A stretch of DNA of 64,000 bases. Source: Anolis carolinensis. Its lineage: Eukaryota. The position numbers and the translations under genes are program-made. The notes below the pieces were generated by a model, which saw only the letters and a list, made by a program, of their open reading frames with translations, did not search any database and was not told the origin of the DNA. The DNA lies in contig NC_085845.1 in the NCBI RefSeq assembly GCF_035594765.1, forward strand, positions 60,196,024 through 60,260,023. The letters run 5' to 3'. Positions 1 to 64,000 of the stretch are shown here, piece after piece (positions within the stretch are counted from its first letter, which is position 1; each line of letters begins with the position of its first letter).

Positions 1-293
1 AGCTCTTTAGGACTGTCCCTTTTGCAACGGTTTTACAAGAAACTACAGCTGCAGTTCACAGCATATAGAGGAGACATCAAAGGTAGAAAGGGGTGTGTGG
101 AGAACAGTATGAGCAGAAAAGCAAAAGATGAGAGGAAAGAGGATGTTGTGATCTTTAAGCACAGTCGCCTCTTTCAAAGTAAGTCCTATTCCACATTGTC
201 AGGCTTTCCTTCTGAGTAAACACATCTAAGTTATGGTGAAGCTTTCCTCTTTCCCTATGAATGCAGACAGCAGCCTCCTTTCTATTGTCAATA

Positions 294-1258
294 AAGGCAG
301 TCCCTGTTACAAAGAAGATAGGTTTGTAGGTTTGTTCTGAAGTTGGATTTTTATGTAAGTTGGAACAGTTAGAGTTTTTAAGTGTACCTCCAGGCAAATA
401 TATATATAATAGCTATGAATAGCAAAGGTTAACACCTCTGTGACGTTTGTTTTGATGTCTGTGCCCCTGTTCACAAGATTTCACCTCACTTTCTATCCCT
501 GTGATAATTGGATTTTGAAAAATGTGGTTGTTGCAGAAACAAGTATGGGTGCTAAAGCTTTAGTTGAAACACCTTTTCCCCATGATAACTCTTTCAGAAG
601 TGAATTTCCCTTCCCAGGAGTAAATTTCTCCCATTTCCTGTTGTCTCACCCCTATTGTTAATACGCTAGAGTCTCACTTATCCAACATAAACGGGCTGGC
701 AGAATGTTGGATAAGCGAAAATGTTGGATAATAAGGAGGGATTAAGGAAAAGCCTATTAAACATCAAATTACAGTATGATTTTACAAATTTAGAACCAAA
801 ACATCATGTTTTACAACAAATTGATAGAAAAGGCAGTTCAATACACGGTAGCGTTATGTAGTAATTACTGTATTTATGACTTTAGCACCAAAACATTGCA
901 ATATATTGAAAATATATTGACTACTAAAAGGCAGACTGCGTTAGATAATATAGAACTTTGGATAAGCGAACGCTAGATAAGTGAAACTCTACTGTATATA
1001 AATTAATATTAAATCTTTATTTTTACCCTGCCACCATCTCTCTGAAGGGACTTGGGGCGGCATACAGAAACACTCCAAGTGCTACATATAGACAACAATA
1101 CACAAGTATAAATACAATCAAAGTACAATCAACAGCGCATAAAAATCTCACTAATAAAATAGTAAAAGTATAAAATAGTAAAATTCCTAAAACACAGTAG
1201 AACTCACTTAAATGTGAATCATTTGTAAGTTAGATGTTTGTAACTCAGGAACTGTCTG
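294..1258 (+). mobile_element. Tigger/pogo-like Tc1-mariner MITE (CAGGCAGTCCCC termini), interrupted by nested insertions
   Basis: Degenerate TIRs with TA flanks; homologous to the copies at 11233, 17121 and 28289. Confidence 0.7.
664..994 (+). mobile_element. Tc1/mariner MITE (CAGTAGAGTCTCACTTATCCAAC family), nested
   Basis: TIRs and TA flanks; five copies in the window. Confidence 0.8.
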
Positions 1259-1543
1259 TACACCTTTTGAAATTTCCTCCTGTTGTTGGTAGCTGAGCAG
1301 GGCAAAGAAAGCTTTTTGTTGGAGGTGCCACATATTTTCTGGTAATATCATTAGTACCACAAGTCTTTGGGGTCAGAAATCCCCCTCCCAAACTTAATTT
1401 TCTTGCCCATTCATTGTGTGTCAGCTGGTGGCTTCCTTGTCAGTGATCAGTATATCCACTTTGACTTTTAGTCTGAACTTCAGAGATGCCGTGAAAAGTA
1501 CTGAACCCGATCTACTGCCTTGGGTAGCATCTTCAATGTTTGT

Positions 1544-1803
1544 TTTTTTCCGTGTCAGGAGCGACATGAGAAACTGGAAGTTGCTTCTGGTGTGAGAATT
1601 GGCTGTCTGCAAGGATGTTGCCCAGGGGGCACCCGGATGTTTGATGTTTTACCATCCTTGTGGGAGGCCTCTCTCAAGTTCCCGCATGGGGAGCTGGATC
1701 TGACAGACGGAGCTCACCCGCTGTCCCCAGATTTGAACCGCCGACCTGTCAATCTAGCAGTCCTGCTGGCACAGGAGTTTGATCCATTATGCCACTGGGG
1801 GCT
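1544..1803 (-). mobile_element. tRNA-derived SINE with TGACACGAAA-type tail (Anolis SINE2-like)
   Basis: Homologous to six other copies; A-rich tail and tRNA-like head on the minus strand. Confidence 0.8.
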
Positions 1804-2803
1804 TTAGATGGAAAGCTGGAACAAATTCATTGAAGTGACTATCTGCCACTGCTATGAGAATTACATGGTTTTAATAATTGGTTTTAAGATTGAGATGTTT
1901 TTAACTTTTTGGTTTTAATGTATATGTTTGTTTTATTGTATGTATGTATATGTGGCATCGAATTGTGTCTTTCTGTAAGCTGCTCTGACTATCTCCTGGG
2001 TGAGAAAGGCAGGGTATAAATACAGTAAACAAACAAACAGAAATACAGTAAACAAACAAACAAATAAAATTAGTTGGTGAAGACTCAATATTTTAATATT
2101 GAGAGGGCAGTGCCCTCTTTGTACATATCAGGCATAAAACACCCCTGGAAAAGAATAATGATTTAGGCAGAAATCTTGGAATATATTCACAAGGGAGCAA
2201 GCCTCATTGAACACAGCAGGACTTACTTTGAGTAAATGTCCATAGGATTCTATTGTTAGACACCTCTGAAAGATCAATAGGTATATTCTATTAGAGAACT
2301 CATTACTTGCAAGCGATGTGAGAGTTTACAGTTGGCTTGCCAGCAAAGAGGTCTCCCAGGGTTTGTGTAAAAACACATACACAGCTTGTAAACAACAAAG
2401 GAAATTTTGAACATTTAACCACCACTCGTACCACAAGCAAACAGAAATGTGCAGGTTTTATAAACAGAAACTGTAACTTAATTGGTGAAGGTGATGTTTG
2501 AGGCAAAAGGAGTGCAGAAGAAATGAATGTACATTTCTTTTAAAAGATTGTAAAAAACATTAATACTGTTTTGTCCATACATTTTTATGAAAATGGTTAA
2601 TGCAATTTTGTGAAGCAGCTGTAGTCAGCTTTTTAAAAATTTCTGTCCTTAGTAATATGTCAAACAAAAAAAAAATCCATGTCCGATAATGATAAGTAGA
2701 ACTTACAAGCAACTTCAGCTGAAAATGCAGCATATCAAATTAGGCATCACATCCCCTATTCTTTTATGCATAATGTAAATACAGCAATCTGCTTAAAGCA
2801 CTA

Positions 2804-3196
2804 CCGTATATACTCGAGTATAAGCCGACTCGAATGTAAGCCGAGGCACCTAATTTTACCCCAAAACCTGGGAAAACTTATTGACTCAAGTATAAGACGA
2901 GGGTGGGAAATGCAGTAGCTATGGGTCAAATTCAAAAATAAAAATAGATATTAATAAAATTGTATTATTTGAGGCATCAGTAGGTTAAATGTTTTTGAAT
3001 ATTTATATAAAACTGTAATTTAAGATAATAAGACTTTAATAAAATAAGACTGTCCAACTCTGAATACCTATATACTCAAGTATAAGCCGACCTGAATAGA
3101 AGCCAGCCAGGACCCTCACTCAAGTATAAGCTGAGTGGAGCTTTTTCAGCCCTAAAAAAGGGCTGAAAAACTAAGCTTATACTCGAGTATATACAG
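2804..3196. mobile_element. Tc1/mariner (Tc2/pogo-like) MITE
   Basis: TIRs CCGTATATACTCGAGTATAAGC...GCTTATACTCGAGTATATACAG with TA TSD. Confidence 0.85.
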
Positions 3197-3588
3197 TATT
3201 TGTCTTCCCAATCCACACTAACTTCCCTGTTTCTTGCCCAGTGGCACGGCATGGTCAAGTAGAGCAAAGCTACACTTGCAGAGGCATACCACATCAGTTC
3301 AGGAACTTAGAGGTGAAAATTTACAACTTGGCAACTGTTCAATACATCGTGTTTTTATTTCAGGATGTTATACTGCAGCTATTTCACATTTGCTAATGTC
3401 TAATGATTTATTACTGCTATAATAATTTCCATGCCCTCCAGTTTGCCACTGGATAGGCATGAATTCTTTGGCAGCTGAGAGAAATACATATACTCCCCTG
3501 ACAACTTCTTCCAAATCGCCATTGATCCTGGTAGTTCATGAATCCAGGCAGTGAAGGGATTGTTGTCTCTTGTCTCATTCATTCATAA

Positions 3589-3953
3589 CACTATGTAACA
3601 CAATTTTTGTTCCTGGGTTATAAATGTCATTTCCTAATTGGTTCTATCATAAAAACATGGGAAGGGTTTATTAAACTGCAACAATTTTGTGGCACCACAA
3701 AAATGGAAGTTTCTGGAGCATAACAAAGTAAGTACCTCACAATAAAACAGGAATAACTATGTTGCTGAAGGCTTTCATGGCTGGAATCACTAGGTTGCTG
3801 TGAGCTTTCTGGGCTGTAAGGCCATGTTCCAGAAGCATTCTCTCCTGATGTTTCACCCACATCTATGGCAGGCATCCTCAGAGGTTGTGAGGTTTTAAGG
3901 AATAATACTTTCAAACCAGGAACAGTATTTTTTTCAAGTTTTGTTACATAGTG
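3589..3953. mobile_element. CMC-superfamily (Chapaev3-like) non-autonomous DNA transposon containing a Penelope fragment
   Basis: TIR CACTATGTAACA...TGTTACATAGTG with 3-bp TAA TSD. Confidence 0.7.
3760..3893 (-). mobile_element. Penelope-like element terminal-repeat fragment with hammerhead motif
   Basis: Highly similar to 46896-47020 and to the reverse complement of 48395-48495. Confidence 0.8.
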
Positions 3954-4133
3954 TAATTTGTTTGGTACATTTGGATTGGTTCTGTAAACAACCAGCTTCA
4001 TCTTTGATGGTTGCTTTGGATACTATGGATGGGTCGTAGTTTTTTCGCATGGTCGAAGATGAATGAATTTCACCTTCTCCATTTTGACGCAAAAGCTGTT
4101 CAAGCTGTAGGTTATAGGTTATTTAGCTATATA

Positions 4134-4594
4134 CAGTAGAGTCTCACTTATCCAACAGAAACGGGCTGGCAGAACATTGGATAAGCGAAAATGTTGGATA
4201 ATAAGGAGGGATTAATGAAAAGCCTATTAAACATCAAATCACGTTATGATTTTACAAATTAAGCACCAAAACATCATGTTTTACAACAAACTGACAGAAA
4301 AAGTAGTTCAATATACAGTAAAATTATGTAGCAATTACTGTATTTATGAAATTAGCACCAAAACATCGCAATGTATTGTAAACATTGACTACAAAAACGT
4401 TGACTACTAAAAATTGAGTACAAATAAAGATAGAATTGCATAAAATGAACTTATAGTAACAACACTGTCAGAAGTTAAATCCATAAAAAGTTCAGTCTTT
4501 GCTGCCTAAAGAGCTGTGTATCTGGGCAGGAGGCAGGCTGCACTGGATAATCCAGAACATTGGATAAGCGAAGGTTGGATAAGCGAGACTACTG
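4134..4594 (+). mobile_element. Tc1/mariner MITE (CAGTAGAGTCTCAC family), longer variant
   Basis: TIRs and TA TSD. Confidence 0.85.
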
Positions 4595-6568
4595 TAGCTA
4601 TAGGTGTGGGTAGTTGAAATAAACATTGGATAGATCTCTGTAGGTTTTCAAATATTTCACATGACTCTCATAGCTTTGTAGTTCTTGTCCTTTCTCAGTA
4701 GTTTAAAGGGAGTCAAGTTATCCTGATGTGCAACTATCATAGCAATGAAAGGATGTAGTAGCAGTCATCCAAACTGAGTTTACACCTCTTATTATCTAGT
4801 CTACTGTTTTTTTTGTTTCTCCCTGCTCTAACATGAGCTGTGATCATTTCACTTGCAGAATTATAATACTAGTACGTTTATATGTTTTGAAATAACTACT
4901 GTGAATTTTGTCACAGTAGTCATTGAATGTAGGATGTGCACTCGCATCCTACCATCTATCTCTTCTTGTGCAGAATTCAGTATGCAGATTTCTTTCCACT
5001 TGTCTTGGATGACCTTGAAAAAAGCTGCCTTGGTGGTTGCTGAAAGTATTTAATCTTTCAGCATCATCATGTCCCTTAGGCATCCTGTTGGACTAATAAG
5101 TTGATGAGTTCCGACTTGTTTGATGGCATGGATAGATATTTTTTTAACTGAATAGGCTGGTTCAGTATTTTTCAACACTGCAGAAGCATCTTTCGACTTC
5201 TTGTCTTTTTAAAGATTTTTAGGTTCTGCCAACAGTTTCCAAAGTTTTCCATTTCCATTTGCAACTAGTCAAGGAAAGGTTTCCCAGAAGGTGAGCCAAA
5301 GCATTTCACATACACAATTGTCACCTTTGAGCAACAAGTATCATTCACCCAATGGGGATTTAGTCAGCTTAATTTACCAAACTTAGGTGTTGTTTTTCTG
5401 TGATTCTTTTCAGACATCTTGTCATAGACTAAGTACATCATGGAAACTAAACATGCTATTTCTTCGGTTTCAAGAGCTCTAAAAGAAACCTTGCTCGCAC
5501 CTCTGTGTGCTGTTAAAGTCTCTGAGAAGTCAAATCTGACTGGTCGCTCCTTTTATGATAATATATTATTTGTAACAGATATGTACATTATGTTTCCTTT
5601 TTTCTAATCTAGAAAGCTTTCCTTTCTTCATACATTGTCTTAAAACTGTTCATGCTATCATGTTTTTGGTTCAGTTTGATAAAAGACTTCATTTTTGGAC
5701 ACGGAGGTATACAGGCAGAGGTTTTTCTTTATTTACAGCTGTTTACCCAATCCATACACAAAAATGTCTCTGTTATTTTTCTTTTTATTCTATCCAACAA
5801 CTATATAACAATTTGCTGGGATTTGAGGGTTCTAAAGGAATTAATCGCAGGTGCAAGGAATAATTTAAAGCTCAGCTGATGGATATGGGTCATCCTGTTA
5901 GGAATCTTAAAACCACCATTTCAGTATATTTTTCTTGTTGGAGGATTCTTATCATTCAGCTGCCATCATGGAAACATAAATATTGGTACCCAGTCCAGGA
6001 CATCTTAGATTGTTAGGGTCCACTGCATATTAGTCTCCAGTGCTCTAGAGATTATCTGATTCATTCTGACATTAATTCATTCACACTTAGATATCTGAAG
6101 ACTCAAGGACAGAACAGGTGTCCCTGAGTCTGCGCCATGGATTCTTTTTTTCTTATAGGCCAACTTTTTTATATCAAAAGATTATTTCAGTTGTACTGAC
6201 AGAATAGGTAATTTGCATCATTATTGGTCTGTGTGGCTTATTACATGTAGGTAAAACTTACAGATCTGTCCAAACACGTATAGCTCACTGTTCAAAATTA
6301 AGAAAACATATTGTGAATCCTTCTTAGGATTGTTCATGTGGACTTAATGAGCTTGTATTTTTAGTGATTGATAGGTAAAGGTTTTCCCCTGACATTAAGT
6401 CCAGTCGTGTCCGACTCTGGGGGTTGGTGCTCATTTCTAAGCTGAAGAGCCGGCGTTGTCCATAGACACCTCCAAGGTCATGTGGCTGGCATGATTGCAT
6501 GGAGTGCTGATATATTTCCGCCGGAGCGGTACCTATTGATCTACTCCCATTTGCATGTTTTCAAACTA

Positions 6569-8580
6569 CCCTGTTTCCCCGAAAATAAGACAGTGTCTTA
6601 TATTAATTTTTGCTCCCAAAGATGTGCTAGGTCTTATTTTCAGGGGATGTCTTATTTTTTCATGAAGAAGAATTCACATTTATTGTTGAACAAAAAAAAA
6701 TGAACATCACAAGCCAACATAACCAGACAAACTGTGAATCCTATCAAGAATGTCTTGTTACTGCTACTATTTCTATTAAAATCACATAAAGAGCAATTAG
6801 AGTGCATCAATAATATAAACATAATAAGATAAACAGATTAAGAAAAATAACTACAGTTCATGAGGTATCATATCAAGACATCTATTGCACTCCAGTCCAT
6901 AACATGATATTCCTGTCATTCCTGATTAATTTTCAAGATTAGAATACCCTTCCATAAAAGAGGGAAAAGGCAGCTCAGATTGTGATGTGCATTACAAGTG
7001 ACAGGTGATCTTCCAGTGTACAAAAATATTGATGTACTTGCCAAATTTCAGAACCAGAAAATGTGATTCACATGAAGAAAAATGTAATTAATTGTTTTAT
7101 TTTAGAAGAGGGATCTGTAACTGCCAGAGATCCAAGGAATGGATATCCCCATACTGGATCTTAGAAGCTTACATTCCCTTCCCATGTCATCTGTCTTTAT
7201 CCCAAAATGTTTTTTTTTACTCAAAGGGCTCCTTGTGGCATCTAAGTGGAGTGAAGAACAATTTCAGGGTTTTTGTTTGTTTAGTTTTAAAGCCAAGAGC
7301 ATCTGGGATCTGCACTGACAGCCTCAAAGGCCCAGTTGGATGGAACAGAAAGAGGATGGAGGGCCACAGGAAACAGCTTGTGGGGTTTGCACATTGCCCA
7401 TCTCACACATACACTTAGCATTCAGGTGGATGGTCAGAGCACTCTTTTAAGGTCAATGGAAAGTGGGTTTTGCACTACAAGTCCCATCAGGCCTTAGCTA
7501 TGGAATGGTGGGAGTTGCAGGCCAGCAATGTCTACAGCAGAATGCATGCAAAGAATGGCGTCCTCTGGGTCAAGATGAGCTACATATGGAGCGAATGCTT
7601 TTTCTTTCTTCCTAAAGCCATGACGCCTCCTTCCTCATTTGTCTCCCTTCCAAAAAGTAGAAATACAGTAGAGTCTCACTTATCCAACATAAATGGGCTG
7701 GCAGAATGTTGGATAAGTGAATATGTTGGATAATAAGGAGGGATTAAGGAAAAGCCTATTAAACATCAAATTAGGTTATGATTTTACAAATTAAGCGCCA
7801 AAACATCATGTTATACAATGAATTTGACAGAAAAAGTAGTTCAATATGGAGTAATGCTATGTAGTAATTACTGTATTTATGAATTTAGCCCCAAAATATC
7901 ATGATGTATTGAAAACATTGACTACAAAAATGCATTGGATAATCCAGAATGTTGGATAAGCGAGTGTTGGATAAGTGAGACTCTACTGTAATAATAATAG
8001 ACCTTTCTTGAAAAATGTCCCTGGTTCTCATACACTACCTGGCACACACCCAGGGAGGAAGAAGGTAGGAAAGGTAGCCACGTGGAAAGTGAGGAAGCTG
8101 GAAAGTGAGAAGGCAGGAAGAGTGCGTGCCTCTCCCTTCTTCCATAGCGGCAGCTGCGGAAGGGAAAGGGAAAGGCAGGAGAAAAGGATCTCATTCGCAC
8201 AGCTCTTCTATCGCTTTTTCTTTCCTCTTCTTCAGCAAATGTCGACCAAAGGGGGAAGGGACAAGAGCAAGCAGCCCCTTCTCCTTTGCATTCACACAGC
8301 ACTGGCCAGGAAGGCTAAGGAGAAGCTTTTTCTCCCACCTTTTCCTTCCCCCTCTTCAGCAAGTGCCGACCAAAGGGGGAAGCAACGGAAGGGAGAGGGG
8401 AAAGCGTGAGCAGCACTTTCTTATTTGCACAGCACCAGCTGAGGAAGGAGAAGGGAGCCGCGGCAGCGGCACCAGCGGCTCCCTCCCCTTACTTTTGGGG
8501 GAGGTCTTATATTCGGCAAGTCTCCCAAACCTGTACTAGGTCTTATTTTATGGGGATGTCTTATTTTCGGGGAAACACGG
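6569..8580 (+). mobile_element. Tc1/mariner-type non-autonomous element (CC[C/G]TGTTTCCCCGAAAATAAGAC TIRs) with about 1.7 kb of extra internal sequence
   Basis: TIRs at both ends with TA TSD; ends homologous to the short copy at 15108-15518. Confidence 0.7.
7666..7988 (+). mobile_element. Tc1/mariner MITE (CAGTAGAGTCTCAC family), nested
   Basis: Perfect 24-bp TIR and TA TSD. Confidence 0.9.
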
Positions 8581-8892
8581 TAGTAGGTTGGCAGAAGCTG
8601 GAGCTAACAGCGGTTGCTCACTCCGCTCCCCGGATTGGAACTGCCAACCTTTTGGTCTGCAAGTTCAGCAGCTAAGCGCTTTAGCACGCTGCACCAACAC
8701 TTCGAGTCAATACAGTAGCTGTATAGATCCTCAAACTAAAGATTGTGGCTCCCAAAGGATTAAATATGTCTTTGGATCTGACTTGTTTGCTGTAAGGTCT
8801 CACACCTGAAAATAGTTTTAAGATCTATCTAAGCTTTACAGTTTGAGTCCTTCCTAGTGTGTGAATTTACCGCTGAGAGCTAGTTACCAGCA

Positions 8893-8915
8893 TGTGTGTG
8901 TGTGTGTGTGTGTGT
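8893..8915. repeat. (TG)n microsatellite
   Basis: About 11 TG units. Confidence 0.9.
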
Positions 8916-9078
8916 GATTGACTATATGGTTTTTCCCAATTGATTTTTTTAAAGGTTACAAGCCTTTTCAGATTCTATCCATTTGTAAGCATTCGTGCTC
9001 TCCTTTTTATTGTGTCTTTTACTGAATTGTATTTAATACTCCAGGTTTTTTAGCCCGTCTCTGAGTTAGTCTGTAGCA

Positions 9079-11134
9079 GCCTTAGCTAATGCTAAGAAAG
9101 ACCGTTGGATAGAGCTGCTTGAGAACCTTGACATGTCCAAGAGTAGCCGAAAAGCCTGGCAACTGCTGAGACGCCTGGATAGTTATCCTGTGGTCAACCA
9201 TGGACACGCAAACGTGACACCAGACCAGATAGCTCACCAGCTAATTCAGAATGGGAAAACCAACTGCAGCAAAATAAAGATGAAAATCAACAGGGTGCCA
9301 GAACTTGAAACCCACCAGTTGTCTTCTCCTCTAAACCTGAAAGAACTCAGAGAAGCCATCAAGCGATGTAAGACTGGTAAAGCACCTGGCCTAGATGACC
9401 TGATGATGGAGCAAATCAAACACTTGGGCCCCAAAGCTGAAAACTGGCTTTTGAAATTTTACAATCAATGCTTGGCACACAAACAGATTCCCAGAGCATG
9501 GAGGAAAACTAAGATCATTGCCATTTTAAAACCTGGTGAAGATGCCTCCAATGCCAGGAACTACCGACCAATCTCCCTCTTATGTCATCTATATAAAGTC
9601 TATGAGAGGATGCTATTAAATCGACTAGGACCTGTTATCGAACTTAAGCTTATTGCACAATAAGCAGGTTTCAGACCAGGGAAAAACTGTACAGGTCAAA
9701 TTCTTCATCTGACTGAGCATATCGAGGAAGGCTATGAGAAAGGCTGCATTACGGGAACAGTTTTTGTGGACCTTACGGCAGCCTATGACACGGTGCAACA
9801 TAGAAAAATGCTGCATAAAGTCTACCATATCACCCGGGACTTTGACTTTACAAAAACTGTCCAGACCCTCCTGGAAAACCGCAGCTTCTATGTGGAGTTT
9901 CAGGGCAGGAAAAGTAGATGGAGGAGGCAAAAGAATGGTTTACCCCAAGGAAGCGTTCTTGCACCGACCTTATTTAATATCTTCACCAATGACCAGCCAC
10001 AACCACCACTCACAAAGAGCTTTATATATGCTGATGACCTTGGCCTTACAACACAAGCAAAAGATTTTGAAACAGTTGAAAACCAGCTCACTAATGCCTT
10101 GAAAGATCTCTCCAGCTACTACAAAGAGAACCACCTGAAGCCTAACCCTGCCAAGACATAAGTGTGTGCTTTCCACCTACGTAACCGTGAAGCCAACAGG
10201 AAACTGAAAGTTACTTGGGAAGGCCAAGAGCTCGAACACTGTTTCCATCCTAAATATCTTGGTGTCACCTTAGATCGAACATTAACATATAGGAAACACT
10301 GCATGAACACCAAGCACAAAGTAGCTGCACGCAACAACATCCTGCGGAAACTGACTGGCAGCTCATGGGGTGCAGACTCACAAGTAATAAGAACATCAGC
10401 CCTGGCCTTGTCTTTCTCAACTGCTGAGTACGCCTGTCCTGTCTGGCAAAAGTCTGCCCATGCGAAGCAGGTGGACATAGCACTGAATGAAACATGCAGA
10501 ATCATCACAGGATGCCTTAAACCTACACCTGTTGATAAACTCTACAAGTTAGCTGGCATTGCCCCTCCTGATGTGCGACGGGAAGTTGCTGCTAACGGTG
10601 AGAGAAATAAGGTCGAACATTGTGAAAGCCACCCACTGCATGACTATCAGCCTCCTCCCACCAGACTCAAATCAAGGAAGGGCTTCATGAGAACCACCAC
10701 TCCTCTTGATGTTCCTCCAGCAGCAGCAAGGGTGTCCCTCTGGGCAGCTAAACCTGGCAATTCTAACTGGATGCCCCCCCCCCCCATGAGGGTCTTTCTC
10801 CAGGGGCAAACCAAGAATGGGCAACTTGGAAGTCCCTGAACAGACTCAGAAGTGGAGTGGGCAGATCTAAAGACAACTTGGCAAGGTGGCACTACCTGGA
10901 GGAATCCTCCACCTTGTGTGACTGTGGAGCAGAACAAACAACTCCACCTATGTATGCTTGCCCACAATGTCCTGCCTCATGCACGGAGGAGGAGTTGTTT
11001 AAAGCTACGGACAATGCGGTTGCTTTTGCCCGTTTTTGGTCTAAAACTATTTAGTTGCTTGTAATTTCCTTTTTTCCCCCATCATTTTAAAATGTATTTG
11101 TTATGCAATGCTTTTGACACGAAATAAATAAATA
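9079..11134 (+). mobile_element. 5'-truncated Vingi (Ingi-related) non-LTR retrotransposon with a disabled RT ORF
   Basis: RT motifs (NYRPISLL, QAGFRPG, DLTAAYDTV, GLPQGSVLAP, YADD, KYLGVTLD) and a C-terminal CxC...C knuckle; (TAAA)n tail; 11-bp TSD AGTCTGTAGCA at 9068-9078 and 11135-11145; stops at 9661 and 10159, frameshift at the C12 run 10774-10785. Confidence 0.9.
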
Positions 11135-11232
11135 AGTCTGTAGCATTTCTGTCTGAGCCCCCTTGTTCATTCTGGCTTGTGGTAGCCTGAGTTTGTCCTG
11201 TAATTTGCGGGTGTCTGCCATTATGCCCTATA

Positions 11233-11570
11233 CAGGCAGTCCCCAAATTATGAACAAGATAGGTTCAGTAGGCTTGTTCTTAAGTTGAATTTTTATGTAA
11301 GTGGGATCAGGTGCATTTTATGTGTAACTCTAGCCAGTATGTGTGTGTATAGCTTTTGATAGAATAGGGAAGGGTTAACACTCCTGTGATTTTGCAGTCT
11401 GTGCCCCTGTTCGGACTGTGATCATTGGATTTTGAAAAATGTGGCTTGTTGTGAAAGCTTCAGTGGAAACACCTTTTCCTCATGAAAACTCTTTCAGGGG
11501 TGAATTTCCCTTCCTAGGGCCCCATTTGTAACTATGAGTCGTTTGTAAGTCAGATGTTTTTAACTGCCTG
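11233..11570 (+). mobile_element. Tigger-like MITE (CAGGCAGTCCCC family)
   Basis: CAGGCAGT...ACTGCCTG termini, TA TSD. Confidence 0.8.
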
Positions 11571-12368
11571 TATTTGCAAACATTTTTGAACAGATTTTTA
11601 TGTTTGTCAACTTATTTTTTTTCTACTTGTTTGTATGTGTTACTGCATTTTTGAATACTCACAAGAAAAAAATCATCAAAATAGCATCAACATTGAAGAT
11701 TTTCCAAAACAGCATCATATCTTTTAAAATCCTGTTCATTCCACCTACATCCTTGTTAAATCTGCAACTGGTTATTCCAGCCTTGATCATAGTACTGTTT
11801 GTTCCTGTTAGTGTAACGTTTTGCAGCATTTTGTTACACATTGAATATATTTTGGCATTGTCTGCATGCTTCATTTTTATATCAGCATATAATTGAATAT
11901 TCCTTCACTGTTTTCTATGGCACTGCATTTAGATTTTGCAGTTACACAGTTTACTTCGTAAATTTGTTGTATATCTGTGCCTTTTGTTGACTGGGTGTTC
12001 ATTGAACAGCCTGTAATAGTATGGAAATAGCAAGCATGCTTTAGTCTGTCATAAGCAGGGGAAGGAAAATGTATTAAGGCAAGTATCCAGGATTATCTTG
12101 TATCATTGTTTTTTTTTATGACCACCTGGTTTCTGCTCGATCTTCATGGTCAGTAGCAACATAAGATGCTTTAAAAATTTTATTAACTGTATTATATTCA
12201 TAAACATGTAACTTATAATATAGGAACCATCTAACAAAACCACAAAGCACAGCAAGACATAAGTTGGAAAAAAAATAAAAAGTGTGCTATCTAACACAAA
12301 CCTCACTTGTACTACTTTACAAAAACCACCACTTCTAAGCAAATCCTGATCTATACTGACCCTTAATC

Positions 12369-13032
12369 TGTTGGAAATGGCAACCTCTCAAGCCTCTCAC
12401 TGTTTATTTGTTAATGTATATATTAGCTAACCTGTATTCTATGTGTATGTTGATTTGCCAGTGTGTACCTCTTTGCTGTGGGAGGGGTTATAGATATATG
12501 ATTGTACTGAGCATTTGCAGACTCAGGACTCCATTTGTATTCAGTCTATCTCAGTGGAGATAGATGCATGTATATGTTTGGACTTCAGTAGAGAAGCATG
12601 TATGTGTTTGGTCTTCAATGAAAGCAGGTATATATGTCCAGACCTCAGTGAAGGTGGATGCATGTTGCTGTTTAGAGACTTCAATAGAGAAGTATGTTTA
12701 TGGATTTCAGTGAGTACAACTATACTTAAAGACTATGGACTATTGATTAAGAATTATACCCTGTGTACTCAATACAGGGAGAAACCTACATCCTATCTGT
12801 AACTGAACTTCAATGCCTGTGTGGTGAATTAATGCAAGAAGTTTATGAGTAAACAAGATACGTTATTTTTTAAAGAAGATTTTGTTTTTATCTCTGAGTG
12901 CATATTTTAACTAAGAGGTTTAAAGGGAGCGTACATCTTTTGGGCAACTACAACTGCAGAGATAATCTTTAAAACTGCTAACCAAATATATTTTTGTAGT
13001 GGCATGTCTTTACCCTTGGCAGTTTAAAGACA
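12369..13032 (+). repeat. Possible solo LTR or unclassified repeat with internal degenerate ~30-bp tandem units (12545-12715)
   Basis: TG...CA candidate ends; repeated GACTTCA[G/A]T...ATGTAT units; TSD not convincing. Confidence 0.3.
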
Positions 13033-13349
13033 TAGTTCTTCAGTTTAACAGCGAAGTTACCTATGTTCCATTACAGTAATGCTTGTTCAAAGACTTGACT
13101 TCTAACAAGGTCCTGCTTTCCTTGACTAGTGGTTTTCAAAAGGTGGTCTCCACATGTTCACTGAGATTCACATTTGCCAAATGCCCAGAGACTGGGTGTA
13201 ATTATTTTCCAATAGGTTATGCAATATAATCTACCTTCAACTCTGTCTATATATATCTATATCTATTCCCCACCTTAAAAAGTTGGCTTCCCATTTGTCA
13301 GCAAAAGAGCATGTAATTTTGCCCTTTAATTATTCCTTTCATACCTTAT

Positions 13350-13640
13350 ACTGCTATTTTAAATTCATAATTTCTACACTTTCTAATTTAAACAAGGAAA
13401 AGCACTTTCCTTAAAATCTCATCTCTTTCTTAAATTTAATCAAAAGTCAATTATTCTTCAGAAACCTGCTGACATAACCTCCTCTTCTCTTAGTATGAAA
13501 TAGAATGTAAAATGGATTCCATTCTTCTGTAAACTCTTCATTAGAGGTTTCTTTCAATTGCTGAGTTAACTTGTCAATCTTCACAGTTTCTACTAACTTG
13601 TGAATCCATTCATCATCAGACAAGATCATCAATATTTACC
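13350..13640 (-). mobile_element. L1-like LINE 3' fragment (ORF2 C-terminus)
   Basis: EWIHKLVETVKIDKLT...EEFTEEWNPF resembles the C-terminus of non-mammalian L1 ORF2. Confidence 0.55.
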
Positions 13641-14482
13641 AATATTTAGCATAGAGTCCCTTTGCTGCTATCACTATGGGATTCTTCCACAAAGGGCAAA
13701 ACACTGTTTGGTTCTACTTCTGCAATATAAGTTACTGAGGATGCCTGCCTCTTACCAACCTTGTAATTTGGTGATATAAGCGTTTGCCGTGGAAATGGTT
13801 GGCTCACACCCCTTTCAGGATTTACGATGTCGTAAGCTAGGCTTAAAACCGTATAAACTTTACTGATCAAATTTGTGATTATGGCACTAATGCCATGAAT
13901 ATAAATGTTCCCTAAAACACACCATAAAAGCCAGGCAACTGCATCAACCAAAGCAGTTTGTGGTATGGAAAAGCGAGTAGTTGCAACAGGACTCCACAGA
14001 AGTCATGCTGCTGCTTGTTTCCATTGCCTTTGACAAAAACGGCACCATCATTGACTTTGTGTGATGTCCCTTTATCGCTGTGTCCTCCAATTAATCTGTC
14101 CTGGGACAAGGTAAATAAATATATATACACATTGGAAGATGATGCACTAGCACAACAAATGGATAGTTCTTTTCAATAAAATTAAATTTACCTATTTCCT
14201 ATATAGTGTATAACCTTCATATGTGCAGGATTAGTTCCTGTGCTTTCATTTATATCTACATTTGACGAGATATGGCATTTTCTCCATCCACTGGCACAAC
14301 TGTGGTATTTTTGAGCTGGAAGTCTTTCATTTCAATAGGTTTGCTGTTATCCATGAAGTCCGGGAACTTATCTCCTGCAGATACAGCAATCATACTATAG
14401 TGGATATAATCATATAAGCAGTGGATATTTTCAAATATGTCTGTAGCATCCTAAAATTAATTTCTTAATGTATTGTTTAATT

Positions 14483-15071
14483 TGGTGGTTCCCAACCTTT
14501 TTGTTGACCAGGAACTACTTTGACCAGGGACCACTCTCCAACATTAGTAACAAAAGGGTTATAAATCAGTTTTTGGTCAACTTTAGATTTGGCTTGGTTA
14601 TTTGGGATGCTGATTCAGAAAATTGCATTGGATAGACCACACAAGTTGTAGTTTCTTCTAATACAGAACATATACCATCCAGTAGTCGCCATCTGCTCAC
14701 CCACAGAAAACCAGAACAGGTGTGATCTATCCAATTTTCTGAATCAACACCCCCAAATAACCCCAAGAACAGGCCTAAAAACGAAGACACCAAGCCCCAC
14801 CCCCCCACCCCCCGCTTCCAGGCCCAACATGGAACGGCTCTGCTCAGGGGGAGAGAAGAGGAGGAGAAGCAGTAATCAGGAGACTTGATGTTGCTTTTTT
14901 CGTGGGTAGTCAGCCTCTCCACTCCCAACATCCCTACTGCTCAGCTCTATAAGAGGGTTTTGCGAGACCAGTAGGTTTTGTTGCAACAGTGTAGTAACGG
15001 TGAGGCCGCAAACTGTATTTTAATTCTTGGGGATCACTGGTAGTCCATGGACCACAGGGTGGGAACCACTG
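14483..15071 (+). mobile_element. hAT-type non-autonomous DNA transposon
   Basis: GTGGTTCCCAACC...GGTTGGGAACCACTG TIRs; 8-bp TSD GTTTAATT/GTTTATTT; inverted paralog at 19816. Confidence 0.8.
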
Positions 15072-15107
15072 GTTTATTTGGAAAGGTGAAAGCATAAACT
15101 GCGTATA

Positions 15108-15518
15108 CCGTGTTTCCCCAAAAATAAGACAGTGTCTTATATTAATTTTTGCTCCCAAAGATGCTCTAGGTCTTATTTTCAGGGGATGTCTTATTTTTCC
15201 ATGAAGAAGAATTCACATTTATTGTTGAACACAAAAATAAACATTTATTATATACTGTCATCACAAACCAGCATAACCAGACAAACTGAATCCTATCAAG
15301 AATTTCTTGTTACAGTACTACCAATATTTCCATGTACAACACTTCATGGTACATACATTTACCAATCCTGCATACTCTCGTGTTCTGTCTGGCGGGCATG
15401 CTTCCAAAAAAAAACTTTGCTAGGTCTTACTTTAGGGGGAGGCCTTATATTTAGCAATTCAGCAAAACCTCTACTAGGTCTTATTTTCTGCTGATGTCTT
15501 ATTTTAGGGGAAACAGGG
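15108..15518 (+). mobile_element. Tc1/mariner MITE (CC[C/G]TGTTTCCCC family), uninterrupted copy
   Basis: TIRs and TA TSD. Confidence 0.85.
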
Positions 15519-17120
15519 TAGCTAATAACAGCTGTAAGCTTTCCATTGGATGCATTAAACCATATAAAAATAAGGAGAAATTGGCTTTTTCCGTGATATA
15601 TGACTTGTGTCTTAAAAGGTGTAATGAAAATTACCTTTTTTATGCAGTTTTAAATTTTAAAATTTGACACTTTGTTCGTTCACAAGACTGGAATCAGAAA
15701 AGTTAGAATATGGCTTTAACCATCTTGATGACATGCAAAACCGTAAGCCATCAATCAGAGTTGAGCTACGAAGTGAACATACAATTTCCAAAAAACTCAT
15801 AATGAAGTTTTGGAATCTTACATGTTGGTGACTTGTAAACCTTTACCTCTTGGACTGCCAACCCACTTGCACTTTAATTGTTCAATAGCCTCCTGGGTTT
15901 CTAATATAACTCCAGTGTAACCGATAATCTGCCAGTCGTATAATCAACGTATCAGTAAAATCATCTTTATAATCTGACTCAAATTTCCCATGCTTGTGCT
16001 TATGCAGCTAGTTTAGACCACACCAAAAGAAGGCTTTGGTAAATTTGGTACTAATGTATATTGCAGGGACCTATTTGTAAACAAATAATGCTCAAGGCAA
16101 TCTGATAATAATTTCTTCTACGTAGTGATGTTTCCTATCATGTTATGTGTCCCATATACACAAAACTTTTCAGATACATACATACTTCTTTTGTTATATC
16201 ATTCTGTATTGGATTGTAGAGATTTTGCTTACTTTAATTACTAAGATGTGTGCTCTGTTTCTCTGTGAAACAGCAGCTACTCTTATGAAGAAACTAAACC
16301 ACTGAGATTTATAATCATTTTTTGTTTTCCCCAGTTTGCTTCTCAACACTCAGAGCTCTGAGAAGCACTTTGCTTAGCCAAGATAAGAGTTCAAATGTAC
16401 TACATGATGACAATTTTTCTTTCAATAATATGCAAGAGTTCAGAGCTTTTATGTTTGGGTTTCTCACTTGAGCAGTCATGGCAATCATCATATGCCTACA
16501 AATCCAAGCAGTCAAGTGTGATTTATGATTTATTGTTCTTGCTGACAAGCATATGAATGTTAATGTAAAATTATCCCAGTAAATATTTTTGCTCAACATG
16601 ATACTGGATTCTGTGAGTAAGACTTGAAAGGTTTTACTCATACAGTTTTTTTGTTTAAAAAAGATGAACTTTCAGATCAAAAATACAAAAGACTTTTTAT
16701 GATCAGTGTCGTGTGTAGATTGTCTTTTTATTTCTAAACTATTCCATCTCTGATCTGTTCATCAGCGAATATGATTTCCAATGAAATCTTGAGAACAACA
16801 GTCAAGTAGTGTATGTGAGGAAAAATACTGATCATGCCATCTTTTATGTGAGCTTGTCTACACAGCTTGATTTTGTCATTTTGCATTTAAGACGTCATTT
16901 TATTCTTACTTGAATTAATGTTAGCCAACTTAAATTATATATTTAAAATGTAGTCCTCATTTCTCGTGAAATAAACTCAAAGCATCTGACATATAAAATA
17001 TAACATTCTTAAGAACTGCATCCACTAAAGACTTAATGCTACTACTTGTGTTACCTCTGTAGCTTTTGTACTCTGGGCTGATTCTTTTCTGAGTCGATTG
17101 ATAGTGATCATATTGTTATA

Positions 17121-18325
17121 CAGACACTCCCCAAGTTACAAACATCCAAGGTGCAGGTGAGGCAACAGGAAGTGAGAGAAATCTCCTAGGAAGGGGATTT
17201 CACTCCTGGAAGAGTTATCATGGGGAAAAGGTGCATCCACAAAAGCTTTATCTCCAATCTTTGTTTCCACAACAAGTCAAATTTTTCAAAATTCAATTAT
17301 CACAGGGACAGACAGTGAGATGAAATCTTTTGAAGAGGGGCATAAACAACAAAACAAAACCCCACAGTGGTTTTAACCCTTCCCTGTGCTATCCAAATAT
17401 ATATTGGAGGTATGCAAAATGCCAAAAATCCACTTTGTATTTATGACCCCCCCCCCCAGGTTTTGTTTCTAAAGTGTTTTGTAAAATTTTGTTTCTACTC
17501 GTAATACGAAGTTCCAAAAATGTTATTTTTTATTTGCCCGTTTCTGCCAATGGAGCCACTTCCCGGGCTGGCCAATTGTACTAGACTAGAATTCCTCTTC
17601 TCACTTGACCCCAAAATGTATGTTTGTCTGTTGTTTGTATTAATATTGGCTCTACATCAACTAAACAGCAGCAGCAACCCCTGGCTACTTGGGATTGTAG
17701 AAAATAAAGCACACACTGCACTTTGCAGAATTGAATTATACTTTTAAAACCAACAGAAAGGAAAGCAAGAAGGCTAGATTAGAATTAAAATAGAATTAAA
17801 ATAGACTAGAAAATAAAGAAAGCAGTTTGTACAGAAAGATCTAGCTCCTAGCTTCTGCGATACCCTTGATCTCGCAGCTCTTTCCCAGCTCACTCACACA
17901 ATGGCAAGTGATGCATTTTTAAAAAATGCCAGGAGTGCCTCCTCCCTTCCCGTCTTCTTCAGTCCTGATAGGCTGAGGACAGCATGTCACATACTAGTTT
18001 GGCTGCACCCAGAAAAGATTTTTTGCACTGAAAAAGAAGCTGACTCACTGTGACTTACGAAAAGTAACGAACTTCTTATGAAAAATCCGTAAATGGCTGT
18101 TTTAATTAGTTTGTGTTGGGCGGGGGCGCTGCCCTGGCTTCGTAAAGTAGATCCTACATATGGATTTTTTGAAACACTTACAACCAGCATCCAAATTTTT
18201 GCCCAGCCCTAATATTTATTTGGCTGGAGTTACACCTAAAAATGTAACTGTTCCGACTTACATACAAATTTAACTGAAGAACAAGCCTACAGAACCTTTC
18301 TTGTTTATAACTTGGGCACTGCCTG
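17121..18325 (-). mobile_element. Tigger-like MITE containing a nested ~800-bp hAT-like insertion (about 17405-18211)
   Basis: Outer TIRs with TA flanks, reverse complement of the 11233 copy; inner element ends GCCCAGCCCTA. Confidence 0.65.
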
Positions 18326-18420
18326 TATTACAGTTTGAGCTGTCAGATTTGTGGTGAGGAAGATATAACTCTCCAAATTATATTGGACTTCTATCATCCC
18401 AAGCCAGTAAATTTGCAGGA

Positions 18421-18688
18421 TTTTTTTTACATGTCAGGAGCAACTTGAGAAACTGCAAGTTGCTTCTGGTGTAAGAGAATTGGCCATCTGCAAGGACATT
18501 GCCCAGGGGACGCCCAGATGTTTGATGTTTTACCATCCTTGTGGGAAGCTTCTCTCATGTCCCCGCATGGGGAGCTGGAGCTGATAGAGCGAGCTCATCA
18601 GCGCTCTCCCCAGATTCGAACCCACAACCTTCAGGTCAGCAGTCCTGCTGGCACAAGGGTTTAACCCATTGCGCCACCATTGGCTCAG
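18421..18688 (-). mobile_element. Anolis SINE2-like SINE
   Basis: Full-length; TSD TTTGCAGGA at 18412-18420 and 18689-18697. Confidence 0.85.
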
Positions 18689-19815
18689 TTTGCAGGATGA
18701 TTCAAATAATTATATACCTGTCTCAAATCCTTGTTTGACCCAACTATCTCATATACTTTAAGCATTGTCGAAATAGTATGTATATATAATAAAAATGTGA
18801 CCAGTTTACATGCCTGCAGTACATCCATACCATATCAGCTGTATGTTTCTTGTGTTTGATTTTGTTTGTTTGTTTGATTTGGTGTTTTTCACTGGGCAAC
18901 ATAGCTTAAGAACTGGGCACCAATAGTGTTCACAAATATGTGGTATCGAGAGGGAAAGGCTGGCTTATGTGCATGTTGAGTATTTTCATCTATTTGCACA
19001 TGAGAATTTATAGAGATCATTCTGGCAATTCAGATTAATAGCTTCGGGACTGTTTCCCTTCTAGAATTGTGATTCCGTATCCTCATGTGACATCGCTGTA
19101 AGTTTTTTGTAAACAGTAGAGATATCTCCCTTACTGATGCTGAATTAGCCTCTCTTGAACCAAAGCTGCAGTTTCATTTAATCAGTTGTTTATCAGGTTG
19201 TGCCTTGTGTGTTGTTTTTCATTTTCAGGGGATGTTCTGGCTTGTTTAGAAGTGTGATATTTCTGTAGCCTTGCAACAAGAAGGAAATTAGATTTTCCAT
19301 TGTTGTCTACAGAGGTTCAGAATAATTACTTAGACTTTGTTTCATTATAGAACCATCAGCTTATGTTTTAAAGTAGCACAGACTTTTTTCAGGAATGTAA
19401 TTAGGAGCTCTAGCATGTTGACCATAATGAACAATGTGTTTTCAAACTATAGTTTAAAAAATTAAACTGACAATTTTAAACTTTAACCACATCTTTTTTA
19501 AAGAAAGCTGTCTTGGAACATGTGTAAAGACAAAGTGAGGGTATACATTAAATTATTTTATTTGTTCTTGGATCCTGTATAAATGGTCTTGTTTTAATCG
19601 TATGAAATGTTGTTAAACTTTGAGGAAGGGGGATAGATTATATTAATAATTTTAATGGATTCTGCAGTCTGTGCATTTTATAAGAACTATTTTCTGGAAT
19701 TATTCTTTAAGCGATATATTTTAGGACTTCTTAAGGCATCTGATGTAGTGGACTGTAGGTTACCATATTTGTGTCCTCACCAAAATTGTCACTTTTTTAT
19801 TTCCTTGCTATCAAC

Positions 19816-20392
19816 TAGTGGTTCCCAGCCTGTGGTCCGTAACCCACCAGTGATCCCCAAGAACTGAAATATGGTCCGTGGTCTTACTGTTACTACACCG
19901 TTGCAACAAGACTGACTAGTCTTGTGAAACCATCTTACAGTGCCGAGGCAATGGGGATGTCAAGAGGCTGACTACCCACAAAAGGCACAACATCAAGCCT
20001 CCTGACTGCTGCTTTTCCTCTTCCTCCCTCCTCCTGAACACAGTCATTACATGTGACACCAGGAAGCGAGGGCGCGCCTTGGTGTCTTCATTTTTAGGCC
20101 TATTCCTGGAGTTGTTTGGGGTGCTGATTCAGAAAATTACATTGGATAGATTATATCAGCTCTAGATTATTAAATATGGTTTTCTGTGGGCGAGCAGATG
20201 GAGACTACTGGATGGCATATGTTCTGTATCAGAAACTAAAGCTGATGTGGTCTATCCAATGCAATTTTCTGAATCAGCACCCCAAATAACCAAACTGAAT
20301 GTAAAGCTGACCAACAATTGATTTGTAACCTTTTTGGTACTAATGTTGGAGAGTGGTCCCTGGTTTTTTTAAAAAAAGGTTGGGAACCACTG
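19816..20392 (-). mobile_element. hAT-type non-autonomous DNA transposon (paralog of 14483-15071)
   Basis: TIRs; degenerate 8-bp TSD CTATCAAC/CTATAAAA. Confidence 0.8.
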
Positions 20393-20486
20393 CTATAAAA
20401 CAACAACTAATGGCTCATGGACTGGCATAGGTCCACAGACTACCACTTTGAGTAACACTGCAGTGAAAAGTCATTTGTATTGCATG

Positions 20487-21168
20487 CAAGGGCGATTCAC
20501 CCGTTAGGCCAACTAGGCAGCTGCCAAAGGTGCCATGCTCTGGGGGGTGCAGTTGAGGCGCCTCCAAGTTGAGCAGCTTCTTGGTTTTTTTTTCTTTTTT
20601 CCCCTCCGCTGGGAGGGGACACGCCCTCTCATGCATGCGTGCATGCATGCGCATGCACCCCCACCTCCTCCTCCCAGACTCGCTGCCAGAGGCAGGCATG
20701 CAAGGAGGGAGGCGTGCCCCGAGGGACAACAAGAGAGGCCTTCACCGGCATGGACAGTGGCAAGGTAGGGATGCCGCTGGCGCGAGGAGGGGGCGGGGGC
20801 GGCTGGGAGTGGGCAGTGCCAGGCCCCTAGGCCCTCGTGCCGCGGTGTCCCTACCTTGTCTGTGCCGGTGAAGGTCTCTCTTGTTGTCCCTTGGGGCGCG
20901 CCTCCCTCCTCGCCTGCCTGCCTCCGGCAGCGAGTCTGGGAGGAGGAGGCGGGGGTGCGTGCGCATGCATGCACACATGCGCGCACATGGAAGTGCATGC
21001 CCACTCTCAGCCGGCCCCTCCTCCTCCTCGCGCCGCGGCTTCCCTACCTTGCCATTGGCTGCACCAGGCTCCATAGGAGGAGGGGGGGCAGGCGGGGGGG
21101 GGCAGGGCCGGCGGGGGGGGGCAAAATTCTGTTCGCCTACACATGAAAATTACCTAGGGCCGGCCCTG
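20487..21168. mobile_element. GC-rich hAT-type element with a long internal inverted repeat
   Basis: Ends CAAGGGCG...GGCCGGCCCTG; degenerate 8-bp TSD ATTGCATG/ATTGTAAG. Confidence 0.65.
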
Positions 21169-21655
21169 ATTGTAAGTGTATACTTCATCACTACCTAACA
21201 GAGTTATTTTAGTCACATGATCTTTGTCCAAACAATGTACTTTGTTTCATTATGAAGAGAACAAGGTGCCAATGCAAAGAAATGAGAAGGGAAACAGTAG
21301 AGTCCTTTACAGAGGTTTCCATTTAGTTGTTTAAATATTAACTCCAGGTACTTTTACCTGCAAAGAGCATCCAACACTGCAAAATCTAACAAGATGCCCC
21401 ACAGACAAGTGCTGTCTCTGTACAACCCTAGTTTTTAATGCATGTAATTGAAAATTCTTTAATACTTTTTTTTAAAGTGCTGTCTCTGTTATTGCACTTT
21501 CATAATGGCATGCCTTTCCCTTAGAAGTGCATATGTGTGTTTGTGTGTGTATCTCTGTGAAACATTTGAATTACTGTTGGAATGAGAAACTGAAGCTGGG
21601 TCTTCAACTCTGCAGATAATTTTGTTCTATGGTTTTATTTGTCCCTCTTGTGTAG

Positions 21656-22119
21656 GATGACAGGGAAGCCAGAAATCTCAAGCCAAACAATGGAGACCAT
21701 GGCCTCGTTCCTGGAAATGACAAATTTAAACCTGTGTTACCTTGGCCTCATGTTGAAGGTGTGGAGGTAGACTTGGAGGCAATTCGAAGAAGGAATAAAG
21801 CCAAAAATGAAGGGAATCCTCTTGCTGGCGGCAGTAATGATCAACAAAACATCATGGAGCGACAGTATCTTACATTTAAGCCACAGACTCTTGTCTACCG
21901 TGATCCTGTATTACGTCCTGGAATTCTTGGTAATTTTGAACCCAAAGAACCTGAACCTCATGGAGTTGTCAATGGCCCTGGTGAGGAAGCCAAGCCATAT
22001 GTTTTAGGAGCAGAGTATAAAGAATCTGTTCAAGCCAGCATTAAAGAGTTTGGGTTTAACATGGTAGCAAGTGATATGATCTCGCTAGATCGAAGCATTA
22101 ATGACATACGTCAAGAAGA
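21656..22119 (+). CDS. GALNT7: GALNT7 exon 2 (stem region, 464 nt)
   Basis: tgtag|GATGAC...CAAGAAGA|gtaagt; DDREAR...[13 protein letters not shown]...[24 protein letters not shown]. Confidence 0.95.
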
Positions 22120-25100
22120 GTAAGTATCTGAAATGCCTATTTTTACGGTCCTTTTAACATGATGGGTTTCTTTGATTTTTGTGCTTAAAATGACTCAGGT
22201 GGGGTTGTTATGATAAGACTATTTCCTTGTTGACTTATGCATAAGGTTTTATCTGGTCTTTAATGTTGTATGCTTTCTTTGCTATGATTCATTTCTGTAA
22301 CAAACAAAACCTTGTGATCATTTATGTCTCCATTTTTCCAGATTTTATTGTAATAATTACTTCCCTTTAGTATCATATTCAAGTAGTCATCCATTCAATT
22401 ATCATCCAACATCCACTTTTAACTCGAAGAAATATGTTGATATAATTGGTATTTCTTGATGCGCAATCATATAAAGCTCCAAGAAAAATACTGGTATTCC
22501 CAGGAGAATGTTACTGACAGTGGTATTTAAAATTCATGTGACTTGCAGTATTATATTCACAGTGATTGTTAGTGCTTATTTCTCTCAATACAAAAGCAAA
22601 GGCATAAGCTATCCCCAGTCTGGTTCTTCCATTGTTTTAGAAGAGTTGTAAGCACGTACTTAACCCTTTTAATGAAATCAGTGGAGAAAGCATGGCTTGA
22701 GTATGGCACACTTTCACACATTTAATATGTTGTTAAATATTATAAATAGTATACCAAGCATGAAAACAGTGAGCAATAAATAATTTATTTAAAGTCACAT
22801 TTGATTTGAAATCAATCAATCAATTTATTAATGCTCCAACCAATGGTCATATACATTTACAGAAACAACATCAAACATCTATACAAAACACTGTAAAATC
22901 CAACAGTTAAAGGTAAGGTGCAAGCAGAATAAAACAATGCAAAATATACATTGTGGGTGTTTTGAAATTACAGTATTTTTCTCTATTAGATGCGATACGA
23001 GTTGGCCTGCCATGGAAAAGTTTATGTAACTCTTTCTATGTAACTTGCTGTTTGAAATATAACCTTTTTTCTCTCCCATGAGGCATAGTGCCAGGATCTA
23101 ACTGTACTATCGGGACAGTCATACCTTTGGCTACTATAACTCAACTGTTTGTCTGAGGAATATTTTCCACAATGTGATCTGTGAACAAAATCAGGCAGTT
23201 GCTACCCTTCGGGTTATTTTTCTTCTGTGAATTTACTGTCTGCTGCAGAGTGTTTTTTTACGCTGAATTCACTCTGAAAGAATAGTACAATGGTTCCTTT
23301 TAAGACTTAAGCAAAACATTTCCTTCGCAGTTTTGTGGCAACTGCCAAATGTAACTCTGCTGGGAAGTAGTTTTTTGTTCAGTGCATTTTTTCCCCAAGT
23401 ACAAACTATCAGGTTTTCTTCTGTCTCTTGCCATTAATAATTTAAGAATTCTGGGCTCTGGGCTTCTCTTCCAAATAACTGGATAAAGTAAAAGATATGT
23501 AGGCTGGTACTCAGAGGTCTCTTTCTATAGATGGAGTGGCTCTATCCATATTGAGGCGGCTTTAAATCCTGAATTCCCCTTTTTCTTCTTTCTTACTACT
23601 GTAATCCCCTATAAGGGAAAGGGAAAGGTTTTCCCAACATTAAGTCTAGTCGTGTCCAATTCTGAGGGTTGGTTCTCATCTCCATTTTTAAGCCGAAGAG
23701 TCGGTGTTGTCTGTAGACACCTCCAAAGTCATGTGGCCAGCTTGACTGCATGGAGCTCTGTTACCTTCCCACCAAAACAGTACCTATTGATCTACTCACA
23801 TTTGCATGTTTTCGAACTGCTAGGTTGGCAGAAACTAGAGCTTGCAGTGGGAGCTCACCCTGCTCCCCACATTTGAACCACCAACCTTATACATTCTATA
23901 ATCCCCTATACCTTCTGAAAATCAGCTCTGGAAGCGAGGTTGGTGGGGACAAGGGAGAGGGCCTTCTTGATAGTGGCCCTCCGGCTCTGGAATGCTCTCC
24001 CCAAGGAAATAAGACAAGTGCCCACTTTGTTAACTTTCAAGAAAGAGCTAAAATGTTGGCTATTTAAGCAAGCCTTTGAGAATGGCTGGACTGCATTGGA
24101 AACCATCAGACAGGAATGGCTGGTTAAATTGTGATATATACTTAGACTGTTTTTATCGGACTATTAGTTTAAATTGCTCTGTCGTTGTGAATTTTAACTT
24201 CTAGATTGTTTTTACAGGACAAATAGTTTTTAAACTGCTATTTATTAATACTTATGGTATTTTAAATTGCACTAAATGATAATTGGTTATTGTTAGCCCC
24301 GGTGGAGCAGTGGGTTAAACCGCTAAGCTGCTGAACTTGCGGATTGAAAGGTCAGCACTTTAAATCGAGGGAGTGAGTTCCCACTGTTAGCCCCAACTTC
24401 TGCCAACCTAGCAGTTTGGAAACATGCAAATGTGAGTAGAACAATAGGTACTGCTTCAGCGAGAAGGTAACAATGGTCCATGCAGTCATGCCAGCCACAT
24501 GACCTTGGAGGTGTCTACGGACGATGCCAGCTCTTTGGCTTAGAAATGGAGATGAGCACCAACCCCCAGAATCAGACACAACTAGACTTAATGTCAGGGG
24601 AAAACCTTTACCTTAGACACTCAGTCGATAGGTGATGTAGAAACCGGAGTCTTTTAAACTACACAATTGAAGTGCTATGATTCCACTTACTGCCACGGCT
24701 GTATTGTGTAAAATCATGGGATATGTAGTTTTGGGAGGTACTAGTGTGCTCTGATTGACAATTCTGAATACTTCTCCCAAACTGCAAAATCCAGAATTCT
24801 GTAGCCTGGAATAATGATGGCCATTGAAATGGAATCACACGGCTGTAATTTGAGCATGAAAAAACCCCAATTGGACACAGAATTGTACATATTCCTGTCA
24901 TCAGGGAAGATTGAATCCAGCTCTTTCAATGTATTCTTTTTATCTCCTTCTCTATCTCTTCTCTTGTCTTTTAGGTTGTAAACCTGAGGGCAGGGATTTT
25001 CTTAAGCACTGATTTTTGAAAGCCTCTTTAAGAGCATGTCTTGATTGAACCCTCGGTTTAAGAAGAAAACCCCTTCAAATCAAAATAAATTGTTCTGACT

Positions 25101-28100
25101 AGTCTGTTATTGCCTGCTCTAACTGGGAGTAACTATTCAAGGTGTCGGGCAGAAATCTTTTGTAGTCCTGCAGTCAAAGTTGTTTTGAAACAGAAGATGT
25201 TAGAATTGAACCTAATCCCAGGGGAATAGCTGTTGTACTTACTGTACCAAAAGCAGCAGTGCATTTGGCCTTACTTTGTCAAATTGATTAAGCTTTCTGT
25301 GGATTAGAGTCCAGTTCATCAGATGAATTGCAATCTTGAAATTGATGGACGGATATCCAAATGGTGCAGGTGGGTAGAGATTCAAAAATTCAGAGAACAG
25401 TGACCACTCAATAGAAACAAAATAATTGGCTAACTATTAACAGAACAGTGTTGATGGTCAAACAAATGGCAATTTTATCAAGGAATTCTCCAGTCCAATT
25501 TAGAATGGCTGGTTTAATCTTTAAGAGCAGAATGTCCTGTGAAGTGGGAAAATCACCTTCTTATTTCTACTAGTTGCATGCCTATTCTTTTAAATGAAGG
25601 CTGGATTATTTTGTCATGTTGAGTAGATAGTTGGCTTGTGCATTTCGGCTATCAATCAGTTTCTGCCTGCTGGATACTAGTAGACCCCCATATCAATTTT
25701 TGTGCGCCTCCTGAAAACAGGCGCACAGCCGGATGGAGTTTTCAGACCGCAGCCGACAAATATGGCTAGATCTGGGCAATTGGGGGGGGGGGCCTCCCCA
25801 GGCTCCCCAGGCTGGGCTTCCTTTAAAAAGCCCTTTTTTCTCTTGATTTGCACTGCATGCTGTGCTTGCCCTTTTCCCCCTCATGCCTTTCTGCTTTGAG
25901 TTTAATGCTTCCTTAAAGCTGTTTCTACTTTCTACTCTAGAGGAGAGGTAACTAAATACACTGGAGCCAGGGCAACTGTGATGCCGAATAGGGGAGGAGG
26001 AGCCATGATTGGCTGCCACATGGTCCCGTTATGGACGGGAAAATGTGACTTCTGAGCCCTTGACGTTACGGCCACCCGGTAGAGCCGAAGAAGCCGGTTT
26101 GGCCAAAGTAAAACGGCTAAAATGGATCCGTGCACAAGTCTAGTAGATAGCATTACTGGCAGATAATAGTAGAAATCACAGTGCCCTTTCGTTGTGCCTG
26201 AACCTATATGTAAAGCAAATGTGTTATGACAAAACATTGTCCTGCTTCCATCATTAAAATAATTACTGCTCCCAGGATGGGTACTTCAGTGATGCAGAGG
26301 ATAAAGTTCAGGTGTCTGGTGTAATCACTTTTGGCAGTGTGTGTAAAATTGCCATCTTCTGTCTTGCTTGTGTCACATAAGGTTTGATTGGTTTAGAAGA
26401 AACCTCATAGATCAGTGGCAGAGTTCATAATTTGTGTGCAGAGTCTCAGATGCAATTCTGAACAGATTTGGGAAAAGTTCAGATTCAGCTGCTGGAGAGC
26501 TAGCACCTTCCAGTGTAGGTTATACTAAGTTATATAGATCAAATTCCTATGTTTCTCTGGGTGTTTATAAACATGTCACGAACAACTCAAAACTGCTTGG
26601 TTGGGTGCACTTTTTAGGGAAGTGTAACTGCTGGCAAAGAGCAGAGACTGTACTGTTTTGCTAATAGCATTTTTAAAATGCTTGCTAAACTAGACCTGAC
26701 TACAATGTATTCTGTTCTTGGTATGGGGAAGAGAGTAAAAGGAAGCTTTATTTCAGTATCACTTAATGTGATCTATGTAACAAACTAGGAGAAGTGTGTT
26801 AGTTCATGTGTCACACGTGAAAAGATAAGGAGAGGGTAAAACAGTTCAGGTGCCAGATGGAGACAGGAATATCTGATAACGTGTTTCTCCAACAGCTATA
26901 GTTAGAGCTAAAGTGCTGCAGAGTAAGAGCCAATGCTCGGTGGAATAGCAGTGCGAAATATTTTGCACAAGGTGGCAGTATGAATCAAGCTTTCAAGAGA
27001 ATTCCATTGTGAAATGAAACTTATATTAAAAATACTTCCTTGTTTATATCAAGAAACACAGTGGTGGAACTTCAGTTATTCTTAATTGATAATGGATAGA
27101 AGACATATCATAACCTGCCTCATAACATTAGTTACCTTGTTGATTCCAGTGTGAAATTCATGTCTTGAGGAAATAAGTAATAATGAACAACATCAGCTTG
27201 CTCAGAGGTTGTAGATAAATTTTACTCCAGAGTATATCTAATGTCTATTACAGGTATAAGGATAAACCTGTAATGGATAAAGTATACTATAAATCTTTCC
27301 AAACACATTAGTGTGTTGACTGTAATTTTTTTATCATGTCAGAGGCAACTTAAGAACATACTGCAAGTCACTTGTGGTGTGAGAGAATTGGTCGTCTACA
27401 GAGATGTTGCCCAGGGCACACCCAGATGTATCACCATCCTGCTGGGTGGCTTCTCTCATGTCCCAAGCTAGAGCTGACAGACGGGAACTCGCCCCATCTC
27501 GTGGAATCAAACCTTGAGGTCATCAACCCAATCTTTAGGTCAGTAGACCAGCTGGCACAAGGGTTTAACCCACTGTGCCACCGTAGCTCTCTATGTGTAG
27601 GTGTGTCACAGAATGCAACGAGAAACCTCTGAGTCTATGTGAAATAAGCAATAAGCAATAAAACATGAGTGAAAGATTTTCTTGAGCTACATTGTGTCCC
27701 CATACATGTCAGTATCACACTTTATGTATGTGTCCATCTTTCTTATAAAGAATTGGTTTCGCTTTCAGCTTGCTAGGAGGACTCAATTACTGTGTCACAA
27801 AGTGATGCATGTCTAAAAAGTGGTATGCTATGTGTGTGTAGGTAGATATAATGAAATGAAATGCTTAGTTAGTTTTTTTGTAATTGAGACATCCACTGGA
27901 TGTCACTGTTCTCCTAAGTACTAGCTTTTCAGGTTTATCTAGTTAGATTTCAGTTGCTTGGGAACCAGTTGTGGGTGGGCAAGTCATAGCAATGTTTTTT
28001 GTTTTTTATATATGTGTGTGTGTGTGTGTATGTGTTTGTTTATAAGTTGGTTAAGTTAGATATCCTCCCCGAATCATGACTTGAGGGAGAAATAAGTCAG

Positions 28101-31100
28101 GGAGTGCTACCCTCCGGCAGTGACGAGAAATCGTGCTAGATGCCTGTGGTTTCTTCAACTTATTGTTGTGAACTCTAAACCTGGCCACATAATGAATTTA
28201 GACTTTCACAGCATGTTTATTGTTACTATAGCTACAAGCCCTTTTGAAGGCTAGGCACATAATGTACATATGAGTTTCTACCTAACTACAGGCAGTCCCG
28301 GAGTTACAAACATCTGACTCAGTTAAATCAGGGATAAAGCAACAGGAAGTGGGAGAAATCTACCCCCAGGAAGGAAAATTCACTCTTGAAAGAGTTATCA
28401 TGGGGATAGTAAGGTAAAGGTTTTCCCCTTGACATTAAGTCTAGTCATGTCCGACTCTGGGGATTGGTGCTTATCTCCATTTCTAAGCCGAAGGGCTGGC
28501 ACTGTCCATAGACACCTCCAAGGTCATGTGGCCAGCATGACTGCATGGAGCACCATTACCTTCCCACCGGAGCAGTACCTATTGATCTACTCACATTTGC
28601 ATGTTTTTGAACTGCTACCCTGTTTCCTCTAAAATAAGATATCCTCAGAAAATAAGACCTAGTAGAGGTTTTGCTGAATTGCTAAATATACTTACTTACT
28701 TAGGCGATCTCTCGTAGGTCGAGGATGATGGTCTTCCAGTCATGGGGTCTTGAAGGTGGATTCTTAGGTGGCTGAAGAGACCTATTCTTGATCTGCATGT
28801 TCTCCCACAGTGAGGACATCAGTTTCCAGGTTGAAGGCGGTCCCGGTCAGGGTTGGCTTGACGGGCCTTCCTCTTGACATGTTTCTCCCTTAAGCCCTCC
28901 ATTCATGCCTCTTCAAACTCTGCAGCACTGCTGGTCACAGCTGACCTTCGCAGTTCTCAGTGTCTATGCCACAGTTTTTAAGGTTGGCTTTAAGCCCATC
29001 TTTAAATCTCTTTTCCTGCCCACCAACATTCCGTTTCCTGTTCTTGAGTTCGGAGTAGAGTAGCTGCTTTGGGAGACGGTGATCGGACATTCGGACAACG
29101 TGGCCAGTCCAGCGGATGGCGTAGGAGCATTGCTTCAATGCTGGTGGTCTTTGCTTCTTCCAGCACACTGACATTTGTCCGCCTGTCTTCCCAAGAGATT
29201 TGCAGGATTTTTCTGAGGAGGAGTTGAGTGTGATGTCTGTAGACTGTCCACATTTCGCAGGCGTAGAGCAGGGTTGGGAGGACAGTGGCTTTGTAAACAA
29301 GCACCTTGGTATCTCTACGGATGTCCCGGTCATCAAACACTGTCTGCTTCATGTGGAAAAATTCTGCACTCGCAGAGCTCAGGCGGTGTTGTATTTCAGT
29401 GTCAATGTTGACTTTTGTGGAGAGGTGGCTGCCAAGGTAGCGGAAATGGTTAACATTTTCTAATGTTACACCATTAGGCTGTATTCCTGGCATTGCAGAG
29501 GGATTAGCTGGTGCCTGTTGGAAGAGCACTTTGGTTTTCTCGATGTTCAGTGAGAGGCCGAGCTTCTCGTATGCTTCTGCAAAGGTGTTTAGAGTGGCTT
29601 GTAGGTTTTCTTCTGAGTGTGCACAGACTACGTTGTCATCGGCATATTGGAGTTCTATAATAGATGTTGTGGTGACCTTGGTTTTGGCTTTCAGTCTGCT
29701 GAGGTTAAACACCTAGCAAAGTTTTTGTTTGGAAGCATGCCCGCTGAACAGAACACTAGAGCATGCAGGATCAGTAAATGTACGTACCATAAAGTGTTGT
29801 ACATGGAAATATTGGTAGTAACAAGAAATTCTTGATAGGATTCACAGTTTGTCTGGTTATGCTGGTTTATGATGACAACTACTGTACAGTATATAATAAA
29901 TGTTCATTTTTTTTGTTCAACAATAAATGTGAATTCTTCATGGAAAAATAAGACATCCCCTGAAAATAAGACCTAGAGCATCTTTGGGAGCAAAAATTAA
30001 TATAAGACACTGTCTTATTTTCAGGGAAACATGGTAGGTTAGCAGAAGCTAGGGCTAACAGTGCGAGCTCCCCTTCCTGCCCGAATTCGAACCGCTGACC
30101 TTTCGATCAGCAAGCTCAACAGCTCAGTGGTTTAACCTGCTGCACCACTGGGATAATGTGTCTCAGCTGAAGCTTTATCCTTGTTTCTACAACAAACCAT
30201 TTTTTTTTTCGAAATCCAGTTATCACAGGAACAGAAAATGAGGTGTATAACTCAAAGTGCTGATTTTATCCTTCAAAACCATAAATGTCCCAGGAATATG
30301 GTATTGTGCCAGTCTCTATTATCCCTGCTGCCTTTCACATGCGTTGGACTAGAAGTCCCATCAGTCCCAGATAACATTGCTAGTAGGCATCCAGCAATGT
30401 GGAGATTTTAGATTGTTTATTTTTAAAGGCTTTATTAAATTCATTTATCTTTTCAAGCAACTATTCCAGTAGTTCATTACCATTATCATTCCAATTTAAA
30501 AGTTTATCTTTCCTCAGAAATAATTCAGATATTTTCTTTTTGAAGATAAAAAAAATCAATGTTGCAGCATGGGGTACAGTACAAACCAGTACTTAAACCC
30601 TATGACATATCTGCATTACTATTTTATGAAACTACATTTCTATAACTATAAAAATGATACCACAATCTAATGTGGTTATACCTTTGCTATTAGAAGAAGA
30701 AGGAGCAAATTGCAAGTAATTTATTATCTGGAATGAATTACAGCTGAACTACGTGTGGGCATGATGGGAGTTGGAGTCCAGAACACCTGGAGATTAATGG
30801 GTGGTGACAAAGTCTCCATTCATTAAGACATACTTCATTGCTAAGGAGATATCCTAATAATGGTTCTGTGCTTTTAGAAAGTGCCCTGCCTAGATTTGCT
30901 TGGCTGGTTGCGAGACTCTTTAGCACCAAATAAGGACTTTTTTTCTTTTATGCTTCTTAGTGGATCACAAAATAATAAAATGAATGACTGTTACAAAAGA
31001 GAGACAAATACTAATTCAAAAGAAAGATACAATGCTGATGAGAAAGTACGTTTTTCGGTTGTCTGATTTTTCTATGATAGCCCTATTTTGAAATATCTAA

Positions 31101-34100
31101 CGTAAAAATACATAGAGATTGCAGAAAAGAAAGTTCTGCTGATATTGCTGGATGACTAAGGGCCCTTTCCAGACAGGCCCTGTATCTCAGGATCTGATCC
31201 CAGGTTTTCTATTTATCCCAGATTATCTGGCAGTGCGAACTCATATAATCCAGTTTAAAGCAGAAAACCTAGAATCGGATCCTGGGATAAAGGAACTGCT
31301 CTCTCTTATGTGTTCTGCTCTCTCTTATGGCTTTTCAAAAATAGAACTCAAATGTAGAGGAACTCTGTTGCTTAAGCTTGGTTTTCATTCCTTACTCCCA
31401 GTCATTGCTGTTCAGTCATTTTTATCAGTATAGGCACCATAATGCATTTTATGTGGCGGTGCCCTTTAACGATGACTCAGAGGCTTCAATTAGGATAGCT
31501 TTAAGTGTTTTGTTTACATTTGTCTAGCATTGAAAGCACTGCTTTAGTTCAGGGATTCTTAAACTTTCCCACTTGTGGCTGCTTTTGACCTGATATATTT
31601 TTTACATAACCCCAGGTATATAACTAGATAAAATAGGTATAAAATCAATTGCAATAGGTATAAAAACAATTGCTGATCACAAACCAGCTTTTGTAAGGCT
31701 TGCTAAACAGACTGATTTTCCTTTTTATGAAGTACACCTAAAACATCTTTTGCAAAGTCTACTGTAAGCACTGCAAAACAGATTTATGTAAATGTCTAAA
31801 ACGGCCTCTAGGTGACACTCAGAAAACTTTTACTGTTGCCAAATTTTTCACGACTCCAACATTATTTATTTATTTATTTATTTATTGCAAGTATTTATAT
31901 CCCGCCTTTCTCACCCTTTCTCAGGGCAGCCTTACAATTAGCAATCATTAGATACTGTACAACAAAGTACATAGCATATAAAAAACAATTACAGTTAAAA
32001 CAAATAACATTAATTAAAATATCCATATAAATATACATTCAGAAGCGCATTCCAAGTCATAATCCAGGTCTCTCTGTTATTCGTCATAAATTCAGTTTTT
32101 CAGTTTAGTCTGAAAAGGAACTTATGGTAATAAGCACCCAGATTCCTTTATGCAACTGAAATATTTACCCAAATTTCTACAGTGTATCTCATTCTCTCAC
32201 CCTCCCTCCCTTTCTCTTTATTTTTGCAACCCAAAACAAGTTTGCTAAACAGTGGCTCCTACTCTCAGGTTCTCAAACATTGTTGACTTCAAAGAATCCA
32301 TGACTTTTGACCATACTGGCTTAGGATTCCAGGACCTGGGGACAAAAACCACTTAAAATTAGTCTAATACCTATTTTTCCCCCTGTGGAAACCTGCATTT
32401 CAATACAGGTGTACTGAATATATTGAAATGTAACACAATTATTTCTTTCAGGTGCAAGTACTGGCACTACGATGAGAATCTACTCACTTCCAGTGTTGTC
32501 ATTGTCTTCCATAATGAAGGATGGTCTACTCTCATGAGGACGGTTCACAGTGTTATTAAACGAACTCCAAGGAAGTATCTGGCAGAAATTGTTTTGATAG
32601 ATGATTTTAGTAATAAAGGTAAATGCATTTAATATCAGTACTGTGCTAACATTTTCCAGGAAAGTTGAACCAACAAGAAAAATATTCTGCTGATGTGCAG
32701 TTGTTTATACTCTTTACTATATGCCAGCTTGCAGTTTTAAGAGTATTAGTCCATTAATCTTTGATGGAGGAGTTTGTAGAATGCTTTTTATTATATATTG
32801 GATAATTATGGGTTTGCATAAATTTGTTTTGGGTTTTTTGAACGCATAGGTGAATTAATGCAGTTTGCTCAAGCCGCAGAGATAGTTTGAACTTTGCACA
32901 TTTCCTGTGTAATTTTTTTCCTGGTAAGATGCTCAAGTAATCACCCTCCTAAAAGAAGTATAAATGCTTTCAAATTTGGCAGATGCCTATCTTTTAGTTC
33001 TTTTAAATTGGGATGGGAATTATGTGGCTCACAAGCTGTATGTGACCCTCATTGTTTTCACTGTGGCTCCCTTGATCTCTTCAACCATCTTCCTATGTCG
33101 ACATCATCATCATCACCCCAGAAGGGAAATTCATGCACATAGAATTCTCCAGAGAAAAACATTATTTTACAGTAACCTTGGATCTCTCTTGAGAGTACAT
33201 ACTCAAAATAGCCTTTTCCAATCCATTTGGGTCAGTTCCACTTTTGAGTCAGTGGAGAAGATACAGTTGATGAGAGTTGATAGGATTTGAAAATGAGTCA
33301 AGAGTATCCCACAAGCTTTCCTTATCTATTGCTCCTGCTTTAGAAGAAGGTTTTAAAGCCAAACTAATTTCTCAGATCTTGAATGAAGGATGATACTGTT
33401 CAGAAGTAATAGAAGGATTTGACTCAACAGTTTTATATCTGTACATTTTGGAATGTTAGTGATGTCCCCCTTTAAAAAGCATGCATAGTTGTTATCACGT
33501 TACAATGGTAAAATTTCAGTGGACTTCATCAGATAGCCTTGAATTATTATTGCTATCCATATGCAGATACTTCTCCTTATAGTATAGTGAAATTTCCCAA
33601 CACTACAACTAAAGGTGTAATCCATACTTTATTTCATAGTTCAGGACTATATAGTTGTCTTGTGCATTTGTATAGAATTAACTGCCTGTTTCTATTTGTA
33701 CAATTTGTATGGCCCTATTTCCATCGGTTATGGAAACAGATGCCAATGCAAATGGGCTTTTCCATCCAAGGTCTGAAAAAAACAAAGCGCCAGGGCCTGC
33801 CAACCAGGGCCTACATCTGAGCGGGCCTGGCACTTGTCCATAGGCCCTGCAAGTCGGGCCTACAAACATCAAGCGATCAACGGCTCATAGGCCCAACTCA
33901 AAGGCCTACAGCTGAGCGCTCAACACTCATAGGCCTGGCAGGCAGGGCCTACAGTTGAACGCCAAGCACTCAATTCTCATATGCCTTGCGAGCTGGGCCT
34001 ACGAGCTTCGAGCGCCCAACGCATGGCTGTAGGCCCTGCCAGACAGGACCCACAGCCAAGCGCCAAAAATCAGATGACCAAACAGCTACCTCCCCCCCCC

Positions 34101-37100
34101 CCCCCCCAATTTCATTGCTTTTTCGTTCCAGAGGGGGTTGTAACGTCCCGTGCCATCCAAATGGATGGCACGGTACAAAACCAGGAAAGAAACAGATGAA
34201 ACAGGATTCAGGCCCAACTCTACGATACAGTCAGTGGATGAGCATGTGCAAATGGTGCCCTTGAATTAGAATATCGAGTAGGACTTGCCTTCCTGTTGGA
34301 TATCGAGATGAGACATTAGCTTTCATTATGAGTGTTGCTAACAGAGTTGTAGACCTTTGGTCCTCTGAGTGTTTTGTATTTCAGCTTCCAGAATACCTGA
34401 GCATTGGACTAGCTAGCCAGGACTTCTGGGAGCTGAAGACCAAAATACCTGGGGGGAAAATAAATAATTCCAAAAGTGCTAGTTATATGCAAAATTGTAT
34501 GTGAATCTAGGAAAGTAATAGCACCCAAAATGAGCAGATACATAAGGAGCAACATAAGTCAGAGATGTTACATAGAAACTATATGGAACAGATATGCCAG
34601 CTATTGCCCCTTATACAGACACACATTGCATTTTAAGAGCATGCTACTATCCTGTTTATCTCCACTGCTTTTCTGTTCAGAACAGAATATAACAGAGGTG
34701 TATGTGAGCATCTCAGATTCTTCATCCAGTTTGTGCACAGTTAGCCAATGACATAATGCTGAGAAATTGCTAATCCCTAGCAGTCTTTCCTTGCCACATT
34801 TGCTTGTGATAGTCATAAATATTGATGAAGAGCCATAGGTGTTTTCTTGGAGACATTTCTGCATCTTCTTTGCATCTACACCTGCCTTCCAGTTGAGACA
34901 TTATTAAGATTTATTGTGGGGCCTGAACATTACATCTCCTGCACCATTGCTTGAACTTTGTTGCCTTATAAGTGTTCACATTTTATTATATGAGTTAAAA
35001 ATCTTGATTTTACTTTTATTTTATTTTATATTTTGGCATGTCAAAGAGCAGTGATTTGTCCCATTCCTGCAGTCCGTCCAGGCTTTCTTACAGCAGAAAA
35101 GTGAACAGAGAAAAGATGGGGCACTTGATACATCAGGACACTCTCCGCATGGTTTCAGCACATGAGTAAATTGCTGGAAAAGTACTTCAAAGCTTGTGCC
35201 TTTGTATTGCCAAGAGGGTCAGATGCAATTAGGAGACCTGTGTCTTTTTTTATAGAGTCAAACAGCCTTTTCTTGAGTCTGGCCTTTCCACCACTATAAA
35301 GGCACATGTCTTTTCTACTTCCCTGTGTACTTTTTAATAATCTAAGTAATGTTGATAGCAATTCGGAATTGAGCTTACCATCAACAAATATACCCATTAG
35401 TGATGATTTAATATTCTTATCTTCTGGGAATCTAGATATTTAATTAAGTACATGCAGTTTGTTTTCAGTTTTTTAAAAAAAATAGTTTGTGTTGTAAGCT
35501 CCAAGCTAAATATTTTATAACATATATGGAAACTTCTTTTTTATTATTTGATAGCACACTTAAAAGAGAGACTAGAGGAGTATATTAAGCAGTGGAATGG
35601 CCTTGTAAAGATTTTTCGAAATGAAAGGAGAGAAGGTTTAATTCAAGCTAGAAGCATTGGAGCCCAGAAGGCTAAACTTGGACAGGTAGAACACTGTTTG
35701 CTAAATAAAACCCTCCTTTCTCTACAATCTACATTTTGCTTTTAACAACCTTTTAACCACTTTATTATTTTAACTGTAGTTCTTAATTGCAATATTGCAT
35801 ATAGTGTTTTAAAGATAGTTGTTAAAGCGATGTCAACTTAAAATACAAAAACACACAAGTAAATCAGTATGTATTTTGTGCAAGGAAATCTCAACTGAGT
35901 TGAAATCTCCTTTCCTCTTTATTTTAAAGGTTTTAATTTACCTTGATGCCCACTGTGAGGTGGCAGTAAACTGGTATGCACCACTAATAGCTCCTATCTC
36001 TAAAGACAGGTAATAAATTCTGCTTATTTCCATATTTCAGAAAGTATTTAAAATAGCCTTATATTTTCTTGCTCACTCAGGACAAGTAACAGTGGTTTCT
36101 GGGTGAGTAACTTTCTAGCTCTTTCTCCAAATGCCCAAATAGTTGTCTGCTGGTTGGTTGATATAATCTTGTTTTTATATGCAAGGCTATTCTGGGGTGT
36201 GTGGGAGTGATAATTGCATCAATAATTCCGGATTTGCCAAGATTGGGTATTTGTAATACTACAATTTCTAGTGTTTTAGCAAACAGATAAACTAGAAAGG
36301 AAGCAGTCTTGGAATAATATACATTTGGGATCCTATAATATGGCATTAATGTGATACAGGTTTCCATTTGGTCAAACCCCAATATACAAGGGATATCTGG
36401 AAAGTAAGCTTACAAGATTTGTTTAAAATTCAAAGAATGAATGTACAGTAGAGTCGCACTTATCCAACATTTGCTTATCCAATGTTCTAGATTATCCAAT
36501 GCAGTCTGCCTTTTAGTACTCATTGTTTTTATAGTCAATGCTTTCAATACATTGTGCTATTTTGGTGCTAAATTCGTAAATACAGTAATGACTACATAGA
36601 ATTACTGCGTATTGAACTACTTTTTCTGTCAGATTTGTTGTATAACATGATGTTTTGGTGCTTAATTTGTAAAATCATAACCTTATTTGATGTTTAATAG
36701 GCTTTTCCTTAATCCCTTATTATCCAACATATTTGCTTATCCAACATTCTGCTGGCCCATTTATGTTGGATAAGTGAGACTCTACTGTATTTTAATAAAA
36801 CTTACATGGATTATAGCATAGGTATTACATTATTTTTCCACATAATCACCATGCAGTTCAGTACATGTTGTCATCTGTGGGATGAGTTTTTTGATGCCTC
36901 TGTCTAGAAGTCTCCTGCCGCCTTTTTCAGCCAGTTCTCTTTGAGTAAATTTCAGACCCCGTCTACAGGAGTTGGTGGTGGTGGAAGAGGAGGAGGAAGC
37001 AGCAGCAACAGAGCCGGAGATGGGAGCAGAGGCGAGGCCAAGGCTGCCTCTTGGCTGGAGGGGCTCCCCAAGCTGCTGAGCCATGGCTGAGCGCACCCGG

Positions 37101-40100
37101 CCCAACATGCTGCTGCTGGAGCGAGGAGGAGGAAAGCGACAGGGAGGAAGAGGAACATGCTGCCACCTCCTCCTCTTTCCTCCTCCTCCAGCATGTTCAT
37201 CTTCTTCCTCTCCATCACCTTCCTCTTCTTCCATCTCGCGCTGGTGGCAGCATGTTGGGCCAGGTGCGCTTGGCCATGGCGCAGCTTGTTGGGTTCGGCA
37301 GCTCGGGGAGCCCCTCCAGGCAAATGGCATCCTCGGCTCTACCACCGCCTTGGCCCCTTCCTCCTCGTCACCCTCTTCCACTGCTGCCAGCTCCTGCAGA
37401 TGAGATCTGGCAGTTCCTCGAAGTGAACTGGCTGAAAAAGGCGGCAGGAGACTTCTAGACACAGGCATCAAAAAACTCGCCCCACGAATGACAACATGCA
37501 TTGAACTGCATGGTGATTATGTGGAAAAATAATGTAATACCTATGCTATAATCCATGTAAGTTTTATTAAAATATATTCATTCTTCTTATTTTTTAAAAA
37601 AAATCTTGTAACCTTACTTTCCGGTTATCCCTTGTAGTTAAAATGGTGTGAAATCATAGACACCTATCTCTTCAAAACTGTGTTCTAAAAGTGCAAACCA
37701 TAAACGTGGTTGAATTAGAAAGCATGATGTTGGAACTGACTCTTTTTTTTCCCTTTTCATCTTTCTGTGCCCTGTAAATAATAAAAATAATAGTATGGTA
37801 AAAGAGCTTATTTGGCTTTCTACCTTCCAGCAGAAAAACACCAAGCCAGTTTTCAAATGCATATATTAAGTATATCCAAAGATAGTTCATTTACTGTCTA
37901 GCTTTAAATCGGACCTATTTTTATATGTACATGTTTTAGCCAACCTAGTCTCACAAAATGGCAGTCCCTTTGAGTACAGCAGTGTTTTCCTAACAAAAAA
38001 CATATTGCTTCTATCGTTCCCCTTGAAAATATGTCTCCTAAAACTATGAATGAAGAGGTAGACTAGTGTACCGATGTTCTGCTTTTAGTGTGATTGTATT
38101 CTTATATTACTTTAAATTCATCCTGCTCATTCATAACCTCCTCCCCACTTCCTTCTAAAAGAATAGCAATGTTTTGTATGCTTGCTCTAATTACATTGGA
38201 ATAAAGTTTAAACGGTAGGCAATTATATTGGATTAGACAGCTTAACCTTGTCTCTTCCCCTTCCATAAATGTTTCAGAACTACATGCACTGTGCCTCTAA
38301 TAGATTACATTGATGGGAATGACTATTCCATTGAACCACAGCAAGGTGGGGATGAAGATGGTTTTGCCAGAGGGGCCTGGGATTGGAGCTTGCTGTGGAA
38401 GCGTATTCCATTAAGCCACAAGGAAAAGGCAAACAGAAACTATAAAACTGAGCCATATCGGTAAAGAACGCTGTTTCATTCTATTGATCTTTGTAGCTCA
38501 TGCTTATCTAAATCCTGTCATTTTCCCCCTTTCTTTTCCATGAACCATGATTCGTTTAAATGTGCCATGTACCTGCTCTCATCCTCACTGCCACCACCCA
38601 TAATCCTGCAGAACCACATGCACTGTTCCGCTTATAGATGTCATAGATGGCAACACTTATAACATTGTCCCCCAAGGGGGGGGTGACGACGATGGGTATG
38701 CTAGAGGAGCATGGGATTGGAGTATGCTGTGGAAGAGGGTGCCCTTGACCAAACGTGAGAAGGAAATGAGAAAGACAAAAACTGAGCCGTATCGGTAATC
38801 ACTAAACCACTTACACGTTTCTCCTTTTCCTAAGGGATGTGCTAAACTATTAAATATACTTGCATGAACTCTTCAGATCTTTAAAACAATGCTAACCAAA
38901 GCAGCTACTCTGTCAGGAGCATCCCTCTTTTCACTAACTCACAGTCAGGCTCTTCTAATGGTAGTCTTACTAACTCCCTTTGCACTACTCTGTAATGTAC
39001 TTTGCATACTCAGTTCTCTAAGCAAAATACAGGATAGTTCTTAATTGGATTGTTTCACAAAAACATGTGATCTGCCATTGGACCTTCGGGCTTTTTAGAA
39101 ATGGCTTAGCATGCTTGTTATGAATAGCACACTGTTAGGAATAGCAAACGTTTCTCTTGTTCGAGTGCATGCATACTGCTCATGGTTTTTTTTTTTCTTT
39201 CACTGTGTCAGGAGCGACTTGAGAAACTTCAAGTCGCTTCTGGTATGAGAGAATTGGCCGTCTGCAAGGACGTTGCCTAGGGGATGCCCGGATGTTTTAC
39301 CATCCTGTGTGAGGCTTCTCTCATGTCCCCGCATGGGAAGTTGGAGCTGACAGACAGGAGCTCACTCTGTAGTCCTGCATCACAAGGGTTTAAGCCATTG
39401 CACCACCAGAAGCTCCTACTACACATATTAACCAGAGATGGTCAGGCTGGCCCTTTGTGAAAACACAGCTACTATTGGCATATGTGGTTTTATATAGCCA
39501 CGAATCTACACATTTAAAGACCCAATGTATTGAATGGGACAAGACAAAAGCCAAGAGGTTCCTGTGATTTCTATCTTTCCTTAAAATCACTCTGAACCCG
39601 TAAGGTCAAGGTAGTGTCCCTGTTTGGGCTACTGGAAAGACCTAGTTAATAGAAGTGTAATATTTGAGTCAGAGAGTTGGCCAGAGCTCCATCTAATCCA
39701 GGCATGGGCAAACTAAGGCCCAGGGGCCGAATGTGGCTCCCTGGGCGCTTACCTCAGGCCCTCATTTTCCCTGCCCACTTGGCATATGGATGTGGTGGCC
39801 CGCCACATCCTTATGCAGAAAAGATGGGGGAGGAAGGCATGAAGCATCTGAGAGCCTATGGAATGCACTCAGCCGCCGCGTGTCTCGCCCTCCTCCCAGC
39901 ATAGGGACAGTGTGAGAGGCCCTGTCCTTATTCCGGGAGGACGGCTCGAGGAAAGCACATAGCATTTGAGAGTCCTCTGGATCACTCTCAGACATCACCT
40001 GTCTCGCCCTCCTCCTGGCATATGGCCAAGAGGACAGCCCGAAGATCGGGGGAGGATTATTGGGGAGGTGCAATTGCCTCATGTCCCGATTTGGGAGGAA

Positions 40101-52100: not shown

Positions 52101-52531
52101 GCTCATTCATACGGGAATCATATCACTTTTCTCTTCCAAAAGGACCTGAGTTCAAATAGAAGTGTGCCTTCTTTGCTCCTTTGTGTTTTGCAGTATTCAG
52201 CTTCTTTTGAATTTTTTTGTGATTGGAGTCAGGATGAATGAGTGCAATTGAGTGCAATTTTCTGAATTAGCGCCCCAAATTACCCCGGGAACAGCCTAAA
52301 AACCAAGACACCAAAGAATTTTCTTTGTTGGACTGTGTAATAGAGTTTGCTGTTAAGATGTAATTATGGGGGGTTTTTGTTTCTTTTTTCCAGAATTTAC
52401 ATAGATTTACTCACATCCCTTCAGGAAAATGTTTGGACCGTTCCGAGGTTCTGCACCAAGTATTTCTTTCAGAGTGTGACTCCAATAAAGCAACACAAAG
52501 CTGGGAAATGAACAATATCCTCAGTGTGTAG
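21656..52531 (+). CDS. GALNT7: Polypeptide N-acetylgalactosaminyltransferase 7, spliced CDS exons 2-12 (exon 1 upstream of window): join 21656-22119, 32452-32618, 35555-35685, 35930-36009, [38278-38460 or 38612-38794], 41414-41531, 43191-43313, 45029-45247, 49860-49958, 51611-51739, 52394-52531
   Basis: All exons have AG/GT boundaries and compatible phases. The joined protein has the GT-A motifs ([21 protein letters not shown] = DxH, WGGEN) and a C-terminal ricin-type lectin domain, and matches recalled vertebrate GALNT7. Adjacent to HMGB2 as in mammals. Confidence 0.97.
23614..23895 (-). mobile_element. Sauria SINE (5'-truncated)
   Basis: 12-bp TSD TAATCCCCTATA at 23602-23613 and 23899-23910. 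Confidence 0.85.
23911..24290 (+). mobile_element. L2/CR1-group LINE 3' fragment
   Basis: [40 protein letters not shown] matches the L2 ORF2 C-terminal pattern. Confidence 0.75.
24295..24614 (+). mobile_element. Sauria SINE
   Basis: tRNA-like head, conserved body, ACCTTTACCTT tail. Confidence 0.85.
25681..26140. mobile_element. GC-rich putative non-autonomous DNA transposon fragment
   Basis: CpG-rich patch in an AT-rich intron ending GGATCCGTGCACAAGTCTA; boundaries uncertain. Confidence 0.35.
26948..26980 (+). promoter_or_regulatory. Candidate CTCF site (core plus upstream motif)
   Basis: GCAGTGCG-N6-TTTGCACAAGGTGGCAGTA resembles the CTCF upstream motif plus the CCASYAGRKGGCRS core with one core mismatch; motif match only. 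Confidence 0.35.
27326..27590 (-). mobile_element. Anolis SINE2-like SINE (diverged)
   Basis: Homology to the 18421 copy. Confidence 0.75.
28618..30034 (-). mobile_element. Tc1/mariner MITE (CCCTGTTTCC family) split by an RTE insertion
   Basis: Reverse complement of 15108-15518; TA TSD. Confidence 0.85.
28691..29712 (-). mobile_element. RTE-clade LINE, 5'-truncated and frameshifted RT fragment
   Basis: [12 protein letters not shown]...LQYADD...FRYLGSHLS...[23 protein letters not shown]; (AGTA)n tail. Confidence 0.9.
32452..32618 (+). CDS. GALNT7: GALNT7 exon 3 (167 nt)
   Basis: ttcag|GTGCAAG...AATAAAG|gtaaat; [55 protein letters not shown]. Confidence 0.97.
33711..34212. repeat. GC-rich insert with six degenerate 42-50-bp hairpin-forming tandem units; possible old MITE
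   Basis: TAGGCCY-N8-RGGCCTACA units at 33791, 33841, 33888, 33930, 33980 and 34030; perfect 11-bp hairpin at 34148-34173. Confidence 0.6.
35555..35685 (+). CDS. GALNT7: GALNT7 exon 4 (131 nt)
   Basis: gatag|CACAC...GGACAG|gtagaa; [43 protein letters not shown]. Confidence 0.96.
35930..36009 (+). CDS. GALNT7: GALNT7 exon 5 (80 nt, DxH Mn-binding motif)
   Basis: taaag|GTTTTA...GACAG|gtaata; [27 protein letters not shown]. Confidence 0.96.
36387..37634. mobile_element. Fold-back mariner-derived element: two inverted copies of a transposase 3' end plus TIR around a GC-rich core
   Basis: Arms of about 210 bp are reverse complements; each encodes a [19 protein letters not shown]-type mariner C-terminus; TA TSD. 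Confidence 0.85.
36446..36787 (-). mobile_element. Tc1/mariner MITE (CAGTAGAGTCTCAC family) nested in the left arm of the fold-back element
   Basis: TIRs and TA TSD. Confidence 0.88.
38278..38460 (+). CDS. GALNT7: GALNT7 exon 6a (alternative, probably mutually exclusive; 183 nt)
   Basis: ttcag|AACT...TATCG|gtaaag; open frame [61 protein letters not shown]; phase 2-2; not in the ORF track. Confidence 0.92.
38612..38794 (+). CDS. GALNT7: GALNT7 exon 6b (alternative, probably mutually exclusive; 183 nt; closest to the recalled canonical human sequence)
   Basis: tgcag|AACC...TATCG|gtaatc; open frame [61 protein letters not shown]; phase 2-2. Confidence 0.93.
38800..39171 (+). promoter_or_regulatory. 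Putative intronic splicing-regulatory cluster downstream of exon 6b (QKI and RBFOX motifs)
   Basis: ACTAAC 38933-38938, TACTAAC 38968-38974, ACTAAA 38801, GCTAAC 38891; TGCATG 38861-38866 and 39166-39171. Confidence 0.55.
39185..39415 (-). mobile_element. Anolis SINE2-like SINE (internal deletion)
   Basis: Homology to the 18421 copy. Confidence 0.8.
39699..40347. mobile_element. hAT non-autonomous DNA transposon
   Basis: TIR CAGGCATGGGCA...TGCCCATGCCTG; 8-bp TSD ATCTAATC/ATCTAACC. Confidence 0.85.
41414..41531 (+). CDS. GALNT7: GALNT7 exon 7 (118 nt, Gal/GalNAc-T motif)
   Basis: cctag|ATCG...TACAAG|gtaaac; [39 protein letters not shown]. Confidence 0.97.
41955..42231 (-). mobile_element. 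Anolis SINE2-like SINE
   Basis: Full-length; B-box-like GGTTCGAATCCC on the minus strand. Confidence 0.85.
42275..42785 (+). mobile_element. Sauria SINE carrying a 178-nt templated insertion (42566-42743)
   Basis: 12-bp TSD CTAAAAAGAAGG at 42263-42274 and 42786-42797; two SINE tails. Confidence 0.85.
43191..43313 (+). CDS. GALNT7: GALNT7 exon 8 (123 nt)
   Basis: tttag|ATTTGG...CTAAAG|gtgaat; [41 protein letters not shown]. Confidence 0.97.
43491..44240. mobile_element. Tigger-like MITE (CAGTGTTCCCT TIR) with a related copy nested in opposite orientation at 43653-43994
   Basis: Four TIRs, each flanked by TA. Confidence 0.8.
44241..44512 (+). repeat. AT-rich low-complexity repeat ending in an L2-type 3' tail
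   Basis: TGTAAGCCGCTCTGAGTCCCCTTCGGGGTGAGAAAGGCGGGATATAAAT(AAAT)n; related tails near 1975, 31865 (-), 50620 and 62320. Confidence 0.6.
45029..45247 (+). CDS. GALNT7: GALNT7 exon 9 (219 nt)
   Basis: aacag|AATTAT...GGAGAG|gtagga; [23 protein letters not shown]...[12 protein letters not shown]. Confidence 0.97.
45440..45690 (+). mobile_element. Sauria SINE lacking its 5' head; likely donor of the insertion at 42566
   Basis: Body and tail homology. Confidence 0.85.
46896..48495. mobile_element. Penelope-like retroelement in inverted configuration (minus arm 46896-47409; plus part 47411-48495)
   Basis: Degenerate RT C-terminus ([13 protein letters not shown]) and GIY-YIG remnants ([18 protein letters not shown]; [15 protein letters not shown]); ~500-bp inverted terminal repeat. 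Confidence 0.9.
48402..48442 (+). ncRNA. Minimal hammerhead ribozyme motif in the Penelope terminal repeat (degenerate)
   Basis: CCT-CTGAGGA-T-GCCTGC...GTGGGA-GAAA-T-GTC-AGG; conserved core, stem I CCT/AGG; the stem II closing pair is mutated. Confidence 0.55.
49860..49958 (+). CDS. GALNT7: GALNT7 exon 10 (99 nt, lectin alpha repeat)
   Basis: ttcag|ATCAGA...AATCAA|gtaagt; [33 protein letters not shown]. Confidence 0.96.
50238..50702 (+). mobile_element. Chimeric SINE: tRNA head, Sauria-type body, L2-like tail ending in (GTT)n
   Basis: Head GGAGCTGCGGTGGTGCAATAGGTTAAACCCTTGTG; body AACCTAGCAATTCGAAAACATGCAAATG; tail TGTAATCTGCTCTTGAGTCCCCTAGGGAAGAAAGGCGG. Confidence 0.65.
51611..51739 (+). 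CDS. GALNT7: GALNT7 exon 11 (129 nt, lectin beta repeat)
   Basis: tttag|CTGTTC...TTCAAG|gtaact; [43 protein letters not shown]. Confidence 0.96.
52394..52531 (+). CDS. GALNT7: GALNT7 exon 12 coding part (lectin gamma repeat, TAG stop)
   Basis: tccag|AATTTA...GTGTAG; [45 protein letters not shown]. Confidence 0.96.
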   Translation, partial: NLHRFTHIPSGKCLDRSEVLHQVFLSECDSNKATQSWEMNNILSV

Positions 52532-52838
52532 ACAAAATAACCTACTGAGAAAATCAATTTGTCTAAGGACTGAAGATAGCCTGAACACTGCTGCAAAACT
52601 TTGTACAGCTGAAGCCTGGAACCTCCTGATCGGGATGAAGGACATAGGTGGACTGTGATAGATTTATCATCTGCAGTTAATGTTTACAAAAACTGCTCTT
52701 ACCTTAAAACTTTAATAGATGTTTACATCTCTTCTTTGTTTGTTTGTTTTAGGATGTTCTTTTATTTAAAAAATTAGTTGATAGTATAATGTGCTTTTGA
52801 CTTTGTTTCTGTTTTATTGAAACAAAGCTAAAAGCTCC

Positions 52839-53058
52839 GGCTTGGATCCAAACCAGTGTGAGGTTGCTTCCACTTGTACAAGAGGGTATTTTCTGCTCCC
52901 GGTTTTGGTGGCAGCCCCGCCGCCCGCCCCCCAAAGCCCCTCCGACGGAGCTTTTGGGCCGACTGTTTCAGTGGAGTAAAGGGCTGGGAATTGGCAACTT
53001 TCCGCCTGTGTGTAAGTGCCTTCCACTTGTGCACAAGCAGGGGGATTGGATCCAAGCC
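52839..53058. mobile_element. GC-rich MITE-like insert in the GALNT7 3' UTR
   Basis: Perfect 13-bp inverted ends GGCTTGGATCCAA / TTGGATCCAAGCC; no clear TSD. Confidence 0.5.
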
Positions 53059-54889
53059 TTTGTTGCTGTTTTTTGGGATTACACTCAGGGGTCTGCAGGC
53101 AGTTCTTTTTTCTTCAATGCTCACACTTGAAAAAAAGGTTAGAGTAACCAGACTTTGCTATATAACATGAACTTATCAACCTGTTGTACGTTGTTTTGAT
53201 TTTTACATCTTACCAAGCACTGCCACAGGTTTTTTAGCCAAGGTGGCCTTCTTTTCAGTCATGCTGCTTTTTTGGAAGGTGAATTTTTCAACGTATTCAG
53301 TGCCTCCTTAATTTTTCCTTCTTAGTTCACTTGAAAAGTGTTTGTCATAATATGAGTCTGTCGAGGTGTCTCCTTTGGATCATAATGATTTAGTAACACC
53401 CTCGTTATGTTAGGAAAAAATTGCCAACATAACTATTGTACTCCTTATTCCATATCAATAAATAACTAAGAGGCACATGTGACACCAGGAATGCTTTGTA
53501 AGGGCCAACATAGCAGTGGGATCTTTAAAAAGAAGGATCTAGTTCGTATACTGGGTAGCACTTAAATCCATGAACCACTTGTGAAATATAGCATTAAAGT
53601 GGCTAAAGTTTGGGAGTTTTTTTTGCATTATCAAACAACCTGAAATTTAGCACTGATACATTCAGTGGAAGTGAGGACTGTATATTATCACTCAACAGCA
53701 AAAAGCTTCCCTGCTGTATCATGCCTTACCAAACCTGGACATGTTGAAGCTCAGTGTCTATATCTGCACAATGCAGAGAGTAAAAGTGATCCAGTTTACT
53801 TTTTATTGAGAAAAATAATTTGGTTGAAAATGAAATAACTTTCAAAACTTAAAAAAATCATTTTACCATCCCTCAGCATTCAATGATTTATTGCCAATTA
53901 GATAGATTTGTGTATAGATTAGAAAGGAGCTGAAGGGTAAAATATTTAAATGTTTATTCTGTGCATAATTGACTTCAGATGCCCTCCTTTCTTCCAGATA
54001 ATTAAGGGGATATTTGAACCTTAGAATTTTTCTTGATACTTTCATTTTTTGTTATCCCAGTTATAGAACTGTGCCATAACATGAAGAGAAAATCAACTTA
54101 TTAAAACTATTCAAAAACTGTAACTAGAAAACTTTTTGTTTAATTTTATGCTATTGGGTACACCGACTCAAGTTGGATTTAAAATAAGCATTAGTTCAAA
54201 ATTAAATTTTAGGTAATCAGAATGAAATTGCAAATGTACCTTAGTTTCAGTGTTGAACTCTTTGATCATTTTATCAGCTTGTAAAACGGGGTAACAGAAG
54301 AATCACATTTTGTTCCATAGAAGACCAGATATCTTGTCTGACACCATCTTTTTTAAGCCTCCTTTCAAAGTTGTGAATAATTCAGAATAGAAGAGGAAAA
54401 ACTGGAAAAAAGGATACTAAAGGTATAGGGCACATTTATTGTTTTTGTGTACAAAACTGATTTACTTTTATGTGTGACAGATATTAATTTAATCACATTA
54501 CTATGCATAGATGAAAGAGATTGCACATAGATTGTGCTGGTGTGTATGCGTGAAGCGGATGTTGCGTGCAATTCCATTAAAATCCAATACTGTGTGTGAA
54601 TATGGATCTGTAATTTTACACTTCAAATCTTACAAGAGAACAGAAGCTGTTACTCCTAATGACTTTTCCTACTGTAACCTGCTTTTGAAAAAGTAGATCC
54701 CATATCCTTGCTTTGTAAGTTGATCACTATGCATTTCTACACATTTTATAAATTTGATTTATGCAGATTTTGATACACTGTATGTTTCTGTAAAGATTGT
54801 AAAAAAAATCCTCAAAGGTTTTACGAGGGATAAATCGGGAATCTTATGTATATCTTAATTCTGGATTGCTTGTTTTTTTAGGTGAGGCA

Positions 54890-54895
54890 AATAAA
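54890..54895 (+). terminator. Candidate distal polyadenylation signal of GALNT7
   Basis: AATAAA preceded by TGTA motifs and U-rich sequence and followed by GU/U-rich sequence; an alternative AATAAA lies at 53457-53462. Confidence 0.55.
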
Positions 54896-55624
54896 TTTTA
54901 AAAAGTGGGTTTATTATATTTTTGCACTGAAAGCTGTGTTTTTCTTGGTAGTGTACATCTTTATACATATACGATTTCTAAAAGGATTCTATTTTACTTT
55001 TTTCATGCCCATGTTAAGTATTGGGAGAGTATTCTGTAGTTCAGATGTAGAGAAAATGCCGGGCGTGGATGATCCTACAGAATACCCCACATCGTTTTTT
55101 TCAATTGGATGGGTGAAAAAGGTCCACACACATATACACCATTGTGTGCTTCTACCTTGCTAACAAATTCCAAGCTACAAAAAATGTTCAATTTCTGATC
55201 TATTAAGGCTTAGAAGAGAAGGCATGATACTGAAGCTAAGCCAGCCTTTGTAAATCCTTGCATGCTGTTACTGGTTAAAAGAAACCAGTAACAAATAAAC
55301 TCCCACATGTTAGTCTTATCAATACAGGACAATTACAGTAGTTTGGCACAACTTCAAACGCTATGAGAAAAGCCTGTAAGATCACTGGAGCTTGTGGTTT
55401 AATAAGGTTTTAATTCACTGAAGAGCTCTAATGTGTATCACACCGAGCTACAAACCCTAGGATTCCATGGGATTGAGAAATGGCTTTTAAAGTTGTATCA
55501 AACGAATCTAATAATGCAGTGTGAATAGTCAGTGCTCATCCACAGCTTGGAGAGAACTGATATTCCAAAGGCATATAAAAGTCTCAACTTTTAGCTTTAG
55601 TATGTTCGGGTACAAGATCAAACT

Positions 55625-55851
55625 TATGTCAAAAGCGAATTGAAGTCGCTTCTGGTGTGAGAGAATTGGCTGTCTTACAGAGATGTTGCCCAGGGGACGC
55701 CTGGATGTGATGCCATCCTGTTAGGAAGCTTCTCTCATGTCCCTGCATGGAAAGCTAGGGCTGACAGATGGGAGCTCACCCCATCTCAGATTCAAACCAG
55801 CAGCCTTTAGGTCAGCAGTTCAACAGTTTAACCAATACGCTACCACGGCCC
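55625..55851 (-). mobile_element. Anolis SINE2-like SINE (diverged)
   Basis: Homology to the 18421 copy. Confidence 0.75.
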
Positions 55852-56039
55852 ATAACATAGAAATAAGTGTTTCTGACACTGCTACCCAAATAGTGCACCA
55901 AGGCTTCCTGTCACAGAAAAAGTTCTTTGAGAGGGTTATTTCCAACGCCATCCTTTTTTAATATATAAAGTCTCAAGATCCTGTTGGAAACAGGATTAGC
56001 CTTGGTTACTGCTTCAAAGGGAGACCCCCCAACGGGAAC

Positions 56040-56335
56040 AAAGGTAAAAGGTAAAGGTTTCCCGACGCTGGGGGGTTGGTGCTCATCTCCATTTCTAAGC
56101 CGAAGAGCCGCTGTTGTCCGTAGACACCTCCAAAGTCATGTGGCCAGCATGACTGCATGGAGCGCCGTTACCTTCCCACCGGAGCGGTACCTATTGATCT
56201 CACATTTGCATGTTTTCAAACGGCTAGGTTGGCAGGAGCTGGGGCTAACATAGGGCGCTCATTCCACTCCCGGGATTTAACCTGGCACCTTTTGGTCCGC
56301 AAGTTCAGCAGCTCAGCACTTTAACACACTGTACT
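56040..56335 (-). mobile_element. Sauria SINE
   Basis: Body homology; AAAGGTAAAAGGTAAAGG tail on +. Confidence 0.85.
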
Positions 56336-58935
56336 AAAACCACCTGAGTATTCCTTGCCTAAGAAAACCCTTGCCTAAAGGCATATATAAACACAAAACA
56401 TGAAAATCCCATCCGCCACAAGTATTTAAGTACAACCTGTCCTGCAATTATTTCCTCTAAAAATTTATATTAACCCATTCCTTCTAAGTGATTGTGGTGA
56501 CAGGCTAATAGGAAGAACATTTAGGACAACTGAATTATTGTGGTTCAATTATCTAATTTTTATTTAAAACTTTTTAGCATATCTCATCCATTTGTTGGCA
56601 TTTAGGATGTGCACTCTTCTGAAATTTAAAGTAGGAAAGTATTGAAAGAGACTTTCAACACAGAATCAGATACACTTCTCCACCTGTTTCCTAAAACTGA
56701 ACCAAGGGAACATTTTATGCAAAAACTGAATTATTCAACAAACCTTTACTAAATGAGGCAACAAAACGATAAAACCATTAATGGCATTGTATACCCCACC
56801 TGAAACAGTAAGAGTGCAAACATGCTATCACACATATTCCTGAGATGAATCACTGTTCAAACAGTGCATTAGATATATCAATTTTCTCTTAGACTTGCCA
56901 GTTTACAAGGAAATTTGTTTTTTGTAGTTATACCTCTTAAAGATGCCATTTTGTGAATAGGCAACTATGCCCCCGCCATTTTGCAACAGTGCAGTTGGAT
57001 TGGACCTTTCATTTGATCGGCTCCATTTGCAGGTTTTACTTTGGAGAATTTATTTGCTGTACTGCCAACAGTTTGCCTTCACTCCTCCACCTTCCTATAA
57101 AAGTTTCATCCAAACTTAAAATTTCATCCTCCCATTGCTTCCTTCCCCTTTCCATCAAAACCTTATCGAGTTCAAATCCCCAAGTTTCCCTGCTCTACTC
57201 TGCTGTCCATTATCTCACAAGCTGCAGCCTGAAATTAAAGCTCACCCTTGGGGATCTACCTTTTTAAGAAGGGCTTTAAATTCAGGCCAATGCCTCCAAG
57301 GAATGACCAGCCAGGCTTTTGATAGGAAAGGAACTTTTATATTTGGGGAGGGTTCTAGTTACTTGGGAGTTATTTTGCTTTCACATTGGTTCTGCATCCC
57401 TTGAATGTAAAGCACCGATTGTATTGTCAATAGTTTTTGAAGTAAATTATTTTTGGTAGCAAAAACACCAGCATCAAGAGATTCACAGGACTGCTGTATC
57501 ATCCAGCAGCTTTTGCCATAATCTACAGCGTTTTCTTTACTCATTCCCCAATTTCCTTGGGATAGTATTAGCTTCTACATAAATGCATTTCTCCCAGTAT
57601 TTAATTGTCATAAAAATCATAAAACCTTTTTCTTTCCTGCCCCATTAAGTTAGAGCAGGATAGCTCTCTACATGGTGGGACTCCCTTATAATAAAGGTAG
57701 TTAACTTGTGAATATTTTGGTCATTCACCTTTAGTTTTGGAAACTCACTACAGATTTCCCGCCTTCATCACTCAATTAGCCCCTAAATTTATTTATTTTT
57801 GGGGGGGGGGGGGGGCACAAGAACAAGTTGAATCCAGTAGGAGACACAGAAATGTGTTGCTATTTCCAACAGGCATTATGTAAGTATGTACAATTCTTGA
57901 AGGAATTATTCCACTTGTTAGTTTGCCCTATACAATCATTTCCTTGAAAACCTGAGTTTTATCTTCAGTTATAACAGATACTGCAGGGACACTACTGTAA
58001 AAGCCATATTAGGATAATTTAAAATACTTGGAAGTTACAAATATGAACCAGGGAAGATCTAAAAAAACCGAGGTCAACAGAGTAGTAATCCCCAAACTAA
58101 ATGGGAATCACTTTTACGTTTGGACCCGAGTATCATCAATGGATAAAAAGTATGCATAGTCGTGGCGCAAACTTACCTCAGATGGCTTTGGCACTTAATA
58201 CTAACACTAAAATGGCAATAAAAACAAAATCGCACACAAACAAGAGCATGGTCAATGTTTAGTCTTTAAAAATAGAAGTAAAAACTCTGCATAACTCCAA
58301 TGGTACTGGTGCTGATCCAGTTATGTCAGGTTTTCTACATGGCAACACTGTGGAGACTAGGGGAAGTGCCCAGGAAGAATCACAAGGTTGCTCAAACAAA
58401 GGCAGCTTACAAAGGACGTACTCAACATTCTTTAAAGCATTTGTAGTATTGAAAGGCTTAATACAGTCAACCACAAAATTGCCTGAGTAAGAAAGTACAC
58501 ACTACCTGGGTAATAATGTGGCTATGCTACATCATGGCCTAACTCTAACATCTAGCTTTCCAAGGCAAACTAAACATCTTCCCATTCACCCCAGCAAAGT
58601 TCAGTGTTGTATTGCAATAAATCAATGACTTTCTAAACAGATGCCACCTCAAGAAAATGTTTCTCCCAGACTTGCACAAGATGCTTCATTAGGAAAGCCC
58701 CAATTCCTTATAAATTGTTATTAAGAAACAAACAGAGATATTGAAGAACACTCAAAATTATGTATATGAAAATTGAAAAAGTAGATTGCAGCAAATCTCT
58801 TAAGATGTGGCAATATAATCTTTCAAATTATTAACAACTTTAACGATGCAGGTTTGGTTTATACTAGAATACTCAACTTGGCTGTTTCAGTCCTGAGTAA
58901 ATTAACTGCAGTGTAACAAGATTAATGTACATCAT

Positions 58936-58941
58936 TTTATT
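58936..58941 (-). terminator. Candidate polyadenylation signal of HMGB2
   Basis: TTTATT on + (AATAAA on -), about 330 nt after the stop, with adjacent TGTA motifs. Confidence 0.6.
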
Positions 58942-59267
58942 ACAAAATTGTTAAAAAAAAGTAATACAATGCAATAGTATGCAAGACAAGGTTGACTATT
59001 TAACTACCAATGCTTTACTTCGCTCCAAATCAAGCAGTCACTGAATTTCCAAAGAACCATTAAATATGCCAGAACATTTGCCAATATCAGCTTTGAAATC
59101 TAACAGTAGTGGCCATTTGCTACTACTTACATTAGAATACAGATCTCCCTACAGATAATCATATTACCTATACACAATTCTGTACAGTTTTTTTTAACTG
59201 AAGCTAACAATGAGCTGCACTCGACTTCACATTCTTAGCAAAATCATGGACTTTTGAGCACAAATCT

Positions 59268-59432
59268 TTACTCTTCATCCTCCTCCTCCTCTTCTTCCTC
59301 CTCCTCCTCGTCCTCTTCCTCCTCATCATCATCATCCTCCTCAGGTTCTGCTTTCTTCTTAGAGCCTGTTGGCCTACCAGGACCCTTCTTCCCTGCATCA
59401 CTCTTATCCTTGGCACGATACGCTGCAATATC
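59268..59432 (-). CDS. HMGB2: HMGB2 last coding exon (acidic tail, TAA stop)
   Basis: tgcag|GATATT...; [54 protein letters not shown]. Confidence 0.96.
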
Positions 59433-62400
59433 CTGCAGGAGCAACAAAAACATGTGGACTTACAAGCTTAATTTTAACCATCTTTACAAATAGCAAACTG
59501 ATATCCCCAAACTTGCTGTACAAAATCTTCTGCATTATAAGCCTTTTTTCTCCCTGCACCATGTGGTTATTAACTCGTGCTTTCCTTCTCCAGGTACTGT
59601 AGAACATAAAAGCTGGGAACTCAACTGCAGTAGCACTTCATTATAAGAGCTTTGCTTCGTCCATAACACATTTTTACTCTTTTTTTTCCTCCAAGAAATG
59701 TCAGCAGTCTCTAGGTGTCTCGTAATAAAGACAAATCCGTAATTATTTTTCTGGGACATGGTTGTATCGAAATGAACAACGGATCTGCCATCTATCATAA
59801 CATGCAAGACAAAGGATGAGCTCTTAAATGCTATAAAGCAAACTAACACAGGTTGAGTTTTGTTGTCCATAATTGTTTAGAATACCTGTATTTGAATACA
59901 GATACCAAATGAAAAATCTTGGGAAATGGGAAATACAAAATTCATTTGTTTCATATACACCTCATACACAGGGCCTGAAGACAAATTTAATAATCGTGTA
60001 CATGAAACAAAGTACGCATACACAGAAGAATCAGAAACCAAAGGTGTCACTACCTCAGCCACACACAGAGACAACTTTGGATATTATATTTCAGAATTCC
60101 AGATAACTGTAACTGAAAAACAAGGATTGCTTTTATGTTACCTTGTCATATTTCTCCTTCAGTTTTAATGCCTTCTGCTCAAAGGGTAGTTTATCTTTCG
60201 CTGTCTGCAAAGACCACATTTCACCTAATTTTTTTGCTGTATCCCCAATAGACAAGCCTGGATGATCACTTTTTATCTTTGGACGATGTTCAGAACAAAA
60301 CAAGAAGAAAGCAGATCTAGAAAGAAGAAAAAAGGTGTCATAGCCAATGTCAACCTCCAGGACACACAAGCACTAACAAATGTTTTCACTGATTGGGATA
60401 ATAAAATGTTCAGAATAAGTGGTCCAGTGAAAAATTACAAAAAAATTGCTAAACACAATTGAAGATAATGGACTTACGGTGGTCTTTTGGGAGCATTTGG
60501 GTCCTTTCTCTTCTTCACTCCTTTGGGAGGAATATAGTTCTTCATCTCTCTATCATATCGAGCTTTGTCACCTTTTGCCATGTCTTCAAACTTGCCCTTT
60601 TCCTTTGCAGACATTGTCTATGGAAAGGGGAAAATGAGAAATCTCACATTTAAAGTGGACAGCAAACCATTAAGTATTTTGAGTTTCTGAAGGGCAATTT
60701 TCCCTCTAGGTTATATTGCAAACCAGCCTTGTTATACAAGATGCAACTAGAATTGGGGAGTCCAGTCACCTTCAATTAATCCTTCTATCCCACTAATGTA
60801 CTTATTAAAAATAGTACTTTGTTAGTTGTTGGTGTTGATTTTAGGGCCCCTGAACCAGATGGTGACTAAAACAGCAGCAACTTCCTCCTAACAGTAACCG
60901 CAATGACTTGAATGTCAAGGAACTGTTTCACAACTGTTTACCATCAAACTCAAAGAATACTGACTAGCTATTAGATCAGGTTCAGACAACATAATCCTTT
61001 GCTACATATATCTAAGATTATTTTTGTCCCAAACTTCCTTAGAATTAAGTCTTTTGTGAAGGAGTATCGGCAAAACACTCCAAATACAGCTTTTTTTTAG
61101 GCTGTTGGAGGATGAAGTAAATACCTTATGTGATTGAAAATTGGTAATGTAATATGCTTGGGGGATTAGACAAGAGTAATGAAAATTTGCATCAACATTT
61201 TTTGTAGTAAGTTATTTCCATATATTTTACTTGTGGAAGCACTAAGTTGCAAATTCCCAATTGGAGGATCACCCAATTTCTAACACAATGGACTGCTTTG
61301 CTTTGCCAGTCTTGAGAGAAATGACCTGTCGCAAGACCAGTTCTCAAAACAAATCCTTATATTTAGCTTTCATTCACAGCAAATTATACATGCTCATTCA
61401 GAAGTTCCCAAATAATCTAATGTAGGACTGAAACTCTCAAAAAATATTTTGTAGCAGCTAAAAAAAGAGAAAGGAATTGTAACATACTTTCTCACTCATA
61501 TAATGCAGTTTTAACTGCATTATAGGAGTCCATACTCTGAGCCATTCAAAATTGCATTATATGGCAGTGTAGATAGGGGCCTTGGTTACTTTCAAAGGTG
61601 CTCCAAGACCCCTTTGGACACAAATGTTCCCCAAGCAATACTTGAGGAAGCTGCCCAAACCAATGTGCAACAAGTATCCAGATTCAACTATCCTTGGCAT
61701 AATATAGCACCACATAATAGTTGTATATTTTATATTACACATGTTACTGTTAATATTGCAGTAAAGTGGTACAGTAGAATATGGTAATGTATTTTTTATC
61801 TGTTTCATGAGCAATTTGAGAAACTCCAAGTCGATTCTGGTGTGAGAACTGGCTGTCTGCAAGGACATTGCCCAGGGGACGCCCAAATGGTTAACGTTTC
61901 ACCATCCTGTGGGAGGTTTCTCTCATGTCCCTCAAAGTAATACATAATACTAACATTGTGCTATGCTAATAATGTAACATATTTTATATATACTTGATTA
62001 TTTGATTATTCATATTATGTTTCTATTTTGATGTTAATTTATCTTTTATCAATAAGTTTATGGTTATTGTTTTGTATTATCTGGCATTACTTTTCAGATG
62101 TTTGTATTTGCATAGGGCATTGAATATTTGCTGTTTGGAATTGTGGGAGTTGAAGTCCAAAACACCAGGAGGGCCAAAGTTTGCCCATGCCTGCAGTACT
62201 GTAATAATATATACTAATAACACAATATATAATATTGTAACATTGTAATACTAAGATATTAACATAATTACTAATATATAGAAATACTGTGTTATTGTAT
62301 ATTTGAAGCTGTAGTGTTTTCTTGTGAGCCGCTTTCAGTCTCAGTATGGAGTGATAAAGCAAGATATAAATAAATCAGTCTCCAATGAATAGCATGGGGG

Positions 62401-63698
62401 GTTTCATTCCATACTGTGACCAAACTTTTAAAATTGTATCTCCTTCCCTCCCTTTTTGATAAAATATATAATACTAAAACAGTATAAGTTGTAATGATTT
62501 TTTATTGTGAGCCACTTTTGAGCCTCTGCATGGGATAGAAATCAATTTCCCAACGAATTGGGGGGGGGGGGGGTTGCATTCCAGAACTGTGAATAAACTT
62601 TTAAAATTGTATGTCCTCCCCTCCCTTTTGATACACTGTTTCATTATTGTATATTTTAAGACTTTTTAAAGTGTGAGCGGCTTTTGAGTCTCCACATGGA
62701 GTGATAAAAGTGCGATAGAAATAGTAGACTCGCTTATCCAACCTACTGTATTATCCAACACAGTTTGCCTTTTAGTAGTCAATGTTTTCAATATATTTTG
62801 ATGTTTTGATACTAAATTCATACAGTAATTACTACATAATGTCACCATGTATTGAACTGCTTTTTCTGTCAATTTGTTGTAAAACATGTTTCAGTGCCTA
62901 ATTTGTAAAATCGTAACATAGCTTGGTGTTTAATAGGTTTTTCCTTAATCCCTCCTTATTGTCCAACATTTTCGCTTATTCGACGTTCTGCTGGCCCGTT
63001 TAGGTTGGATAAGTGAAGCTCTACTGTAAATCAATCTTCCAACGAATAGTAGAGAGGGTTGCATTCCAGAACTGTTTGTTTAGTCGTTCAGTCGCTTCCA
63101 ACTCTTCGCGACCTCATGGACCAGCCCACGCCATAGCTCCCTGTCGGCCGTGGCCAGAACTGTTTTAAATTTTATCTCTCCTTCCCTCCCCCCCCCCCTT
63201 TTTTTCCGCCTTTTAAAAAATAAGAGCGTAAAAGGTAAAAAGAAATGAGCTTCGGACTTTCTCTCAAAAGGCGGCAATAAAGGCTTGGAAAAACACTGCC
63301 CTTCCCTTCCCGCCTTTTAAGCCCTCGGGCGGAGACTTGCAGAAACTGGAAGGAAAGCAAGGAGAGAGCGAGCGCGCGAGGATTGGAAAGGGGGCGGGCT
63401 TTCGGGAGGGCGCGAGGCGAGGCTTTCAGAGGAGCGCGAGGGGAGGGGGCGGGGCTTGCGGGGAAAGCGCGAGGCGGAGGGCGGGGCTTGCGGGGAGGAA
63501 AGCGCGAGGCGAGGGCCGTTGGGGCCTTCTCTTTTTTTCTCTCTTTACCCGCCATCGCTCGGAGCACTTCTTGGAGAACTCGGCGAAGTTGACCGAGGAG
63601 TCTGGGTGCTTCTTCTTGTGCTCTTCGCGGCACGTCTGGACGAAATAAGCGTACGAGGACATCTTGCCCCGAGGCTTGTTGGGGTCGCCTTTGCCCAT
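59268..63698 (-). CDS. HMGB2: High mobility group box 2, complete spliced CDS (209 aa): complement join 63549-63698, 60478-60617, 60142-60316, 59268-59432
   Basis: [49 protein letters not shown]; two HMG boxes, [13 protein letters not shown] linker and an acidic tail; GT/AG introns; 150+140+175+165 = 630 nt. Confidence 0.97.
60142..60316 (-). CDS. HMGB2: HMGB2 third coding exon (175 nt, box B)
   Basis: tctag|ATCT...GACAAG|gtaaca; [35 protein letters not shown]...KEKYDK. Confidence 0.96.
60478..60617 (-). CDS. HMGB2: HMGB2 second coding exon (140 nt)
   Basis: catag|ACAATG...CCACC|gtaagt; [46 protein letters not shown]. Confidence 0.96.
61793..61932 (-). mobile_element. Anolis SINE2-like SINE, 3' half
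   Basis: Homology to the 18421 copy. Confidence 0.7.
62722..63026 (-). mobile_element. Tc1/mariner MITE (CAGTAGAGTCTCAC family)
   Basis: Degenerate TIRs; homologous to the 36446 copy. Confidence 0.8.
63078..63153 (-). mobile_element. BovB/RTE LINE extreme 3' stub (76 bp)
   Basis: [23 protein letters not shown] resembles the BovB C-terminus; 12-bp TSD CCAGAACTGTTT at 63066-63077 and 63154-63165. Confidence 0.8.
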
Positions 63699-64000
63699 GG
63701 CGCCGGAGCCCAACGGTCCCTCAAGTGAGGGCTGTAAAAAACAAAATGGGGAAGGGGAGAAATTAAAAATGGGGGAGGGGAAATATTTCCCGCCCGAATT
63801 ATTTCCCTACAGCCGCCTGCTTCTCTTCTGACTCCGAATTCATTTTAGTCGCCCTCCACGAATAAAAACACAAATAAACCGCCACCCCTCAGCGTAACAG
63901 CCCTCGCAGCCGCGCTTTACGGCCTCCACTTGCCTTGGTCGCAGTGACGGGAGTAAACCAAGAGCCGTTCGCGAGGACCTCCGCCTGCCTTCTCCTCAGC
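63280..64000. promoter_or_regulatory. CpG island over the HMGB2 5' region, with GC boxes and E2F-like sites
   Basis: Dense undecayed CpG; several GGGCGGGG boxes in 63390-63490; TTTCCCGC at 63786-63793; non-coding exon 1 and the TSS probably lie just beyond the window. Confidence 0.75.
63549..63698 (-). CDS. HMGB2: HMGB2 first coding exon (exon starts at acceptor 63731; 5' UTR 63699-63731)
   Basis: Kozak GCCATGG; ends TGGCGG|gtaaag; upstream acceptor ttttacag|C. Confidence 0.96.

What the first reader, a model, noticed from the sequence alone, without database searches (positions are those of the whole stretch)
38461..38611. Intron between exons 6a and 6b looks built for steric mutual exclusion
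Seen: the intron is 151 nt with no AG from 38497 to 38609 (113 nt). The strongest pyrimidine tract (TTTTCCCCCTTTCTTTTCC, 38521-38539) is 70-90 nt from the acceptor. Branch-point-like adenines lie at 38500 (CTCAT), 38506 (CTTAT), 38511 and 38520, only 40-60 nt from the 6a donor. Known: a distal branch point too close to the upstream 5' splice site prevents joining of the two exons, as for alpha-tropomyosin exons 2/3. Double inclusion (366 nt) would stay in frame, so NMD cannot enforce exclusivity and a mechanism like this is needed.
Basis: partly seen in the sequence, partly recalled or inferred. Interest (0 to 1): 0.75.

Follow-up and report, generated by a model that had tools for sequence, protein, structure and literature searches.

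The report
GALNT7 either/or exon branch-point lock
A vertebrate sugar-adding enzyme gene (GALNT7) carries two interchangeable copies of one exon, already catalogued in humans, and the short intron between them likely has its splicing branch point so near the first copy that the two are rarely joined, which would be a known splicing trick in a gene where no one appears to have described it.

Summary
The gene is GALNT7 in a squamate-like genome. Exons 6a and 6b are 183-nt duplicates, already listed as a human mutually exclusive pair. The 151-nt intron has a 113-nt AG-free zone, the longest of 12 acceptors; composition shuffles reach it 5% of the time.

The layout looks old. A fish ortholog has a perfect branch motif at +27, then 238 AG-free bases. 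Back-translated bird-like and mammal-like introns allow TCTAA at +49 and about +41 to +43, matching A38511 (+51) here; each such match is weak alone.

No branch point is mapped and no reads were seen.

Verdict: likely a leaky steric lock of the tropomyosin/OGDH type (about 0.6). My searches found no paper on this mechanism in GALNT7. The scan noted similar locks in other genes, none in GALNT7. New member of a known kind; modest interest.

The parts
38278..38460 (+). GALNT7 exon 6a (183 nt, phase 2-2), the more conserved copy
   Evidence: equals the exon of human ENST00000505308
38461..38466 (+). 6a donor; the stop codon at 38462-38464 ends the 6a reading frame if the intron is retained
38461..38611 (+). 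151-nt intron between 6a and 6b (137 nt in human, 157 and 163 nt in two bird-like sets, 259 nt in fish locus L001)
38497..38609 (+). AG exclusion zone, 113 nt
38498..38512 (+). cluster of predicted distant branch adenines: 38500 (+40), 38506 (+46), 38511 (+51); the TCTAA core ending at 38511 is the intron's only CTAA and the one echoed in other amniotes
   Evidence: predicted, not mapped
38521..38539 (+). main polypyrimidine tract (19 of 19 pyrimidines), 10 nt after A38511
38578..38588 (+). rival branch candidates at the ordinary position: A38581 (-31) and A38587 (-25), followed by a U-poor tract
38609..38611 (+). 6b acceptor (CAG)
38612..38794 (+). GALNT7 exon 6b (183 nt), the copy present in the solved human structure 6iwq (chain residues 263-322)
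35930..36009 (+). upstream exon 5 (approximate ends)
41414..41531 (+). downstream exon 7 (approximate ends)

Best explanation
GALNT7 exons 6a and 6b are tandem duplicates separated by a 151-nt intron with a 113-nt AG-free zone, and exon 6b is likely spliced through a distant branch point near A38506-A38511 that is predicted to lie too close (46-51 nt) to the 6a donor for the two exons to be joined efficiently, so most messages would carry only one copy. Shown: the exons, the intron, the AG-free zone, the pyrimidine tract and the same layout in a fish ortholog. Inferred: U2 binds the distant site, the second step scans about 100 nt to the first AG at 38610, and U1 on the 6a donor and U2 on this site cannot form a productive spliceosome, whereas the far donor of exon 5 can use the same branch point. 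Inferred: the lock leaks, either through the ordinary-position candidate A38587 or because +51 is marginal. A message spliced 5-6a and 6b-7 would keep the middle intron, meet a stop right after 6a and be an NMD target. The swap changes 16 of 60 residues in a segment of the catalytic domain; an effect on substrate choice is untested.
For: Longest AG-free zone of 12 acceptors. The strongest pyrimidine tract follows the distant cluster (tract scores 61-69) and not the ordinary-position candidates (20-30). Fish locus L001: a 13-of-13 branch motif at +27, 238 AG-free bases (67 of 20000 shuffles), and no T-N-A candidate between -111 and -13. Teleost read-through peptides: 9 of 9 allow CTAA within +27 to +44, and 4 of 9 allow CTAAC. 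Intron length varies from 137 to 264 nt while the candidate stays within about 51 nt of the donor. Three Logan proteins (P0176, P0178, P0180) read from this intron into 6b and on through spliced exons 7-12, and one RefSeq fish model (P0022) retains it, as expected of an intron that is hard to remove. No protein with only Logan, JGI or ENA sources or 52 joins 6a directly to 6b.
Against: No branch point is mapped and no RNA reads were examined. A38511 is at +51, at or just over the ~50-nt threshold; from recall, 51-59 nt relieved the block in alpha-tropomyosin. A38587 (-25) scores best for U2 pairing (10 against 7 and 9), and a CTCA is also allowed at -23 to -38 in bird-like and mammal-like sets. 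66 of 210 database proteins join 6a to 6b directly (clusters chosen partly for that reason), among them 18 RefSeq XP proteins from 15 species, including two snakes, turtles, bats and teleosts. The AG-free zone is reached by 5% of composition shuffles. The TCTAA match per peptide is reached by 13-36% of shuffles, about 0.12 if birds and mammals each count once. The AG-free likelihood ratios from back-translation are only 1.1-3.7.
Confidence: 0.6

Rival explanations
1. Exon 6b uses the ordinary-position branch point (A38587 or A38581). The upstream pyrimidine tract and AG-free zone are binding sites for regulators or reflect composition, and either/or choice comes from reciprocal regulation by RNA-binding proteins, with some true double inclusion.
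For: A38587 has the best U2 score in the intron; the distal half of the intron is conserved in a snake-like peptide (0 of 300 shuffles); 18 RefSeq models join the exons; the AG-free zone is only p of about 0.05 on composition.
Against: Only 4 U residues follow A38587; the fish ortholog has no ordinary-position T-N-A candidate and a perfect motif at +27; TCTAA followed by a pyrimidine tract recurs in the amniote sets.
Confidence: 0.2
2. The distant branch point is real and used, but at 49-51 nt in lizards and birds it no longer blocks sterically. Exclusivity there rests on competition between the two acceptors and on repressors in the AG-free zone, as for other distant-branch exons.
For: +49 and +51 against a threshold of about 50 nt; double-inclusion RefSeq models in snakes, turtles and an alligator; regulatory elements between distant branch points and exons are described as general.
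Against: Backup adenines at +40 and +46 are under the threshold; double-inclusion models also occur in teleosts, where the candidate lies at about +27 to +36, so such models do not track the distance.
Confidence: 0.15
3. Competing RNA structures (docker/selector, as in ATE1 or Dscam) enforce the choice.
For: None found; such structures are a known route for frame-preserving exon pairs (listing only).
Against: The intron with flanks folds no better than shuffles (z = 0.25); the 25 longest of 108 inverted repeats between exons 5 and 7 are transposon-like ends, low-complexity or short pairs, none bracketing one exon against the other. Long-range pairing could not be tested by covariation.
Confidence: 0.05

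Closest known systems
Human GALNT7 exon 6 substitution event (event 84 in PMC8373072, supplement rows seen; gene ID also in the human list of PMC7954323, supplement row seen)
   Same: The same exon pair, order and lengths; dated to Vertebrata; the human intron is 137 nt from the listed coordinates.
   Different: The rows seen list the event only, with no splicing mechanism; the proteomics cell is empty.
OGDH exons 4a/4b (PMC7969005, passages seen)
   Same: Duplicated exons, short conserved intron, AG exclusion zone, cluster of distant branch adenines near the donor followed by a pyrimidine tract, kept from fish to mammals.
   Different: OGDH branch points are mapped at +25 to +41 with a ~65-nt tract, and their double inclusion is out of frame. 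Here the sites are predicted, reach +51, the tract is 19 nt, an ordinary-position rival exists, and double inclusion is in frame.
Rat alpha-tropomyosin exons 2/3 (Smith and Nadal-Ginard 1989, seen only as a reference; branch point at -175 from passages of PMC1431707; the 42-nt and 51-59-nt figures are recalled)
   Same: Distant branch point close to the upstream donor, scanning to the first AG.
   Different: Consensus CTAAC branch site and a proven block there; a weaker motif, shorter AG-free zone and no experiment here.
C. elegans gly-5 exons 9b/9c and gly-6 exons 8b/8a (PMC4165533, passages seen)
   Same: GalNAc-transferase genes with frame-preserving homologous exons thought to be kept exclusive by steric interference.
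   Different: There the introns are simply too short (34 and 11 nt); whether the exons cover the same protein segment was not tested.

Membership tests
Tandem-duplicated mutually exclusive exons | Two adjacent homologous exons of equal length and phase | tested here: met
   183 nt each, phase 2-2, 44 of 60 codons identical
Tandem-duplicated mutually exclusive exons | Each copy is found alone in mature products | tested here: met
   121 6a-only and 16 6b-only proteins of 210 (search seeded with 6a); human transcripts for each. Not shown for this organism.
Tandem-duplicated mutually exclusive exons | The two copies are not joined in mature RNA | tested here: inconclusive
   66 of 210 models join them, 18 of them RefSeq XP; none of the assembly-only proteins seen does; no reads examined
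Distant-branch-point exons (AG exclusion zone class) | Extended AG-free zone before the acceptor (100 nt or more) | tested here: met
   113 nt here, 238 nt in fish L001; below the 150-nt cut used for the PMC1431707 list
Distant-branch-point exons (AG exclusion zone class) | Branch motif with adjacent pyrimidine tract at the 5' end of the zone | tested here: met
   A38500, A38506, A38511 then 38521-38539; perfect motif in fish
Distant-branch-point exons (AG exclusion zone class) | No good branch candidate near the acceptor | tested here: inconclusive
   Met in fish; here A38587 is a good motif with a poor tract
Distant-branch-point exons (AG exclusion zone class) | Lariat actually branches at the distant site | not testable with these tools
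   No lariat data; a partial search of the PMC5378181 supplements (11 of 27 files) found nothing
Steric-interference exon pairs (alpha-tropomyosin 2/3, OGDH 4a/4b) | Donor-to-branch distance under about 50 nt | tested here: inconclusive
   +40 and +46 under, +51 over; +49 bird-like, about +41 to +43 mammal-like, +27 fish
Steric-interference exon pairs (alpha-tropomyosin 2/3, OGDH 4a/4b) | Intervening intron kept short across evolution | tested here: met
   137, 151, 157, 163, 231, 259 and 264 nt in seven sets, against 1.9-10 kb for most other GALNT7 introns in the window
Steric-interference exon pairs (alpha-tropomyosin 2/3, OGDH 4a/4b) | A spacer between donor and branch point unlocks double inclusion | not testable with these tools
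   needs a minigene

The most novel reading that the evidence does not exclude
GALNT7 is a natural ruler for the steric limit of the spliceosome. The donor-to-branch distance has drifted from about 27-36 nt in teleosts to about 41-43 nt in mammals and 49-51 nt in birds and lizards, and amniotes have added a second, ordinary-position branch site that acts as a regulated key. The lock could then be opened to make an in-frame enzyme with both segments, or left shut to make an intron-retaining message that is destroyed, tuning both the type and the amount of GalNAc-T7.
Probability: 0.15. Interest if true: 0.55.

Novelty: new member of a known kind. Interest (0 to 1): 0.3.

Why it matters
The mechanism is known and the exon pair is catalogued, so a specialist would not be surprised. 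It adds a likely case to a small class (57 human clusters, 9%, were predicted in PMC5740500, whose searched supplements lack GALNT7). It matters in two practical ways. GALNT7 is widely studied in cancer (listing), apparently without regard to the 6a form. A reported 'exon 6 skipping' in endometriosis used a primer inside 6b, so it may be a 6b-to-6a switch. If the lock holds, the 718-residue database isoforms are minor leaks or annotation errors, and the ortholog series gives a ready test of the ~50-nt limit.

Tried and rejected
No whole genome is held for this window. The run search listed 24 runs with no RNA holder on record; no read-level data were obtained, so junction use in this organism is open. 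Pfam gave no hit for the 60-residue exons. The viral scan gave 4 short chance matches; the metagenome scan gave 1 locus from 420 pattern matches. A pairwise alignment of the lizard and fish introns did not align them sensibly, so I compare layout, not columns. The match of bird-like P0213 to the branch region (2 of 300 shuffles) was set aside: it lies at -59 and is probably homologous to the middle of the intron. Unanchored back-translation matches of the mammal-like peptides were not significant (56 to 224 of 300 shuffles; 24-38 of 100), and P0214 gave nothing. The '6 of 6' count for TCTAA in the last table holds by construction, and P0242 and P0264 are probably one species. AlphaFold models were uninformative: the double-exon protein had both copies under pLDDT 50, but so did the single-exon control. 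No RNA structure signal. U12-type incompatibility was rejected because both donors are GT with U2-type context. Literature: 'GALNT7' with 'mutually exclusive' (30 papers, 28 listed), with 'alternative splicing' and 'exon 6' (1), with 'branch point' (4, none on splicing by their listings), and 'GalNAc-T7' with 'splice variant' (2) showed no paper on this mechanism; GALNT7 was absent from the text and supplement of PMC7969005, the searched supplements of PMC5740500 and PMC9741552, and the text of PMC1431707. Branch-point tables in 16 unsearched supplement files of PMC5378181 and in papers outside the library may bear on the claim. Earlier scan notes: none near this place, none naming GALNT7.

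Full report
Identity. The exon after the intron translates to a 60-residue peptide matching human N-acetylgalactosaminyltransferase 7 (PDB 6iwq, E 9e-33). Homolog mapping places exons 2-12 of GALNT7 at 21656-52528 on the + strand. An HMGB2-like exon lies on the - strand near 63800 (name recalled from the sequence). The best hits to exon 6a are snake proteins at 97%, so the genome is squamate-like. Exons 6a (38278-38460) and 6b (38612-38794) are 183 nt each, in the same phase, and 73% identical in protein.

The observation. The AG-free zone is the longest of 12 acceptors examined in the gene (others 17-66 nt), and 2 of 1977 AG-to-AG gaps reach that length. It is less striking against the intron's own composition: 999 of 20000 base shuffles reach it. 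On a simple U2-pairing score of my own, A38587 is best (10 of 13), ahead of A38506 (9) and A38511 (7). The pyrimidine score after it is 20, against 61-69 after the distant cluster.

The pair is known. Human GALNT7 is event 84 in the catalogue of tandem exon duplication substitutions, dated to Vertebrata (PMC8373072, supplement rows), and its gene ID is in the human list of PMC7954323 (supplement row; not in the main text). The listed coordinates give a human intron of 137 nt. Across 188 copies of 6a and 82 of 6b, the two differ consistently at several columns, for example Y against V/S at 9, Q against G at 21 and L against M at 37, so both have been kept by selection from fish to mammals.

Conservation of the layout. 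One orthologous locus was obtained as DNA, fish-like L001. Its intron is 259 nt, with AG only at +11, +14, +18 and the acceptor. It has a perfect branch motif at +27 followed by pyrimidines, and no T-N-A candidate between -111 and -13; 67 of 20000 shuffles reach its 238-nt AG-free zone. For other lineages I used spurious open reading frames that run through the intron in public assemblies. Antisense frames from two bird-like sets span the whole intron and give 157 and 163 nt. Back-translation allows TCTAA with its last A at +49 in both (one of 4 and one of 2 allowed places). A mammal-like sense and antisense pair, solved together, allows it at one place only, -97, which would be +41 in a 137-nt intron; two more mammal-like peptides allow it at -97 and -95. 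Here CTAA occurs once in the intron, ending at A38511 (+51, -101). Of 9 teleost read-through peptides, all allow CTAA within +27 to +44 and 4 allow CTAAC. This evidence is indirect. Each amniote match is reached by 13-36% of residue shuffles; the joint figure is about 0.12 if birds and mammals count once each and 3e-4 if all six count, which overstates it. Neighbouring 5-mers and the start of the pyrimidine tract are compatible at fixed spacing in 4-5 of 6 sets. The pattern that intron length varies from 137 to 264 nt while the candidate stays within about 51 nt of the donor is the one reported for OGDH (PMC7969005, passages).

Is the exclusion strict? Probably not. Of 210 proteins join 6a directly to 6b, 121 have 6a only and 16 have 6b only (the search was seeded with 6a, and six of the eight clusters opened were chosen for carrying both). 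Many are gene predictions, which join in-frame duplicates readily. However, 18 are RefSeq XP proteins from 15 species, some beside single-exon isoforms of the same species. From my own knowledge, such alternative models usually need alignment support, which may be reads or propagated proteins; I could not tell which. No protein with only assembly sources showed the direct join. Three Logan proteins read from the intron into 6b and then through spliced exons 7-12, and one RefSeq fish model retains the intron. That fits an intron that is slow or unable to splice. In this genome retention would stop translation at 38462-38464. No reads were examined.

Mechanism. Most likely (0.6), 6b is defined by a distant branch point at A38506-A38511 with its tract, the second step scans to the first AG, and the short distance to the 6a donor hinders joining of 6a to 6b; exon 5 can still be joined to either copy. 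The threshold quoted in the literature is about 50 nt (PMC7969005 and PMC5740500, passages), so +46 is inside and +51 is marginal, and A38587 offers a bypass. The rivals are ordinary branching with regulator-driven choice (0.2), a real but non-blocking distant site in sauropsids (0.15), and RNA structure (0.05), for which folding (z 0.25) and inverted repeats gave nothing. Structure prediction could not say whether a double-exon enzyme folds, because the single-exon control failed in the same region.

Comparison and novelty. It works like OGDH 4a/4b and alpha-tropomyosin 2/3 (the 1989 paper seen only as a reference; distant branch points and AG exclusion zones from passages of PMC1431707, PMC2991248 and PMC5378181). 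Membership of the distant-branch class is met on sequence features and unproven by experiment; membership of the steric class is inconclusive on distance. C. elegans gly-5 and gly-6 show that this enzyme family has sterically locked exon pairs elsewhere (PMC4165533, passages). Searches, and look-ups, found no description of a GALNT7 branch point or mechanism; 16 of 27 supplement files of PMC5378181 were not searched. One paper reports reduced exon 6 inclusion in endometriosis (PMC13039441, passages and primer table); its forward primer matches 6b at 38628-38645, so a switch to 6a is a possible reading that I could not test.

Verdict. A real feature: a known exon pair and a known type of mechanism, likely but unproven here and probably leaky. 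New member of a known kind; interest 0.3.

Noticed in passing
window 38628-38645 (exon 6b): The human 'exon 6' forward primer of PMC13039441 matches inside 6b, so the reported exon skipping in endometriosis may be a switch from 6b to 6a.
   Followed up: partly
window 38260-38277: The intron end before 6a looks conserved in amniotes: read-through peptides P0026, P0219 and P0220 end in CKCFR against HKCFR here, suggesting a kept acceptor or regulatory element for 6a.
   Followed up: no
window 38547-38609: The distal half of the intron is strongly conserved in a snake-like peptide, P0212 (0 of 300 shuffles), more than an AG-free spacer would need; possible regulator sites.
   Followed up: partly
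window 38861-38866: A TGCATG hexamer (RBFOX-type, recalled) lies 67 nt after the 6b donor; conservation not tested.
   Followed up: no
proteins P0230, P0233, P0235-P0238: Divergent, probably invertebrate, single copies of this exon resemble 6b more than 6a and end at the same intron position, hinting that 6b is the ancestral-like copy.
   Followed up: no
window 36385-37636: Nested elements with long terminal inverted repeats (53 and 210 nt arms) in intron 5, probably non-autonomous DNA transposons.
   Followed up: no
window 9070-11054 (+) and 28935-29712 (-): Broken reverse-transcriptase-like frames of LINE-type retrotransposons inside GALNT7 introns (class recalled from the motifs).
   Followed up: no
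window 63426-63806 (-): First coding exon of an HMGB2-like gene, tail to tail with GALNT7; a second HMG-box exon lies near 60133-60372.
   Followed up: no
window 44029-44354: Two further long AG-free stretches (112 and 123 nt) inside intron 8, not at an acceptor.
   Followed up: no

What the first reader, a model, noticed from the sequence alone, without database searches (positions are those of the whole stretch)
38278..38794. Tandem duplicated exon 6 gives two interchangeable catalytic-domain segments in GALNT7
Seen: two 183-nt phase 2-2 exons, both open and with valid splice sites. They are 44/60 aa identical with many synonymous differences, which suggests old duplication with purifying selection on both. 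Differences cluster in [13 protein letters not shown] vs [13 protein letters not shown] and [10 protein letters not shown] vs [10 protein letters not shown], and net charge shifts from about -3 (6a) to 0 (6b). Known: this segment lies between the DxH and WGGEN motifs near the acceptor-peptide groove, and surface charge tunes GalNAc-T substrate choice. Inference: a tissue-regulated switch between two enzymes with different glycopeptide preferences. I recall 6a-like sequence in rodent GALNT7 records, so the exon pair may already be annotated; the functional difference is the open question.
Basis: partly seen in the sequence, partly recalled or inferred. Interest (0 to 1): 0.85.

Follow-up and report, generated by a model that had tools for sequence, protein, structure and literature searches.

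The report
Ancient swappable exon in GALNT7 enzyme
The gene for a sugar-attaching enzyme (GALNT7) carries two alternative copies of one exon, kept from sharks to mammals and normally used one at a time, so it makes two enzymes that differ beside the substrate pocket; databases already list both forms, but no study of their difference was found.

Summary
In detail: two open 183-nt, phase 2-2 exons (38278-38460, 38612-38794), 44/60 aa identical, in a squamate GALNT7. Both copies occur from sharks to primates, each as one clade, and are already annotated as RefSeq isoform pairs. Six shrew-like mRNA assemblies carry exactly one copy each. In ten loci the short intron between them has CTAA 16-52 nt after the 6a donor, a pyrimidine tract and 92-352 AG-free bases: the distant-branch-point design that sterically enforces exclusion in TPM1, ACTN1 and OGDH (predicted, not mapped; some gene models join both). 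The most telling difference is not charge: residue 332, aligned to GalNAc-T2 peptide-pocket Val255, is Tyr in 83/83 6a and Val/Ser/Ala/Thr in 124/124 6b sequences. The -3 to 0 charge shift is partly specific to this species. No paper on the pair was found. The scan's index showed no GALNT7 note on other DNA; a first-reader note on this same stretch also proposed steric exclusion.

The parts
38278..38460 (+). GALNT7 exon 6a (183 nt, phase 2-2; residues 323-383 in GalNAc-T7 numbering; Tyr332, Gln344)
38461..38611 (+). 151-nt intron between the copies; last internal AG at +35, then 113 AG-free bases
38508..38511 (+). CTAA block, predicted distant branch point of 6b (A at +50/+51 from the 6a donor); only invariant internal 4-mer from skate to bat
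   Evidence: predicted, not mapped
38514..38539 (+). pyrimidine tract directly behind the predicted branch point (92% pyrimidine over 25 nt)
38612..38794 (+). GALNT7 exon 6b (183 nt, phase 2-2; Val332, Gly344; the form in crystal structure 6IWQ)
38795..38975 (+). candidate regulatory stretch behind 6b: tetrapod-conserved donor extension, TGCATG at +67 (shared by snake and birds), ACTAAY at +139 and +175
   Evidence: motif matches only
35930..36009 (+). flanking exon 5 (80 nt, carries the DxH motif, ends in phase 2)
41414..41531 (+). flanking exon 7 (118 nt, carries WGGEN)

Best explanation
Exon 6 of GALNT7 was duplicated once before sharks and bony vertebrates split. The spliceosome joins exon 5 to either 6a or 6b and then to exon 7 (shown in shrew-like and skate mRNA). 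Because both exons are 61 codons, joining both would stay in frame and escape decay, so exclusion has to be physical: the branch point used for 6b sits about 50 nt or less behind the 6a donor, too close for U1 and U2 to assemble across that intron, and the 6b acceptor is found by scanning an AG-free zone (inferred from conserved architecture). The choice swaps residues 323-383 of the catalytic domain, which line the acceptor-peptide pocket. 6a puts Tyr at 332 (small residue in 6b, in other family members and in invertebrate relatives), Gln at 344 and a more acidic loop, so the two enzymes most likely differ in which peptide or glycopeptide sites they accept or how fast (inferred). The ratio probably differs between tissues (weakly inferred).
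For: Pair present with intact splice sites in ten distinct loci: this window, snake, two birds, bat, frog, skate, three teleosts (taxa assigned by peptide match to named records). 6a and 6b each form one side of a branch (93/92 and 83/87 support). Isoform pairs identical outside exon 6 in Heterodontus, Amblyraja, Leucoraja, Gasterosteus, Pelodytes, Callithrix. Six mRNA contigs from six runs of one shrew-like species differ by at most 1 base upstream and 1 downstream but carry 6a (3) or 6b (3) at exact junctions; 12 of 12 assembled near-full-length ORFs carry one copy. CTAA at +16 to +52, pyrimidine tract 76-100%, AG-free zone 92-352 nt in 10/10 loci; shuffle p 0.0003-0.01 per locus; other acceptors of this gene have about 17-48 nt. 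Steric threshold about 50 nt (PMC5740500, PMC7969005). pN far below pS for both copies. Position 8 is gatekeeper Ile330 (PMC9843269); position 10 aligns to GalNAc-T2 residue 255, a peptide-pocket Val (PMC4432651); Tyr in 83/83 6a, Val/Ser/Ala/Thr in 124/124 6b.
Against: 48 database records longer than 300 aa contain both segments, including RefSeq models, so joining may occur at some level. The branch point is predicted; in lizard, snake and birds it is at 49-52 nt, on the threshold, and CTAAA/CTAAG is a weak consensus. The ten loci are related, not independent, and the shuffle test was designed after seeing the pattern. No read data for this species. No tissue labels for the shrew runs. No enzyme data; the Val255 match rests on the alignment start, not on a 3D superposition. 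Tree of 60 columns, support below the starred level.
Confidence: 0.62

Rival explanations
1. The exons are mutually exclusive, but the two enzymes have practically the same specificity; both are kept for another reason, such as stability, Golgi partners or tuning of expression through the splicing choice.
For: The core motifs (VPLID, RGAWDW, LWKR, EPY) are the same in both. Most differing positions vary freely within 6b. No functional data exist in the papers searched.
Against: Tyr332 and Gln344 are fixed in 6a across jawed vertebrates and never found in 6b, at or near the peptide pocket; two redundant copies would not be expected to last from sharks to mammals in every lineage sampled.
Confidence: 0.2
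2. The exons are alternative but not sterically exclusive: a second, ordinary branch point near the 6b acceptor allows regular co-inclusion, giving a third 718-aa product, and exclusion is left to regulatory proteins.
For: 718-aa both-exon models in turtles, alligator, bats, squirrel and several teleosts. Weak yTnAy matches at +121 and +127 in this intron.
Against: No assembled transcript carries both. The long AG-free zone and the invariant 5' CTAA have no purpose if a proximal branch point is the main one. Many both-exon records are labelled hypothetical or come from automatic prediction, which tends to chain in-frame exons. A 61-residue duplication inside the catalytic fold is unlikely to be functional (own knowledge).
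Confidence: 0.1
3. 6a gives a low-activity or inactive enzyme (Tyr332 blocks the pocket), so the switch is an off-switch rather than a change of specificity; in this species 6a may be relaxing.
For: A bulky Tyr replaces a residue that is small in all relatives shown. This species has three substitutions in the 6a tail that is otherwise identical across many amniotes.
Against: 6a is more conserved than 6b (88% vs 80% mean identity in 44 paired records) and keeps every catalytic-core residue; pN to snake is 0.021 for both copies. A dead form would not need such conservation.
Confidence: 0.08

Closest known systems
Distant-branch-point mutually exclusive exons of TPM1 (2/3), ACTN1 and OGDH (4a/4b) (PMC7969005, PMC1431707)
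   Same: Tandem homologous exons, short conserved intervening intron, branch point about 50 nt or less from the upstream donor, pyrimidine tract behind it, long AG exclusion zone, conserved from fish to mammals.
   Different: Branch point here is predicted only and at the edge of the threshold in sauropsids; GALNT7 is not named in the main text or held supplements of these surveys or of PMC5740500, PMC7954323, nor in the main text of PMC8373072 (no supplement held).
RefSeq/Ensembl-type GALNT7 isoforms (X1/X2) in jawed vertebrates
   Same: These records are the 6a and 6b products described here.
   Different: They are annotation only: no mechanism, tissue pattern or enzymology was found in the paper library.
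Drosophila PGANT9A/9B splice switch (own knowledge; structures 6E4Q/6E4R seen)
   Same: Alternative homologous exons change a substrate-facing part of a polypeptide GalNAc-transferase.
   Different: PGANT9 swaps a lectin subdomain and its charge effect is measured; GALNT7 swaps part of the catalytic domain, and the effect is untested.
GALNT7 exon 6 skipping in endometriosis (PMC13039441)
   Same: Reports variable inclusion of an exon called exon 6 in the same gene.
   Different: Treated as plain skipping; the passages read do not mention a second homologous exon; I did not check that the numbering matches.

Membership tests
GALNT7 (polypeptide GalNAc-transferase 7) | Best match to GalNAc-T7 and colinear exons through catalytic and lectin domains | tested here: met
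Tandem-duplicated mutually exclusive exons | Neighbouring exons of equal length, same frame and phase, valid splice sites, homologous sequence | tested here: met
Tandem-duplicated mutually exclusive exons | Each copy is spliced singly between the same flanking exons | tested here: met
   shrew-like and skate mRNA assemblies; not testable in this species
Tandem-duplicated mutually exclusive exons | The two copies are not joined in one mRNA | tested here: inconclusive
   0 of 12 assembled ORFs join them, but 48 gene models do; no junction counts
Steric distant-branch-point MXE (TPM1/ACTN1/OGDH type) | Long AG exclusion zone and pyrimidine tract far from the downstream acceptor | tested here: met
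   92-352 nt in 10/10 loci
Steric distant-branch-point MXE (TPM1/ACTN1/OGDH type) | Branch point within about 50 nt of the upstream donor | tested here: inconclusive
   conserved CTAA at +16 to +52; predicted only, +51 here
Steric distant-branch-point MXE (TPM1/ACTN1/OGDH type) | Lariat mapped, and spacer insertion allows co-inclusion | not testable with these tools
   needs lariat RT-PCR and minigenes
Splice-switched GalNAc-transferase specificity (PGANT9 type) | Fixed differences at substrate-facing residues | tested here: met
   Tyr vs Val/Ser/Ala/Thr at the Val255-equivalent position, (by sequence alignment)
Splice-switched GalNAc-transferase specificity (PGANT9 type) | Measured difference in substrate preference and tissue-specific use | not testable with these tools
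   no enzyme data, no tissue labels

The most novel reading that the evidence does not exclude
GALNT7 encodes two tissue-switched enzymes whose catalytic-domain acceptor pocket differs at residue 332 and the 343-351 loop, so that one form reads a neighbouring GalNAc or peptide sequence differently from the other; work with the 6b form (the crystallised one) describes only half of GalNAc-T7, and the pair is a natural experiment on the unsolved basis of its neighbouring-site glycosylation.
Probability: 0.4. Interest if true: 0.72.

Novelty: new member of a known kind. Interest (0 to 1): 0.5.

Why it matters
GalNAc-T7 densely glycosylates mucins by acting next to existing GalNAc, and how it does so is stated to be unknown (PMC9996832). 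A natural, shark-to-mammal pair of forms that differ at a pocket residue makes this directly testable, and means that expression or knockout studies that count GALNT7 as one enzyme may mix two. It also adds a deep vertebrate example of steric exon exclusion. The existence of the two isoforms is not new to databases, and the splicing design is of a well-known kind.

Tried and rejected
Some later look-ups used database proteins of other species by id (for example P0117:250-450, P0241, P0243), which include their own exon-5 peptide. No contig was taken for human; one human protein record appeared in a cluster list (P0210) and was left out of the tree and position tables, and the ENA-only hits P0002 and P0006 were not fetched. 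Rejected: pseudo-exon or recent duplication; frameshift/NMD exclusion (183 nt is in frame); U12/U2 incompatibility (both donors and acceptors are ordinary GT-AG U2 type); RNA structure as the excluder (38200-38900 folds worse than all 20 shuffles, z +1.96; long-range pairing not tested); C-terminal charge as the conserved difference. Paper searches found nothing on the exon pair; PMC7581654 and PMC6161044 are not held. Structure prediction was not run because it returns no contacts.

Full report
Observation. Both match GalNAc-T7 residues 323-382, 6b more closely to the crystallised form. Exons 2-12 of the gene lie in order in the window; exon 5 ends and exon 7 begins in phase 2, so either copy, both or neither keep the frame. 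The nearest relatives of both copies are snake sequences, so the window is from a squamate, probably a lizard.

Age and conservation. Genomic contigs fetched through exon-sized homologues hold both copies, in the same order with intact splice sites, in a snake, two birds, a bat, a frog, a skate and three teleosts (taxa assigned by peptide match to named records). Named full-length records show pairs that are identical outside exon 6 in horn shark, two skates, stickleback, a frog and marmoset. In a 56-row tree, 6a and 6b each form one side of a branch (93/92 and 83/87), one duplication before sharks and bony vertebrates split; with 60 columns the support is moderate and the invertebrate-like outgroups are unnamed. 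Both copies are under purifying selection (for example window vs bat pN 0.021/pS 0.35 for 6a, 0.085/0.43 for 6b), and 6a is the slower one (88% vs 80% in 44 paired records).

Use in mRNA. Evidence comes from other species. Six spliced contigs from six runs of one shrew-like species (cluster shared with Suncus etruscus) differ by at most one base upstream and one downstream of exon 6; three carry 6a and three 6b, at exact junctions. Skate assemblies also show each form, and none of 12 assembled near-full-length ORFs has both. An unbroken contig suggests that one form dominates in that run, which fits sample-dependent choice, but tissue labels were not available. Against strict exclusion, 48 records over 300 aa contain both segments, some of them RefSeq models; these may be prediction artefacts or low-level leak.

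How exclusion most likely works. Co-inclusion is in frame, so decay cannot police it; splice sites are ordinary; the region shows no special folding. The intron between the copies is 104-354 nt in ten loci. In each, a CTAA lies 16-52 nt behind the 6a donor, followed by a tract of 76-100% pyrimidines and then no AG until the 6b acceptor (AG-free zone 92-352 nt). Other acceptors of this gene have about 17-48 nt, and gaps of 113 or more are 0.07% of AG-to-AG gaps in the window. CTAA is the only invariant internal block in an alignment of skate, frog, bat, birds, snake and this window, and in teleosts it is the canonical CTAAC/CTAAT at +16 to +34. Shuffled introns reproduce the whole pattern in 0.03-1% of trials per locus (a test designed after the fact, on related loci). 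This is the distant-branch-point design of TPM1, ACTN1 and OGDH, with a steric limit near 50 nt (PMC1431707, PMC7969005, PMC5740500). The branch point is predicted, and at +51 here it is on the limit, which may explain some leak. A first-reader note on this stretch proposed the same (s1-596318); I had reached and recorded this reading before the look-up.

What chooses the exon. Behind 6b, TGCATG (RBFOX type) stands at +63 to +67 in this window, snake and both birds but not bat, frog, skate or teleosts; ACTAAY (QKI type) occurs within 400 nt (258 for the frog contig) in 6 of 10 loci against 0.18 per 400 nt in the window. This is a lead only.

What the swap changes. Exon position 8 is Ile330, the UDP-GalNAc gatekeeper (PMC9843269). 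The match to GalNAc-T2 starts at exon position 4 = residue 249, which puts position 10 on Val255, listed first among the residues of the hydrophobic peptide pocket (PMC4432651); this assumes no gap in six residues, as in all alignments shown. Position 10 is Tyr in 83/83 distinct 6a sequences and Val, Ser, Ala or Thr in 124/124 6b sequences and in all invertebrate-like relatives; T1, T10 and PGANT9 have Val (note that Tyr was also my sorting rule, though the tree separates the two groups on its own). Position 22 is Gln in 82/83 6a and Gly/Ala/Trp in 6b; Asp12 and Glu19 are fixed in 6a only. So 6a carries the derived, tightly held residues. On charge, the conserved part is the more acidic 9-28 loop of 6a (-6.8 vs -4.6); the tail is on average more basic in 6a (+3.4 vs +2.6), the reverse of this species, whose ANRNY tail is a local change. 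A different acceptor preference is therefore a reasonable inference, not a result. The structural basis of neighbouring-site glycosylation by T7 is described as unknown (PMC9996832).

Comparison with what is known. The two forms are annotated as isoforms across jawed vertebrates, so the exon pair is not new to databases. The paper library gave no study of it, and GALNT is not named in the held text of several surveys of mutually exclusive exons; subscription papers and some supplements are not covered. One paper reports GALNT7 exon 6 skipping in endometriosis without, in the passages read, a second copy (PMC13039441). The nearest functional precedent, PGANT9A/B, swaps a lectin subdomain (own knowledge).

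Verdict. Real, ancient, mutually exclusive exon pair (about 0.9), steric branch-point mechanism likely (about 0.8), functional difference between enzymes probable but untested (about 0.7). New member of a known kind; interest 0.5. The spliced model of this gene was not joined or searched; exons were handled singly by reference.

Noticed in passing
window 38795-38815: The first 20 bases after the 6b donor are nearly the same in this window, birds, bat and frog, more than a donor needs; possible regulatory element with ACTAA and YCAY-like words.
   Followed up: partly
window 38428-38443: The 6a tail reads ANRNY here, against AKRKH in most amniotes: three changes that remove two positive charges in an otherwise near-invariant exon.
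   Followed up: partly
window 36385-37636: Nested long inverted repeats in intron 5 (arms of 210 nt at 88%, 96 nt, 53 nt), probably non-autonomous DNA transposons, about 640 nt upstream of 6a; the RNA could form a long hairpin.
   Followed up: no
window 39772-40210: Cluster of short direct and inverted repeats in the intron behind 6b, likely a decayed mobile element.
   Followed up: no
P0078, P0079, P0080, P0196, P0200, P0201, P0264, P0265, P0271: RefSeq models that chain 6a and 6b (about 718 aa) in turtles, alligator, bats, squirrel and teleosts; either annotation artefacts or real leak.
   Followed up: partly
L007:692-874: Skate 6b ends in TG, so the junction codon with exon 7 gives Trp instead of Arg (P0310, P0312); the frog 6a call P0007 also ends in Trp.
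   Followed up: no
window 42543-42750 and 45628-45890: Two near-identical repeat stretches about 3.1 kb apart seen in the motif scan; matches the earlier SINE note s1-596370.
   Followed up: no
window 1-21600: Exon 1 of GALNT7 was not found in the window by tblastn; it probably lies upstream.
   Followed up: partly
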